Positions 1 to 45,205 of a stretch of DNA of 45,205 nucleotides are shown here, piece after piece. The position numbers and the translations under genes were made by a program. Source of the stretch: Candidatus Altiarchaeota archaeon (lineage in GTDB: Archaea; Altiarchaeota; Altiarchaeia; IMC4; QMZM01); assembly GCA_016931955.1 (NCBI GenBank), contig JAFGDV010000036.1:1-45205 (forward strand), in the 5' to 3' direction. Under the pieces are notes generated by a model. That model was not told the origin of the DNA, ran no database searches, and saw only the letters and a list, made by a program, of their open reading frames with translations. Position 1 is the first letter of the stretch, and every line of letters begins with the position of its first letter.

Positions 1-34
1 ACGGAGGTAGAAGCAAGGGTAAAAATATTTTACG

Positions 35-84
35 TCGCAATTCCTCCGTGGACTAAAGTCCACGGTATCCTTGCGAGTTTGTAA
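35..84 (+). mobile_element. IS200/IS605-family-like terminal hairpin (element end; body probably left of window)
   Basis: tcgcaa-ttcct-ccgtggac-taaa-gtccacgg-tatcc-ttgcga: perfect inner hairpin plus outer tcgcaa/ttgcga pairing, matching the 'attcctcc...taaag...gtatccttgc' pattern of IS200/IS605 ends. Frame +1 is open from base 1 to TAA at 82-84 (...AIPPWTKVHGILASL*). Confidence 0.55.
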
Positions 85-108
85 TGATCACGGAGAAATA
101 ATGCTGGC

Positions 109-342
109 TTAGCCTCTCTTCTCCAGGAAACGGATAAGCTCCTCCGTCTCCCTCAAATTGAAAAATTTTATATCCTGTTTAATAACGTATTTTTTTGCGA
201 CAACCACGACATCACCGTCTTCGTCAAGGAAAACATCCTCAAGCTCTTTCGGGATAAAACCGCAGCCAATAGCCTCACTTTCGCCGCTCTTCCTCTTCAA
301 GGCGGCGCTCTCACGAAGCCGCTCAATAAAATCCTTCTCCAT
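109..342 (-). CDS. small hypothetical protein (77 aa, MEKDFIERL...)
   Basis: ATG at 342 lies 35 bp downstream of the ftr stop; charged, protein-like composition; no motif recognised. Confidence 0.55.
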   Translation of the reverse strand: MEKDFIERLRESAALKRKSGESEAIGCGFIPKELEDVFLDEDGDVVVVAKKYVIKQDIKFFNLRETEELIRFLEKRG

Positions 343-376
343 TCTGATTCCAATTAGGAAACAATACTTAAAAAAA

Positions 377-1264
377 CTATTTACGCAGATAAATCTTATA
401 CGCCCCCAGTTTTCCGCCAAAGTTGCCGGCAGAGATCCTCACAAGACCACGGGTTTCCTTTGCAATTTCTATAGCCCGGTGAGTCGCCTTCCGGACAGCG
501 CTCAAGCTGACGCCGTTAAAGACGACCTCAGCTATGGATTCCACACCCCTTGGAACCCCAGAACCAGAGACCTTAGCAGCAATAGAAGGGCAAAGCTTCT
601 CCTGAGTTGAAGCCCTAAGGAAACTGTACCTGGAACCAATCTTCGAGCCGGCCGCGCAGACCCCCCCAGGAAAAGAGGTCACCACACCCCTCACGCCACC
701 TATCGCGAAAGCTGCGAGCTCAGCAGCCTCCAACGCAGCGTCTTCGCTTACGGCGAAAAACCAGAGATTGCCGCCCATGACCCCCTTAGAGTAACCGAAT
801 TCCCTCTCGATGAGGAAATCACCCATCATACGAGGAACAACAACCACTGAGCGACCAAAACGCTGCCCCTCCCTCTGAAAGCCGTCACCAAAGAAGCCGA
901 TTTTTTTGCCGACTGCAAGCTTGTTCTCCGCCTGAGTTAGGTTCCATACAGCGGTTGTGGGAGCAGTCAGAACACATTGACCAATTCGTTTAAGTAATTC
1001 CCCTTCAAGCTGTTTTATGGGATCCGCACAGCAGGAGGCAACCCAGAACTGTATGGCTGCGCCAATTCGGTCATCTGGAGAGTCTTCGGGCTCCACAAGA
1101 TAGTCTATTCCAGTTTCACAGCCGCAACCTATGCCACTGGTAGCGCAACCAATAGCAGAATTCACTGCAGAATCCAACCACTTCCTGCTCTTAGCAGTGA
1201 CCAAGACCTCAGAATAGAATCCTGGGAACGCCTCAGCATAGGTGTCATCTATTTCAGCCGGCAT
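377..1264 (-). CDS. ftr: formylmethanofuran:tetrahydromethanopterin formyltransferase
   Basis: N-terminal IDDTYAEAF, RIGQCVLTAPTT, FGDGFQ, GVMGGNLW, FPGGVCAAGSKIGSRY and C-terminal ISAGNFGGKLG are Ftr signatures; start moved to ATG at 1264. Confidence 0.95.
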   Translation of the reverse strand: MPAEIDDTYAEAFPGFYSEVLVTAKSRKWLDSAVNSAIGCATSGIGCGCETGIDYLVEPEDSPDDRIGAAIQFWVASCCADPIKQLEGELLKRIGQCVLTAPTTAVWNLTQAENKLAVGKKIGFFGDGFQREGQRFGRSVVVVPRMMGDFLIEREFGYSKGVMGGNLWFFAVSEDAALEAAELAAFAIGGVRGVVTSFPGGVCAAGSKIGSRYSFLRASTQEKLCPSIAAKVSGSGVPRGVESIAEVVFNGVSLSAVRKATHRAIEIAKETRGLVRISAGNFGGKLGAYKIYLRK

Positions 1265-1778
1265 TTTCAATGAACCCCAGTATTTTTGCGACAACACGAT
1301 CACGATTGTCTTCAGTTACTTCGAAGACTGTGAAACCCTGTTGCATGAATCTCTCAACGAAAACATCTAGGAGAGTGTTTCGGACTACGACAACGACGGT
1401 CGCCGCAGATTCCAAAGCCGATTTTGCAGCCTCCATCACGCCGCTCCCGGAGAGCTCAAGGGGGCCGATTTCGTCGATAAATACGATGTCACAGTTCTCA
1501 GCATCACGTATCACCCGCTTCGCGAAGTCTACGCCCTGCGGACTAATATGATACCTTCCGACCTTGATGCCTTTAGCGTAGTCGTCCAAGACAGCGAGCA
1601 TCTTCTTCTCCTTAGTTAAAACGTCGACTGCAATCTTCCCCATATCCCTATCCCCCGTCTTTGCTTTAGGACACAGGACGCCGCCGCATCTAAGACCCCT
1701 CCCCTCGAGTTCGGCTGCAAGCCTCTCGCATACCGTCGTTTTACCGCAACCAGGTCTTCCTGTGACTACTATATTCAT
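1254..1778 (-). CDS. nucleoside-triphosphatase, THEP1/NTPase_1 family
   Basis: IVVTGRPGCGKTT Walker A, KVGRY, IVFIDEIGPLEL Walker B typical of THEP1; start at ATG 1778. Confidence 0.9.
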   Translation of the reverse strand: MNIVVTGRPGCGKTTVCERLAAELEGRGLRCGGVLCPKAKTGDRDMGKIAVDVLTKEKKMLAVLDDYAKGIKVGRYHISPQGVDFAKRVIRDAENCDIVFIDEIGPLELSGSGVMEAAKSALESAATVVVVVRNTLLDVFVERFMQQGFTVFEVTEDNRDRVVAKILGFIENAG

Positions 1779-1780
1779 TC

Positions 1781-2410
1781 TTAGACAATGAAGGCAATAA
1801 ACCAACACAATAAAGTGATCGTTGAGGTTAAAGCATAATACAGGTCATCCCTAAGATGGGATAAGTCGAATGAAGAAAGCCTGAATGCTATGAAGACTAG
1901 GATGGAGGACAAAAACGCTGCATTAAAGCCCCTCACAAATATCAGAGGCAAAAGGGCTATCAGATCAGAGATGAAGAAGCCTGCGGAAGAGAGTAATGGA
2001 GTGAAGACTTCAGTCAGAACGTAGCCACCAGAGTAGGTGGCATAGCCCAGAAATGCCCCAGACAGAAGGCTGTGGGTTTCATGGAACCTTACCATGAGGG
2101 GAATTAAGAGCATGAGCTCAAAGATCAAGCCTTCCGCTATGATAGCTAACATAGCACACCAGACGCAGCCGCCAATGAATCCGAGGTTAAGCAGCTTGAA
2201 GAGAGAGGCAATGAATGCCATAGAAAACTGCATTCCACTTCTCTGGTAGATACGGCGCGTATAGACCATCAGAGACAAGGCAATAGAAGCCATGACGGCA
2301 CCGGCTGGGAGATGAAGCGTGTGAAGAAAAGCCCCAAAAGTACATTCAAGGAGACCCCACAGGGAGCCGAACATCAATATGGCTAAGATAGACTTTTTAT
2401 CCACCACCAT
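1781..2410 (-). CDS. polytopic membrane protein (about 6 TM), possibly an S-component-like substrate-binding/transport protein
   Basis: Very hydrophobic 209 aa with FGSLWGLLE motif; overlaps the upstream gene and abuts the NTPase gene. Confidence 0.75.
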   Translation of the reverse strand: MVVDKKSILAILMFGSLWGLLECTFGAFLHTLHLPAGAVMASIALSLMVYTRRIYQRSGMQFSMAFIASLFKLLNLGFIGGCVWCAMLAIIAEGLIFELMLLIPLMVRFHETHSLLSGAFLGYATYSGGYVLTEVFTPLLSSAGFFISDLIALLPLIFVRGFNAAFLSSILVFIAFRLSSFDLSHLRDDLYYALTSTITLLCWFIAFIV

Positions 2411-2771
2411 ACCTCACCTCAACAACATCCTTCACCCAGAAAGCCTTCGGCAGATGCGGGAAAACCGCAAGGCCATCATCAGTTAAAACGCCCTGCAGCA
2501 TATCCTCCCAGTTAAAGGTCTTCTGGTATCCATCAGACCCTACAAGGGTGAAAGAGAGATCCTCAGGGTTATCCACACCCGCTTGGATGACGATGCAGTC
2601 AAGGGGTATGCCTGAGTGCCCATCAGCTTCCACATGACCACATGCAGTAGAGAGCTCAGAGATGGACAGAACGCCCCCAGCCACCACGATTTCATCCGAT
2701 CCACTGGTTTCCTGGCTGACGCAGCCGACAAATAGGGACAGCAAGACAAACGCTGCAATTAGTTCTTTCAT
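2397..2771 (-). CDS. small lipoprotein with molybdopterin-oxidoreductase-like (Oxidored_molyb-type) fold
   Basis: Lipobox LFVGC after a hydrophobic signal; GIPL...AG...SDGY...WVKDVVEV pattern resembles that domain family. Fold call is tentative. Confidence 0.65.
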   Translation of the reverse strand: MKELIAAFVLLSLFVGCVSQETSGSDEIVVAGGVLSISELSTACGHVEADGHSGIPLDCIVIQAGVDNPEDLSFTLVGSDGYQKTFNWEDMLQGVLTDDGLAVFPHLPKAFWVKDVVEVRYGGG

Positions 2772-2806
2772 AACTAAGAATAGCATTTAGAGAAAAATAA
2801 ATTAGC

Positions 2807-3445
2807 TCAGCTCGAGTTCATGGCGGATTGGAGTTGACAATCCTGCAGTCCATCAACGCAGACCTCATAGTTCTCACAACGGTCTTCTATCGAAAGCCTC
2901 TCCCTCACCTTACACTTGGCCTCAAGCGTTCCAGGATCGGCACAGTAGGGGATGACTGTGACCTTTTGAACGTAGTTGAACAAATTGCCTGAAGCATCCA
3001 GATCCGACGCACATCTATAGCTCACAGAGGACTCCCCACACCCGCCGGTAACGCATTCACCGAGCAGGGTCGTGGTAGTAGTCGATGAAGTCGACGTGGA
3101 AGTGGTCGACGTGGAAGTGGTCGACGTGACTTTCACGCAAATACCTGCTGAGCATATCTTATCCATCCTCTTACAGCTCACAACCTCGGAGTCGACGAAG
3201 CCCACCTCATCGCAGAACAACTCAATAAGCTGATCAGAGTTCAGACAATAGTCCGCTTCAGTTAAAGACTCATTATCTTTGCTATACCCGGATACTGCGC
3301 CCTTCACCAAGTAGTCCCTGCCGGCGTCGGATTCATTGCATTCGAGAGTAGTGGATGTTGTCGTCGAAACATCTGAACCATTATCCTGCTGAACACACCC
3401 ACATAAAAACAATGTGATAAAAAATAAAACCAAGAGTCTTTGCAT
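2807..3445 (-). CDS. Cys-rich, Thr-linker surface lipoprotein
   Basis: Lipobox LCGC, two poly-Thr/Ser linkers, two Cys-rich modules (ESDAGRDY..KG; ELFC). Confidence 0.8.
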   Translation of the reverse strand: MQRLLVLFFITLFLCGCVQQDNGSDVSTTTSTTLECNESDAGRDYLVKGAVSGYSKDNESLTEADYCLNSDQLIELFCDEVGFVDSEVVSCKRMDKICSAGICVKVTSTTSTSTTSTSTSSTTTTTLLGECVTGGCGESSVSYRCASDLDASGNLFNYVQKVTVIPYCADPGTLEAKCKVRERLSIEDRCENYEVCVDGLQDCQLQSAMNSS

Positions 3446-3512
3446 AATAGATTATGAGATTCAGGGAATAAAAAAACCTGTTTTATATACTATAAAAAAC
3501 AATGAATTTTAC

Positions 3513-4832
3513 ATGGATTACAACAGGATAAGTTGGATTATCTTCATAACAGCAGTCCTCTTCCTACAAGGCTGCGTTGAGCTGCCATTTCAGGGAAACA
3601 GGGAGACAACGACGACACAACCAACGCCGGATGTGACGGCAACCACCCGGACCGAAACTACGACGATACCCGGAACAACTACGCTACCGGAGAAGACACC
3701 GCCAGCTGAGATGCCGCCTGTGCTATCCTATGCGTTGTTAAACTACGACTACTACCAGTATGATGACCCCACAATAAGATCCCACGCAGAATCCATAACA
3801 GAAGGCTGCATGGACGATGAATGCCGGCTTCTGAAGATCCACAAATACGTGATCGACAACATGTACTACGAAAAATACAAAAACAGATCACATGGTATGC
3901 CAGGGTTATTCAACAAAGGATATGGGATGTGCGGCGATTTCGCCGTATTCTACTACAACTACCTTAAATCAATCGGTTTGGAGACATACATAGCCATCAT
4001 ACCAGAGCACACCTACGCTGTCTCATGCAACCACAACCTGACAAGACTACAATCGTATATAGAAGACGACCCAGACTTCAAGGAATACACCAACGAATAC
4101 ATATTTCCGAATTTTGAATTCGAGGTAAACCCGGCATTCAAAAAAACATGTCTGCGCATAGAAGGACCAAGTTCCACGAAAGGAGCATACCGCTATCCTG
4201 GAGAACACTACGAGGATACGAAGATAACGACGGGCGAAAGCTTCTTCCTTGACCCGGAAACATGGGTGTGGGAGCCCTTCAGCGAATCAGAGATAACAAT
4301 AGAGAAACCAAGGGCGCACATAGAACGCCTCTTCAGGTTCTTGATGGATGAAGAAAGCGACATAGCTTGGAGGGTGAAAAAGATGAGCAAGAGGGTTGGC
4401 GGAGGACTGGACTACGAATTCGAAGCCTACGACATAACCACGACACTAAGCTACCAGTACGCTACCTTCACACTTCCAGAAATGGACCGATTCGACAGGG
4501 TAAGGATCCACATCACGATCCAGGCAGCCAATCCGATCCTATTCTACACGCTACAGGATAAAAACCAACTTGAAAACTTCAAATACTATGTGGAACACAG
4601 ATACATCCTGTACAAAGACGACCTATGGAGATACGATGAAAAACCAAAGACTGGATTACACGACTACGAATTTGACTACATAAGCTCCTGCGGCGCAGAA
4701 GAGGGCATAACCTCATTCGACAGGGAATGCATAATCACAGACGCGGGGAGAAGGATGTTCGCCATACACAATGAAGTATTCTTCGAGGAAAATGAGGTCA
4801 ACATAACAGTAAAATACCTTGAATTCCTATAG
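3513..4832 (+). CDS. transglutaminase-like domain lipoprotein
   Basis: ATG at 3513, lipobox LQGC, Thr/Pro linker, then KIHKYV..NMYY...GMCGDFA (catalytic Cys) and PEHTY (His). Confidence 0.8.
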   Translation: MDYNRISWIIFITAVLFLQGCVELPFQGNRETTTTQPTPDVTATTRTETTTIPGTTTLPEKTPPAEMPPVLSYALLNYDYYQYDDPTIRSHAESITEGCMDDECRLLKIHKYVIDNMYYEKYKNRSHGMPGLFNKGYGMCGDFAVFYYNYLKSIGLETYIAIIPEHTYAVSCNHNLTRLQSYIEDDPDFKEYTNEYIFPNFEFEVNPAFKKTCLRIEGPSSTKGAYRYPGEHYEDTKITTGESFFLDPETWVWEPFSESEITIEKPRAHIERLFRFLMDEESDIAWRVKKMSKRVGGGLDYEFEAYDITTTLSYQYATFTLPEMDRFDRVRIHITIQAANPILFYTLQDKNQLENFKYYVEHRYILYKDDLWRYDEKPKTGLHDYEFDYISSCGAEEGITSFDRECIITDAGRRMFAIHNEVFFEENEVNITVKYLEFL

Positions 4833-5630
4833 ACCCAATTCAACTATTGCGGGCATGATCCGCTTATGTTCGCTGCCCTTCACTTGAGAGGATATGCGCT
4901 CAACAAGGTTTATGTCTACTTCAAGCTCCTCTGCCGCCCTCTCAACGGAATAGTTCCTGTCAACTATAAGGTCCAATATACCATCAAGAACCTCATAGCT
5001 GGCCCCAAGCTCCTCCTCATCCGTCTGACCAACCCAGAGACCTGCAGAAGGCCTCTTTACAATAATCCCCTTAGGTATGCCAAGGTGGAGGGCAAGCTGC
5101 CTTACCTGCGTCTTATACAATGCCCCGATCGGCTCAAGATCACAGCCCGAGTCGCCGAACTTCGTCATATAGCCAAGGAGTAGCTCAGTCCTATTGCTTG
5201 TGCCGAGAACAACCCTACCATCGAGGTTCGCTGCAAGATAGCTTAAAAGCATCCTGACCCTGGGCTTGACGTTCGCAAGAGAAAGTTTTTTGTTTTTTTC
5301 GGAAAACTCAACCCAGGGAAAGACCTTCTTCACCGAATCCACGACATCGTTGATCTCCATCAACGAATACCTGACTTGGAGGGACTCCGCCAGCTCCTCG
5401 GCGTCTTTGATGTCTATCGGATCACTGACGCCCATCTCGGGCATGACCAACGCACGAACATCAACCACAGAGGAAGCAAGCTTCAAGACAACAGCAGAGT
5501 CAATGCCTCCACTCAAGGCAACAACGACGCCCTTAGTACTGGTTTTCTCTACGAACGACCTAACAGCTGCTTCTATCGTCTCCCTGCAATACACCAATTG
5601 CCCCTCAGTCAAAGGTTTCATCTCATTCAC
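4827..5630 (-). CDS. nadE: NH3-dependent NAD+ synthetase
   Basis: LSGGIDSAV PP-loop, NVKPRVRM, GTSNRTELLLGY.TKFGD, PSAGLW.GQTDEEELG. Confidence 0.97.
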   Translation of the reverse strand: MNEMKPLTEGQLVYCRETIEAAVRSFVEKTSTKGVVVALSGGIDSAVVLKLASSVVDVRALVMPEMGVSDPIDIKDAEELAESLQVRYSLMEINDVVDSVKKVFPWVEFSEKNKKLSLANVKPRVRMLLSYLAANLDGRVVLGTSNRTELLLGYMTKFGDSGCDLEPIGALYKTQVRQLALHLGIPKGIIVKRPSAGLWVGQTDEEELGASYEVLDGILDLIVDRNYSVERAAEELEVDINLVERISSQVKGSEHKRIMPAIVELGL

Positions 5631-6042
5631 CCATCACCTGGAGGACGACCTCCCTCTTCCTCGGGGAGGTGTCTAGGTTCATCACGATGATCTGTTGCCA
5701 CGTTCCCAGAGATAGTTTACCGTCGATGAAGGGTACGACAAGGGAGGTGCCGATGATAGTAGAACAAACATGACCCCTGCCGTTGTCGTCGTGCCACGTC
5801 TTATGATGCTCGTAGTCTATGTTGGACGGAGCGATCCTCTCCAAAGCACGAGGAATATCCTTCTTCAAGCCAGGCTCATACTCTATAGTTGAGACTGCGC
5901 CAGTGGAGCCGACGGAGAAGACCGTGACTATGCCGTTGGAGAGGCCTGAAGCGGACAAAAAACCCTGAACCTCCCGGGAGATGTCGGCCATGTCGCCGTC
6001 CGCCAAGAGGTCGACGTGTATGGTCTTCGTCTTGATCGTCAT
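5623..6042 (-). CDS. yjbQ: YjbQ/UPF0047 family protein
   Basis: GSTGA, EYEPGL, YEHH..WHDDNGRGH, LGTWQQI motifs. Confidence 0.93.
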   Translation of the reverse strand: MTIKTKTIHVDLLADGDMADISREVQGFLSASGLSNGIVTVFSVGSTGAVSTIEYEPGLKKDIPRALERIAPSNIDYEHHKTWHDDNGRGHVCSTIIGTSLVVPFIDGKLSLGTWQQIIVMNLDTSPRKREVVLQVMGE

Positions 6043-6911
6043 CTTAGTATCCTCGCATGCCTGTTGTTTGTTTTGGCTTCTATGACGCTTCCATCAAAGG
6101 AATCCCAGGCAGCTCTTACAGCGTTAGTATCATCCCTGGACAATGCGGCTACTGCAGGACCCTTACCGCAGAGACCAGCTGCAAGAGCACCCGCATCAAG
6201 AGCCGCCAACGCGACACTTGGATCCTGACCCAGGGAAGCAGCATATAATACCCCATTAAGGGTTAATGCGGTAAATAGGTTACCATTCAACGCCTCATTC
6301 CAGGCAAGCTCCACCCCATCCCTCAACAGCTTGGTCTTACCAACATCAACCTCGCTTGTATAGATTTTTTCTTCGGGGATAAATAGGATGACTGAGAGAG
6401 ACTCCATCTCACCTGATCTGAGGATTCTTCTCTCTATGTTATCTGTAACGACGAAGCCGCCGAAAAAAGAGGCCGCAGCATCATCAAAGGCTCCGGTTAT
6501 CGTCACCCTAGCCTTAACAGCAGCATCAACGCCCAGGTTTATCATATCCAAGTCGGAGGGTTTATCCAGCCCAGGATTCTCCTTCAGGACCGCGTCAACC
6601 ACTGCTAAGACAACGGCGTTGGCTGCCGCACTGCTGCTCTTCAAACCCCTTGCAATAGGTATGTTGCTTTCGGTTTCAACCCAGGCACCATAGTCGACCC
6701 CAAAATGGTCGAAGACCCCCCTAACGCATAGCTTTATAAGGGTTGTATCCTCCCTGGAGGCGTTCCTGATCTTGGCCTTAATGGAACCTGAATTATTCAA
6801 TTCAACAAACGCCTTCGTCTCCAAGTCAATACCGAACGCAGCACCCTTGCCGGTTGCGATCGCATTGACTATGGTCGCAGCACCATAGCTTACCGCCTTG
6901 GATTCAGTCAT
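6039..6911 (-). CDS. aroK: archaeal shikimate kinase (GHMP family)
   Basis: GAATIVNAIATGKGAAFG, IPIARGLKSSSA, TITGAFDDA. Confidence 0.96.
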   Translation of the reverse strand: MTESKAVSYGAATIVNAIATGKGAAFGIDLETKAFVELNNSGSIKAKIRNASREDTTLIKLCVRGVFDHFGVDYGAWVETESNIPIARGLKSSSAAANAVVLAVVDAVLKENPGLDKPSDLDMINLGVDAAVKARVTITGAFDDAAASFFGGFVVTDNIERRILRSGEMESLSVILFIPEEKIYTSEVDVGKTKLLRDGVELAWNEALNGNLFTALTLNGVLYAASLGQDPSVALAALDAGALAAGLCGKGPAVAALSRDDTNAVRAAWDSFDGSVIEAKTNNRHARILR

Positions 6912-8446
6912 TTCTCCCCAATACCCCCAATCTCCCCCTTCTTCCTACCACCCACAAGCTCCTTCTTTACCTCAACCATCTCATGCTCTATCACAGCAAC
7001 ATCGCGCCCGAAGCCCTCAAGGAGATAACCGACTAAAGCCAGGACAGGGAATATCTCCAACCTGCCAGCGATCATCTGAAATATGAGGACTAACTTGACG
7101 ACTAAAGGCTGTAAGCTGACATCGACGGTGGAAAAACCAACGTTGCTTTGAGCCGAAACCGACAGGAAAAACGCATCAAATAATCTCATGTTACCCTCCT
7201 CGCCCATGCCCCACAACATAAGCGAAAAAGTGCCTACAAAGATTAATAACACATATATGAAGAAAAACAAGGCAATGTTCCTCAACTCCTCATCAGAGAA
7301 GACACTCTTCCCGACCTTGAAAGGGAAAACGGCGGATTCTGGAAGGGACAGCTTCTTTATGAACCAGCGGACTGCTTCGAAGAGAACGCCAACCCTGATG
7401 ACCTTTAAACCGCCGGCTGTGGAACCCGCACCCCCGCCAATCAGCATCAAGACGATGACGAGGAAAAGCTCAGGAGCATGCAAATCATCTAGGATATCCT
7501 GCCCAGGACCCCCAGTAGTTATTGAAGAGATAACAAGTGTTATGTTCCTGTGCAGTGAACTCAATAAATCAATGCCAGAAGTTAAAGAGATAAGAGTAAA
7601 GGACAGTATGGCAAGGAAGATCAACCAGCAACCGAAGCGTATCTCCAAGTGACTGAAGAACCTCTTCAGATCCCCCGACAAGAGTATGTAGTCCAGGGTG
7701 AATGGGACAGCTGCCAGAATGAGAAACAAAAGGATCACGATCTCGGAAAACAAACTTATATGGATTCCTTCAACAAGGAAGATGAATCCGCCGGTGGAGA
7801 GGATGCTCATCATGGTAGACAATGCTTCCAGCAGACCCATGTCCAATAGGATCAGGATAGCCGTCCCAGAGAATGTATAGAAGAGGTATATGCGGAGGAT
7901 TATCTTTGCTGTATGGTCGATGCTCGGCACAATCTTTTCGCCGCCTTCCACCCTGTAGAGGAACACGGTCGAGATGCCACCCCTCGCTAGAAGCGACAGA
8001 AACAGGATGACTACGCCAAGACCGCCTGTCCACTCCATCAGGGCCCTGGAGAAGATAAGGCTGCGGCTATAGAATGGAGAATCATTGTTCAGCAGATATG
8101 TGGGAAACACGGTCAGACCGGAAGTGGTATACCCAGATACGCTCTCAAAGTAGCCGTTGACCAGTGCCTCAAACGGCTCATCGAAAACAAAGAAGAAAGG
8201 TATGGCTCCTATGAATGGGATAACCAACAGGCTTAATGCGACCAAGAGCATGGCATGCCTGAAGTCAATATCCATCCTCGGACGCCTGAGACAGAGCGCG
8301 CCTAGAAACCAGAAGACAAGGCTCCTCATGAGAAGCAGAAGTATCGGTTCATTGTAGTACAGCGCCACAGGTATGGGCAACAGAGATAACGCCCCGCTGA
8401 AGAAAAGAAACACTCCAAGGTACCAGGAGATGTCCTTTAGGTCCAT
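6908..8446 (-). CDS. trkH: Trk-type K+ uptake membrane subunit
   Basis: Four pore loops (FESVSGYTTSG, STGGF, TTGG, SNVGFS), GGGAGSTAGGLKV.R and GRLEI motifs. Confidence 0.93.
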   Translation of the reverse strand: MDLKDISWYLGVFLFFSGALSLLPIPVALYYNEPILLLLMRSLVFWFLGALCLRRPRMDIDFRHAMLLVALSLLVIPFIGAIPFFFVFDEPFEALVNGYFESVSGYTTSGLTVFPTYLLNNDSPFYSRSLIFSRALMEWTGGLGVVILFLSLLARGGISTVFLYRVEGGEKIVPSIDHTAKIILRIYLFYTFSGTAILILLDMGLLEALSTMMSILSTGGFIFLVEGIHISLFSEIVILLFLILAAVPFTLDYILLSGDLKRFFSHLEIRFGCWLIFLAILSFTLISLTSGIDLLSSLHRNITLVISSITTGGPGQDILDDLHAPELFLVIVLMLIGGGAGSTAGGLKVIRVGVLFEAVRWFIKKLSLPESAVFPFKVGKSVFSDEELRNIALFFFIYVLLIFVGTFSLMLWGMGEEGNMRLFDAFFLSVSAQSNVGFSTVDVSLQPLVVKLVLIFQMIAGRLEIFPVLALVGYLLEGFGRDVAVIEHEMVEVKKELVGGRKKGEIGGIGEK

Positions 8447-8478
8447 CCTTAAAGATAAGGGAGTGGTGTTTAATAATC

Positions 8479-9855
8479 TTAATGCCCCAATCGCTCTCTC
8501 AGAAGACTGATGACGGTTTTGACGTCAGCCCTACCGTGCATCTTTTTCATGACCTGACCCATCAGGAAATTCAATACCCCATTCTTACCGTCCCTGAAGT
8601 CCTGGACCGCCTCAGGGTTCTCTCTAAGAACATCCTCCACCACATTGGATAGGTCATCTACCGTATGAACCCTCCCAAGGCCCTCCTCCCCAAAGACCTT
8701 CTTAGGGCTCTCGCCCGAGTCGATGACCCTCTCAAGGAGCTTCTTTCCCGTGTTCTCGGTTATCCTGCCATGCCCAATCAAATCCAGGAGCTCTATAAGT
8801 ATCCCAGAATCCAGCTTTGACTCGGAAAACTCTATCCCCCTATAATTCAGCTGACTGAGGACTTCCCTGCAGACCCATTTCGCAGCCATTTCCGGATCAA
8901 TCCTCTCAGCGACGGCCTCAAATAGGTCCGCAATGTCCTTGTCCTTAACCAGGATGCTTGAGTACTTTTCAGGTACGCCGTATTTTTCCATAAGCCTCTT
9001 TCTCCTGGTTTGAGGGGTCTCAGGCAGGGGAACCGCCTCAATGTAGGATTCCTTAAATAGCAGGGGCGGTATGTCTGGGTCAGGGATGTAACGGTAGTCT
9101 TCTGCAGTTTCTTTAACCCTCAAGGGAATGGTTATCATCGACTTCTCGTTGAAGCCCCTGGTTTCCTGCCTCACAGTCTGACCCCTCTTACGCATATTCT
9201 TCTGGCGTATGATCTCGTACTTTATCGCCTTATAGGCTCCGCGAACTGAGTTGATGTTCTTGATCTCGACCCTGGCGCCCCCAGCAAGGGAGATGTTCAC
9301 GTCCATGCGCACGACGCCCCCAACATCGATAATGCGCTCCGTATACCTAAGAAGATTCATCAACTCCTTCAGGAAAGCACGCACATCCTCGGGGGACTTC
9401 ATGTCCGGGGCGGTGACTATCTCCACTAATGGAACGCCTGAGCGATTATAGTCCACCCTGCCAGAGGCTAGGTCGTATCTCCCAGGATCCTCCTCGAGGT
9501 GGACCTCCCATATGCCCACATCAGAAAGCCTTCCATCAACGCCAAGAGGCTCCGATGTCCTCTGGTAACCAGAAGGTAGGTCAGGATAGTTGTAGTGTTT
9601 CCTCTTAACGAATATGTTCTGCTGCTTGACTTCGCAGTTCAAGAGGCGGGCTATCATGAGCGCCGATTCGATAGCATGCCCGTTTATGGGATAAGGCTTC
9701 GCACCAGGCATCCCGGTGCAGACTGGGCAGGTGTTTACATTCGCCAGCTCTGCCCTGTAGTAGTCGGTAGGGCAGTCACAGAACAGTTTTTGTTTCGTCC
9801 TGAGAGGGACGTGGATCTCCAAGCCAATCCTCACCCCAAGGTCTTCTTCAAGCAT
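8479..9855 (-). CDS. gatB: Asp-tRNA(Asn)/Glu-tRNA(Gln) amidotransferase subunit B
   Basis: IGLEIH..L.T..KLFC, CPVCTGMPG, RKHYNYPDLP, HLEEDPG, DYNRSGVPLVEIVT, DYRYIPDPD, C-terminal Yqey domain. Confidence 0.96.
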   Translation of the reverse strand: MLEEDLGVRIGLEIHVPLRTKQKLFCDCPTDYYRAELANVNTCPVCTGMPGAKPYPINGHAIESALMIARLLNCEVKQQNIFVKRKHYNYPDLPSGYQRTSEPLGVDGRLSDVGIWEVHLEEDPGRYDLASGRVDYNRSGVPLVEIVTAPDMKSPEDVRAFLKELMNLLRYTERIIDVGGVVRMDVNISLAGGARVEIKNINSVRGAYKAIKYEIIRQKNMRKRGQTVRQETRGFNEKSMITIPLRVKETAEDYRYIPDPDIPPLLFKESYIEAVPLPETPQTRRKRLMEKYGVPEKYSSILVKDKDIADLFEAVAERIDPEMAAKWVCREVLSQLNYRGIEFSESKLDSGILIELLDLIGHGRITENTGKKLLERVIDSGESPKKVFGEEGLGRVHTVDDLSNVVEDVLRENPEAVQDFRDGKNGVLNFLMGQVMKKMHGRADVKTVISLLRERLGH

Positions 9856-9924
9856 TTTCGGCTGCTGATTTATAGCTTTAATCCATCAATCTTATATCAT
9901 TTGAAATAAGACAATAAATGTGAG

Positions 9925-10899
9925 ATGAATCTGCTATTCAAGCTATCGGGAGAGCACCCTGAACTCCCACGGGCTGAGGTGTTCGCTATCCTCGAAGGCG
10001 AAGATATAACCTATAGAATACTCTCAGATGAGGGGGAAAAAAGGATCCTTATCCTAGAAGTGGAGACAGAGAATCCGCTCTTCATCAACAGGCTTGCAAT
10101 GACCAAAAAGGTTGGGGAATTCATCGGCGCATCCAAGGACATGGAGGAACTCGTACAAAGACTTGATGGTAGGATGACTGCGAAAACATTCGCAGTCGAA
10201 AGCGAATCACAGGCAGTTAGAGAGACCCTTGGAGAGGAGATCTGGAAGCTTGGATATGGAGTAGACCTGATGAACCCCGACTCCCGGATACTCTGCTTTG
10301 AGGATGAAAAAGAAGGCTACAACATCGCCGTAGAAACCCCCATAGAGAGGGACTTCAATAAGCGAAAACCGCACAAGAGACCATACTTCCACCCGACCTC
10401 CACGGATCCTAAGATCGCCAGAGTACTTGTAAACCTGGCACGGATCAAGAGGGGAGACCTTGTCTTTGATCCATTCTGCGGCGCTGGCGGAATCCTGATA
10501 GAGGCGGGCTTGATGGGCATGAAGTTGAGGGGATGCGACATCTCAGCGGAGATGCTTGAAGGCTGCATGAGAAACCTGGAACACTTCAACCTGGAAGGAG
10601 GGATAATAGAGTGCGATGCCCTGAACATCAAGGATGTGGGCGAGAGGATTGATGCGATCGTCACCGACCTACCCTATGGGAGATCATCTTTCATGACAGA
10701 CCGGAACAAGGAACGTTTTTATTCGGACTTCCTCAGGACTGCGAAAAACATCTTAGAGAAGGGAAAACACCTTGTCGTAGTATTCCCAGACTCAGTAGAC
10801 ATAGACATTGGGAGTACAGTATTTGAGCTCAGAGAGGAATACTCTCTTTACGTGCACAAGAGTTTGACCAGAAAAATCCTCGTGCTCAGGCGAAGATAA
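9925..10899 (+). CDS. trm11: tRNA (guanine-10-N2)-methyltransferase (THUMP + SAM MTase)
   Basis: LSGEHPELP.AE, RPYFHP, DPFCGAGGILIEA, TDLPYG, VHKSLTRKI. Confidence 0.92.
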   Translation: MNLLFKLSGEHPELPRAEVFAILEGEDITYRILSDEGEKRILILEVETENPLFINRLAMTKKVGEFIGASKDMEELVQRLDGRMTAKTFAVESESQAVRETLGEEIWKLGYGVDLMNPDSRILCFEDEKEGYNIAVETPIERDFNKRKPHKRPYFHPTSTDPKIARVLVNLARIKRGDLVFDPFCGAGGILIEAGLMGMKLRGCDISAEMLEGCMRNLEHFNLEGGIIECDALNIKDVGERIDAIVTDLPYGRSSFMTDRNKERFYSDFLRTAKNILEKGKHLVVVFPDSVDIDIGSTVFELREEYSLYVHKSLTRKILVLRRR

Positions 10900-10946
10900 A
10901 AAACGTTGATATTTTTCTTTTAGCTACAATATATAACAGATCAAAG

Positions 10947-12641
10947 ATGAAAGGTGCTGAAGCAATCATCAGATCACTGGAAGAAGAAGGGGTGAAACAC
11001 ATCTTCGGAATCCAGGGCGGATCAATCATGGAGGTCTACGACGTACTCCACAGTACAAAGAGCATAAGACACATATTGATGAGACACGAACAGTGCGCCG
11101 CCCACGCAGCAGAAGGCTACGCCCGGGCCAGCGGACGCGTTGGCGTATGTATGGCAACCTCCGGACCGGGAGCAACAAACCTCGTTACTGGAATAGCGGA
11201 CGCACACATGGATTCCGTTCCCATAGTAGCGCTCACAGGCCAGGTCCCAGTGCACATGATCGGCAACGACGCCTTCCAGGAGGCTGACATAGTGGGCATC
11301 ACCATGCCGATAACAAAACACAACTTCCAGATCACTGACGTAGAGGACATACCTTCCACTATCAAGGCAGCCTTCAAGGTAGCGTCAACGAGGAGACCGG
11401 GACCGGTGCTCGTAGACCTTCCAAAGGATATACAACAAAAGGAACTGACGAAGAGGTTCCATTATCCAGAAGACGTGGAGCTGCCGGGATACAAGGTAGT
11501 GAAAAGCGGCGGACACCCACAACAGCTTAAGGGGATGGCCAACACACTGATGAACGCCGAGAGACCGGTGATCATCGCGGGAGGCGGTATAATAATATCC
11601 AATGCAAGCACAGAACTGCTGAATCTTGCAGAATCAATTGGGATGCCGGTAGCGACAACGCTCATGGGTAAAGGCTGCTTTCCAGAGGACCACCCCCTCT
11701 CCCTAGGAATGGTCGGAATGCACGGAAGAAAAACAGCGAACCTGATGGTTACGGAATCGGATATTTTATTAGCGATAGGGATGAGGTTCTCTGACAGGGT
11801 CACAGCCAAGGTCGAACACTTCGCCCCAAACGCAAAGATTATTCACGTAGATATTGATCCGTCAGAGATAGGAAAAAACGTTGAAGTAGACATACCAGTG
11901 GTCGGGGACGCGAAGCTTGTCCTACAGAACCTGCTCAAGATCATAGCCAAGATGAAGGTAAAAAAGAAGACAGAGTGGCACAAGAAACTCAAAAAGTTTA
12001 AGAATGAGTATGCCCCCAGGTATGACCACGACAATGTTCCTATAAAACAGCAAATGGTTATGAAAGAGCTCAATAACATCATAGACGATAAGACGATAAT
12101 AACGACTGAAGTAGGCCAATGCCAGATGTGGGCCGCACACTACCTAAACATAAAGAATCCAAGAACCTTCATATCATCCGGCGGCCTGGGAACGATGGGC
12201 TTCGGCTTTCCGGCTGCGATAGGAGCCAAGGTCGCAAAGCCGGATTTCAAGGTCATAGACGTGGGCAGCGAAGGAAGCCTAATGATGACCGGGCAGGACC
12301 TCGCCACGTGCGTCGTAGAAGATATCAGGATAGTGGTCGTTTTACTGAATAACCGCTATCTAGGAATGGTGAAGCAGTGGCAGGATCTGTTCTACGGCAA
12401 GAGGAGATCACACACCTACCTGGGAGAGGTGCCAGATTTCGTGAAGTACGCCGAGGCGTTCAACGCCAAGGGTATAAGGGTCGAAAGGCCGTCAGAGATA
12501 AGAGAGGCGCTCACCGAAGCTATAAAGTCGGACAAGACATGTTTCGTAGACATCCACGTAGATGCTGAGGAACACATACTCCCAATGGTCAGACCAGGCG
12601 GGAGATTGGACAGCATGATAGAGGCCGTTTATCTAGATTAG
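10947..12641 (+). CDS. ilvB: acetolactate synthase large subunit
   Basis: MRHEQCAAHAAEGYAR, TSGPGATNL, GPVLVDLPKD, SGGLGTMGFG, ThDP-binding GSEGS...NN. Confidence 0.97.
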   Translation: MKGAEAIIRSLEEEGVKHIFGIQGGSIMEVYDVLHSTKSIRHILMRHEQCAAHAAEGYARASGRVGVCMATSGPGATNLVTGIADAHMDSVPIVALTGQVPVHMIGNDAFQEADIVGITMPITKHNFQITDVEDIPSTIKAAFKVASTRRPGPVLVDLPKDIQQKELTKRFHYPEDVELPGYKVVKSGGHPQQLKGMANTLMNAERPVIIAGGGIIISNASTELLNLAESIGMPVATTLMGKGCFPEDHPLSLGMVGMHGRKTANLMVTESDILLAIGMRFSDRVTAKVEHFAPNAKIIHVDIDPSEIGKNVEVDIPVVGDAKLVLQNLLKIIAKMKVKKKTEWHKKLKKFKNEYAPRYDHDNVPIKQQMVMKELNNIIDDKTIITTEVGQCQMWAAHYLNIKNPRTFISSGGLGTMGFGFPAAIGAKVAKPDFKVIDVGSEGSLMMTGQDLATCVVEDIRIVVVLLNNRYLGMVKQWQDLFYGKRRSHTYLGEVPDFVKYAEAFNAKGIRVERPSEIREALTEAIKSDKTCFVDIHVDAEEHILPMVRPGGRLDSMIEAVYLD

Positions 12642-12644
12642 GGG

Positions 12645-13148
12645 GTGGTTAGAATAAAAAAAGTCAAAGGGATCATGTCAGGCAAGGTGATCTCCGTAAA
12701 GGCCAACGACTCCGTCTTAGAAGCCATCAAGGTCTTAAGGGACAACAGGGTCAGCGGCGTCCCAGTAGTAGACGAAAAAAACAATCTGTGTGGGGTGATG
12801 AGCGGGACGGATATATTAAAGCTGGTAGGTCACCTGATCGACTACCACCCCTTCCTGATACCATTCTTCAGGATACTTGAAGACCGCCCAGAGGACCTAC
12901 GGGATATAGTGAAGGAGGCTTCGAGGAGGGAGGTGAGGGAAATCATGTCAGAGCCCGCGATAACCATAGAAGAAAACGCCTCAGTATACTCTGCCGCAAC
13001 ACTGATGTTCAAGAGGGATATAAACAGGCTCCCTGTTGTGGATAAGAAAGGCTCACTGGTGGGAGTGATAACGAGAAAGGACCTGCTTCAGGCATTCAAG
13101 GACATAGGGGGAAGCGACACCAAATTAGGGAAGTGGGCAGGAGACTGA
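12645..13148 (+). CDS. CBS-domain pair protein
   Basis: SGVPVVD...GVMS..D and NRLPVVD...GVITRKDL; 3 bp after the ilvB stop. Confidence 0.9.
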   Translation: MVRIKKVKGIMSGKVISVKANDSVLEAIKVLRDNRVSGVPVVDEKNNLCGVMSGTDILKLVGHLIDYHPFLIPFFRILEDRPEDLRDIVKEASRREVREIMSEPAITIEENASVYSAATLMFKRDINRLPVVDKKGSLVGVITRKDLLQAFKDIGGSDTKLGKWAGD

Positions 13149-13151
13149 TCA

Positions 13152-13607
13152 CTAGTCAGATACTGTGATGTTTACGTCGTACCCTGGCGAATAGTCAGGA
13201 TTCATAGACTGAAAGACTAATACATAGCGGCCTTCAGCGCACACCCCCGAGCAAATAACGTCAGTGGCATCTCTTCCAGTCATGTTCGCCTTGGTGATAG
13301 AATAGACATCGGTAAAGGATTTGCCCACAGACAAACGGATCCTGACGACCTTACCTTCTATCGAAACATCCTCCACGTTACTTGGAATCGCTATCTCTGC
13401 AGGTATCTTTGATGGGTGGCCGTGGACGTAGATGAAATCCGCAGATTCTCTAATGCCTTGAACAGCGCGGTAGGCTGAATCAACGTCTATCTGCATCCCA
13501 GAAGTAGAGATCAAGAAGGTTGCTACATACAGAACCGCTGCAAAGATGATCAAAGAAAGACCAAGCATGGTCATGTATTCCAGTGAAACCTGCCCTCTAC
13601 TTTCCAT
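13152..13607 (-). CDS. class III signal peptide (type IV pilin-like) protein
   Basis: RG^QVSLEY followed by a hydrophobic helix, the PibD/EppA-type prepilin cleavage motif. Confidence 0.85.
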   Translation of the reverse strand: MESRGQVSLEYMTMLGLSLIIFAAVLYVATFLISTSGMQIDVDSAYRAVQGIRESADFIYVHGHPSKIPAEIAIPSNVEDVSIEGKVVRIRLSVGKSFTDVYSITKANMTGRDATDVICSGVCAEGRYVLVFQSMNPDYSPGYDVNITVSD

Positions 13608-13705
13608 GTTCTTAAATATATTTTATTCGCTGTATTTATACTTTATTACTATATTTAATATATTGTCAGATGAATGACACATAGAAAAATAGGACGTGAA
13701 GAAAG

Positions 13706-13933
13706 ATGGAATACGAGACGCTTGCAAGCGAATACTTGGACTATGGGAGAAACAAGTTTTTGGAGCTTTCCAAGAAGAAGCCTCTGCCTGACGGCGAAGT
13801 CTTCTTGAATCTGTCTAAAGGTTATTATACGCCAGAGGGGGAGAGGAGATATCAGAAAGGAATCGGTTTCCCAAACGACGAAAAATTCGTAAAAGAATTG
13901 ATAGACAAGTTAAAAGAGATTTCAGGGGACTGA
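13706..13933 (+). CDS. small protein, possible PC4-like ssDNA-binding fold
   Basis: 75 aa with beta-strand pattern NKFLELSKK..VFLNLSKGYY..GERRYQKGIGFP and a C-terminal helix; own AT-rich upstream region. Confidence 0.65.
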   Translation: MEYETLASEYLDYGRNKFLELSKKKPLPDGEVFLNLSKGYYTPEGERRYQKGIGFPNDEKFVKELIDKLKEISGD

Positions 13934-13944
13934 GATAAGGCCTA

Positions 13945-14163
13945 TCAGGCTCTTCTGTTCTCCTCCAAGAGCCTGAGTTTCTCTTTTATATCCCCAAAGT
14001 GCTCTGAGTTAAGCTTCAGATAATGCTGAAAGTCTTTATAGACTCTCTGCAGTTCAGGATCGTCAGGATAACGCTTGGAGAATTTCTCAAATTCATCCCG
14101 CAGCTCGTTCAGATCACCCCACTTAGCCAGTATCTTTTCAAGTACATAATGGCTTGCTTGCAT
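13945..14163 (-). CDS. uncharacterised small helical protein, FEKF-RY paralogue 3 (72 aa)
   Basis: MQASHYVLEK...FEKFSKRYPDDPELQRVYKDFQHYL aligns with 15436-15774 and 15777-16079; ATG 4 bp after the CBS stop. Confidence 0.85.
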   Translation of the reverse strand: MQASHYVLEKILAKWGDLNELRDEFEKFSKRYPDDPELQRVYKDFQHYLKLNSEHFGDIKEKLRLLEENRRA

Positions 14164-14167
14164 TTCC

Positions 14168-14536
14168 TCATTTGATAAAGGATTTAAGGACGTCGGAATT
14201 TGAGATGATGCCGACAAGCTCCCCCTTGTCCACCACAGGAAACCTCCTCACGTTAGACTTAGCCATCAACCTGGCAACCTCTTTAACGCTAATATCCGGT
14301 GAAACCGTTAGGATAGGCTCTGTGAATACCTCAACAACCTTCACCTTGGTCAAGTCACCTTCATAGGCTATTACCTTGTTCACTATGTCCTTCCGTGTTA
14401 TAATGCCATACTCGCCCCCCTCTTTAACAAGCAAAGAACCTATGTCGTGTTTGATCATAAGCTTCATAGCCGCTGAAACAGGTGCGTCCTTCTTTATCGT
14501 AACAACGTCCTTCTTCATTATGTCGCAGACATTCAT
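14168..14536 (-). CDS. stand-alone CBS-pair protein (tandem copy 3)
   Basis: YGIITRKDIVNKVIAY and VRRFPVVD..LVGIISNSD; MNV start chosen by analogy with the neighbour (alternative ATG at 14542). Confidence 0.93.
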   Translation of the reverse strand: MNVCDIMKKDVVTIKKDAPVSAAMKLMIKHDIGSLLVKEGGEYGIITRKDIVNKVIAYEGDLTKVKVVEVFTEPILTVSPDISVKEVARLMAKSNVRRFPVVDKGELVGIISNSDVLKSFIK

Positions 14537-14546
14537 TTTCATACCC

Positions 14547-14933
14547 TTATTTTAAGCCCTTGCTCACCGCCTTCATTATGTCTGAGTTAGACACCATGCC
14601 GACGAGCTTGTTCCCCTCCATCACAGGGAACCTCCTTATATCGGTCTTAGCCATCAACCGAGCCACCGTTTCTATGCTCGCATCAGGTGACACACTAAGT
14701 ATCGGCTCGGACATGACCTCAGAAACCAACGTAGCCTTAATGTCTTTATCATAGGCTATTACCTTATTCACTATGTCCTTCCGTGTTATGATCCCATAGA
14801 CACTGTTTTTTCCTTTGTCTTCAATGACTAAGCTGGTTATCTGTTCTTCAACCATCTTATTCATCGCATCCAAGATGGTAGCATCTAGGTCTATTGATAT
14901 CACATTCTTTCGCATGATATCTCTGACATTCAT
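14547..14933 (-). CDS. stand-alone CBS-pair protein (tandem copy 2)
   Basis: YGIITRKDIVNKVIAY; IRRFPVMEGNKLVGMVSNSD. Confidence 0.93.
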   Translation of the reverse strand: MNVRDIMRKNVISIDLDATILDAMNKMVEEQITSLVIEDKGKNSVYGIITRKDIVNKVIAYDKDIKATLVSEVMSEPILSVSPDASIETVARLMAKTDIRRFPVMEGNKLVGMVSNSDIMKAVSKGLK

Positions 14934-15037
14934 TTTGATACCTACATGTTCTCCAAGGCTATCGCCTTCATTATGTCTGAGTTAGACACCATGCCGACGA
15001 GCTTGTTCCCCTCCATCACAGGGAACCTCCTTATATC
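14568..15037. repeat. 75-bp identical direct repeat inside two CBS genes (14568-14642 = 14963-15037)
   Basis: cgccttcattatgtctgag...aacctccttatatc matches base for base, including third codon positions. Confidence 0.95.
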
Positions 15038-15328
15038 AGTTTTAGCCATCAACCGGGCTATTGTTTCCACACTCATCTCCGGCGATATGGTCATCAACGG
15101 CTCGGACATGACCTCAGAAACCTTGACCTTGTTCGGGTCCTTGTTGTAGGCTATTACTTTATTGACTACGTCCTTGCGTGTCACTATCCCGTAGACTCCA
15201 TGCTCTCCCTCTTTCTCGACTATCAGGCTGGTCACCCGCCTATCAACCATCTTCTTCATCGCATCCATGACAGAAGCATCCTTACTGATTGTCATAATAC
15301 CCCGGGTCATAATCTCATTAGCATCCAT
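14942..15328 (-). CDS. stand-alone CBS-pair protein (tandem copy 1)
   Basis: YGIVTRKDVVNKVIAYNKDP; IRRFPVMEGNKLVGMVSNSD; GAGGTGA RBS upstream. Confidence 0.93.
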   Translation of the reverse strand: MDANEIMTRGIMTISKDASVMDAMKKMVDRRVTSLIVEKEGEHGVYGIVTRKDVVNKVIAYNKDPNKVKVSEVMSEPLMTISPEMSVETIARLMAKTDIRRFPVMEGNKLVGMVSNSDIMKAIALENM

Positions 15329-15385
15329 GTGATCACCTCAGTACCATAAGATATTAATTATTGAGTTTTATAAATAAAAAAAGAA
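15329..15385 (-). promoter_or_regulatory. probable T-run terminator for the upstream pair plus TATA promoter and RBS for the CBS operon
   Basis: Minus strand reads ttctttttttatTTATAAAaactc...GAGGTGAtcacATG. Confidence 0.55.
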
Positions 15386-15435
15386 ATCCGAGGATAGGAT
15401 AATCGCCAGTTCACTGTTGATTTGACGACTGGGGA

Positions 15436-15774
15436 TTAGGTCAGGGTGACAACCTGTCCATCCTGCCCCTTAGAGCGCAGTTGCTTGATTAGGGTCTCCA
15501 AGCGTCTCAAGTAGACGAGTTCGTCAAGCTCCTTTGTGATCCTTTCCATGAGCTCGTTGTCCCTGTGACCGAGGTAGTCCTCAAATTCGTCGCAGATGCA
15601 CTGGAGTTCTTCGTCGTTCTTATACCTTACAGCGAATTTCTCGAATGTGTCTTTTATGCTGGCTAACTCCGGCTCAACATCAGGTGCTTCAAATTTCACA
15701 TCCTGCTCCATGGAGACGAACTGGTCGAGCATGGAGGACATGTTTTTGAGTATATACGGTCCCGCTTTGATCAT
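15436..15774 (-). CDS. uncharacterised small helical protein, FEKF-RY paralogue 2 (112 aa)
   Basis: MIKAGPYILK...FEKFAVRYKNDEELQCICDEFEDYL; ATG 2 bp after the upstream stop. Confidence 0.85.
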   Translation of the reverse strand: MIKAGPYILKNMSSMLDQFVSMEQDVKFEAPDVEPELASIKDTFEKFAVRYKNDEELQCICDEFEDYLGHRDNELMERITKELDELVYLRRLETLIKQLRSKGQDGQVVTLT

Positions 15775-15776
15775 TT

Positions 15777-16079
15777 TTATGTAACCTTTATCAATTGCAT
15801 CGTTCCAGGACGCCTGTCCTTGAACCACAGCTTTGTTCCACCCACGCTCTCCTTTTTCCTGGCTTCGTTCAACCTCTCAAGGGTCTTCTTTATCTTCTCC
15901 AACTCCTCTCTGTTCCTTGTTCCTAGGTATGCCCTAAAGTTGTCGCAAATCTTTTGGAGGTCCCTGTCTTCTGAGTATCTGCTTGAGAACTTTTCGAAGA
16001 CGGCTTCGGTGTCTGCCAGGTCTTTTTTTTCCAAGACGATGGATATGCTTTTTATGACATAGTGGCTAGCCAAGACCAT
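15777..16079 (-). CDS. uncharacterised small helical protein, FEKF-RY paralogue 1 (100 aa)
   Basis: MVLASHYVIK...FEKFSSRYSEDRDLQKICDNFRAYL; strong GGAGGTGA RBS. Confidence 0.85.
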   Translation of the reverse strand: MVLASHYVIKSISIVLEKKDLADTEAVFEKFSSRYSEDRDLQKICDNFRAYLGTRNREELEKIKKTLERLNEARKKESVGGTKLWFKDRRPGTMQLIKVT

Positions 16080-16239
16080 TTTCACCTCCCCACATGATAG
16101 CCAATGTTGTTTAACAATGGTATTAATACATTAGACATAACTTATATATAAATGAGAACGTAATTATTAATCATGATAAATTAATTCTTGGATTTTTTTG
16201 AACGACATACAGATCAAAAAACTCTTGACTATATATTAT

Positions 16240-16890
16240 TCAAGATGACTGCTTCGCCCTCTCACGCTCCTTCTTGGCCTTAACCATCTTCAGACGAACA
16301 AAGCTCTCCCTCTCCATCTCCTCCAAGCGCATCTTGATATAACGCTTCGTATTGTAGAGACGGGGAATCAACACATACTCAAGGGCGTTAACCCTCCTGG
16401 TGGTCTTCTTTATCTCCTCGCCGAGAAGCCTGATCGTTTCCTCTTTCTCAACCAGGTTAAGGACCTGCTTCAGAGCCCGCTCAAATCCATCCACAGACTC
16501 GTCAAGCTTCGAGGAAGTGAAAGCCATATCATACCTCTCCCTGAATCCCTCAGCCCTTGTAAAAACCACCTTTGGGACCCTGACCCCAAAGATGTTCCCG
16601 AATGTTATGTCTATACCCCCCACCTCAGATGTAGAGGAAGAAACAGCCTGAACACTCTTGATGGACATACGAGCCTCAGCATCGATAAGATCCTCATAAG
16701 CGCGGTTGAGGGTCTCTGCCAGTTCCTCCCTGAGACCACCAGCCTGATCAATCCTCTGCAGAAACTCCGTCATCAGAGCGTCTCGTTTCTCCTTCAAGAG
16801 CTTATGACCCTTCACAGCCAGAACGATCCTCTTGTTGATCTCTATAAGCTCCATCCGAGTGGGGTGGACTCCCTCGATGATGTCTGCCAT
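16240..16890 (-). CDS. atpD: A/V-type ATP synthase subunit D
   Basis: PTRMELI..GHKLLKEKRDALM; EIKKTTRRVNALEY.LIP. Confidence 0.97.
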   Translation of the reverse strand: MADIIEGVHPTRMELIEINKRIVLAVKGHKLLKEKRDALMTEFLQRIDQAGGLREELAETLNRAYEDLIDAEARMSIKSVQAVSSSTSEVGGIDITFGNIFGVRVPKVVFTRAEGFRERYDMAFTSSKLDESVDGFERALKQVLNLVEKEETIRLLGEEIKKTTRRVNALEYVLIPRLYNTKRYIKMRLEEMERESFVRLKMVKAKKERERAKQSS

Positions 16891-16892
16891 CT

Positions 16893-18266
16893 TTACTTCT
16901 TGTAGTACTTCTCGATGAACTTAGGATTAATCCTCTTCAATTCCCTTTCAGGTATTATCGAAAGAAGATCCCAGCCAAGGGTCAGCGTGTCCTGAATACT
17001 CCTGTCATCGTCAGTTCCCTGATTTATGAACTCTGACTCGAAGCGCTCAGCAAACTCCAGGAACTTTTGATCCCTCTCAGACAAAGCTTCTTCACCCACA
17101 ACGGCGACCAGATCCCTAAGATCACGGCCTTCAGCATACATCGCATACATCTGATTGCTGACGTCACGGTGATCCGCCCTCGTCCTGCCCTCCCCAATAC
17201 CCTGATTCATCAACCTAGAAAGACAGGGTAATACGTCAATCGGAGGATAGATCTCCTTCCTGTGAAGCTGCCTGCTCAGAACGATTTGGCCCTCGGTTAT
17301 ATAACCAGTAAGATCCGGGATCGGATGAGTTATGTCGTCACCGGGCATCGTGAGGATCGGTATCTGGGTGATGCTACCCTTCTTCTCCTTGATCCTGCCA
17401 GCGCGCTCATAGCTCATAGCAAGATCAGTGTAGAGGTAACCTGGATAACCCCTCCTCCCAGGAACCTCCTCTCTCGCAGAGGATATCTCCCTCAAGGCCT
17501 CACAGTAATTCGTCAAATCCGTCAGGATAACGAGGATATCCATGCCCTTCTCAAACGCCAGAAACTCTGCCGTAGTCAATGCAAGTCTTGGAGTAATAAT
17601 ACGCTCAATGGTCGGATCATCCGCAAGGTTGATGAATGAGACAATCCGCTCCAAAGCGCCCGTCCTTTCAAAGTCCTTCCTGAAGAAGTGATACTCTGAG
17701 GAGGTGATGCCCATGGCTGCAAAGACGATGGCGAACTCGCTCTCCTTGCCAGGGACCTTGGCCTGCCTCGCTATCTGGGCTGCCAATTCGTTATGCGGCA
17801 GACCGGCTGCACTGAAGATCGGCAGCTTCTGCCCTCTTACCAATGTGTTCATCCCGTCGATGGCACTTACCCCTGTCTGAATGAATTCACGCGGAAAGTC
17901 CCTCGATGTGGGATTCATCGGGTAGCCTTCAATATTCCGCCTATCTTCAGGGATCACATCAGACCTGCCGTCTATGGGTCTGCCAGCGCCGTCAAAGATC
18001 CTGCCAAGCATGTCCAAGGAGACATCAATCTTCATGGTCTCCCCCAGAAAGCTGGCTCTTGTATTCTTAACATCCAAACCTGTAGTGCCTTCGAATACCT
18101 GCACCACGGCTTTATCCTCCATTGCATCAAGTACCTGACCAGTCTTCCTCTCCCCCCCACTGATCTCTATCTCCACTACCTCGCCGTAGCTGACATTACT
18201 CACTCCATCCACGATCATCAGCGGTCCTGCAACCTCAACCACGCTGGTATATTCCTTGATTAACAT
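16893..18266 (-). CDS. atpB: A/V-type ATP synthase subunit B
   Basis: [45 protein letters not shown]; start at ATG 18266. Confidence 0.98.
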
Positions 18267-18267
18267 T

Positions 18268-20019
18268 TTAAGCCTCCCCTCCCCCACTCAAGCCTTTAAT
18301 CTTTGCAATGATCTTGTTATATTCTCCATCGAATTTGTCCTCAGGAACGTACTTCATCTTGGCAATATCGTCGACGACATCCAGTTTACTTATCTCCAAC
18401 GACTCCATACCACCTTCCATGGCGATCATTGCCGCCTCATAGAAGTCCATTACTACGGAAAGCATCCTGTACTGTTTCTTCGGTGAACAATAGGTGTCGA
18501 TCTCATGGAATGCATTCTGCTGCAAGAAATCCTCCCTCAGCATCCTGGCAACGTCCAAGACGATCTTCTCCCTCTCAGGTAAGGCATCAGGCCCGACAAG
18601 CTGTACAATCTCCCTCAACTCGGACTCCTTCTGGAGTATCGTCATGGCCTCGACCCTCTTATCCGGGAAGTCCTCTGCTACATTCTCTTTGAACCAGTCA
18701 GTTAATCCTGGAGTGTACAGTGAATAAGAGGTAAGCCAGTTGATCGAGGGAAAGTGTCTCCTATCAGCTAGCTTCGCATCCAATGCCCAGAAAACCTGAG
18801 TGACTCTAAGGGTGTTCTGAGTAACGGGCTCCGAGAAGTCACCGCCAGGAGGGGAGACAGCCCCTATAACGGAGATGGAGCCAATCCTTTCATCGGTTCC
18901 CAGGGTGATGACCCTCCCAGCTCTCTCATAGAATTCAGCAAGCCTTGAAGCCAGGTAAGCAGGGTAGCCTTCTTCGCCAGGCATCTCCTCCAGTCTGCCG
19001 GAGATCTCCCTCATCGCCTCAGCCCATCTGGATGTTGAATCAGCCATCAATGAAGTATTGTAACCCATGTCTCTGTAGTATTCAGCAAGCGTGATTCCAG
19101 TATATACTGAGGCTTCCCTTGCGGCGACGGGCATGTTTGATGTATTCGCTATGAGACACGTCCTCTCCATCAATGGAAGCTTGTTCTTGGGATCCTCGAG
19201 GTGAGGGAACTCGTCCAACACCTCAGTCATCTCGTTGCCGCGTTCCCCGCAACCAACGTAGACAATGATCTCAGCATCAACCCATTTAGCCAGCTGGTGT
19301 TGTGAGACCGTCTTGCCAGTGCCGAAGCCTCCGGGGATGGCTGCAGTTCCCCCCTTCGCCAACGGGAAGAAGGTGTCGAAAACCCTCTGTCCACTTATCA
19401 ATGGAATGTTGCTCTCAAGCTTCTTCTTAAAGGGCCTCGGCTGCCTGACAGGCCAAAACTGTGTGCTGGTAATATCGTGATCCTTACCCCTTTCATCCCT
19501 TATTATGCATACTGTCTCAGTCACATCGAACTTACCATCCTCGATATGCTCCACCGTGCCGCTCACTCTCGGAGGCACCATGATCCTGTTCGTTATGACC
19601 CTAGTTTCTTTTATCTCACCTATTATGTCGCCTTCACTAAGTCGGTCGCCTTCCCTGACCTTGGGCACGAAATCCCACTTCTTCCCCCTGTCAATTGGGA
19701 GAACCACAATCCCTCGGGTTATGTAATCACCGGCCTTATCTCGTATAAGGTTTAATGGACGCTGAACCCCATCATAGATGGACTTAAGAACTCCAGGAGC
19801 CAGCTCAACAGAGAGGGACCTCCCCGTGGATTCAACTGGCTCGTTTGGGGTTAGTCCGGTTGTTTCCTCATATACTTGGATGGACGCTGTATCCCCAACC
19901 AGTTTTATGATCTCCCCAATCAATCCTTCTTCGCCTATCTTAACCAGCTCATACATCCTGCTTCCGCGCATTCCCTTAGCCTCTACCAGAGAACCGGCAA
20001 TTCTTGAAATCGTACCCAT
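18268..20019 (-). CDS. atpA: A/V-type ATP synthase catalytic subunit A (no intein)
   Basis: [10 protein letters not shown]-loop, [21 protein letters not shown]; ATG at 20019 with AGGAG RBS. Confidence 0.98.
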
Positions 20020-20020
20020 C

Positions 20021-20350
20021 TTAATCTCCTTTTCCTTTATCTCCACTACCCTTAGTCGATCTTATCTCAAAGCCTACTGTATCCTTTATCAGCTTTCTTA
20101 TTATATCCTCTCCGCCTCCACTCCTGTCAGGTATCTTTAGTATTATCTTGCCTGCGGACCTGATCTTTTTGATGCGCTCCTCTGCGCTGTCATAAAGCTT
20201 GTTCGTGATTAGGATGATGTCTGCTTCATCCTTTACCTTGTTCAATACATCTATAACGGTCTCTGTGGTTGCAGAGTACGCCTTCTTCACGCCTCCTAAA
20301 CCAAAGCCGGTTGTGGTGAGTTCGTCACCTATCAGACAAAGTCTCGTCAT
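20021..20350 (-). CDS. atpF: A/V-type ATP synthase subunit F
   Basis: [25 protein letters not shown]; position before subunit A. Confidence 0.93.
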
Positions 20351-20903
20351 TCTCAGCAAACAATATGGACGCTATCCTTGGTTTAAGTGTCTTCTTCATC
20401 TGCTTCAGCCTGCTTCCAAGGGTGCTGTCTATCCTCAATGTTCCCTCTTTATTAACGATTACGACGCCGAAGTCACCAAGCTCTGCGGCTTCGGCGCCCT
20501 TCAGCAGTTTTTTGTATTCGCCATCAACGAGGATAACAGGATCCTTAACCTCCTTCCTGCCTTCTTCAGCAAGAGCCTCCAGTGTTCTTTTCTTCTCTTT
20601 CTCGTTTAGGTTTAGTATGACACTCCCAGCCTCCTGGAAAACCTCGTCGATGATCCGGTTCTTCTCCGCACAGATCATCTCCTTGACCTGCGTTTTAGCG
20701 TCTGCTACAATCCTCTTCTGGATCATCTCTTTCTCTTTTTCACTGTCTCTCCTGATCTTCTCAGCCTGCTCTCCAGCGCTCTTCTGGAATCCAGCTCGTA
20801 TGCTCTCTATCTCCTTCTGTGTTTCGGCCTCGATCTTCTCAATCTCACTGGCGATGTTCTTCTTGATCTCCGCCTCAAGCTTTTCTAAGCCGATTCTAAT
20901 CAC
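20325..20903 (-). CDS. atpE: A/V-type ATP synthase subunit E
   Basis: GLEKL N-terminus, coiled coil, C-terminal GVVI...G..RIDST...RL...IASILF. Confidence 0.92.
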   Translation of the reverse strand: MIRIGLEKLEAEIKKNIASEIEKIEAETQKEIESIRAGFQKSAGEQAEKIRRDSEKEKEMIQKRIVADAKTQVKEMICAEKNRIIDEVFQEAGSVILNLNEKEKKRTLEALAEEGRKEVKDPVILVDGEYKKLLKGAEAAELGDFGVVIVNKEGTLRIDSTLGSRLKQMKKTLKPRIASILFAENDETLSDR

Positions 20904-21204
20904 CTCTAAGTTCCCTAATGACGAGTTCTATGGCGTCGCCCTTTTTCTTTGACGCCATCGTTTGTATCTTCACGACTTCAGCCTTTCCGGAAGCGATTAT
21001 CCCCTCCGCATCCTCCCTGGCCATCGATTTGGTCCTTTCAAGATCCGACGCTGCTTCTCTCTTCGCCTTATCTACAGCCTGCTGGATTATCTGGGCGCCT
21101 TCGGCCTTAGACTTCGCAATCTTTGACTCCGATTCCTTCTTAGCCGTCTCTACGGCCGCTACAACCTCCTGCTCAACCCGCTTAATCTGCGCTAGGTCCT
21201 TCAT
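20896..21204 (-). CDS. atpH: A-type ATP synthase subunit H (G-like peripheral stalk)
   Basis: 102-aa Ala/Glu/Lys coiled coil (LAQIKRVEQE) heading the operon. Confidence 0.85.
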   Translation of the reverse strand: MKDLAQIKRVEQEVVAAVETAKKESESKIAKSKAEGAQIIQQAVDKAKREAASDLERTKSMAREDAEGIIASGKAEVVKIQTMASKKKGDAIELVIRELRGD

Positions 21205-21404
21205 CTTCCCATGCCTCCTTGTTCAACCCAACCATCGGTGGTTTTTATAGTACTAATATAATGATTTATAATGTAGAATTTGAGCATATAAAATAATAGT
21301 TTAGGATATTAAAAAGTGTTATACATTAATTTATAATAGAAGACGTACAATATTATATACAGGGTGTTATTCAACTACAAAGATAAAAAAAGGAGGTGAA
21401 TGAA
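21205..21404. promoter_or_regulatory. AT-rich divergent promoter region between atpH and atpK
   Basis: Several TTTATA/TATATA boxes on both strands; AGGAGGTGA RBS before atpK. Confidence 0.6.
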
Positions 21405-21632
21405 ATGGAACTAACACCAGAGTTCGCGGCTGCATTGGTCATGGGTTTGTCAGCGATCGGGGCAGGATACGGCATCGGCGTATCAGGTAGTGCAGCAGTA
21501 GGTGCAACAGCAGAGAAACCAGAGACCTTTGGTAAGGTGATGATTTTCGTTGCTTTGGCGGAAGCCGTTGCTATCTATGGATTAGTAGTAGCGTTAATGA
21601 TCATACTGAGAATCGGCGTACCCGTCGAATAA
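21405..21632 (+). CDS. atpK: A-type ATP synthase proteolipid subunit K (c), single hairpin
   Basis: SAIGAGYGIG..G.AA.GA.AEKPE.FGK...ALAEAVAIYGL; ATG at 21405 after the RBS. Confidence 0.96.
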   Translation: MELTPEFAAALVMGLSAIGAGYGIGVSGSAAVGATAEKPETFGKVMIFVALAEAVAIYGLVVALMIILRIGVPVE

Positions 21633-21650
21633 TCGATTAAATCATTCCTA

Positions 21651-21695
21651 TTTCTTATTTTTTATCTAACCTTAGCTGACGCTTTACAGCTTAGG
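21651..21695 (+). terminator. T-tract plus small hairpin between convergent atpK and atpC
   Basis: tttcttattttttat followed by cct-t-agctg...cagct-t-agg. Confidence 0.45.
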
Positions 21696-21705
21696 ATCAA
21701 GGAGG

Positions 21706-22776
21706 TTATAATACAGGCGTCAGTAAGAGCATACCTACCTTCCCAGCAGGCAGACCCTCGCCTATGCCAACAGCGATAGCTCTGAGGTCATCTACCTCCA
21801 TCTCTTTAAGTTTCACGTAGCCGAGAATGAACCCAATCTCAAATGGCTGCTTAGCCATTATCCTTACGCCCTGTTTAGCAAGGTAACGCTTAAGTGATAA
21901 CTCAACAGGCAGCAGAGACTTTGTTTCTGCATAGGTAGCAACAGATTCTTTAATAACCTGCCCATAGGGGGTCTTCAATAGTTTTTCGAGGACACTAGAC
22001 ACGTGCCTCACACCATATTTGTCCAATTCATCTCTTATGACATACCTATCCAAATCCTTCAGGTAATAGCCTCCCCCAGGGATGATAAACCTGCTGGCAT
22101 CGAAGCCTCTCGCCGCAGCCCTCAGCACCGTTATTATATTTGCCCCCTCAATCTCCAAAGAAAGTAACATTGCAGCAGTCTTCCTACCGCCGCCACTGAG
22201 ATATTCGACTGCCTTGCTGAGTTCGGAAAAACAATACTTATCCAACGCAACCAACATATCCAACAGTTCCGGAGACGAAGGCATAAACCTGTCAAGGTTG
22301 CTATATCTCTCAAACAAAGACGATCTTATGTCGTTGAGTGACATATCAGCCAGTCGCTCTAAGAACTCCTCCACACCGCCGCCTGCGAAAAGTTGGCCTG
22401 ATTCCGATGCAGGCAAGACTCCTGTTATTTTATCCGATGGCGTATTACCTGCAAGGGAGTTAAGGACGAATTTAACGTATTCGAGCTCATATTTTTTTGA
22501 GACTGCATTGATAAATGGCCTGCAATCCTTGGGGGATATCATAGAAACCTTCGTAATCGTCCTCAGAAGGTCTATGGTTAGATACTGTTCCACCTCCTGT
22601 GGCGTAATCTTTTCAATCTTGGAGAACAGTTCACCGTAGGGTGTCTGCCTGAGGGACATGATAAATCCTTCCAAGCTGGATGCCCTCGAAAACGAATCGA
22701 TCTCTTTCTCACTCAGGAGAAGGCTTCTCATAACCCTGATCCTCGTATTCGAATATGCATAGTCTGCCAAGCTCAT
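21706..22776 (-). CDS. atpC: A/V-type ATP synthase subunit C (d/AC39)
   Basis: YAYSNTRIRVMRSLLL, TPYG twice, GYVKLKEMEVDDLRAI. Confidence 0.93.
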   Translation of the reverse strand: MSLADYAYSNTRIRVMRSLLLSEKEIDSFSRASSLEGFIMSLRQTPYGELFSKIEKITPQEVEQYLTIDLLRTITKVSMISPKDCRPFINAVSKKYELEYVKFVLNSLAGNTPSDKITGVLPASESGQLFAGGGVEEFLERLADMSLNDIRSSLFERYSNLDRFMPSSPELLDMLVALDKYCFSELSKAVEYLSGGGRKTAAMLLSLEIEGANIITVLRAAARGFDASRFIIPGGGYYLKDLDRYVIRDELDKYGVRHVSSVLEKLLKTPYGQVIKESVATYAETKSLLPVELSLKRYLAKQGVRIMAKQPFEIGFILGYVKLKEMEVDDLRAIAVGIGEGLPAGKVGMLLLTPVL

Positions 22777-22842
22777 TTTCACACTCTTACTTTTTAATAT
22801 CGACAGTATATATTTATTATTCTCCTATAAATTACAGCCAAA

Positions 22843-24855
22843 ATGTTCAAGCCACTGGAGATGAAGAGGATTCGAGTCCTCTTATTGGACAAATACCTGG
22901 ACCGCGTGATGGATGCTATAGGTCAGAAAGGTGCCATCCAGATGACCAAGGTGGAAGGAGGGGATACAGCAACCCCCGAAAGAAAGAAAACACTGGACGG
23001 ATACTCCTACGTGACAAACAGGATCCAGCGTTTAAAGGAGACGCTGAACGTCCAGCACAAGAGGATAGAGAAGGTCCCTCTACCCAAGAAATCAACGGAA
23101 GAGTACCTTAGAGAGATAGAGAAGACAATAGAGGGCATAGAGGCTGAAGCGGTTCCTACATCAGAGAAACTATCCAACCTCGGTGACGAAAGAAAAAAAC
23201 TGCAGGATGACATAGGAGCCTTAGAGGAACTTGAGAGGCTCAATATTGAAGCAAAGTGGCTTGGGACAACGGATCTGCTGTATGCGACTTCTGGATTCCT
23301 CGACATCAAGGACCTCAAGGAACTGAAATCAAGGATAAATAAGGCAACTGATGGGGATTTTATAGTCTTCGCAGACAAAGAAGAGGGTAAAGAAAAAACC
23401 CTCATCGTCATCGCAACGATAAAGGGTGGGAAGGAAGCTGTTGATGGAATCCTCCAGGACCTTAAATTCGAGCCATTCGAAGTAGCTGGTAAAGACATTA
23501 AGGAGGCCAGAGAAAGGCTGAAATCAATAGACGAGGAGAAGAAGAAGCTCCAAGAAGACTTGAACAAGATCAGAGAGAAGTACAGTGAAGACATCCTCGT
23601 TGCCGAAGAGATAGCCCAGATAGAAAAAAGCAGGCAGGAAGCTGTTCTGAATTTCGGCAGAAGTGAGAGGGTTTACGTTCTTGAAGGATGGATTCCCACT
23701 AAAGAGATAAAAAAAATCACAGAGGTAATAGATGACATCTCGAAGGGCTGCTGTGAGGTCAAGATATTTGAGCCAGAATCATACGATGAGATTCCAGTAT
23801 CATTAGACAACCCTAAGCTGATCAAACCCTTTGAGGTCATCATGGACATGTTCGGCATGCCTTTATATACTGAAATAGACCCAACACCCATACTCGCAAT
23901 AACCTTTCCACTATTCTTTGGGCTAATGTTCGGGGATGTCGGCCACGGTGCAGTCATCGCACTACTGGGGTTAGGAATTATAAGGATGAAAAAGGGGGAA
24001 GAATCCGCATGGAAGTTCGGGATGCTACTAGCCTACTGCGGAACTGCGGCAGTGATCTTCGGTTTCCTCTATGGAAGCCTCTTCGGCAACGAAGAGATAC
24101 TATCCCACCTGTATAAAGGATGGAACATCGGCCACCCAGTCCCAGCAGGACACGAGGAGCTGTGGGTTCTCTGGATGAGCCCACCCAATGAAGTGATGAG
24201 TATGATAGGGATTACACTCTTTATAGGAGCACTGCATATGGGGCTTGGGTTGATCGCCAGCACCATAAACAATATCCGCTGGAAGGGAAAGGGTGTTCTT
24301 CTACCATCGATTGCAAAGCTGTGGTTCTTCCTCGGCGAGGTAGCCATCATAACCGTGGCTTTCACTTTTCCGATACCTTTTTTCAATAAACTACCAGAGA
24401 TCATGCCGATGGAAATCATCGTAATCCTTGGTGTTGGAGTACCTGCTGCGGTAATACTCCTCGTCGAACTAACTCATGTGCTCCACCACTTCAGTATAAC
24501 GAACCTGTTGACTACAATAGGCAACGGACTCTTTGAGATCTTTGAGATGTTCTCCATGTTCCTCAGCAACACGATCTCCTACAGCAGGCTTCTCATCCTT
24601 GCAGTAGTCCACGCCATGATGATGGTCGCAATCTATTCAATCGCGGGCATGGAGTTGTTGTCTGGTCTGATAATAGTCGCCCCCCTTATCATAATATTCG
24701 GCAACATCCTAGTCATAGGGCTTGAAGGGCTTGTGGTTTTCATCCACACAATCAGGCTGCACTTCTATGAATGGTTCACCAAATTTTACCAGTCTGGTGG
24801 AATACCGTACACCCCATTCATAGTCAGGAGGAGATACACGACACTAACTGACTAA
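22843..24855 (+). CDS. atpI: A/V-type ATP synthase subunit I (a)
   Basis: MFKPLEMKR, LEGWIP, EIDPT...FGLMFGDVGHG, SNTISYSRL (essential Arg), IRLHFYEWFTKFY. Confidence 0.97.
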   Translation: MFKPLEMKRIRVLLLDKYLDRVMDAIGQKGAIQMTKVEGGDTATPERKKTLDGYSYVTNRIQRLKETLNVQHKRIEKVPLPKKSTEEYLREIEKTIEGIEAEAVPTSEKLSNLGDERKKLQDDIGALEELERLNIEAKWLGTTDLLYATSGFLDIKDLKELKSRINKATDGDFIVFADKEEGKEKTLIVIATIKGGKEAVDGILQDLKFEPFEVAGKDIKEARERLKSIDEEKKKLQEDLNKIREKYSEDILVAEEIAQIEKSRQEAVLNFGRSERVYVLEGWIPTKEIKKITEVIDDISKGCCEVKIFEPESYDEIPVSLDNPKLIKPFEVIMDMFGMPLYTEIDPTPILAITFPLFFGLMFGDVGHGAVIALLGLGIIRMKKGEESAWKFGMLLAYCGTAAVIFGFLYGSLFGNEEILSHLYKGWNIGHPVPAGHEELWVLWMSPPNEVMSMIGITLFIGALHMGLGLIASTINNIRWKGKGVLLPSIAKLWFFLGEVAIITVAFTFPIPFFNKLPEIMPMEIIVILGVGVPAAVILLVELTHVLHHFSITNLLTTIGNGLFEIFEMFSMFLSNTISYSRLLILAVVHAMMMVAIYSIAGMELLSGLIIVAPLIIIFGNILVIGLEGLVVFIHTIRLHFYEWFTKFYQSGGIPYTPFIVRRRYTTLTD

Positions 24856-25083
24856 ATGGAGCTGAAAGATAGTAGAAAGGAGATATTGGTTTCAGGTCTT
24901 GCAAAGGGGACGGAATTCACCGCAGCAGTCGTCGTTTTCATATTTCTAGGCTACTTCTTAGGTTCATTACACAGCGAAACAGGAGGCGTCATTGGAATGC
25001 TCTTAGGCGCCTTAGTCGGTTTCGCCTTAGGTTTATATCTACTGGTGAAGGGGGCTGGTCAGGATGACAAACCAAGTATATGA
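24856..25083 (+). CDS. AtpZ/AtpI ('gene 1')-like 2-TM protein
   Basis: 75 aa; GTEFTAAVVVF.FLGYFL...G.LLG..VG..LG pattern; starts immediately after the atpI stop. Confidence 0.65.
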   Translation: MELKDSRKEILVSGLAKGTEFTAAVVVFIFLGYFLGSLHSETGGVIGMLLGALVGFALGLYLLVKGAGQDDKPSI

Positions 25084-25669
25084 ACTACTAACTGCATTGG
25101 ATCTCACGGAAGCAGTTACCTTGCTCGCTCCCCTCTCCCTCTTCATACTCGGCATCGTTTTCTATTCAATATTCATATTCAGGTTCTACCGGCTACTTGC
25201 GAGAAGAGACATATTCAAGCTGAACCTGCACAGATACGGTAAATCCCAACTCCCATGGCTACAGAAGACCCTAAAAGTGATATTCTACGTGATCGAATAC
25301 GTGATCCTCTTTCCAGTGTTCGCATTCTTCTGGTTTCTTGTTCTCGCTGTATTCCTCTCCTTCCTCTCCAAGGGGCAGACAGCAGAGAACATCCTGATAG
25401 TTTCCATGTCAGTCGTAGCATCCGTGAGGGTGACGGCATACTACAAAGAAGACCTGTCGAAGGACCTCGCCAAGCTGCTCCCATTAGCATTGTTAGGCGT
25501 CTTCCTGGTGGACACACAATACTTCTCTCTTCCAGAGTCCCTTGCAATTATAGCCCAGATACTACAAATGCAGAACACCCTGCCTTACTACCTGCTCTTC
25601 GTGATTGCGCTAGAATTCTCCTTAAGGACGGTTTATAGCATAGTAAAGGCCTTGATGTCAAAGAAGTGA
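25064..25669 (+). CDS. conserved hypothetical membrane protein
   Basis: About 5 TM; FYRLLARRDIF and VRVTAYYKEDLSKDLAKLLP motifs; overlaps the previous gene. Confidence 0.8.
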   Translation: MTNQVYELLTALDLTEAVTLLAPLSLFILGIVFYSIFIFRFYRLLARRDIFKLNLHRYGKSQLPWLQKTLKVIFYVIEYVILFPVFAFFWFLVLAVFLSFLSKGQTAENILIVSMSVVASVRVTAYYKEDLSKDLAKLLPLALLGVFLVDTQYFSLPESLAIIAQILQMQNTLPYYLLFVIALEFSLRTVYSIVKALMSKK

Positions 25670-25670
25670 A

Positions 25671-27266
25671 CTAATCCTTGAGTATCTCCTCTATGATCTT
25701 CGCGTAAGCCGGTCTGGTCACAAAGACACCAATCAATACGCCTATCGAAGTCATGAAAGCGAACCCCTTCAAGGCCTGTATGGAGAACACCGGAAGCATC
25801 ACAGCAATGGTTGTCGCCGCGGCCGTGAAGATGATGAAAAAAGCCCTCCTGATCCTCTCAAGAAGGTTTACGACCTTCCTCTGCTCTCTCTCCCTCCTAA
25901 TCGTCTCGTCTGTGATGACTATCTGGTCATCCACGCCCGTCCCCACGGCAGCGAGTATGCCAGCCACCGCTGGGAGATCAAGCTCCCAGTTCACCAAAGC
26001 AGCTACCCCTAAGATGATGAGGATCTCTGAGAGGCCGGTGATTATCGTAGGTACGACGATGAACAACGCTCTGTACCTGAGGTATATCATAGCAGCCACG
26101 GTAAGGATCGCTATCAAGCCTATGATGAAGCTGTATTCAAGGAACTTCTCGCCCAGGGATGAGGGAAACTCCGATTTAGATTCAACAACGGCCTTCGCAG
26201 GAAGATTCCCAGAACTCAGAAGAATCTTGGTCTCGTCCCTGCTGTTTTTAGCCTCCTCGAATGTGTACTCGCTACCACTTATCTGCGCACTGTACTTGCA
26301 CAGAGTGCATGGATCACACCTCAGCGTAGGTGACGACCTTAAACCTATGAGGTCACGAATCCATTCCTCATACTCCAAACCACTCCGCGGTTTCCTCTCA
26401 GTCATAAAATTATATTCCTCAAATTCATTCCTGACCGATTCAGATACCTGTTCTTCATCTGCTGCAATTATCGCCTTAGTGTAGTTTTTATACTCCATCA
26501 GTATCCTAGGATCGAGGGTATTGTTTTCTACTATGAGGATGGGCATGAGAGAACGATTGCTGATTATGTCCACATATGAATCAGAAATCGACTCCTCTTC
26601 CCTCTCACGTAGTTCAGACAGGATGTCATATGTTGGCTTGTTCATGACAATTATCGTATTCTCCGGTCGGTCTAGGAACATATCAATGGGCCTGCCCTTC
26701 TTATCCCCTCCAATCTCACAGAAGCGTTCACCCCCCTGTCGGGTTAACCTGATTGAGACGTACCAGTTGTAAGGTGGACCGCTGGTTACCGCACTTCCCT
26801 GAGGGCTCAAGTCGACGCTTACCTCAGAGCCTAGTATCGCGAGTTCTCCATCTATCCTGGCCTCGAACCTGGCCTGCTGCTTCAGTATATCCTCTATCGA
26901 TTTAATCTCCTCAGGGGATGCGCTAGCCACCTGCACGAGGATGTAGCGCTCACCCCAAGGCCTCACGGGGATGTCCCTCAAACCCATGGAATTAAGCCTT
27001 CTCTCAAGGATGCCCTTCTCCACCTCAAGTATTCCAGGAGTGATGGTGCCGTTCACCGGCTCCTCCAATCTTATCTGCAGTTGTATCCCACCAGCAAAGT
27101 CGAGGCCGTAGTCGAGACCGTTCCCGAAACCAATGCCCAGAGATTCGCCAGCGCGCTCTTTGTTTACTGGGATCAGGTTAGTAATCAATACCAGGGAAAG
27201 CAAAACAAAGGAGATCAATACTTTTATCCTCCAACTCCGTAAAAGCTTCTTTATCTTCGATTCCAT
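25671..27266 (-). CDS. secD: protein translocase subunit SecD
   Basis: GLDFAGG, ERRLN..GL, LSSGNLP, DLPAVAG..AAVGTGVDDQIVITDE. Confidence 0.95.
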   Translation of the reverse strand: MESKIKKLLRSWRIKVLISFVLLSLVLITNLIPVNKERAGESLGIGFGNGLDYGLDFAGGIQLQIRLEEPVNGTITPGILEVEKGILERRLNSMGLRDIPVRPWGERYILVQVASASPEEIKSIEDILKQQARFEARIDGELAILGSEVSVDLSPQGSAVTSGPPYNWYVSIRLTRQGGERFCEIGGDKKGRPIDMFLDRPENTIIVMNKPTYDILSELREREEESISDSYVDIISNRSLMPILIVENNTLDPRILMEYKNYTKAIIAADEEQVSESVRNEFEEYNFMTERKPRSGLEYEEWIRDLIGLRSSPTLRCDPCTLCKYSAQISGSEYTFEEAKNSRDETKILLSSGNLPAKAVVESKSEFPSSLGEKFLEYSFIIGLIAILTVAAMIYLRYRALFIVVPTIITGLSEILIILGVAALVNWELDLPAVAGILAAVGTGVDDQIVITDETIRREREQRKVVNLLERIRRAFFIIFTAAATTIAVMLPVFSIQALKGFAFMTSIGVLIGVFVTRPAYAKIIEEILKD

Positions 27267-27267
27267 C

Positions 27268-28389
27268 CTACAGTCCCCTCAGCGATTTCCGCAGGTCCAG
27301 TTTACCCCCTTTTTCCTCCACATACCACTTCAGTATGCCCGCATTCATCAACCACGTGGTCGTCGTATCCCCAAGTAGACCGATCAAGAGAACCGACGCT
27401 ATATTCTTCAGCGTCTCTATCTGGAAGAGGGTCGTTGATACAACGATGATGACCAACATAACAGCGATTGTCGTGCCACTCATCGTCAAGCCGGTCTTCA
27501 TGGCGTCGTTTATGCGTTCATCCACTGTCCCCGTTCTGGTCCTCAGAACCCTTGAAGTAAGCATGATATCAGAGTCAACGGAATAACCAATGAGCATGAT
27601 CAATGCTGCGAGGGATGCTGGCTCAAATACTATGCCGAAGAGGCTCATACCACCCAATGCTATCAACGCGTCACATGTTCCCGCAAGGATCACAGCAATT
27701 GAGGGTATAAGGTCTCTGAAAGCAAAGAATATGATGAGGATCACCAGCACATAGGCGAAGATTGCCGCCTTTATGCCCTGCTCCCTGAACGTCTTCCCCA
27801 GGGTTTCGCCAACGGGCTTGATGTTTACGTTCTTCTTCTGCACATCCAAGGTGAAGTTTCCTAGATAAAATTCTAACGCACTCTCCAGTTTCGCCTCATC
27901 CAGATCGAATGCATCGATCCACATCACCCCAGTGCTTTCGTTGAAGGCTACGTCGGCTTTAAAGCGTGCGGCAATCTTTTCTTGGACGTCTTCGGTCAGG
28001 TTACCCTGAACCTTCACACTCGCACTATCCGTCTCATAAAGGCTGCCAGCATAGTTTGAGAGTATCGACTTAAGTCCTTCCTGATCAACCTGGCTTGTTG
28101 TTATAACCGTCAGCTTATCCCTTCCAGTTATAACATCCCCCCCAACATAGACTTCAAGGTCTTCAAGGTTAATGGACTTCAGCTGCGAAGTTAGTTCAAT
28201 GATTTCATCATCGCTCAGGGAACTCTCAGGTATGACCTCGATCCAGGTACCCCCCTTGAAATCGATGCCGAGAGGAACCCCATTAGTGTAAACTATGGAA
28301 ACCATCGCCACAGTTAATAACAGCGGCAGAAACATGAGAAGCTTATAGTTCGCCAAGTTAGTAAGGCGCGTATACATGTCATCTAACAT
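27268..28389 (-). CDS. secF: protein translocase subunit SecF
   Basis: LGIDFKGGT, LIGYSVDSDIMLTSR, TGLTMSGTT, NAGILKWY. Confidence 0.95.
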   Translation of the reverse strand: MLDDMYTRLTNLANYKLLMFLPLLLTVAMVSIVYTNGVPLGIDFKGGTWIEVIPESSLSDDEIIELTSQLKSINLEDLEVYVGGDVITGRDKLTVITTSQVDQEGLKSILSNYAGSLYETDSASVKVQGNLTEDVQEKIAARFKADVAFNESTGVMWIDAFDLDEAKLESALEFYLGNFTLDVQKKNVNIKPVGETLGKTFREQGIKAAIFAYVLVILIIFFAFRDLIPSIAVILAGTCDALIALGGMSLFGIVFEPASLAALIMLIGYSVDSDIMLTSRVLRTRTGTVDERINDAMKTGLTMSGTTIAVMLVIIVVSTTLFQIETLKNIASVLLIGLLGDTTTTWLMNAGILKWYVEEKGGKLDLRKSLRGL

Positions 28390-28457
28390 GTAACTATAAT
28401 AAACTAGTCACTTAAAAATAGGTGGCTTAAATTGATTAAATCGTAAGTAGTCTTGGA

Positions 28458-28919
28458 ATGTTCAAAAAAGTAGTCATCGGAGGCACCTTTGATAGGATAC
28501 ATCAAGGCCATAAGAAGATCCTGGAGACGGGCATGCAACTTGGGAAGTCAGCAGTCATAGGGCTGACATCAGATGATTTCGCCTCCCGCTTCAGGGTGGA
28601 AAAAATCCAACCCTATGAGGAAAGGAAGAGAAACCTGGAAAAATTCTTGGACTCAGTAGAGAAACCCTATGAGGTAGTCAAGATAAAAGACTCCTATGGG
28701 GTTGCGACAATCGATCCGGAAATAGACTGCATAACTGTGAGCGAAGAGACCCTGCTAAGGGCAGAGGAGATAAACATGATCAGGTTCAAGAAGGGTTTAC
28801 GCAAGCTTATCATTGTCGTGGTCCCGCTGGTGCTCGCAGAAGACGGAAAACCCATATCAGGATACAGAATAACCTCGGGAGAGATCGACGGCGAAGGCCG
28901 TATCCTGAAGAAGCGATAA
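28458..28919 (+). CDS. coaD: phosphopantetheine adenylyltransferase (archaeal type)
   Basis: GGTFDRIHQGH, GLTSD, VSEET, LAEDGKPIS..RI..GEID. Confidence 0.92.
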   Translation: MFKKVVIGGTFDRIHQGHKKILETGMQLGKSAVIGLTSDDFASRFRVEKIQPYEERKRNLEKFLDSVEKPYEVVKIKDSYGVATIDPEIDCITVSEETLLRAEEINMIRFKKGLRKLIIVVVPLVLAEDGKPISGYRITSGEIDGEGRILKKR

Positions 28920-28987
28920 CCTGGAAAAAAACCTATTACTTTTTAGTTACTGACGTATACATAATTCTTTGCCTTGCTTTGGTTGAA

Positions 28988-30286
28988 ATGGCCTTAAATG
29001 AATTCGAAGAATACCGGGACTACTATGAGGTGTATGGGGAAGAGATAACAAAAGGGGAAAACCAGGAGAAGATCAAGAAGGCCAGAAAGGAGATGCACAG
29101 GATAAAGGGGGAGGACAAGTTCCTCTTCACTCCGAGGTTCCTCTCCAAGGACCTGATAAAAGACCACCTTGAAAAATGCGAGAACACTATAGGAGTGATC
29201 AACAGGATACTCAAGGAAACACGGGAGGGAGAGAAAACACCCCTACAAGAGATCATACCAAAGAAGAGACAGCACAATATTCCGCACTCGAAGCTCTATG
29301 AGAAGGTTATCGAACTCGTTGACCCAAGGTTTCCGTCGATAATGGAAAGCCGGATAGACGGCTGCATCCTAGAAGACAAAAGGATTATGGCATACGAGGT
29401 GAACGCGAACCGGGCAGGTTGGGAGAACTCGCGCTCATTCTGTGACATCTATAACAGGTACTTCAGCCACCTGCTCCCAGGACATACCGTGGATTTCGCG
29501 GACGGCTGGGAGAGTATAATAAAGTACGTGTTGAAGAAGGTCCACGGAGACAAGACCATTTATCTAACAGAGCAGAGGGGTAAAGAATCCATTGCAGCCC
29601 TAAGGGATAGGGGCATCGACATAGACTTTGTGAGGTTCCAGAACATAAAGAATCTCATGAAGAACGGCGATCTCAGGATAACAAAAGATGACGTAACATA
29701 TAAAGGCGAACGTGTGAACTTGATATGCAGGTTCCTTAGAACCCACCAGGTTCTTGCCCTGCCTGAACTATGTGAATGCGTTAAAAACGGTAACGTGCAC
29801 CTGATAAACCAGATGGATGCCTTCTATGGCGGATTGAAAACACTTTTGATAAAGCTCAGAGACCCCGAAATTGTGGGAAGCTACTCATCCCCTGAAGACA
29901 TAATCAGTATCCCCGAATCAGCCCTACTGCGGGACATCAGAACAGACGATTTGATAGAGAACAAGGACAGATACGTATTGAAGTTCGGCAACCGCGGCGG
30001 GGGAAAAGCGGTCTACTTCGGAGTCGACAGATCAGGGCCTGAATGGGTTGACCTCATAGAGAACTCCAGATTGAAGTATCCTGAGACCGCCATGATCCAG
30101 GAGAGGGTCAACCCCAGCCTGACGCCAAGCTTAGAGGATGGCAGCATGAAGCTGCAGAAAACTACGTGTGACGTCTTCGTCTTCACAACAGATGAACCAA
30201 AAACGGGGGGAGTGTTCTCTAGATGGTCCCACAGCGATCTAGTGAACTTCAAGACGGGCGGAATCAAGGAGACAGTATTCGTTTAA
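28988..30286 (+). CDS. circularly permuted ATP-grasp / glutathionylspermidine-synthase-like ligase
   Basis: SRIDG...YEVNAN near the N-terminus, then YVLKFGNRGGGKAVYFG, IQERV and VNFKTGG at the C-terminus. Confidence 0.75.
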   Translation: MALNEFEEYRDYYEVYGEEITKGENQEKIKKARKEMHRIKGEDKFLFTPRFLSKDLIKDHLEKCENTIGVINRILKETREGEKTPLQEIIPKKRQHNIPHSKLYEKVIELVDPRFPSIMESRIDGCILEDKRIMAYEVNANRAGWENSRSFCDIYNRYFSHLLPGHTVDFADGWESIIKYVLKKVHGDKTIYLTEQRGKESIAALRDRGIDIDFVRFQNIKNLMKNGDLRITKDDVTYKGERVNLICRFLRTHQVLALPELCECVKNGNVHLINQMDAFYGGLKTLLIKLRDPEIVGSYSSPEDIISIPESALLRDIRTDDLIENKDRYVLKFGNRGGGKAVYFGVDRSGPEWVDLIENSRLKYPETAMIQERVNPSLTPSLEDGSMKLQKTTCDVFVFTTDEPKTGGVFSRWSHSDLVNFKTGGIKETVFV

Positions 30287-30288
30287 GA

Positions 30289-30921
30289 TCACCCCACCCT
30301 CAGATTCTTGATGCCCTCCATCCCAGCCAGTTTATTGACTAGCTCATCCAGTCTCCTTCTATGCCCCGTGAACATGAACGTGAAGGTGAACTCCTTCCCA
30401 TCCATATTGTAGTCAATGGATACCTCCCTGTAGTCTATGAGGAACCTCTCTTTCACGGCCTTCAATCCATCAATGCTGTCGAAGACCAGGGTTACCGTCT
30501 TAGAGTAATTGCCAAGGCTCTTCCTCTCAAGGAAGCGGTCCAAGAGTATTACTACGATTACGAACAGGTAGAAGAGTAATGCTGCCTCAAAAAAACCCAC
30601 CCCTATGCTGACGCCGAGGGCTGCAAAAGACCAAATGCAGGCTGCCGACGTGAAGCCGAAGGCCTTCTCTTGATAACGTATTATTGCTCCCGCTCCCAGG
30701 AATCCTATGCCGGTGATGATCCCCCCAAGGAGGGGCAACGGAGATGAGCCACCAGAAAAGACCAATGCTATGATCGAGAGCAAACAGGAACCCGTAGCGA
30801 CAAGTGTGAACACGCCGAAGCCTACCGGCTTCTTCGTAATCTGCCTCTCCAAGCCAAAGGACAGGGAGAGGACAAATGCCAGCGTAATCCTCAAGAGCAC
30901 ATCCACGAGATTTGGTTCCAT
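30289..30921 (-). CDS. MgtC/SapB family membrane protein
   Basis: GLERQ...KPVGFGVF.LV, GIITGIGFLGAGAI, GFTSAACIW; C-terminal ACT-like region. Confidence 0.9.
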   Translation of the reverse strand: MEPNLVDVLLRITLAFVLSLSFGLERQITKKPVGFGVFTLVATGSCLLSIIALVFSGGSSPLPLLGGIITGIGFLGAGAIIRYQEKAFGFTSAACIWSFAALGVSIGVGFFEAALLFYLFVIVVILLDRFLERKSLGNYSKTVTLVFDSIDGLKAVKERFLIDYREVSIDYNMDGKEFTFTFMFTGHRRRLDELVNKLAGMEGIKNLRVG

Positions 30922-30990
30922 CAACAGTAGATATATTACCCTCAATCCTAAAAGAAAGGATTATATGCCCCACAAACCTAAAGGTATAAC

Positions 30991-31698
30991 ATGAAAGCAG
31001 AGCTGGCGAAGATAACAGTCTTTCTAGGGATCGTATTCATACTATCCTTCACCCTGTTCTCCATAATCCTCAACATCTACTTCCCCCCATACGCAACGAC
31101 AACTACCACGACTACGACAACAACAACCTCGAAGACGACAACTACCACGACTACGACAACGACGACAACAAGCAGGACGACAACCAGCACAAGTCAGACA
31201 ACGACGACAACTACTACGACTTCCACCACACAACCCATTGAGTGCGGCTCAAACGCTGACTGCGGGAGCGAGTATTACTCGGGAACATACTTCTGCAACA
31301 AGGATGTTGTCTCCCTCATGAAGTGCACCCCAAGGTGTGTTCTGGGAGTCTGCAAGGATAGATGTGAGATCTTACCAGTAGACAAATGTAGTAGAAACGA
31401 AACATGCGTTCCAGGGAGAAGGTATTGCGTGAAAAACGAGTTCGAGAACGTTACCTCCTTCATTGAGATCTATCCTGGAGAGTACGTCACAGGATACAAA
31501 GGATACCAGTTTAGATTGAATTACACCGTCTATTCCACGGAATATGAGATCAGGGCGATACTCGTAGACGTGATAAAACCCGACGGAACAGAGAATCAGG
31601 TATTGATTAGATGGGACCTCAATGCTATAGTAGACGACCTCGACATCGGGATCTACGCGATAAAGCGGACATCAGCAGTCCTATGGATACAGACTTAG
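30991..31698 (+). CDS. membrane-anchored Thr-stalk, Cys-rich surface protein
   Basis: N-terminal TM, about 45-residue poly-Thr/Ser, ECGSNADCG Cys module. Confidence 0.8.
   Translation: MKAELAKITVFLGIVFILSFTLFSIILNIYFPPYATTTTTTTTTTTSKTTTTTTTTTTTTSRTTTSTSQTTTTTTTTSTTQPIECGSNADCGSEYYSGTYFCNKDVVSLMKCTPRCVLGVCKDRCEILPVDKCSRNETCVPGRRYCVKNEFENVTSFIEIYPGEYVTGYKGYQFRLNYTVYSTEYEIRAILVDVIKPDGTENQVLIRWDLNAIVDDLDIGIYAIKRTSAVLWIQT
31096..31160 (+). repeat. 26-bp direct repeat within the poly-Thr coding tract
   Basis: acgacaactaccacgactacgacaac at 31096-31121 and 31135-31160. Confidence 0.8.
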
Positions 31699-31737
31699 GG
31701 TATTTAAGCCGCCAGAGAAAATAGATAAGGATTAAAA

Positions 31738-32475
31738 ATGGAGAGGGTGAATACTGGGATTCCGGGCCTGGATAACTTGATCGGAGGCGGCATACCCGCG
31801 GGCTTGAGCGTTCTTGTGGCTGGAACCTGCGGTACAGGCAAAACCATATTGTCGCTGCAATTCTTATACAATGGTGCTCTTGAGGGCGATCCTGGAGTCT
31901 ATGTGACATTCGAGGAGTCTAAGGACAAGATCTTCTCCCAAGGCGGTGAATTCGGATGGGACCTTAAAGGCCTTGAGGATAAAAACCTGTTGGATATCTA
32001 TGTAGTGGACACGGATGACATAGACGACGTCTTAGCCGACATCAAGAGGAGGATTGAGAAGATCAACGCTAGGAGGCTTGCCCTAGATTCCCTGACGACG
32101 ATGATGGAGCACGGCGTCATATATCGCTCAAAGATATCGAAGGATTTAGGGAGGAGGGAGAGGGAGAAACTCGGCCTGAGATTCGCTTCGAAGGGCTTCG
32201 ATGTCACAAGAAAGGACATATACGCAATAATAGGCGAGATAAACAAGTTTGGAACTACTTCCTTTCTAGTATCTGAGGCCGGTGAAGGTGGGGAATATAT
32301 CTCAAGGGACACAATAAGCGAGTTCGCCTGCGACGGAGTGATCCAGTTGAAGATAAACGAGTTTGGAGGGGAGATAGAGAGGCTTCTCTCAGTGAGGAAG
32401 ATGCGCGGGACAAAGATCAACATAAGCCTTTCCCCCATAAAATTCAACGACTCCGGGATAGTGATCGAGGAATAG
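31738..32475 (+). CDS. single-domain KaiC-like/RAD55 (RecA-superfamily) ATPase
   Basis: RVNTGIPGLD.LIGGG, GTCGTGKT, TFEES, LDSLT, VRKMRGT. Confidence 0.92.
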   Translation: MERVNTGIPGLDNLIGGGIPAGLSVLVAGTCGTGKTILSLQFLYNGALEGDPGVYVTFEESKDKIFSQGGEFGWDLKGLEDKNLLDIYVVDTDDIDDVLADIKRRIEKINARRLALDSLTTMMEHGVIYRSKISKDLGRREREKLGLRFASKGFDVTRKDIYAIIGEINKFGTTSFLVSEAGEGGEYISRDTISEFACDGVIQLKINEFGGEIERLLSVRKMRGTKINISLSPIKFNDSGIVIEE

Positions 32476-32476
32476 A

Positions 32477-32878
32477 ATGGCTGAGGACAGGTTCGATCAG
32501 ATCCAGGGGATTCTCAAGGAGTTATACGACAAACATGAGGACGTGGAAGCGTGCATGGTCGTCAGGAAGGGCCTTGAGGGCGTCGTCACCTTCCCTGAAG
32601 ACTTCATAGATAGGGTGTCCACAACCTGGCAGCCCATGAAGGATACAATAGACATCCTCCTTGAAGTGGTCGCAGACAATGCCATGTACGGCATAGACAA
32701 GTGCTATGTTGAGATGCTGGATTATGGAATCGTGTTCTGCATAATATCAATGTCAGACACCTCCCTGGTGACATTCATAAGGAAAAGCGAAGGCTCTGAG
32801 ACCCTGGGGAAGGTTTCAGCTGAACTGGGCGACATCCTGGAAGCCAGAAAGAAAATCGTGGAGCTTGTTGAGGGATAG
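32477..32878 (+). CDS. roadblock/LC7-like (MglB-like) protein
   Basis: 133 aa with apparent alpha-beta-beta-alpha-beta-beta-beta-alpha pattern (LKEL...VEACMVVRKG; LG near the C-terminus); 1 bp after the ATPase stop. Confidence 0.6.
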   Translation: MAEDRFDQIQGILKELYDKHEDVEACMVVRKGLEGVVTFPEDFIDRVSTTWQPMKDTIDILLEVVADNAMYGIDKCYVEMLDYGIVFCIISMSDTSLVTFIRKSEGSETLGKVSAELGDILEARKKIVELVEG

Positions 32879-32913
32879 AAGGTATATATACCTGAAACAG
32901 ATAATTTGATAAC

Positions 32914-34482
32914 ATGAAAAAGCTCCTCACAATCCTAGTTCTCCTGCTTTTGGTATCTCAGGCGCATGCCATCGACTGGGAGAAACAACGAATAACCCGC
33001 CAGGAACTTGAACAGAGGCTCTTCTACGACTTCTGTGAGGATGTCAAGGCTGGGGGAAAATGCAACGTTCCTTCGCCCTGGGATGAAAAATTCTGGGGCG
33101 TATGCTGCAATAGCCAATGCAATAGTTACACCAACGAATGTAGTAAGGCGGGCTTCGGAGGACCATCTCTTGTGGATGTAATAGTGAACATGCCCTGTAT
33201 GGATAAAAAACATGGCGAAGAATGTGAGCTGCCTGAGGAGATCGGGAGAGTATATGATTTATGGGGCGTATGCTGCAATAGCCAATGCGTCTACTGGGAA
33301 ACACAATGCGATGACAGTTATCAGTCTGTCTGGGTCGTCGATGAAACACCTAAAGAAGGCGACTACGTCAAAAAAGGGGGTGAAGGCCCGCCCTCACCAG
33401 AGGATATCAGGAAGAGCATAGACTACTATATCATCGCATCCTGTATTGCCATAAAAGACGGCGAACCATGCAGCCAGGAAGTGAAAGGCAGAGATAGTAG
33501 GGGAGTAGAACACAACATAGCCCAGGAATTTAATTTATATGGCGTGTGCTGCTCCGAAAAATGCCAATTGAAAAGCACCGAATGCCCCGAGGAGACAGAG
33601 GACACTAAACCGGACCTTGTGATAATAGGGATGGACATTCACCCCGAAGACCTCAGCAAAACACTCCAGGTAGATAATGTCACAATTACGATAAAAAACC
33701 AGGGAGCCGCTCCTACTGGGAAAAGCTTCTGGATAGAGTTCATGAAGGGGGATGATTCCTCACCCATAACAAAGGAGGTGCCTTCACTGGGTGCTGGAGA
33801 AGATGCAACCGTTGTTCTCGATGAGATACCGACTTATCAGCATCGGAGCAGGTATCGGATGGAGGCTTTGATTGACTTGAATCCGAACTCAGTGAAAAGC
33901 AACCTAGTGGATGAGTCGGATGAAACAAACAACAAGGCCACAGTCGAGGTCTTCGTCGGGGAGGATATGGCAGTATGTGGGGATGGAGTATGTGATGAAG
34001 GAGAGGAAAAAACCTGCCAACGCGACTGCATGACAGAACGCTTCTGCGGCGACGGACTATGTGAGGAAATAGAGAGGGGGTCATGCTTTGAAGACTGCGG
34101 CAGATGCGGTGACGGAAACTGCGATGAAGGTGAAAACGAAAGCTGCCCAGAGGACTGTGAAAACACAGAGAGTAAGTTCCCAGTGTTTCTCTTCCTGGCT
34201 TTTGCTGTGGTCATCCTGATACTTGCCCTGGTTTTTTTCTTTTTCTCAAGGAGGAAGTCGAAGGGGCCTGTGATCGACTATGAGCTGCAGATAAAGAGGC
34301 TGCTCGGTGAGAAAAAAACGATAGAGGAGATGCTAGAGCTTGCGAAGACTAAATACCACAGGAGGAAGCTGGACGAGGAAAGCTTCAAGGAGATTGTGAA
34401 AGAAAACCAGAAGAGGCTGATAGAGGTAGAAACAAGGATCAAGGACATCGAAGACAGGATGAAGAAACTGGAGAAGAAATAA
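32914..34482 (+). CDS. single-pass surface protein: Cys-rich repeats, CARDB, CGDG repeats, TM, cytoplasmic coiled coil
   Basis: Signal peptide; three GVCCxxxC repeats; KPDLVI..IKNQG..VDESDETNN (CARDB); three CGDGxC repeats; TM; charged tail. Confidence 0.85.
   Translation: MKKLLTILVLLLLVSQAHAIDWEKQRITRQELEQRLFYDFCEDVKAGGKCNVPSPWDEKFWGVCCNSQCNSYTNECSKAGFGGPSLVDVIVNMPCMDKKHGEECELPEEIGRVYDLWGVCCNSQCVYWETQCDDSYQSVWVVDETPKEGDYVKKGGEGPPSPEDIRKSIDYYIIASCIAIKDGEPCSQEVKGRDSRGVEHNIAQEFNLYGVCCSEKCQLKSTECPEETEDTKPDLVIIGMDIHPEDLSKTLQVDNVTITIKNQGAAPTGKSFWIEFMKGDDSSPITKEVPSLGAGEDATVVLDEIPTYQHRSRYRMEALIDLNPNSVKSNLVDESDETNNKATVEVFVGEDMAVCGDGVCDEGEEKTCQRDCMTERFCGDGLCEEIERGSCFEDCGRCGDGNCDEGENESCPEDCENTESKFPVFLFLAFAVVILILALVFFFFSRRKSKGPVIDYELQIKRLLGEKKTIEEMLELAKTKYHRRKLDEESFKEIVKENQKRLIEVETRIKDIEDRMKKLEKK
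33094..33288 (+). repeat. 27-bp identical intragenic repeat (33094-33120 = 33262-33288)
   Basis: tggggcgtatgctgcaatagccaatgc twice, encoding WGVCCNSQC. Confidence 0.9.
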
Positions 34483-35583
34483 TCAGTATTCTGGCATCTT
34501 AGCCCTGCACAGCCATATAGAAGACATGGATGACAAGATAACAGCACCAATGATGGCTGAAAATACCTCAAAACTCAGGATCTGTGGAACGGACTCGTAG
34601 CCGAAGAATGCTATGATGATCCCGATGGTCAGATTAGCGTTGAATAAAATAGCTGTGTACTTTGCCTTCTCTGGGATAAAAAACCTGCCGGCAAGATACG
34701 TTCCAGCATACTTCGCCGCAAAACAGATCACAAAAAAAACCAGCAGCAGAGGCAGGTTGTTGAGAAGCGACCAGAATTTAATCCTCAAACCCACCCAGAA
34801 AAAGAATACAGGAGCGAAGAAACCAAAGACTATGCCCCTCAACTTCATCTCCAGGTTCTCGTGCTGGACGACGATCTCAGAGGTGATCATGCCAGTCAAG
34901 AACGCAAGTATCGCCGCCTCAAAACCAGCCTGCTCTGAGATAACCGCCACAGCAAGAAGCAACAGCAAGATGATCTTGAATTCAAACTCTGCAACGTTCC
35001 CTTTATAATAGCGAAATATCTTCCCACCCAGAAACGGGAAGAGCTTGGCGAACAGAAAGAGCCCGCCTATAAGAAACAAGATAAACACGGGATTTGGGGT
35101 GAAAAAAACGCTCAAAACAGAAATGCCTAAAATCTCCGTCATCATGGCTGAGGAAAGGATTAATTTCCTGTCCTCTGTCATATCCCCCGCCTGTCTCAGG
35201 ATAGGGTACACTATGGATATCGAGGTAGTAGACAAGGCTATAGCAACCAATGAGGCTTGTTTAGCTTCCATCAACAGGATAGATTGCAGAAATCCAAAGA
35301 CAAACAAGAAAGGGAAAAAGAACGATGCAGATCCGATCACAAGGCTGGGTTTGAATCTCTTCTGCAGTTGGTCGAAGTCAATCTCTAAGCCTGCAACGTA
35401 CATCAGTGTGAGTATTCCAAGGTCAGCTAATACCTCAACGATTTCCACCTCAGTGAAGTCTATGAAATGCCCTGCAATCATGCCCGCAAAAAGCTCTAAT
35501 ATCGCCGTCGTAAAACCCAATTCAAGGGCTATGAAACCGCTGAACACTATCAATGCGCTCATTATGATGATCTCATCCCTCAT
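34483..35583 (-). CDS. cation:proton antiporter (CPA2/Kef family)
   Basis: Very hydrophobic; LGIL.LM..AGLEID, ALSTTS, FGFFAPVFF...G motifs. Confidence 0.9.
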   Translation of the reverse strand: MRDEIIIMSALIVFSGFIALELGFTTAILELFAGMIAGHFIDFTEVEIVEVLADLGILTLMYVAGLEIDFDQLQKRFKPSLVIGSASFFFPFLFVFGFLQSILLMEAKQASLVAIALSTTSISIVYPILRQAGDMTEDRKLILSSAMMTEILGISVLSVFFTPNPVFILFLIGGLFLFAKLFPFLGGKIFRYYKGNVAEFEFKIILLLLLAVAVISEQAGFEAAILAFLTGMITSEIVVQHENLEMKLRGIVFGFFAPVFFFWVGLRIKFWSLLNNLPLLLVFFVICFAAKYAGTYLAGRFFIPEKAKYTAILFNANLTIGIIIAFFGYESVPQILSFEVFSAIIGAVILSSMSSIWLCRAKMPEY

Positions 35584-36509
35584 TCCAGCCTCCTCAGTAA
35601 AGCAGACAACATGAAGGGCAGGATAAGGGTCGCATCACCCTCTATCGTAACATGATCGGCACCCTCCTTTACCTTCCCCCAGGATATTCCTTCCCTGATA
35701 CGCGCCCCCGAAAGGCTTCCATCAAACTCCTGAGCGGTCGTCACATAGACGGCGTAATCCAAGCCCTCTTTGAACTGATTCCACCAGAGGGTGTGGTGTT
35801 TCGAGATGCCTCCGCCTATGATTAATGCCCCAGTCTTCTTCGATTCAAAGACTATGTCGGAGAGCTTCTGCTCATCCTGGAATAGATCAATCTCTAGGTC
35901 CCTGTGTTTTTGCCAGAAAAACCACAGCTGCGATCCTACAGCACCGTCCATTATGCCCGGAATGAATACTGGAATCTGGTTCTTCCACGACCAGTAGACG
36001 ATAGAGCTTTCCTTTTTTTCTTCCTTCTCCAGACGCCTGCCGATCTCCCATACCAGCTCATACGTTGGCAGGTCTTTTTTCTGAGAGTATATATCCTCTA
36101 TTATCGGCTGAAGTTTTTCTTCTAGGATTATGCCATAGCTTTCATTGGGTATGAAGATGTTGCCAAGCCTGTTAATGCCCTTCTTATGCAGTTCACGGTC
36201 ATCTACGGTAAAGCTCCCATTGTAGTAGTCCTGCCATATCCTGGCGAGGTCGTGGTCCAGGGTTCCCGTTGTGGTAATAACCACATCAGCCAGTTTTCTC
36301 TTCAGGATCTCCTTTATGACGCCGCGGGTTCCAGTAGCGATCACACATGCTGGGAAAGACAGAAAGCAGGTGCATTCTTCCCTATTCATCCTCTCAAGGA
36401 TGTCGACGCCCACAGCAAATTTTTTCGCTGTAAAACCCCCAGATAGGCTCATTTCCCTGACGAGGTCGTCCACGTCCCCACTTAATTCGATATCCCTAAT
36501 CGGCTTCAT
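35580..36509 (-). CDS. dys: deoxyhypusine synthase
   Basis: GINRLGNIFIP, GGGISKHH, FDGSLSGARIREGISWGKV, GDATLILP. Confidence 0.96.
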   Translation of the reverse strand: MKPIRDIELSGDVDDLVREMSLSGGFTAKKFAVGVDILERMNREECTCFLSFPACVIATGTRGVIKEILKRKLADVVITTTGTLDHDLARIWQDYYNGSFTVDDRELHKKGINRLGNIFIPNESYGIILEEKLQPIIEDIYSQKKDLPTYELVWEIGRRLEKEEKKESSIVYWSWKNQIPVFIPGIMDGAVGSQLWFFWQKHRDLEIDLFQDEQKLSDIVFESKKTGALIIGGGISKHHTLWWNQFKEGLDYAVYVTTAQEFDGSLSGARIREGISWGKVKEGADHVTIEGDATLILPFMLSALLRRLE

Positions 36510-36564
36510 CGTCTTTTAAAATACAATAGGATAATAGTATCTAATAGTATCAAAGAGATTTAAG

Positions 36565-37137
36565 ATGACAGACCCCATGACGAGGTTCCTTAAGCTGCCA
36601 TTAGAGGGCAAGATCATCGTCTTCACTGTATTGTTTTTCATCCTCCTTGGTATGGGGGTTTTGTTTGAGCGTGACACCATCACCGGGCTCATAAACGCCT
36701 ACGGTCTGGTGGGTCTGTTCTCTGTTGCCTTGATCGGTTCCACGGTTTTCCTCCCCTTCCTTGTGGAGGGCTTATTCCCATTCCTCCTAGCGTCCGGTAT
36801 CGATCCCTTCACCATCGTGGGCATAGCGACCTTCGGCGCATTGCTTGGAACCTGCATCAACTATTTTCTGGGCTTTGTCGGCTCAAGCATCATAGAACAG
36901 AAGGTCGACCATGGCAGGATAGAACAAGCGAAGCAGTTGATGAACAAGTACGGGGGGTTTGGTCTCTTCATTGTCATAGCGATGCCGCTTCCAACTATAC
37001 CTGTTGATCCAATAACAGTCATCCCAGGGATCACGAGGATGAGGTTCATAGAGTTCGCATTAACCGTAGCTGCCGCAAAACTGGTTAAGTATGCATTCTA
37101 TGCAGGCATCTTCGAGATCATCAACAGCCTACTGTAA
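36565..37137 (+). CDS. DedA/VTT (YqaA-like) membrane protein
   Basis: GALLG..INYFLG, KYG..GL, P..PVDP...PG..RM.F..F...VAAAK..KY. Confidence 0.85.
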   Translation: MTDPMTRFLKLPLEGKIIVFTVLFFILLGMGVLFERDTITGLINAYGLVGLFSVALIGSTVFLPFLVEGLFPFLLASGIDPFTIVGIATFGALLGTCINYFLGFVGSSIIEQKVDHGRIEQAKQLMNKYGGFGLFIVIAMPLPTIPVDPITVIPGITRMRFIEFALTVAAAKLVKYAFYAGIFEIINSLL

Positions 37138-37168
37138 TATTTACGCTCAACCCCAAATAGATTACACA

Positions 37169-37633
37169 ATGATTAGGAAGATACTTGCTATCACAGTAGG
37201 TGCAGCAATTTATCCGCTGTCGTTCTGGATCCTGTTCCTGGGCCCTATGATGTCTGGTTTCGTTGCGGGATGGATCGCTAAGACAAAGCCGAAAGAAGGC
37301 TTCATCCTAGGTGTGGTCTCAGCGTTTCTTGGTTTCCTCATCCTAGTGCACGCATTAGACGTCTTCAACATAGGGATCATCACCCTCTCAGACGTCCTGT
37401 TCTTCTGGATATTCATGCTATGGAATCTCTTCGGGTTCCTCCTTGCAGGAGTAGGCGGCGTATTGGGTTCACTGCTTTCTAAACCCGTTGAAGCCTTGAA
37501 GGAGACTAAAAAACCCCTGAAGGATTTCAAGGAACCTGCTGCAGAGGTATACTTGGTCTGCCCCAGCTGCGGACACAGCAATTCAGAGGAAGATGAATAC
37601 TGCAAATCCTGCGGAACCCGGCTTGTGGGATGA
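37169..37633 (+). CDS. membrane protein with C-terminal zinc ribbon
   Basis: ATG at 37169; Gly-rich TM helices (GP..SGFVAG); CPSCG...YCKSCG. Confidence 0.8.
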   Translation: MIRKILAITVGAAIYPLSFWILFLGPMMSGFVAGWIAKTKPKEGFILGVVSAFLGFLILVHALDVFNIGIITLSDVLFFWIFMLWNLFGFLLAGVGGVLGSLLSKPVEALKETKKPLKDFKEPAAEVYLVCPSCGHSNSEEDEYCKSCGTRLVG

Positions 37634-38243
37634 GATCCAGATAGAGGATGAGTGGGTGGGTATCCCAGAGAAGAGGCCTAACCCAGTGGTGGCTGCTTTA
37701 AAGGATATCCTGGTATTAATCGAGGTCTGCGCAATCGCCTACGCCATAGGTATCGCTCCAGGATACGTCCTCTTCGAGGAAAGCACCAATATCCTGAACC
37801 CCCTGCTAGGGAGCATAAAAAACGAGTTCGGCATGAAGGAATCGACATACCAGCTTGCCGTCGCCATATTCTTGAACAACACGAGAAGCACGCTCCTGAT
37901 ACTCCTGAGCGGGACCCTGCTCTTCATACCATTGCTTACGTTAATGTTCAACGGCTTTCTCACCGGCTTCGTCCTGAGGATGGTCCTCGAGCAAGGGCGC
38001 TCCATCACCTTCTTCATCCTCGGCATCCTACCGCATGGAATATTCGAGCTCCCAGCAGTATTCATCTCAGCTGCAATCGGGCTCAGAATAGGCCTATCCT
38101 ACCTGTTCCCTAGAGGCAAAAGGGTTGTGGAAGTAAGCCAAAGCATTAGGAATGCGGGGATTATCTACCTCCTAGTTGTACTCCCCCTCCTGCTCTTGGC
38201 CGCATTCATAGAAGCCTACATCTCAACTGCATTGATCCTGTAG
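37593..38243 (+). CDS. SpoIIM/DUF95 family membrane protein
   Basis: IFLNN, NGF..G, GILPHGIFELPA, LLAAFIEAY; true start may be GTG near 37656. Confidence 0.9.
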   Translation: MNTANPAEPGLWDEIQIEDEWVGIPEKRPNPVVAALKDILVLIEVCAIAYAIGIAPGYVLFEESTNILNPLLGSIKNEFGMKESTYQLAVAIFLNNTRSTLLILLSGTLLFIPLLTLMFNGFLTGFVLRMVLEQGRSITFFILGILPHGIFELPAVFISAAIGLRIGLSYLFPRGKRVVEVSQSIRNAGIIYLLVVLPLLLLAAFIEAYISTALIL

Positions 38244-38301
38244 AGCATAACTGAGGGGAGTCGTATGCCTTTTATTTACTTGAATCAATAGATAAACAAG
38301 A

Positions 38302-38709
38302 ATGTTAAAGACGAAACAAGAGACTAAAACACAAAAAAAGGCAAGCAACGGCAGACTCCTCCCGCAGAGACAGCTTAAGGACATAAAAAAGGAGGTTGGA
38401 GAGGATACGAAGGCCCTTCTCTTGGCTGCGAAAACCTCCTTGGGGGAAAAACCTGCTGGGATGAAGCAGATATCCTTAAGAGACCTAGAGGAACCCCAAG
38501 AAAAACCAACCAACGTTGAAGCTACAGAATCAGAGATCATAAACGTTAAAAGCATCCCTGACAGGGGTTCATTAATCGAAGTCAGGGACTTCAATGAACT
38601 GAGGAAGGTGGGTAAGGCTTTTAGGTTCATAAACTGCTACGAAGACGAAAAACAGAGGGTGTATTTTGTAGGCGACTATTTTTATAGGGTAGACAAGAAG
38701 CTGCGATGA
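38302..38709 (+). CDS. hypothetical protein
   Basis: 135-aa ORF with low-complexity N-terminus and ordered C-terminus; ATGA overlap with the next gene. Confidence 0.6.
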   Translation: MLKTKQETKTQKKASNGRLLPQRQLKDIKKEVGEDTKALLLAAKTSLGEKPAGMKQISLRDLEEPQEKPTNVEATESEIINVKSIPDRGSLIEVRDFNELRKVGKAFRFINCYEDEKQRVYFVGDYFYRVDKKLR

Positions 38710-39170
38710 AAAACAAGGTGCTGGTTGGGGGATTAATCCTCCTCTTATCATTGAACACAGGATGCGTTGGCATGGAGGGACTCCAGGATTTCTTGGGTGG
38801 GGGGAAACCGGCTGAAACAACCACGACCACATATAGTTCAACTTCGTCCACGACGACCTTGACCGATGAAACGACCACAACCTCCACTTCAACCTCTACC
38901 TCGACGTCGACTTCTACTTCTACTACTTCGACCACCTTCATGTATGTTAAATGCGAACGCCAGTGGGGTCAAAAAGCTAGGGATGAATGCTACCGCGACC
39001 TTGCATTGGAGAGGAAGAACCCAGAGATATGCTTCCTAGTGCAATTGAAGAGCTTCCGAGACAACTGCTTCCACAGCGTGGCATTGGAAACCAAAGACAC
39101 TGCACTCTGCAACTACGTCATGGACAACATCCAACGAGAGCGCTGCTACACCTACACACAACAAGAATAG
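38706..39170 (+). CDS. Thr-linker lipoprotein with C...RDxCY repeats
   Basis: Lipobox NTGC, poly-Thr/Ser, three C-x7-R(D/E)xC(Y/F) repeats. Confidence 0.8.
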   Translation: MKNKVLVGGLILLLSLNTGCVGMEGLQDFLGGGKPAETTTTTYSSTSSTTTLTDETTTTSTSTSTSTSTSTSTTSTTFMYVKCERQWGQKARDECYRDLALERKNPEICFLVQLKSFRDNCFHSVALETKDTALCNYVMDNIQRERCYTYTQQE

Positions 39171-39176
39171 CTGTAG

Positions 39177-42100
39177 TCAAGAGGCTGTGCTGCGACTATT
39201 CTTTCTTCTTTTCAATAAGAGTAATACTAGTATGACGACCAATAGCAGGGCTGCGACCAAGATAAGGTTTAGGTCAAAGCCCCCTACTATAGATTCTCTC
39301 TTCGGCGTCTCATCAGCCGCAATCCGCTGCCTGATTTCCTCAGGGAGCTCAGGTCTGTCGTCGAAAGACATGTTCTGCAGGCGTTCAGGCGACCAGTCTC
39401 CTGTCTCTTCTACATCGGAGACCTTATTATCATCTATGTCGACCGACTCACAGTATGGGTCAGTCCAATTCACCTCTTCACAGTAGTTCCAGACCGCCGG
39501 CCCGAGGTCTACGGTAACCATAAGCTCACCTGTTGAGCCGTTGAATATGTTAAGCCATCTCACTCCGCTGTGCATGGGCACGACCAGCGTGAACATTGTG
39601 TCCTCCGAGAATACTCGGACTGGGCTGCCTTCTGAGTCTGCCATGGTGACCCTCGGGTCTGAGAACGTGAATCTGTCAATCTCTCTCCCTTCTGCGGACG
39701 CCGTCAAACCGACGAAGTCTGTCATCCACATCCCAAGGTCAGGGTGGTTGGGAACTACTCTTGACATTATTCCCCTCATCTTCCCCTGCCTGAATTCGAC
39801 GTAGCTTATTATCCCCTTTGAGCCGCCGCTCGGCCAGTTAGAGAAGACGTGGTTTATCCGTCTGACGTCGGCTTCCTTGAAGACTGAGTCTGCTGCGTTA
39901 GCCCGCATGACGTCGCTTCTCGGCGTGTCGCTGTCGTACCTGTACTTGTCTTTCGAGCAGGTGACTGTGCCGTTTTCGTCGACGTTCCTTATCTGCCTGC
40001 ATGTTCCATTAGTCCAACCCTCTGAGGCTGCTGTGTTCATGCAGTCGCTCAGCGAATTCCATATGTTTGGCTTAGTGCCCGCCCTGCTGTACGCTGTGTC
40101 GCCGCAGTATTCGTCAGTGAGTCCCAAGAGCGAGTGACCGAACTCGTGTATTATCACCGCACCCTGGTTTTGGTACTCCGACTGGAAGTGAGATGTTGGC
40201 CCGAATCCTGAGCATCCTCGTATGTCTGGGTTGGTGTATATTATTCCTGCAGAGTCTGCGAAGGACGCATGTTCCCAGAAGTGGTCTGGCTCGTATGCAA
40301 AGCATCCGCAGCCGAAGCCCAATGTCAGGGCGCAGGTGAACGAGCAGGCGTAGACCCAGTCGTGGTAGGCTTTTTCTCCTGGCAGCCAGCCTTTGCAGCC
40401 GATGCATAGGTAACCTTCAGGGCCTTCGGGGTCGTAGCAGCTGTCGGCGTCGCTGGTGGCGTCTCCTTTTCCGCCCCTGTAGAGGTAGAAGTTGAACATG
40501 TCTTCGTAGCCTGCGTGTATAGGCCTGATCGATATGGCGTCGAGTTCCAAGAACCGGGCTCTTATCGCCTCCTTTATGCGGGCTTCGAAGCCGGTCCAGT
40601 TGCTGCCCCAGTCTTCTTCCGGCACGAAGACCACGTCAATGTATCCGTCGTTGGGTCTGCCTTTTATCCTCAACGGCACTATCTTTGAGTCGCACCAAGT
40701 GCATTCCACACATTCACTGCATTTTCCGCCGCAGTCTATGCCAAGTTCGCCAAATCCTTGATACAGGTCAGCGCAGTCGCATGCGTCGTCTACGCCGTCG
40801 CCGTCTATGTCGTCGACTGCTGGAGAGCAACACTGACTGCAGCCTTTGGTGCCTTCGTCGCTCCAGCCCGGGGATCTGCTGCATATGTTGTCTCTTCCGG
40901 TGTTGTCTGTGCCCTGATTGTGGACGTCATTTGAGTTGTTGCATACCGTGTTCTCCTCAAGGCGGTTTCTGTTGCTCGTCGGGTCTATGTAGATCCCTCC
41001 CCCAGTGTCCCTTATCGTGTTCCCTCTTATCGTGTTTTCGTCTGATGACTCCTCCACTGTTATGCCCTTGACCGACGCTGGGCCATTGCCTCCGGTTATC
41101 GTGTTGCCTTCGAGGGTGTTGGAATCCGACATATAAAATTGTATTCCTGCTATCTCATAGTCTGTTATCTCGCCTACATCCTTGACGAGGGTGCCGCTTG
41201 ACAGGTATATGTACACCCCCCTGTCGCATCCCCTCAGATTGCCCTGCTCTACCAAGGTGTCGCTGCTTTTCTCGACCGAGATGCAGTCCCTCTCCAGGTC
41301 AGTCACCTGACCGCTTATGAGTCTAATGTCGGTTGAATTGATGACTGCTATCCCATGATAGGCTTCTCTGACGCTTGGGTTTGTGAATTCGACGTTCCTT
41401 GAATCCATTACAATTATTCCATCAGAATTTGTCCCACTGTTGTCTACCTCGACTCCTGAGAACGTTGAATCCCGTACATTACATAGTATCAGTTCACTGT
41501 ATCTCCTGTCTGCCGGATATGCTATGTTAAGCCCACTTGTATCGTGGTAGTAGCCTATTTTCCGGCCGCCGCTGCCTTTATTTGATTCAGGTATGCTGTT
41601 ATCGCATCTTGCGTTCGTGTACAATGAGTACTGTCTTCCTTCGATTTCGTTTGTAGTGAACTTGTTGTCCCAGACGCCGCCTTCCAAGTAGACGCCATAT
41701 ACATCATTCGGCACTATCGTGTTATCGCTGACGTTGTTGCTCCTCGACGGCATGTATCCGCCCCTCATCACGAGCCCATAATCATTGTTTCTTATTCCAT
41801 TGAAGAAGAGCCTGCTGTGTGATGCCCCATCCATCAGCACACCCGTCCCATAGTTTTCTACGCCACAGTCCCGCAGCTCCACGTTCACTTTGTTCTTTAT
41901 TTCAACTCCGACTCCGCTGCCTGAGCCAGTTATCCAGTGGCCGTCGCAGTCCAGCGTCACGTGGCTTGCTCCGAAGGAGAGGCCGTCAGGTGAGTTGATG
42001 CTTCTTGTGAGCGTGATTGTCCCATAGTCTCCTGACGAGAGCGCGTCCCTGAGCCCAGAGGATGAGCTTACCGACGTCATGGCGTCTGCAGTGCATGTGG

Positions 42101-43073
42101 TCTCACACCATGTCACATCAGAATCTGAGTTCCAGTTGTAGATGAGGTCGCAGATGTTTTCTCTCAATGTGTTCCCACTAGACTTCGCGTAGGGGCTCGT
42201 GTAGATGTCTGCCACCGTGTTCCTGCAGAGCCTGTTTTCCTCGATCCTCGTGTTCTTGTTGCCTGCTAGGTAGACGCCTTCCTGGTTTTCGGTTATCGTG
42301 TTCTTCAGCAGCCTGTTGCCGTCTGAGCCGTCCGCTACCTCCCCTGTCGCATTATTTAGTCTCCCCCCGCCGAGCCAGATTCCTGCTGCATTCTCTCTGA
42401 TGGTGTTGTTCTCGATGAGGCTGTTTTTCGCGGAATATGCTGCTATCCCCGCCTCGAATCCCTCTATGGTACAGTTCCGTATCGTGTTACCGGAGCCGCG
42501 CAGGTCTACTCCGTAGTAGAATTCCAGTCCTACGCCGAAGCCGCTGATCTTATGGCCTTGACAGTCTAATACTACGTTACTAGCATCGAAGAGGATGCAT
42601 GTCCCTGTAGTGCTTGACAGGTCTCGTCCTACTTTAACCTCTGTCTTTCCACCCTTAATCTCGTCTGTGCAGCTTTTACATGAGGTGCAGCCAATCTCGG
42701 CTGGTGGTCTTACCACATAGGACAGCGTCGTCGTTGGGGTGCTTAATCTTGCTGTGGTCGTGGTCGTCGTCGCCTTTCCTCCCTCCATGAAACAGTACTT
42801 CGGCGTCATTATGAGGGCCACCGCAGTCTGCGAGGTATAGTAGCCGCAGACTTCTTTGCTGCATTTCACGGGGTTCTTGTATGAGTTCTTCGCCTGCGCT
42901 TCAGTCATGCACTCGCAGCCGCCCGAGCATTTGATGAGCGTCGTAGTAGTGGTCGTGGTCGTCGTCACTATCGGGATGAACGTGATCTTCGGAGTCGTTA
43001 TGAACGGATACTGTGCGCACACAAAAGAGACGAACAAAAGAATAACAACTGCTGAGAGAATCTTCTTATCCAA
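39177..43073 (-). CDS. large surface protein: right-handed beta-helix (NosD/PbH1) regions plus M64-like zinc metallopeptidase and C-terminal TM anchor
   Basis: Signal peptide; TLDC.GH.I.G and NTI..N..GIY repeats; DIDGDGVDDACD; IDVVFVP...FNFY...HEFGHSLLGLTDEY...DVMR; TM plus KRRK tail. Confidence 0.88.
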   Translation of the reverse strand: MDKKILSAVVILLFVSFVCAQYPFITTPKITFIPIVTTTTTTTTTLIKCSGGCECMTEAQAKNSYKNPVKCSKEVCGYYTSQTAVALIMTPKYCFMEGGKATTTTTTARLSTPTTTLSYVVRPPAEIGCTSCKSCTDEIKGGKTEVKVGRDLSSTTGTCILFDASNVVLDCQGHKISGFGVGLEFYYGVDLRGSGNTIRNCTIEGFEAGIAAYSAKNSLIENNTIRENAAGIWLGGGRLNNATGEVADGSDGNRLLKNTITENQEGVYLAGNKNTRIEENRLCRNTVADIYTSPYAKSSGNTLRENICDLIYNWNSDSDVTWCETTCTADAMTSVSSSSGLRDALSSGDYGTITLTRSINSPDGLSFGASHVTLDCDGHWITGSGSGVGVEIKNKVNVELRDCGVENYGTGVLMDGASHSRLFFNGIRNNDYGLVMRGGYMPSRSNNVSDNTIVPNDVYGVYLEGGVWDNKFTTNEIEGRQYSLYTNARCDNSIPESNKGSGGRKIGYYHDTSGLNIAYPADRRYSELILCNVRDSTFSGVEVDNSGTNSDGIIVMDSRNVEFTNPSVREAYHGIAVINSTDIRLISGQVTDLERDCISVEKSSDTLVEQGNLRGCDRGVYIYLSSGTLVKDVGEITDYEIAGIQFYMSDSNTLEGNTITGGNGPASVKGITVEESSDENTIRGNTIRDTGGGIYIDPTSNRNRLEENTVCNNSNDVHNQGTDNTGRDNICSRSPGWSDEGTKGCSQCCSPAVDDIDGDGVDDACDCADLYQGFGELGIDCGGKCSECVECTWCDSKIVPLRIKGRPNDGYIDVVFVPEEDWGSNWTGFEARIKEAIRARFLELDAISIRPIHAGYEDMFNFYLYRGGKGDATSDADSCYDPEGPEGYLCIGCKGWLPGEKAYHDWVYACSFTCALTLGFGCGCFAYEPDHFWEHASFADSAGIIYTNPDIRGCSGFGPTSHFQSEYQNQGAVIIHEFGHSLLGLTDEYCGDTAYSRAGTKPNIWNSLSDCMNTAASEGWTNGTCRQIRNVDENGTVTCSKDKYRYDSDTPRSDVMRANAADSVFKEADVRRINHVFSNWPSGGSKGIISYVEFRQGKMRGIMSRVVPNHPDLGMWMTDFVGLTASAEGREIDRFTFSDPRVTMADSEGSPVRVFSEDTMFTLVVPMHSGVRWLNIFNGSTGELMVTVDLGPAVWNYCEEVNWTDPYCESVDIDDNKVSDVEETGDWSPERLQNMSFDDRPELPEEIRQRIAADETPKRESIVGGFDLNLILVAALLLVVILVLLLLKRRKNSRSTAS

Positions 43074-43231
43074 TTAACTCACCCCATATAACTTAGGTGG
43101 AGTATATTAAATAGCAGAAAAAAAAACTAAACATCCCAGAAGAAACCGCCAATCAGCAGAGCCACTAAGCGACATCAGGAAGCGCATGTGGCTCCCTGGT
43201 GTCAACTGACAGAGGCAGTTGCTGGGGAAGG

Positions 43232-43325
43232 AAATGTCTTTGTTTGCCACATGCGTGTAGATCTGTGTTGTTTTAAAGTCTTTATGTCCGCTTTTGATTT
43301 TTACTTCTTCAATAAGTTTGCTTAT
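43232..43325 (-). pseudogene. tyrosine recombinase/integrase remnant (C-terminal catalytic box)
   Basis: Minus strand translates ISKLIEEVKIKSGHKDFKTTQIYTHVANKDI, the Xer/Int box II GH...TTQIYTHV including the catalytic Tyr; no intact gene. Confidence 0.8.
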
Positions 43326-43472
43326 TAAGCAGCATTTTTCTGGTGAATAATTTTTACTGCTCTCCTCTATGGTGATTAGGGAGAGTGTATAAATCTCGTT
43401 TTTTCCCCATTTTATGGTTTAAACAAGTGTTTATCCCGCTTAATTGAGTCCGCTCTGATAGAAAGAATTTAT

Positions 43473-44066
43473 ATGCGAGCGTTAAATAATCTGACTATGA
43501 ATAGGATACATCATAGGATTAGATACCCTAAGCTGTTATTGTTGCTAGCAACTATCATAGTTGCAGCCGTGCTATTTCAGGAAAGTAAAGATTATGGTCC
43601 ATTACACGATTTTCTTATGTCTCTTGGTTATATTGGAACGTTTCTGGGTGGGATTTTTTATGCTTATGGATTTACTGCAGCGCCAGCAACCGCAGTGTTA
43701 TTGGTGCTTGCGAAAGAACAGTGCCTTGTTTTAGCAGTATTAGTCGGGGGTTTAGGCGCTGTGCTAAGTGATCTGTTAATCTTTAGTTTTATCAGATATT
43801 CTTTCATGGATGAAATTGAGGAACTAGAAAAAGAAAAAATCGTTAAATATATCGAAAAAGAAGAAAAAATCATATTTGGCCACTACTATAAGCACATATT
43901 CCCTGCTCTCGCCGGTTTCTTAATCGCCTCCCCTTTACCTACTGAACTCGGCGTAGTTATGATGACTAGCGTCAAAGAAATATCCCTAAAAAAATTCACG
44001 ATAATTGCGTATCTATTGCACTGTCTGGGGATACTCGCAATCTTAGCAATCGGTAATCTTATATAA
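43473..44066 (+). CDS. hypothetical multi-pass membrane protein (DedA/VTT-like), AT-rich
   Basis: About 6 TM; GGLGAVLSDLLIF..IR and IASPLPTELG; start may be ATG at 43497. Confidence 0.75.
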   Translation: MRALNNLTMNRIHHRIRYPKLLLLLATIIVAAVLFQESKDYGPLHDFLMSLGYIGTFLGGIFYAYGFTAAPATAVLLVLAKEQCLVLAVLVGGLGAVLSDLLIFSFIRYSFMDEIEELEKEKIVKYIEKEEKIIFGHYYKHIFPALAGFLIASPLPTELGVVMMTSVKEISLKKFTIIAYLLHCLGILAILAIGNLI

Positions 44067-44124
44067 GGCTGACTCGTATCAACACAATCAGATATCTATC
44101 GGAAGTAAGCCTCTAAGAAAAGCT

Positions 44125-44323
44125 TGCGGGGGAAGGGATTCGAACCCTCGAAGGCCTTCGCCACAGGATCTCTTTGAACCCCTTTTCTTTGGGAAAGAAA
44201 AGGTGTTTCATCCCCAAAAGAAAAGCCGCATTGCGGCTGATTCCATTTCATGGAATCCTTTTCTCTCAGAGGGTATAAAGCTCCCTTAAGTCCTGCCCCT
44301 TTGGCCAGCTCGGGCACCCCCGC
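44125..44323 (-). tRNA. tRNA-Leu(UAA) with 115-nt intron at 37/38 (exons 44323-44285 and 44169-44125)
   Basis: GCGGGGGTGCCCGAGCTGGCCAAAGGGGCAGGACTTAAG | ATCCTGTGGCGAAGGCCTTCGAGGGTTCGAATCCCTTCCCCCGCA: acceptor stem, CAGGA/TCCTG anticodon stem, long variable arm, T-loop, A73; no encoded CCA. Confidence 0.95.
44170..44284 (-). other. structured tRNA intron
   Basis: Interrupts the anticodon loop; relaxed BHB; three internal palindromes (44181-44203, 44224-44238, 44239-44257). Boundary ambiguous by up to 2 nt because of a repeated AG. Confidence 0.85.
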
Positions 44324-44559
44324 ATGGGATAAAATAAGCCCTATTTAGCCTTCTTTTACGATTTAGAAGCTAATTTAGGCTTTATTTACGTTTTACAGAA
44401 TCCTCCTGTTTCTAAAACAGGATTCACATGTTTCCCTGTTTATCTAACAAAGGCTGTTTAAAGCCCCGTACCCCAAGTTACACCCTAATAACAACCTGAT
44501 CTAATTACAGAGGATGTTAGGGATAAAATTATAGTGAATTCAGCATAAAATAATAACTT

Positions 44560-44585
44560 AAAGCTTGCGGGGGATAAGATTCGAA
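44560..44585 (-). repeat. degenerate copy of the tRNA-Leu 3' end (att-like)
   Basis: aaagcttgcgggggaTAAgattcgaa versus aaagcttgcgggggaAGGgattcgaa at 44119-44144 (23/26 identical). Confidence 0.8.
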
Positions 44586-44649
44586 GATGAAATTTACATG
44601 AGGGCCTATGTCTAAAACATATTTAGGTTATGGGGCTTATATATTATCC

Positions 44650-45205
44650 ATGGCTTCGATGAGAAGTTTTTTAGTTTTGTTTATGGTGATAGCAATCTCA
44701 TTTCTTAGTGGATGTTCTTTTTGGAACAAAATCGAAGCCCAACAAATTGTCGAATGCCCTGAATGCGACTTAAATCAACACCCAAATGCACAACATCAAT
44801 GCATGATTCCCTGCATGAAAAAATGCCTTGAATTCGAGACTGCGGCAACCACATATCATAAAAGCATCGAAAAAGGAGAGGTCAAATGTGTATGCCATTG
44901 CCAATCAGACGCTATAGATGAACTAAACCTGGCCAAAGCAGTAATCAACAAAGACGAATCCTACTGTGAGAAAATCCCAACCACCGAAGGAACAGCTAAA
45001 AGAGACTACTGTTACATCTATGTTGCAGGAGAAAAAGTCGAAGGGGGATTATGCGAAAAAATCACTGCAAGGTCAGGAGCTAACTCAAAAGACATGTGTT
45101 ATGTGAATCTGGCAATACAAACAAAAAACATCACATTATGTGATAAAATAATTACTGAATCAGGTTACAACTCAAAAGATGCCTGCTTCCTACTATTAGC
45201 ACAGA
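44650..45205 (+). CDS. Cys-rich lipoprotein with C..I....(R/K)DxCY repeats (3'-truncated by window; absent from ORF track)
   Basis: Open from ATG 44650 to the window end: MASMRSFLVLFMVIAISFLSGC...YCEKI..KRDYCY..LCEKI..SKDMCY..LCDKI..SKDACF. Confidence 0.85.
   Translation, partial: MASMRSFLVLFMVIAISFLSGCSFWNKIEAQQIVECPECDLNQHPNAQHQCMIPCMKKCLEFETAATTYHKSIEKGEVKCVCHCQSDAIDELNLAKAVINKDESYCEKIPTTEGTAKRDYCYIYVAGEKVEGGLCEKITARSGANSKDMCYVNLAIQTKNITLCDKIITESGYNSKDACFLLLAQ

Follow-up and report, generated by a model that had tools for sequence, protein, structure and literature searches.

The stretch of DNA that we analyzed (the window) is 45,205 nucleotides long. On its minus strand, at positions 13945-16079, it carries a block of six open reading frames: three encode paralogues of a small helical protein, which we call HEL, and three encode paralogues that each consist of a pair of CBS domains. 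In the direction of transcription, the first gene is HEL-1 (15777-16079, 100 amino acids), which was recognized by its open reading frame and ribosome binding site and encodes a predicted four-helix bundle with a conserved C-terminal tail, GGTKLWFKDRRP. HEL-2 (15436-15774, 112 amino acids) has an insertion of 16 residues after helix 1 and is without the canonical tail. Then come CBS-1 (14942-15328, 128 amino acids), a stand-alone CBS pair (Bateman module) that is the prototype of the HEL-linked subfamily, and its tandem paralogues CBS-2 (14547-14933, 128 amino acids, 63% identical to CBS-1) and CBS-3 (14168-14542, 124 amino acids, 54% identical to CBS-1). HEL-3 (13945-14163, 72 amino acids), a paralogue that also has no tail, starts 4 bp after CBS-3. 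The intergenic gaps from HEL-1 to HEL-3 are 2, 107, 8, 4, and 4 bp. We found no enzyme or transporter genes within the six-gene block, and no tRNAs or Rfam families across the window.

The block lies downstream of the genes for an A1AO ATP synthase. The nearest of these is atpD (16240-16890, minus strand), which encodes the central-stalk subunit D and which we used as a query in other genomes. It is preceded on the same strand by atpB (16893-18287) and atpA (18268-20046), which were identified from their translations and encode the subunits of the catalytic head, and by atpF (20021-20359), atpE (20325-20903), an atpH/G-like gene (20896-21204), and atpC (21706-22782), which were identified with Pfam. 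On the plus strand are atpK (21396-21632, also from Pfam) and a divergent atpI (subunit a; 22843-24855; PF01496, E = 1e-34). Because all nine of the canonical A-type subunits are present without counting HEL, HEL is an extra protein. We considered whether HEL might stand in for a canonical subunit and ruled this out, as the nine are present and HEL has no homology to atpH. HEL is not subunit H/G either: hhalign of HEL against the window's atpH gave a probability of 0.1, and the atpH/G-like gene is a separate one.

Between the stop codon of atpD (at 16240) and the start codon of HEL-1 (ATG at 16079) is an AT-rich spacer of 160 bp (16080-16239), with a TATA-like sequence, TTTATATATA, that precedes the ATG by about 65 nt. 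The spacer between HEL-2 and CBS-1 (107 bp, 15329-15435) appears to have a run of T's followed by another TATA-like sequence, TTTATTTATAAAA. Both of these calls assume the archaeal TATA consensus. There are ribosome binding sites of similar type before HEL-1 (GGAGGTGA) and before CBS-1 (GAGGTGA). From these signals, HEL-1 and HEL-2 probably form one transcription unit, and CBS-1, CBS-2, CBS-3, and HEL-3 another, each with its own promoter. Since the 160-bp spacer contains a promoter-like sequence, co-transcription of the block with atpD is not assured at this locus.

The original prediction, which was made from the DNA alone, described the architecture of the block correctly: six co-oriented genes in this order on the minus strand, beginning 160 bp after atpD, with tight spacing (2, 8, 4, and 4 bp) apart from one promoter-like gap (107 bp), a GAGGTGA-type site at the start of both units, and no enzyme or transporter. 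The two sets of paralogues that it proposed are also real, with 39-42% identity to HEL-1 for the other HEL proteins and 54-63% among the CBS proteins. It emphasized a 3:3 expansion of the two families, which holds for the block and not for the genome as a whole: the source genome has three more HEL paralogues on other contigs, for a total of six. The 3+3 amplification is specific to this genome: in another member of the genus (G001), atpD is followed by a single HEL and then by a single CBS gene.

HEL-2 and HEL-3 are 39-42% identical to HEL-1, and the alignment of the three proteins has 21 invariant columns. Across the family, RYxxD is invariant, the N-terminus (ASHYV) is conserved, and most members have the tail GGxxLW[F/Y]xDRR. 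HEL-1 matches the family profile with E = 6e-38. The HEL proteins are small (8.9-13.2 kDa) and hydrophilic (GRAVY of -0.47 to -1.11). The AlphaFold 2 model of HEL-1 (pLDDT of 82.5) has helices at residues 6-17, 21-34, 39-54, and 57-79 and a disordered tail (residues 80-100). Given this model, we are confident that HEL is an up-down bundle of four helices, with about 80 residues, that ends in a conserved and flexible tail with glycine, aromatic, and arginine residues. As modeled, HEL folds as a generic bundle of four helices, and none of its structural neighbors is informative. Foldseek found no hits at E up to 0.001 (the best was at 0.96), and the best VIA-align hit had Z = 9.0, short of the roughly 13 needed for a meaningful match between helical bundles. 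When the HEL profile was compared to the sequences in the PDB, nothing scored better than E = 0.028, and the top hits were de novo helical bundles.

No family was assigned to HEL in Pfam, NCBIfam, PADLOC, or PHROGs, and where any label has been given to these proteins, it is "hypothetical protein." Judging from its sequences, HEL is a new, previously unannotated protein family with clear motifs for annotation. The profile matches 45 of the 49 genomes of this order of Altiarchaeota. The class has two other families, in which it matches 0 of 4 and 2 of 8 genomes (the latter two marginally), so that HEL is all but confined to the order. A search of 1.84 billion proteins with the profile yielded only 176 representatives, and a single-protein scan for related loci found 5. 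HEL-1 is orthologous to the atpD-linked HEL of G001 and G002. HEL-2 has an ortholog in G003 (with support of 100/100) that comes second among the HEL genes after atpD, and HEL-3 groups with a clade of HEL from other families that are mostly linked to atp genes. Homologs with 72-73 amino acids are found in metagenomes (P0023, P0025, and P0027). In all 8 of 8 pairs of close orthologs, dN/dS for HEL was 0.05-0.31, which indicates purifying selection. The conservation of HEL across the order, together with this selection, implies that its presence is more than chance.

The three CBS proteins each have two CBS domains, with scores of 102.7, 109.5, and 105 bits for CBS-1, CBS-2, and CBS-3 against PF00571 (the cutoff is 24 bits) and E-values from 1e-29 to 1e-32 (1.3e-29 for CBS-1). 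Two motifs are conserved in the CBS alignment, GIITRKD and G(M/I)(V/I)SNSD, which resemble the ribose-binding motif G-h-h-S/T-x-x-D. The proteins are predicted to bind an adenine nucleotide (AMP, ADP, or ATP). Their closest relative of solved structure is CBS-CP12 (5nmu_A; profile E = 2.1e-38 over residues 6-124). The next matches in the PDB include chains of 9zni, 9znf, and 9zng (E = 8e-34 to 2e-20), and these codes are given in a preprint on the ribosome hibernation factor Sri (bioRxiv 10.64898/2026.01.19.700200).

The source genome has about 15 CBS genes in total, including genes elsewhere that encode four CBS domains. Among the CBS proteins that are encoded near HEL in other genomes, 21 of 25 have CBS-1 as their best match (48-79% identity), and these are orthologs. 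In four genomes from family f7, the CBS protein of the block shares just 24-30% identity with any of the CBS proteins in the source genome. Members of the CBS-1 subfamily are also found without HEL: in another order, they are in tandem beside a kinase-like AAA_17 gene, with neither HEL nor atp genes, and in G004, a gene of this subfamily is directly after atpD.

Is the location of HEL next to ATP synthase genes conserved? The atpD query had a match in 47 of the 49 genomes of the order. At 30 of 52 atpD loci (in 28 of the 47 genomes), HEL is on the same strand and at most 1.6 kb downstream of atpD; at some of these loci, a CBS gene or atpK lies between them. The median gap from atpD to HEL was 2.5 bp, with three overlaps of 4 bp, and the atpD-HEL junction in other genomes was -4 to 19 bp in 10 of 12 cases. 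The median distance was -4 bp from atpD to CBS and 1 bp from CBS to HEL. HEL is also found among other atp genes: all four genomes of genus g5 have atpK-HEL-CBS-atpI, G031 has atpB-HEL-atpF-atpI, and G011 has atpC-HEL-HEL-...-atpE-...-atpA. There was no HEL downstream of atpD at 22 of the 52 loci, among them the loci of every genome in genera g6 (five genomes) and g7 (three). In the one genome of family f8 that we inspected, there is no HEL-like reading frame of at least 50 amino acids downstream of atpD.

Families other than f1 mostly have one HEL, which is linked to atp genes, so this position looks ancestral. In f1, paralogues of HEL adjoin Ftr-GcvH, HTH-FIST/ProRS, FEN1, argG, and KaiC-like genes. 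Because of these other contexts, not every copy of HEL is specific to the ATPase. (The one paralogue after Ftr-GcvH is also the sole pointer to a link between the block and carbon fixation.)

HEL is often linked to a CBS gene. The block has a CBS gene at 21 of the 30 atpD-HEL loci and lacks one at 8 of the 30. More broadly, of the 70 HEL genes that we examined, 28 have a CBS gene in their block on the same strand, in 13 cases away from atp genes. This linkage extends over five or more families of the order; the junctions are tight, and either gene may come first. The other 42 of the 70 HEL genes have no CBS gene in the block, and each family occurs without the other, so HEL and CBS are not obligate partners. 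The original prediction proposed a dedicated adenylate-sensing module in which CBS proteins pair or hetero-oligomerize with helical effectors, and it named helical homologs that occur independently of CBS genes as evidence against this. Such homologs exist, both among these 42 genes and among the paralogues in other contexts, and there are also CBS-1 relatives that occur without HEL. What does stand is that HEL and CBS recur together at the end of the atp operon and that the CBS proteins are related to an AMP-dependent regulator; a dedicated and obligate 3:3 system does not.

The block is best explained as a conserved HEL-CBS module at the 3' end of the A1AO operon that has been amplified locally, and we give roughly an even chance to the view that the pair couples the adenylate state of the cell to the ATP synthase. 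Most probably, the module serves in the adenylate-responsive regulation of this enzyme or in its assembly. The CBS dimer would sense AMP, ADP, or ATP, and HEL would be an adaptor or effector that contacts the ATP synthase, probably via its tail. HEL might then hold back wasteful hydrolysis of ATP, or it might help to assemble A1. In the source genome, the module would have grown into a tail-bearing HEL-1 with a tail-less HEL-2, and then three CBS proteins with the tail-less HEL-3.

We also considered a more specific scenario, which we regard as unlikely: that HEL is the first protein regulator of the archaeal A-type ATP synthase. When energy is low, its GGxxLWFxDRR tail would insert into the A3B3/D interface and block hydrolysis; an AMP-sensing CBS dimer would release or recruit HEL; and the tail-less HEL-2 and HEL-3 would be decoys or partners in heterodimers. 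If this is true, then HEL is the A-type counterpart of IF1 or of the zeta subunit, with a built-in adenylate sensor. We know of no protein regulator of the archaeal A1AO ATP synthase, and a search of the literature likewise found none. HEL bears on how energy-starved autotrophs of the subsurface, such as the Altiarchaeota, avoid wasting ATP, as a named and bounded candidate for a regulator: a protein family that spans the order and is embedded among ATP synthase genes, as a rule together with a CBS protein of the AMP-binding CBS-CP12 type.

There are other ways to explain these gene neighborhoods. HEL might be a chaperone for the assembly or stability of the A1 head and stalk that is needed only while the complex is being built, with CBS as an independent passenger that senses energy for other targets. 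This would fit the 8 of 30 loci where HEL follows atpD without a CBS gene, and it would fit the location of HEL as the last cistron, a place that in Methanosarcina mazei belongs to the small gene ahaG; the part that its product plays in the complex is described as unresolved (PMC4350412). The weak structural neighbors of HEL include four-helix chaperones or assembly factors (FliS with Z = 7.7 and Psb27 with Z = 6.9), but these scores are within the range that is expected for any helical bundle. We think that a chaperone is unlikely, as 13 HEL genes that are away from atp genes are still paired with CBS, and the paralogues in unrelated contexts would be left unexplained. It seems similarly doubtful that HEL and CBS together respond to energy stress in general, as a module that acts on other targets, such as ribosomes or several enzymes, and that is co-transcribed with atp genes just to keep its level in step with energy metabolism. 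The HEL paralogues near Ftr-GcvH, FEN1, the HTH-FIST gene, and others would then be adaptors for different targets; the CBS-1-like tandems in another order do adjoin the AAA_17 gene instead of atp genes; and the CBS profile does match the structures whose codes appear in the Sri preprint. However, three distinct arrangements have HEL in between structural genes of the atp set, and the overlaps of stop and start codons with atpD point to the ATP synthase itself. Also, Sri has four CBS domains instead of two, and the source genome has its own four-CBS genes.

Finally, there might be no functional link at all: these small genes might be carried at the end of a strongly expressed operon through chance or selfish duplication, and CBS genes might be nearby just because they are abundant in archaea. 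HEL has been copied to many places in f1, and CBS genes are common (about 15 in the source genome). With that many among about 1,500 genes, we estimate that about 2% of random neighbors would be CBS genes, as compared to 25 of the 70 HEL genes observed. The linkage has been kept across at least five families, with tight junctions, and HEL is under purifying selection. We consider the absence of any link to be very improbable.

The proposed coupling of adenylate state to the ATP synthase has a parallel in CBS-CP12 from cyanobacteria, which binds AMP specifically and, with AMP, lowers the activity of phosphoribulokinase (PRK), as reported in PMC6142219. The CBS proteins belong to the same subfamily of CBS pairs (E = 2e-38 over 119 residues), and the proposed logic is similar: an adenylate-sensing Bateman module would be joined to a small regulator of an enzyme. 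In CBS-CP12, the CP12 part is fused, whereas the CBS proteins of the block end after the second domain (at 124-128 amino acids) and HEL is encoded by a separate gene. Furthermore, the HEL profile had no match to 5nmu at E up to 10, so HEL shows no similarity to CP12. The genomic contexts differ as well, with Calvin-cycle or thioredoxin genes for CBS-CP12 and the archaeal ATP synthase here.

To our knowledge, the known protein inhibitors of rotary ATP synthases all act on F-type enzymes and none has been described for the A-type, nor did our literature search find one. These inhibitors (the zeta subunit of Paracoccus, mitochondrial IF1, bacterial epsilon, and cyanobacterial AtpTheta) are small and largely helical, and they act on the enzyme through a flexible end of the protein. 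HEL is of similar size and is modeled as a bundle with a flexible and conserved end. Like epsilon, it is encoded with ATP synthase genes. We found no sequence match between HEL and any of these four proteins in Pfam (at E up to 1), and no specific fold match among the top hits from Foldseek or VIA-align, although the bundles may still be similar. In the zeta subunit of Paracoccus, the inhibitory segment is at the N-terminus, as in IF1 (PMC10469736), while the flexible end of HEL is at its C-terminus and any inhibition by HEL is putative.

HEL shares its position directly downstream of the gene for subunit D with AhaG, a peptide encoded after ahaD in the aha operon of M. mazei. AhaG is described as having 6.3 kDa and as very hydrophobic in part (PMC4350412), and by this description, it differs in size and hydropathy from the larger and hydrophilic HEL. 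The archaeal hibernation factors Sri and Dri offer another comparison. The Sri factors of Methanosarcina acetivorans are CBS proteins from tandem genes; they bind as pairs, and their levels go up when energy is limited (bioRxiv 10.64898/2026.01.19.700200). Both systems have tandem paralogous CBS genes, with similarity between the modules (E = 8e-34), but the Sri proteins are given as 270-340 amino acids with four CBS domains, versus 124-128 amino acids with two domains for CBS-1, CBS-2, and CBS-3, and the description of Sri that we cite includes no HEL-like partner.

A few matches to the HEL profile are unusually long (P0140, P0160, and P0173) or extended at the N-terminus (P0113 and P0122). 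We considered whether these might be fusions and rejected this, as they have unrelated sequence or Pfam domains alongside; they seem instead to be either chimeric gene calls or a TPR protein. In P0173, the HEL profile touches a TPR_14 stretch. Among 51 members of the HEL family, 2 match TPR_14 and 1 matches TPR_6 in Pfam, all below the cutoff. In language-model features, one HEL from family f7 is near fragments of SNAP (0.92, with 192 shared features), and the corresponding value for HEL-1 is 0.81.

The six genes at 13945-16079 (- strand) are co-oriented and begin 160 bp after the stop codon of atpD. In order, they encode HEL-1 (15777-16079, 100 aa), HEL-2 (15436-15774, 112 aa), CBS-1 (14942-15328, 128 aa), CBS-2 (14547-14933, 128 aa), CBS-3 (14168-14542, 124 aa), and HEL-3 (13945-14163, 72 aa), with intergenic gaps of 2, 107, 8, 4, and 4 bp. 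The small helical (HEL) proteins are true paralogs, with 39-42% identity to HEL-1 and 21 invariant columns in the alignment of the three. CBS-1, CBS-2, and CBS-3 share 54-63% identity, and all three carry a pair of CBS domains scoring well over the Pfam cut-off. Because positions, spacing, paralogy, and domains all agree, the original prediction described the block correctly. The 3:3 expansion of the two families also holds within the block, and we can add that the 1.55 Mb genome encodes three more HEL paralogs: a tandem pair flanked by prolyl-tRNA synthetase on one side and an HTH-FIST gene on the other, and a single copy downstream of Ftr and a GcvH-like gene.

HEL-1 is preceded by GGAGGTGA and CBS-1 by GAGGTGA. 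The 160-bp and 107-bp spacers both contain AT-rich boxes that resemble the archaeal TATA consensus, and an oligo-T run precedes the second box. On this evidence, HEL-1/HEL-2 and CBS-1-3/HEL-3 are probably two transcription units, and their control may be separate from that of the atp genes.

Several other genes lie just past the block. A 75-aa ORF (13706-13933, +) is convergent with HEL-3 and has no match in Pfam, NCBIfam, PADLOC, or PHROGs. Its position is kept in related genomes (78-84 aa, in loci L033, L047, L049, and L097), and the copy in L097 (5717-5953) is nearly identical in sequence. A 151-aa protein (13152-13607, -) weakly matches PF04021, a class III signal peptide of the archaeal pilin type, with an E value of 0.0024 and a score below the cut-off. 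In several genomes of the window's family (f1), an ORF of 146-153 aa stands at this position next to the CBS/HEL block, and a nearby 191-aa ORF in locus L034 has the same weak match. On the opposite strand, after ilvB, is a fourth stand-alone CBS-pair protein (12645-13148, +; 167 aa), which is 33% identical to CBS-1 and has an insertion of about 20 residues between its two domains.

HEL is a new protein family. It has no family match in Pfam, NCBIfam, PADLOC, or PHROGs, and where sources give a label, it is "hypothetical." A profile of 51 members matched just 176 representatives among 1.84 billion proteins (E ≤ 0.001), nearly all of 70-140 aa; the few longer matches appear to be chimeric gene calls or, in one case, a protein with TPR domains, and not true fusions. 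In 8 of 8 close ortholog pairs, dN/dS was 0.05-0.31, so these are real coding genes. The AlphaFold2 model, built with the family alignment, is confident (pLDDT 82.5, pTM 0.63) and has helices at 6-17, 21-34, 39-54, and 57-79, followed by a low-confidence tail. A crude scan for hydrophobic periodicity agrees with four helices. When the model was compared to solved structures with Foldseek, only generic four-helix bundles were found (best E = 0.96). The best VIA-align scores were for an ArnB helical domain (Z = 9.0), FRB (8.7), FliS (7.7), and Psb27 (6.9). For helical bundles, neither the Foldseek nor the VIA-align values are informative. Language-model features gave a weak lead to SNAP/TPR-like hairpins.

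The N-terminus of HEL is conserved (M-x-x-A-S-H-Y-V), and an invariant RYxxD motif was found in 68 of the 70 genes examined. The tail has a Gly-rich loop and then L-W-[F/Y]-x-D-R-R (45 of 70 genes by a strict pattern, which misses several variants). Where two HEL genes stand in tandem (in the window and in genomes G003, G005, G011, and G012), one always has the tail and the other lacks it; given this constant pairing, we speculate that they are heterodimers or decoys. In a tree of the family, genomes outside f1 mostly have a single, atp-linked HEL, while f1 expanded HEL into clades with other contexts. HEL-3 falls among sequences of other families, in a clade where most members are atp-linked; the clade that holds HEL-1 and HEL-2 is specific to f1, and G003 has an ortholog of HEL-2.

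Profile search found HEL in 45 of the 49 genomes of the window's order. In the two other families of the class, the counts were 0 of 4 and 2 of 8 genomes, and both of those two are marginal. We labelled the neighbors of 60 HEL matches, out to roughly 7 kb in either direction, using local profiles and Pfam, and counted contexts for 70 HEL genes from 37 genomes. For 24 of these genes, atpD or atpB lies upstream in the same orientation, at most three genes away; 28 are co-oriented with a CBS gene in one block, and in 25 of these the CBS gene is the immediate neighbor. A second count, which began from atpD and so is free of bias by HEL, covered 52 atpD loci in 47 of the 49 genomes. At 30 of these loci (28 genomes), a co-oriented HEL lies no more than 1.6 kb downstream of atpD, and the block includes a CBS-pair gene at 21 of the 30 (eight have none, and a contig end truncates one). 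The order is atpD-HEL-CBS or, typically in family f7, atpD-CBS-HEL. The junctions are operon-type: the median gap is 2.5 bp for atpD-HEL (at most 19 bp in 10 of 12, with three 4-bp overlaps), -4 bp for atpD-CBS, and 1 bp for CBS-HEL. Five genomes (G023, G028, G037, G038, and G050) have two atpD loci each, which could reflect a second ATP synthase operon or a mixed bin; in G038 and G050, HEL follows both copies.

HEL also lies within atp operons: as atpK-HEL-CBS-atpI throughout one genus (four genomes), as atpB-HEL-atpF-atpI in G031, and as atpC-HEL-HEL-...-atpE-...-atpA in G011. One G011 copy, directly after atpC (locus L057, 6833-7246), has an N-terminal hydrophobic segment that is probably membrane-spanning, and a 140-aa protein from the representative library (P0165) is similar to it. 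We rejected the idea that HEL is a divergent subunit: each of the nine canonical A-type subunits has its own gene in the window, and HEL does not resemble subunit H, so HEL is an extra protein. The window's ATP synthase genes occupy both strands, with atpK (21396-21632, +) lying between atpC and atpH but in the opposite orientation. At 22843-25669 (+), a divergent atpI is followed by a membrane protein of 75 aa that weakly matches ATPase_gene1 (AtpZ/I-like) and by an unassigned 201-aa ORF.

Co-occurrence of HEL, CBS, and atp genes recurs across the order, but the original prediction of a dedicated system did not hold in full, as HEL and CBS are not obligate partners. Of the phylum's 61 genomes, 24 have the CBS-1 subfamily, among them 3 of 4 in f8, a HEL-less family of the same class, whose CBS-1-like genes stand in tandem, two or three together, beside a 182-aa AAA_17 kinase-like gene (L094, L095, and L096) and, in one genome, also a GYD-domain gene. 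In G004, a CBS-1 ortholog directly follows atpD without HEL. (That atpD is broken by a stop into ORFs of 123 and 103 aa at L097 6554-7243, which may reflect misassembly or a genuine gene disruption.) HEL and CBS stay paired away from atp genes, after an IlvE-like gene in one genus and a KaiC-like gene in another, and second loci in G005 and G012 are HEL-HEL-CBS. Among 25 HEL-block CBS proteins of other genomes, 21 are clear CBS-1 orthologs (48-79% identity); the other four, from f7, are just 24-30% identical to any CBS protein of the window's genome.

By sequence, CBS-1, CBS-2, and CBS-3 are ordinary members of the CBS-pair superfamily, near the CBS-CP12 subfamily but without the CP12 fusion. 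For the CBS profile, the best solved relative is a cyanobacterial CBS-CP12 (5nmu, E = 2e-38). CBS-CP12 binds AMP and not ADP, ATP, or cAMP; forms hexamers via its CP12 part; and, with AMP, lowers phosphoribulokinase activity (PMC6142219). The next matches include chains of 9zni, 9znf, and 9zng (E = 8e-34 to 2e-20). These codes appear in a preprint on Sri ribosome hibernation factors of Methanosarcina acetivorans, which have four CBS domains (bioRxiv 10.64898/2026.01.19.700200); CBS-1, CBS-2, and CBS-3 have two each and are not Sri proteins.

Overall, HEL, alone or with a CBS pair, is a conserved module of this order's ATP synthase operon, and it has grown to 3+3 in the window. The CBS dimer would sense the adenylate state, and HEL would be an adaptor or effector that contacts ATP synthase, plausibly via its conserved flexible tail, so that ATP hydrolysis or assembly is controlled. 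HEL and CBS would then be a functional parallel to CBS-CP12 and to the F-type inhibitors IF1, zeta, and epsilon (PMC10469736). It is unlikely that HEL, CBS, and the atp genes have no functional link, given the conservation, the junctions, and the selection on HEL. Alternatively, HEL might be an assembly chaperone: such a role is discussed for AhaG (PMC4350412), which has an analogous position, although the two proteins are physically different. The likeness of the CBS proteins to Sri, and the HEL paralogs in other contexts, suggest instead a general energy-stress module with other targets. The literature we searched contained no case of an A-type ATP synthase operon whose accessory cistrons combine a CBS sensor with a small helical protein.

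The window's genome also encodes several four-CBS proteins of 255-284 aa (contig C23, 87736-88515 and 98068-99430; contig C24, 82-936), which may be Sri-like hibernation factors. One on C23 adjoins a 181-aa CBS-pair protein, and the one on C24 is two genes from the HEL paralog that follows Ftr and GcvH.
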